This document shows positions 1 to 707 of a stretch of 707 nucleotides of DNA, one piece after another (the first letter of the stretch is position 1; the number at the start of each line of letters is the position of its first letter). Below the pieces are notes generated by a model. The model saw only the letters and a program-made list of their open reading frames with translations. It searched no databases and had not been told where the DNA came from. Location: the NCBI RefSeq assembly GCF_003334335.1, contig NZ_QOWQ01000154.1; one strand, 5' to 3'. The stretch is from Escherichia coli. Its GTDB lineage: Bacteria > Pseudomonadota > Gammaproteobacteria > Enterobacterales > Enterobacteriaceae. A program made the translations under genes and the position numbers.

Positions 1-707
1 CAGCAGATGACGGTGAACTACCATATCCGCGGTCGCATCATCCAGGTGCCGTCAAACTATGACCCGGAAAAACGCACGTACAGTGGTATCTGGGACGGCA
101 GTCTGAAACCGGCATACAGCAACAACCCGGCCTGGTGTCTGTGGGACATGCTGACTCACCCGCGCTACGGCATGGGAAAACGTCTGGGGGCGGCGGATGT
201 GGACAAGTGGGCGCTGTATGCCATCGGGCAGTACTGCGACCAGACGGTCCCGGATGGTTTCGGGGGCACAGAGCCGCGGATGACCTTTAATGCGTACCTG
301 GCACAACAGCGTAAGGCGTGGGACGTTCTCAGTGATTTCTGCTCGGCGATGCGCTGTATGCCGGTATGGAACGGCCAGACGCTGACGTTCGTTCAGGACC
401 GCACGTCGGATGTGGTGTGGCCGTACACCAACAGCGATGTGGTGGTGGATGATAACGGCGTGGGGTTCCGCTACAGCTTCAGTGCCCTGAAGGACCGGCA
501 CACGGCGGTGGAGGTGAATTACACCGACCCGCAGAACGGCTGGCAGACCTCCACGGAACTGGTGGAAGACCCGGAAGCCATACTGCGCTACGGACGCAAC
601 CTGCTGAAGATGGACGCGTTCGGCTGTACCAGCCGCGGTCAGGCCCACCGTGCCGGGCTGTGGGTGATAAAGACCGAACTGCTGGAAACGCAGACGGTGG
701 ATTTCAC
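1..707 (+). CDS. J: Internal fragment (5' and 3' partial) of a lambdoid phage tail tip attachment / host specificity protein J; central region of a roughly 1100-aa protein, not the C-terminal receptor-binding end
   Basis: Seen in sequence: frame 1 is open across the full window (235 codons, no TAA/TAG/TGA) and continues past both edges. The translation contains conserved blocks I recognise from lambda gpJ-family proteins: 'YSGIWDG..KPAYSNN.AWCLWDMLTHPRYGMGKRLGAADVDKWALY.IGQYCDQ.VPDGFGGTEPR', 'QRKAWDVLSDFCSAMRCMPVWNGQTLTFVQDR', 'FRYSFSALKDRH.AVEVN' and 'KMDAFGCTSRGQAHRAGLW.IKTELLETQTVDF'. Composition is GC-rich (about 53-57% in the two 60-base lines I counted). Established knowledge: lambda J encodes the central tail fibre / tip attachment protein. 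The family assignment is from memory, not a database search. Confidence 0.9.
85..177 (+). other. Conserved motif block 'GIWDGSLKPAYSNNPAWCLWDMLTHPRYGMG' within the J CDS; consistent with the conserved phage tail protein domain (Pfam Phage-tail_3-like) found in gpJ-type proteins
   Basis: Seen in sequence: codons 29-59 of frame 1 encode this Trp/aromatic-rich block. Established knowledge / recollection: a near-identical block occurs in lambda gpJ and its homologues. The domain-family name is recalled, not computed, and the boundaries are approximate. Confidence 0.55.

Follow-up and report, generated by a model that had tools for sequence, protein, structure and literature searches.

The window, by which we mean the whole 707-base stretch of DNA analysed here, almost certainly comes from the interior of the gene that encodes tail-tip protein J in a lambda-like siphophage or prophage, whose host is Escherichia coli or a close relative. 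It corresponds to the hub core of J, and its product would, by homology with lambda, form part of the structural gate of the tail tip. The features of the window considered here are as follows.

1 to 707, plus strand: interior of a gene for a lambda-type tail-tip (central tail fibre) protein J, covering codons 230-464 and two further bases, in frame +1.
304 to 705, plus strand: part of a Phage-tail_3 (PF13550) domain, cut by the window end; hub-domain core (Pfam E 1.4e-29).
403 to 405, plus strand: codon ACG (Thr) for J residue 364, a rare natural allele in which base 403 is A.

Frame +1 is open through all of its 235 codons, against 1 to 11 stops in each of the other frames, and the GC content of its first, second and third codon positions (0.585, 0.445 and 0.787, respectively) follows the pattern of a genuine coding frame in GC-rich DNA. 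The first-pass annotation had placed the window wholly within a lambdoid gpJ gene in this frame, and had proposed comparing the translation with known protein families; the open frame and the matches that such a comparison yields both bear it out. All 235 residues of the translation align with profile positions 230-464 of 1163 in the NCBIfam model NF049904 (lambda_TipJ, 'phage attachment tail tip protein J') at an E-value of 3.5e-169 and 564.6 bits, the curated cut-off of 1950 bits being set for the whole protein and beyond the reach of a 235-residue fragment. Two full-length J proteins whose genes each lie one base from the window, those of metagenome contig L013 and of phage PhiR5_1, score 2116 and 2312 bits against the same model, and both exceed that cut-off. 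The translation also matches PHROG 31 ('central tail fiber J') at 9.3e-154, again across the full window, and, among solved structures, the lambda 'Tip attachment protein J' chains 8iyk_J and 9e7m, with which it aligns free of gaps over residues 230-464 (E ~1e-137). Within it, residues 102-235 correspond to model positions 2-131 of 164 in Pfam PF13550, at the E-value given above. These values lie far beyond chance, and nothing contradicts the identification as gpJ.

An annotated J gene encloses the match in all four of the nearest annotated records examined (PhiR5_1, the prophage of E. coli DETEC-S792, a further relative designated L003, and the prophage of E. coli JNEC-KY204). In the first three, whose J genes have 1157 or 1176 codons, the window starts with the first base of codon 230 (phase 0), such that J continues for approximately 690 nt upstream and 2.1 kb downstream. 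As the matches to J run from end to end of the window, and the annotated gene extends to both sides of it in these relatives, the window is wholly internal to J, and neither the start nor the stop codon of the gene falls within the 707 bases. It is, in this respect, an ordinary fragment of an already known gene, of a known kind.

A megablast search of the window, run on a set of 50,697 phage records and a second set of 5,426 complete E. coli genomes, returned similar sequence in 251 phage records, from Escherichia lambdoid phages that include many Stx1a- and Stx2a-converting phages, and in 4,446 of the 5,426 genomes, where the median number of sites per genome is two and the maximum 14, nearly all of them chromosomal. 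A single mismatch (99.9% nucleotide identity) separates the window from the J gene of PhiR5_1, for which E. coli C is the recorded host; metagenome contig L013 is also one mismatch away, at a position other than base 403. The prophages of E. coli DETEC-S792 and NCTC9112 carry two mismatches each, and the Stx-converting phages are 97.7-98% identical to the window. More broadly, J genes of the PhiR5_1/PhiR12 series, ASU11, CP-1639, the Stx1a- and Stx2a-converting phages, and the DETEC-S792, NCTC9112 and O104:H4 prophages share 97.7-99.9% nucleotide identity with the window over all 707 bases. No record identical to the window was found among the 50,697 phage records, the 5,426 complete E. coli genomes, IMG/VR or the metagenome contigs, the best match in each case having at least the one mismatch noted above. 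On the PhiR5_1 and PhiR12 phages, the literature consulted contained no relevant publication.

Lambda provides the reference for the function of this region (J at 15505-18903 of NC_001416; protein NP_040600; PDB 8IYK, 8XCG and 9E7M). Aligned with residues 230-464 of lambda gpJ, the window runs colinear throughout and needs no gap; identity is 82% for amino acids and 81% for nucleotides, and the Pfam domain Phage-tail_3 is common to both. The 137 nucleotide differences between the two are distributed as 31, 22 and 84 over the first, second and third codon positions, and dN/dS, estimated by the Nei-Gojobori method, is 0.14; together these values indicate that the frame has evolved as a protein under purifying selection. 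At the protein level there are 42 amino-acid changes, clustered at window residues 135-155 and 168-202. The first of these clusters is the most variable stretch, accounting for 13 of the 42, and at J residue 364 the window has threonine where lambda has proline. Lambda J is also the shorter protein, at 1132 residues compared with 1157-1176 in the nearest full-length relatives. Homologues from further afield cover the same region, including the F2-pyocin tail fibre (PDB 25VF; E 1.8e-69), which is much more distant and belongs to a tailocin, and the J-like tail tip proteins 9L9P and 23GD (E 7e-65 and 6e-42, respectively), which are likewise distant and come from other phages outside the E. coli lambdoid group. 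Proteins with four hub domains, namely the T5 baseplate hub pb3, T4 gp27, and their counterparts in 80alpha, the type VI secretion protein VgrG and RcGTA gp15, share the HDII/HDIII/HDIV fold (PMC10721106); their likeness to the window region is drawn from the literature and not from a sequence match. Unlike the T5 pb3-type proteins, the hub of lambda-type phages is divided between gpL, which supplies HDI, and gpJ.

The position of the window within J can be bracketed by published anchor residues of lambda gpJ, for which the last strand of the HDII insertion (beta13) is placed at 216-223, the HDIV strand beta24 at 477-482, and a beta-sandwich insertion at 483-569 (PMC10721106). Residues 230-464 fall between the first two of these anchors, which assigns them to the hub core, comprising HDII, HDIII and the first part of HDIV, with boundaries that are approximate. 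Along the chain, the hub domains are followed by two FNIII domains, an alpha-helical shaft, a beta-prism fibre and the C-terminal receptor-binding domain (PMC11101478). The Pfam domains recognised in the full-length J of contig L013 are listed below by residue.

86-207: FNIII-A_GpJ.
331-492: Phage-tail_3.
609-712: Ig_J.
714-816: Ig_J_second.
871-998: Phage_Tail_Tip.

Lambda gpJ has been solved by cryo-EM in closed and open states; the J trimer shuts the tail tip together with gpL and gpI, and binds the outer-membrane receptor (PMC10721106; PMC11101478). By homology, three J and three gpL chains of the phage from which the window derives would build a closed conical tip below the gpM ring, and a gpI plug would thread the gaps between the J hub domains. 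Binding of the C-terminal domain, which lies outside the window, to an outer-membrane receptor may then pass a twist up the fibre, upon which the FNIII strings would dissociate and the hub domains HDII-HDIII turn outward as rigid bodies, so opening the tube to approximately 3 nm for the exit of DNA (PMC10721106; PMC11101478). By this analogy, the window most likely encodes part of a structural gate or scaffold, and not the receptor sensor.

The sole oddity of the window is the threonine codon at residue 364. Base 403 is C, specifying proline, in lambda, in the three closest annotated relatives, and in all of the top annotated matches that were examined, and the F2-pyocin fibre (25vf) and 9l9p likewise have proline at the aligned position. 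Using a 67-base query around A403 for the E. coli genomes, and exact 40-mer scans for IMG/VR and the metagenome contigs, we found the threonine allele in one of the 1,822 complete genomes that match the 67-base segment (JNEC-KY204, in a prophage adjoining prfC), in two IMG/VR contigs and in six metagenome contigs. JNEC-KY204 and these eight uncultured contigs differ from the window by one to eight bases elsewhere, and in both JNEC-KY204 and L013 the allele sits within an intact J reading frame of 1176 residues. Thr364 recurs in at least nine independent assemblies, and the J genes of JNEC-KY204 and L013 that carry it are intact; it is not a sequencing error but a natural variant that is tolerated. 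The residue sits just before the variable stretch at window residues 135-155, and its effect is probably small.

Whether the source of the window is a virion genome or a prophage is a matter on which its relatives are instructive, and from them a phage tail cluster would be expected to surround it. In lambda the gene order is H-M-L-K-I-J-lom-stf (orf-401/orf-314)-tfa (orf-194), in agreement with the first-pass annotation, which had given H-M-L-K-I-J followed by lom, stf and tfa and had predicted this layout around the J gene of the window. The same arrangement, H-M-L-K-I-J-(lom)-stf-tfa, flanks every near-identical copy examined, whether in the isolated phage PhiR5_1, in the four prophages on E. 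coli chromosomes or in a metagenome contig. The predicted layout is present in all of the relatives designated below (L001, which is PhiR5_1; L002, from DETEC-S792; L003; L007, from JNEC-KY204; and L013, in which H-M-L-K-I-J-stf-tfa includes a J of 1176 intact codons). In these clusters H is the tape measure and K is annotated as a C40 peptidase, and a lom gene after J is confined to PhiR5_1 and lambda, with none in L002, L003, L007 and L013. Head genes (capsid, portal, FI/FII) lie upstream of the tail cluster in all close relatives, and in the chromosomal copies the bacterial genes btsSR, hya and prfC are found a few kilobases downstream. The tape-measure gene of PhiR5_1 (L001 4145-6717) is annotated as two adjacent coding sequences, 4145-6478 and 6478-6717, in contrast to the single gene H of lambda and of the E. 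coli prophage relatives; this division could reflect a frameshift, a sequencing error or a split in the annotation.

The suggestion that accessory or cargo genes would be found near J also holds among the relatives, some of which have lom and some a porin gene of the OmpC type that separates M from L; all have a gene for a YadA-like trimeric-autotransporter adhesin downstream of stf and tfa. The adhesin genes occupy the following coordinates.

L001 (PhiR5_1), 16570-17643: YadA-like adhesin gene.
L002 (DETEC-S792), 17880-19190: YadA-like adhesin gene.
L003, 17476-18933: YadA-like adhesin gene.
L007 (JNEC-KY204), 19572-20639: YadA-like adhesin gene.
L013 (metagenome contig), 9849-11249: YadA-like adhesin gene.

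In L001, L002 and L007 the adhesin gene is followed by a DinI-like gene, near the end of the prophage. The adhesin ORF of L013 matches NF033478 with an E-value of 9e-19, a score that is far under the curated cut-off. Also in L013, the side tail fibre ORF that follows J (6945-8453) contains collagen-like Gly-X-Y repeats, and matches models of Scl and Lcl collagen-like adhesins at E-values between 1e-31 and 5e-42, all of which are below the cut-offs of those models.

The place of the porin gene within the tail-tip operon of the DETEC-S792 prophage is as follows.

L002, 7581-8744: full-length OmpC-type porin gene between M and L, upstream of J at 11314-14844 (NCBIfam PRK10554).

Its product scores 496.7 bits against the OmpC model PRK10554, above the cut-off of 484. 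The junction between M and the porin gene was detected in 92 of the 5,426 complete E. coli genomes, and in DETEC-S792, EC2 and SW071611 it lies approximately 4-5 kb upstream of a J copy that is at least 99.3% identical to the window. At megablast sensitivity, the M-porin-L arrangement was found in none of the deposited phage genomes, in which the only matches were distant ones to a P7 nmpC-type porin. The porin gene may be a moron that serves in lysogenic conversion or receptor masking. A more ambitious reading holds both that Thr364 alters the stability of the tail-tip gate or the threshold at which it is triggered and, separately, that the source of the window is a porin-bearing prophage in which the porin acts in lysogenic conversion or superinfection exclusion; taken jointly, we regard these proposals as quite improbable.

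Among other origins for the window, a decayed or cryptic prophage, in which gpJ is a relic and J or the tail cluster no longer functions, deserves the most consideration. Many E. coli prophages are defective, and the multiplicity of similar copies per genome (median two, up to 14) would accord with such an origin. Decay is also visible beside intact J genes, as the stf gene of the JNEC-KY204 prophage (L007 16660-17535) survives as two pseudogene fragments, and a frameshift is annotated in the portal gene of the DETEC-S792 prophage (L002 1-781). The window itself, however, bears no sign of decay, with neither a stop nor a frameshift in its 235 codons; a single base separates it from the J gene of PhiR5_1, a phage whose deposited record names a propagation host; and J is intact, at 1157-1176 residues, in all five relatives examined (L001, L002, L003, L007 and L013). 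On balance, we consider a relic unlikely. Far less credible is an origin in a tail-like machine that is not a phage, for instance a gene transfer agent or a tailocin of the F type (pyocin), even though the tail fibre of F2-pyocin (25vf) aligns with the window at an E-value of 1.8e-69 and RcGTA gp15 shares hub domains with this region (PMC10721106). Identity to E. coli lambdoid phages is far higher, at 99.9% of nucleotides for PhiR5_1 and 97.7-98% for the Stx-converting phages, and the close relatives all have capsid, portal and FI/FII head genes upstream, so that we give this origin almost no weight.

It could also be asked whether the window contains a gene other than J, for which the sole candidate is a minus-strand ORF of 198 amino acids at 52-648, the only long ORF besides frame +1. 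The homologous antisense frame of lambda is interrupted by a stop codon, the predicted product has no PHROG match even at E-values up to 1, and no promoter-like site was found in the window; moreover, a gene whose third codon positions are 79% GC would be expected to have long ORFs on its antisense strand. A real overlapping gene here is accordingly improbable in the extreme, and we rejected the ORF as a shadow of J on the grounds of the stop in the lambda frame and the lack of a family match. No second gene was found in the window, nor any terminator-like site, nor any Rfam match at E-values up to 1, and its repeats are limited to two 12-nt direct repeats of two copies each and an imperfect inverted pair of 24 nt, all of which appear fortuitous. 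An internal segment of a lambda-like J gene remains the reading that we favour.

For the biology of these phages, the placement of the window within J bears directly on what may be read from it. The receptor-binding domain is encoded approximately 500 codons downstream, and the names 'host specificity' and 'attachment' protein describe the C-terminal part of J, outside the window. In a full-length alignment of the J proteins of lambda and the five relatives, the close relatives share 94-100% identity with one another over the first ~800 columns, and 57-85% with lambda. Over the last ~180 columns, in contrast, the J of PhiR5_1 (L001 9314-12787, 1157 aa) and that of the metagenome contig (L013 3230-6760, 1176 aa) are 22-26% identical to each other, and the nearest relatives are 17-36% identical to lambda, with 28-43% over columns 1001-1100. 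The low C-terminal identity to lambda suggests that a different receptor is likely in the nearest relatives, and the overall pattern is that of the well-known mosaicism by which J proteins exchange their C-terminal ends. As relatives that are each one base from the window carry unrelated receptor-binding ends, the window is uninformative on receptor or host range, and a conserved hub segment such as this should be treated with caution and not used to infer either. In itself the segment matters little, given that gpJ is among the best-studied of phage proteins and that some four fifths of complete E. coli genomes contain similar sequence. Its use is as a marker, its presence indicating a source that consists of or includes a lambda-like phage tail cluster.

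Follow-up and report, generated by a model that had tools for sequence, protein, structure and literature searches.

Identity and reading frame of the fragment

The window, meaning the whole 707-base stretch of DNA that was analyzed, has a G+C content of 60.5%, and 79% of its third codon positions are G or C. Frame +1 is stop-free over all 235 codons, while each of the other five frames is interrupted by between 1 and 11 stops. Both the start codon and the stop codon are absent from the window's +1 frame, which encodes part of J, the central tail fibre or tail-tip attachment protein of the phage. The features are as follows.

1..707, plus strand: internal fragment of the gene for a lambda-type tail tip / host specificity protein J, running over codons 230-464 plus 2 bases of codon 465
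304..705, plus strand: part of a Phage-tail_3 (PF13550) domain, identified by hmmscan against Pfam-A with an i-Evalue of 1.4e-29
403..403, plus strand: the sole difference from Escherichia phage PhiR5_1, A versus C, giving codon 135 as ACG (Thr) versus CCG (Pro)

The resemblance to J is well beyond chance, and several profile libraries give the assignment. NCBIfam NF049904 (lambda_TipJ) aligns window residues 1-235 with positions 230-464 of its 1163 (E = 3.5e-169), at a score of 564.6 bits that has to be read against a curated whole-protein cut-off of 1950 bits, the window being only 235 of about 1160 residues. The full-length J proteins of PhiR5_1 and lambda both score above that cut-off, at 2312.5 and 2290.5 bits. 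PHROG 31, named central tail fiber J, matches with E = 9e-154, and phmmer against the solved gpJ chains (8iyk, 8iyl, 8k35, 8xcg, 8xci and 9e7m) again places the window at residues 230-464 with E of about 1e-137. The Phage-tail_3 match takes in window residues 102-235 at model positions 2-131 of 164, and the domain continues past the 3′ end of the window. The peptide blocks that the first-pass annotation had compared with lambda are all found in the translation: PEKRTY (nt 64-81), GSLKPAYSNNPAW (nt 97-135) and DPQNGWQTSTELVEDPEAILRYGRNLLKMDAFGC (nt 526-627). We have very little doubt that the window is an ordinary internal piece of the tail-tip protein J gene of a common, non-lambda lambdoid phage or prophage of Escherichia. 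This statement covers the window without flanks; the integrity of the J gene, its receptor-binding domain and its phage or prophage context lie outside the sequence analyzed.

On the minus strand, a 198-aa open reading frame shares the codon register of J over 52-648. It stays open only because the sense strand makes almost no use of the codons TTA, CTA and TCA (the lone TCA is at nt 52 in the window and at nt 244 in lambda), and as an antisense gene it is rejected as an artefact of this codon bias. Rfam covariance models gave no match up to E = 1 on either strand of the window.

Divergence from lambda

Lambda gpJ (NP_040600.1; PDB 8IYK, 8IYL, 8K35, 8XCG, 8XCI and 9E7M) belongs to the same protein family as the window. 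Within the lambda reference region used for alignment (NC_001416, 14000-21500), the window aligns without gaps to 16192-16897, starting exactly at J codon 230. BLAST counts 573 of 707 identical bases (81.0%, E = 0) by introducing a compensating gap pair, and the ungapped in-frame count is 570 of 707 (80.6%). The translations are identical at 193 of 235 residues (82.1%), also gap-free, and the approximately 137 nucleotide mismatches are distributed over the whole window. The first-pass annotation had read the sequence as a diverged lambdoid J allele rather than lambda itself, and this reading is supported by 81% nucleotide and 82% amino acid identity. It had named alignment to the J region of NC_001416 as the check, with about 80-95% identity to indicate a distinct prophage and about 100% to indicate lambda; the alignment was run, and 81.0% lies inside the former bracket. 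The lambda peptides that it had given were also correct, since gpJ has PQTRQY and GTFKPAYSNNMAW at the same positions. Its third block is indeed more divergent in lambda, where gpJ reads DPNNGWETATELVEDTQAIARYGRNVTKMDAFGC and 8 of 34 residues differ. Other long blocks, for example AWCLWDMLTHPRYGMGKRLGAADVDKWALY and QRKAWDVLSDFCSAMRCMPVWNGQTLTFVQDR, are fully conserved between the window and lambda gpJ.

The differences from lambda number 31, 21 and 84 at codon positions 1, 2 and 3, and the differing codons comprise 61 synonymous and 42 non-synonymous changes. By the Nei-Gojobori method, dN is 0.114 and dS is 0.81. The same pattern is found at shorter range, with third positions accounting for 63 of the 84 variable sites among 85 close relatives and for 15 of 16 among the six closest sequences compared. 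Because substitutions are mostly at third positions and dN/dS versus lambda is 0.14, the J fragment codes for protein and is under purifying selection. The 19% DNA divergence from lambda and a dS of about 0.8 mark the allele lineage as old.

Synonymous divergence from lambda is uneven along the window, with pS of about 0.27 over codons 101-160 (nt 301-480) and about 0.75-0.78 over codons 161-220 (nt 481-660), and a 40-nt stretch at about nt 335-374 is unchanged between the two sequences. Old recombination between allele groups could produce this unevenness and the unchanged stretch, as could local constraint.

Closest relatives and the allele group

Escherichia phage PhiR5_1 comes closest among 50,697 phage records, being identical at 706 of 707 bases (99.9%). 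Other PhiR phages are at 99.3-99.7%, followed by ASU11, CP-1639 and many Stx1a-, Stx2a- and Stx2c-converting phages at 96-98%. Every phage match falls under a feature named host specificity or tail tip protein J, and those at 96-99.9% include complete temperate phage genomes of about 50 kb. A chromosomal prophage of E. coli DETEC-S792 is identical at 705 of 707 bases (99.7%). Its J protein (WP_271290583.1) and that of PhiR5_1 (PV340545.1, XSB41336.1) have the same codon register, the window starting at codon 230 of each. Phages with PhiR names, such as PhiR68.2, are in a panel tested on E. coli in a preprint whose text does not mention their J alleles (10.1101/2025.11.03.685801).

The first-pass annotation had taken related J variants to be common in E. 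coli, Shigella and Salmonella prophages, and for E. coli this is borne out: a match is present in 4,446 of 5,426 complete genomes, and J-like places per genome number 2 at the median and 14 at most in the genomes searched. Taking the best place in each, identity is at least 95% in 1,857 records and 80-90% in 2,593, with only 31 records between. Phage identities in a more sensitive search are also bimodal, forming a group at 94-99.9% and then jumping to 80-81.5%, where lambda, 434, mEp460, ev207 and O276 are found; J of Salmonella Gifsy-2 is more distant, at 75% to the window. Because the identities are bimodal, we place the window in a J allele group that is distinct and very common, and the window is not a slightly mutated lambda. 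An allele-specific 30-mer at window positions 6-35 has 11 differences from lambda and is invariant in 85 relatives; it occurs also in Escherichia albertii and in two gut metagenome-assembled genomes (MAGs) labelled Clostridiales and Collinsella.

The allele group is carried by PhiR5_1-like temperate phages, by many E. coli prophages and by long-tailed Stx1- and Stx2-converting phages. J of the last of these (for example Stx1_14744, LC567821, and Stx2a_F349, AP012530) matches at 96-98% of nucleotides across the entire window and differs at a few dozen mostly synonymous sites. The window carries no information on stx in its source.

No 100% match was found among the phage collection, the 5,426 complete E. 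coli genomes and the 80 best IMG/VR loci. The single base separating the window from PhiR5_1 is non-synonymous, with Thr in the window at codon 135 and Pro in the phage. Lambda, too, has Pro at the corresponding gpJ position, 364. The A variant at nt 403 is found also in E. coli JNEC-KY204 and in IMG/VR contigs, and the 85 close relatives divide into 79 with C, 5 with A and 1 with T. The A is a naturally occurring minority polymorphism, not necessarily an error.

Gene neighborhood in relatives

In PhiR5_1 and in the prophages of DETEC-S792 and JNEC-KY204, the gene order is that of the canonical tail module: tape measure, M, L, K, I and J, then lom or a side-fibre gene. Each of the three has a feature of its own. 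In PhiR5_1, the tape measure gene H (145-2717 of the region extracted) is annotated as two abutting coding sequences, 145-2478 and 2478-2717, which suggests a frameshift, a sequencing error or a programmed split. In DETEC-S792 (NZ_CP116067.1), the prophage tail operon contains a full porin gene annotated as ompC (1581-2744 of the region extracted). It is flanked by the M-like tail gene and L and lies shortly upstream of the J allele that matches the window at 99.7%. In JNEC-KY204, J is intact but the side tail fibre gene that follows it is annotated in pseudogene fragments (9657-10532 of the region extracted), and because that gene is broken in this way the prophage is at least partly decayed.

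Alternative sources of the sequence

Lambda DNA, present as laboratory control, sequencing spike-in or contaminant, would supply a gene that is homologous to and colinear with this one, and lambda does turn up in unrelated records, as in one named Campylobacter phage CJLB-4 that is 99.98% identical to lambda over 5.9 kb. The window, however, has 137 mismatches in 707 bases, and its 81% identity is far from the near-identity (about 99-100%) of lambda-level sequence. Lambda-type records, namely lambda, 434, ev207 and CJLB-4, are all at 80-81.5% to the window, whereas phages other than lambda match it at 99.9%. Some 137 mismatches are far beyond sequencing error, and spike-in or contaminant lambda DNA is therefore excluded; we give lambda itself a vanishingly small probability. 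We put an F-type tailocin, a phage-tail-like bacteriocin rather than a phage, at the same negligible level. The F2-pyocin tail fibre protein is clearly homologous over the same region (E = 1.8e-69), but its 237 bits are far below the 460 bits of lambda gpJ, and the complete genomes of temperate phages, about 50 kb in size, match this DNA at 96-99.9%.

A different sort of alternative is that this J copy is a relic in a decayed, non-inducible prophage remnant and not a working gene. Many lambdoid prophages are defective, which is a general reason to consider it, and the multiplicity of J-like places in E. coli genomes (the median of 2 and maximum of 14 given above) and the pseudogenised side-fibre gene adjoining J in JNEC-KY204 point the same way. 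Against it, the window maintains 235 codons without a stop or frameshift, it is one base from J of PhiR5_1, a phage recorded with E. coli C as host, and variation among close relatives is overwhelmingly synonymous. On balance we consider a relic unlikely, while giving it far more weight than either lambda or a tailocin. It bears only on the state of the host element, and the identification as a diverged lambdoid J allele is unaffected. The value of that identification is in quality control, in that the sequence ought to be regarded as true Escherichia prophage or phage DNA and not as lambda control. It adds nothing new about the biology; the J allele group is already known, with hundreds of phage genomes on deposit and thousands of those of E. 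coli carrying it, and the encoded protein region already has solved structures in the lambda homologue.

Expected place in the tail tip

In lambda, the domain order of gpJ is HDII-ins1 (with ins2), HDII, then HDIV with HDIII inserted in it (PMC11101478). Strand beta13 of the HDII-insertion is at residues 216-223, and strand beta24 of HDIV is at 477-482, just before the inserted beta-sandwich at 483-569 (PMC10721106). Residues 230-464 fall after the HDII-insertion and before beta24 of HDIV, so that, going by the residue ranges in the text of these papers rather than by coordinates, the window would encode part of the hub-domain core of the J trimer, namely HDII, HDIII and the first part of HDIV. 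The hub domains together with gpL form a closed cone under the gpM ring, with gpI held by beta-sheet augmentation (PMC10721106, PMC11101478) and contacting HDII of gpJ (PMC10721106). When the distal receptor-binding domain binds LamB, the hub domains rotate outward and the gpI plug is released (PMC10721106, PMC11101478), the hub domains opening as rigid bodies (PMC11101478).

On grounds of homology, the segment of J encoded by the window should have the structural role of its lambda counterpart. This core would, with gpL, seal the tail tube at its end below the gpM ring, and it would hold the gpI plug. On engagement of a receptor by the distal receptor-binding domain, the core would be expected to swing out as a rigid body, so that the channel opens for DNA.

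Which receptor that might be is a matter for the C-terminal receptor-binding domain, which is outside the window, the fibre and receptor-binding parts lying beyond residue 800. Over most of its first 500 residues, J of PhiR5_1 (1157 aa) is 66-88% identical to lambda, but identity falls to only 18-38% near residues 800-900 and to 30-54% in the final 150. Because these distal regions are only 18-54% identical to lambda, the receptor of a PhiR5_1-like J need not be LamB.

A repeated word in the J gene

BLAST self-hits and a repeat search find the word GCGCTGTATGCC at 211-222 and again at 351-362, making a 12-bp direct repeat. Its reverse complement occurs within ACCGGCATACAGC at 108-120, which forms a 13-bp perfect inverted repeat with 353-365. 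The three copies share one core, and the word is present in lambda too. In shuffles that keep the protein and codon usage, three copies of a 10-mer are rare, at 0.2-0.4% (for instance, 6 in 3000 trials), and 1.5% contain an inverted repeat of 13 nt or more. One could ask if the word has a function in DNA or mRNA, for example as a long-range stem or as a binding site for a protein, common to lambda and to J alleles of the EHEC type, rather than being a coincidence of conserved peptide motifs. The three copies are in different reading frames inside the conserved peptides KPAYS, ALYA and RCMPV. In Gifsy-2 J each copy is changed, without compensation; copies of the word are absent from J of phi80 and phiES15; and the RNA fold of 90-385 is no stabler than that of shuffled sequences (z = -0.49). 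A nucleotide-level element is rejected here, since more distant J genes do not conserve the word and its three copies are probably due to chance; we regard a functional role as highly unlikely.

Database records with probably misplaced J genes

Two kinds of record encountered in these searches have labels that seem not to fit their J genes. The CJLB-4 record (MW057783.1, 13112-19817), deposited as a phage of C. jejuni from poultry faeces with a genome of 48,361 bp, has 0 mismatches and 1 gap versus lambda over L-K-I-J-lom. To judge from this alignment, the record is likely to be lambda itself, a case of lambda contamination. The two gut MAGs mentioned above, a "Clostridiales bacterium" (SFGJ01000116.1) and a "Collinsella sp." (JAIJJM010000066.1), have the Escherichia prophage J gene at 99% identity; its presence in these Gram-positive genomes is most likely due to mis-binned contigs. 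In the Clostridiales contig, the stretch matching window nt 83-150 occurs twice in tandem, with window 1-150 aligned to 1675-1824 and window 83-707 aligned to 1822-2446, an arrangement that suggests a chimeric assembly of two J copies.
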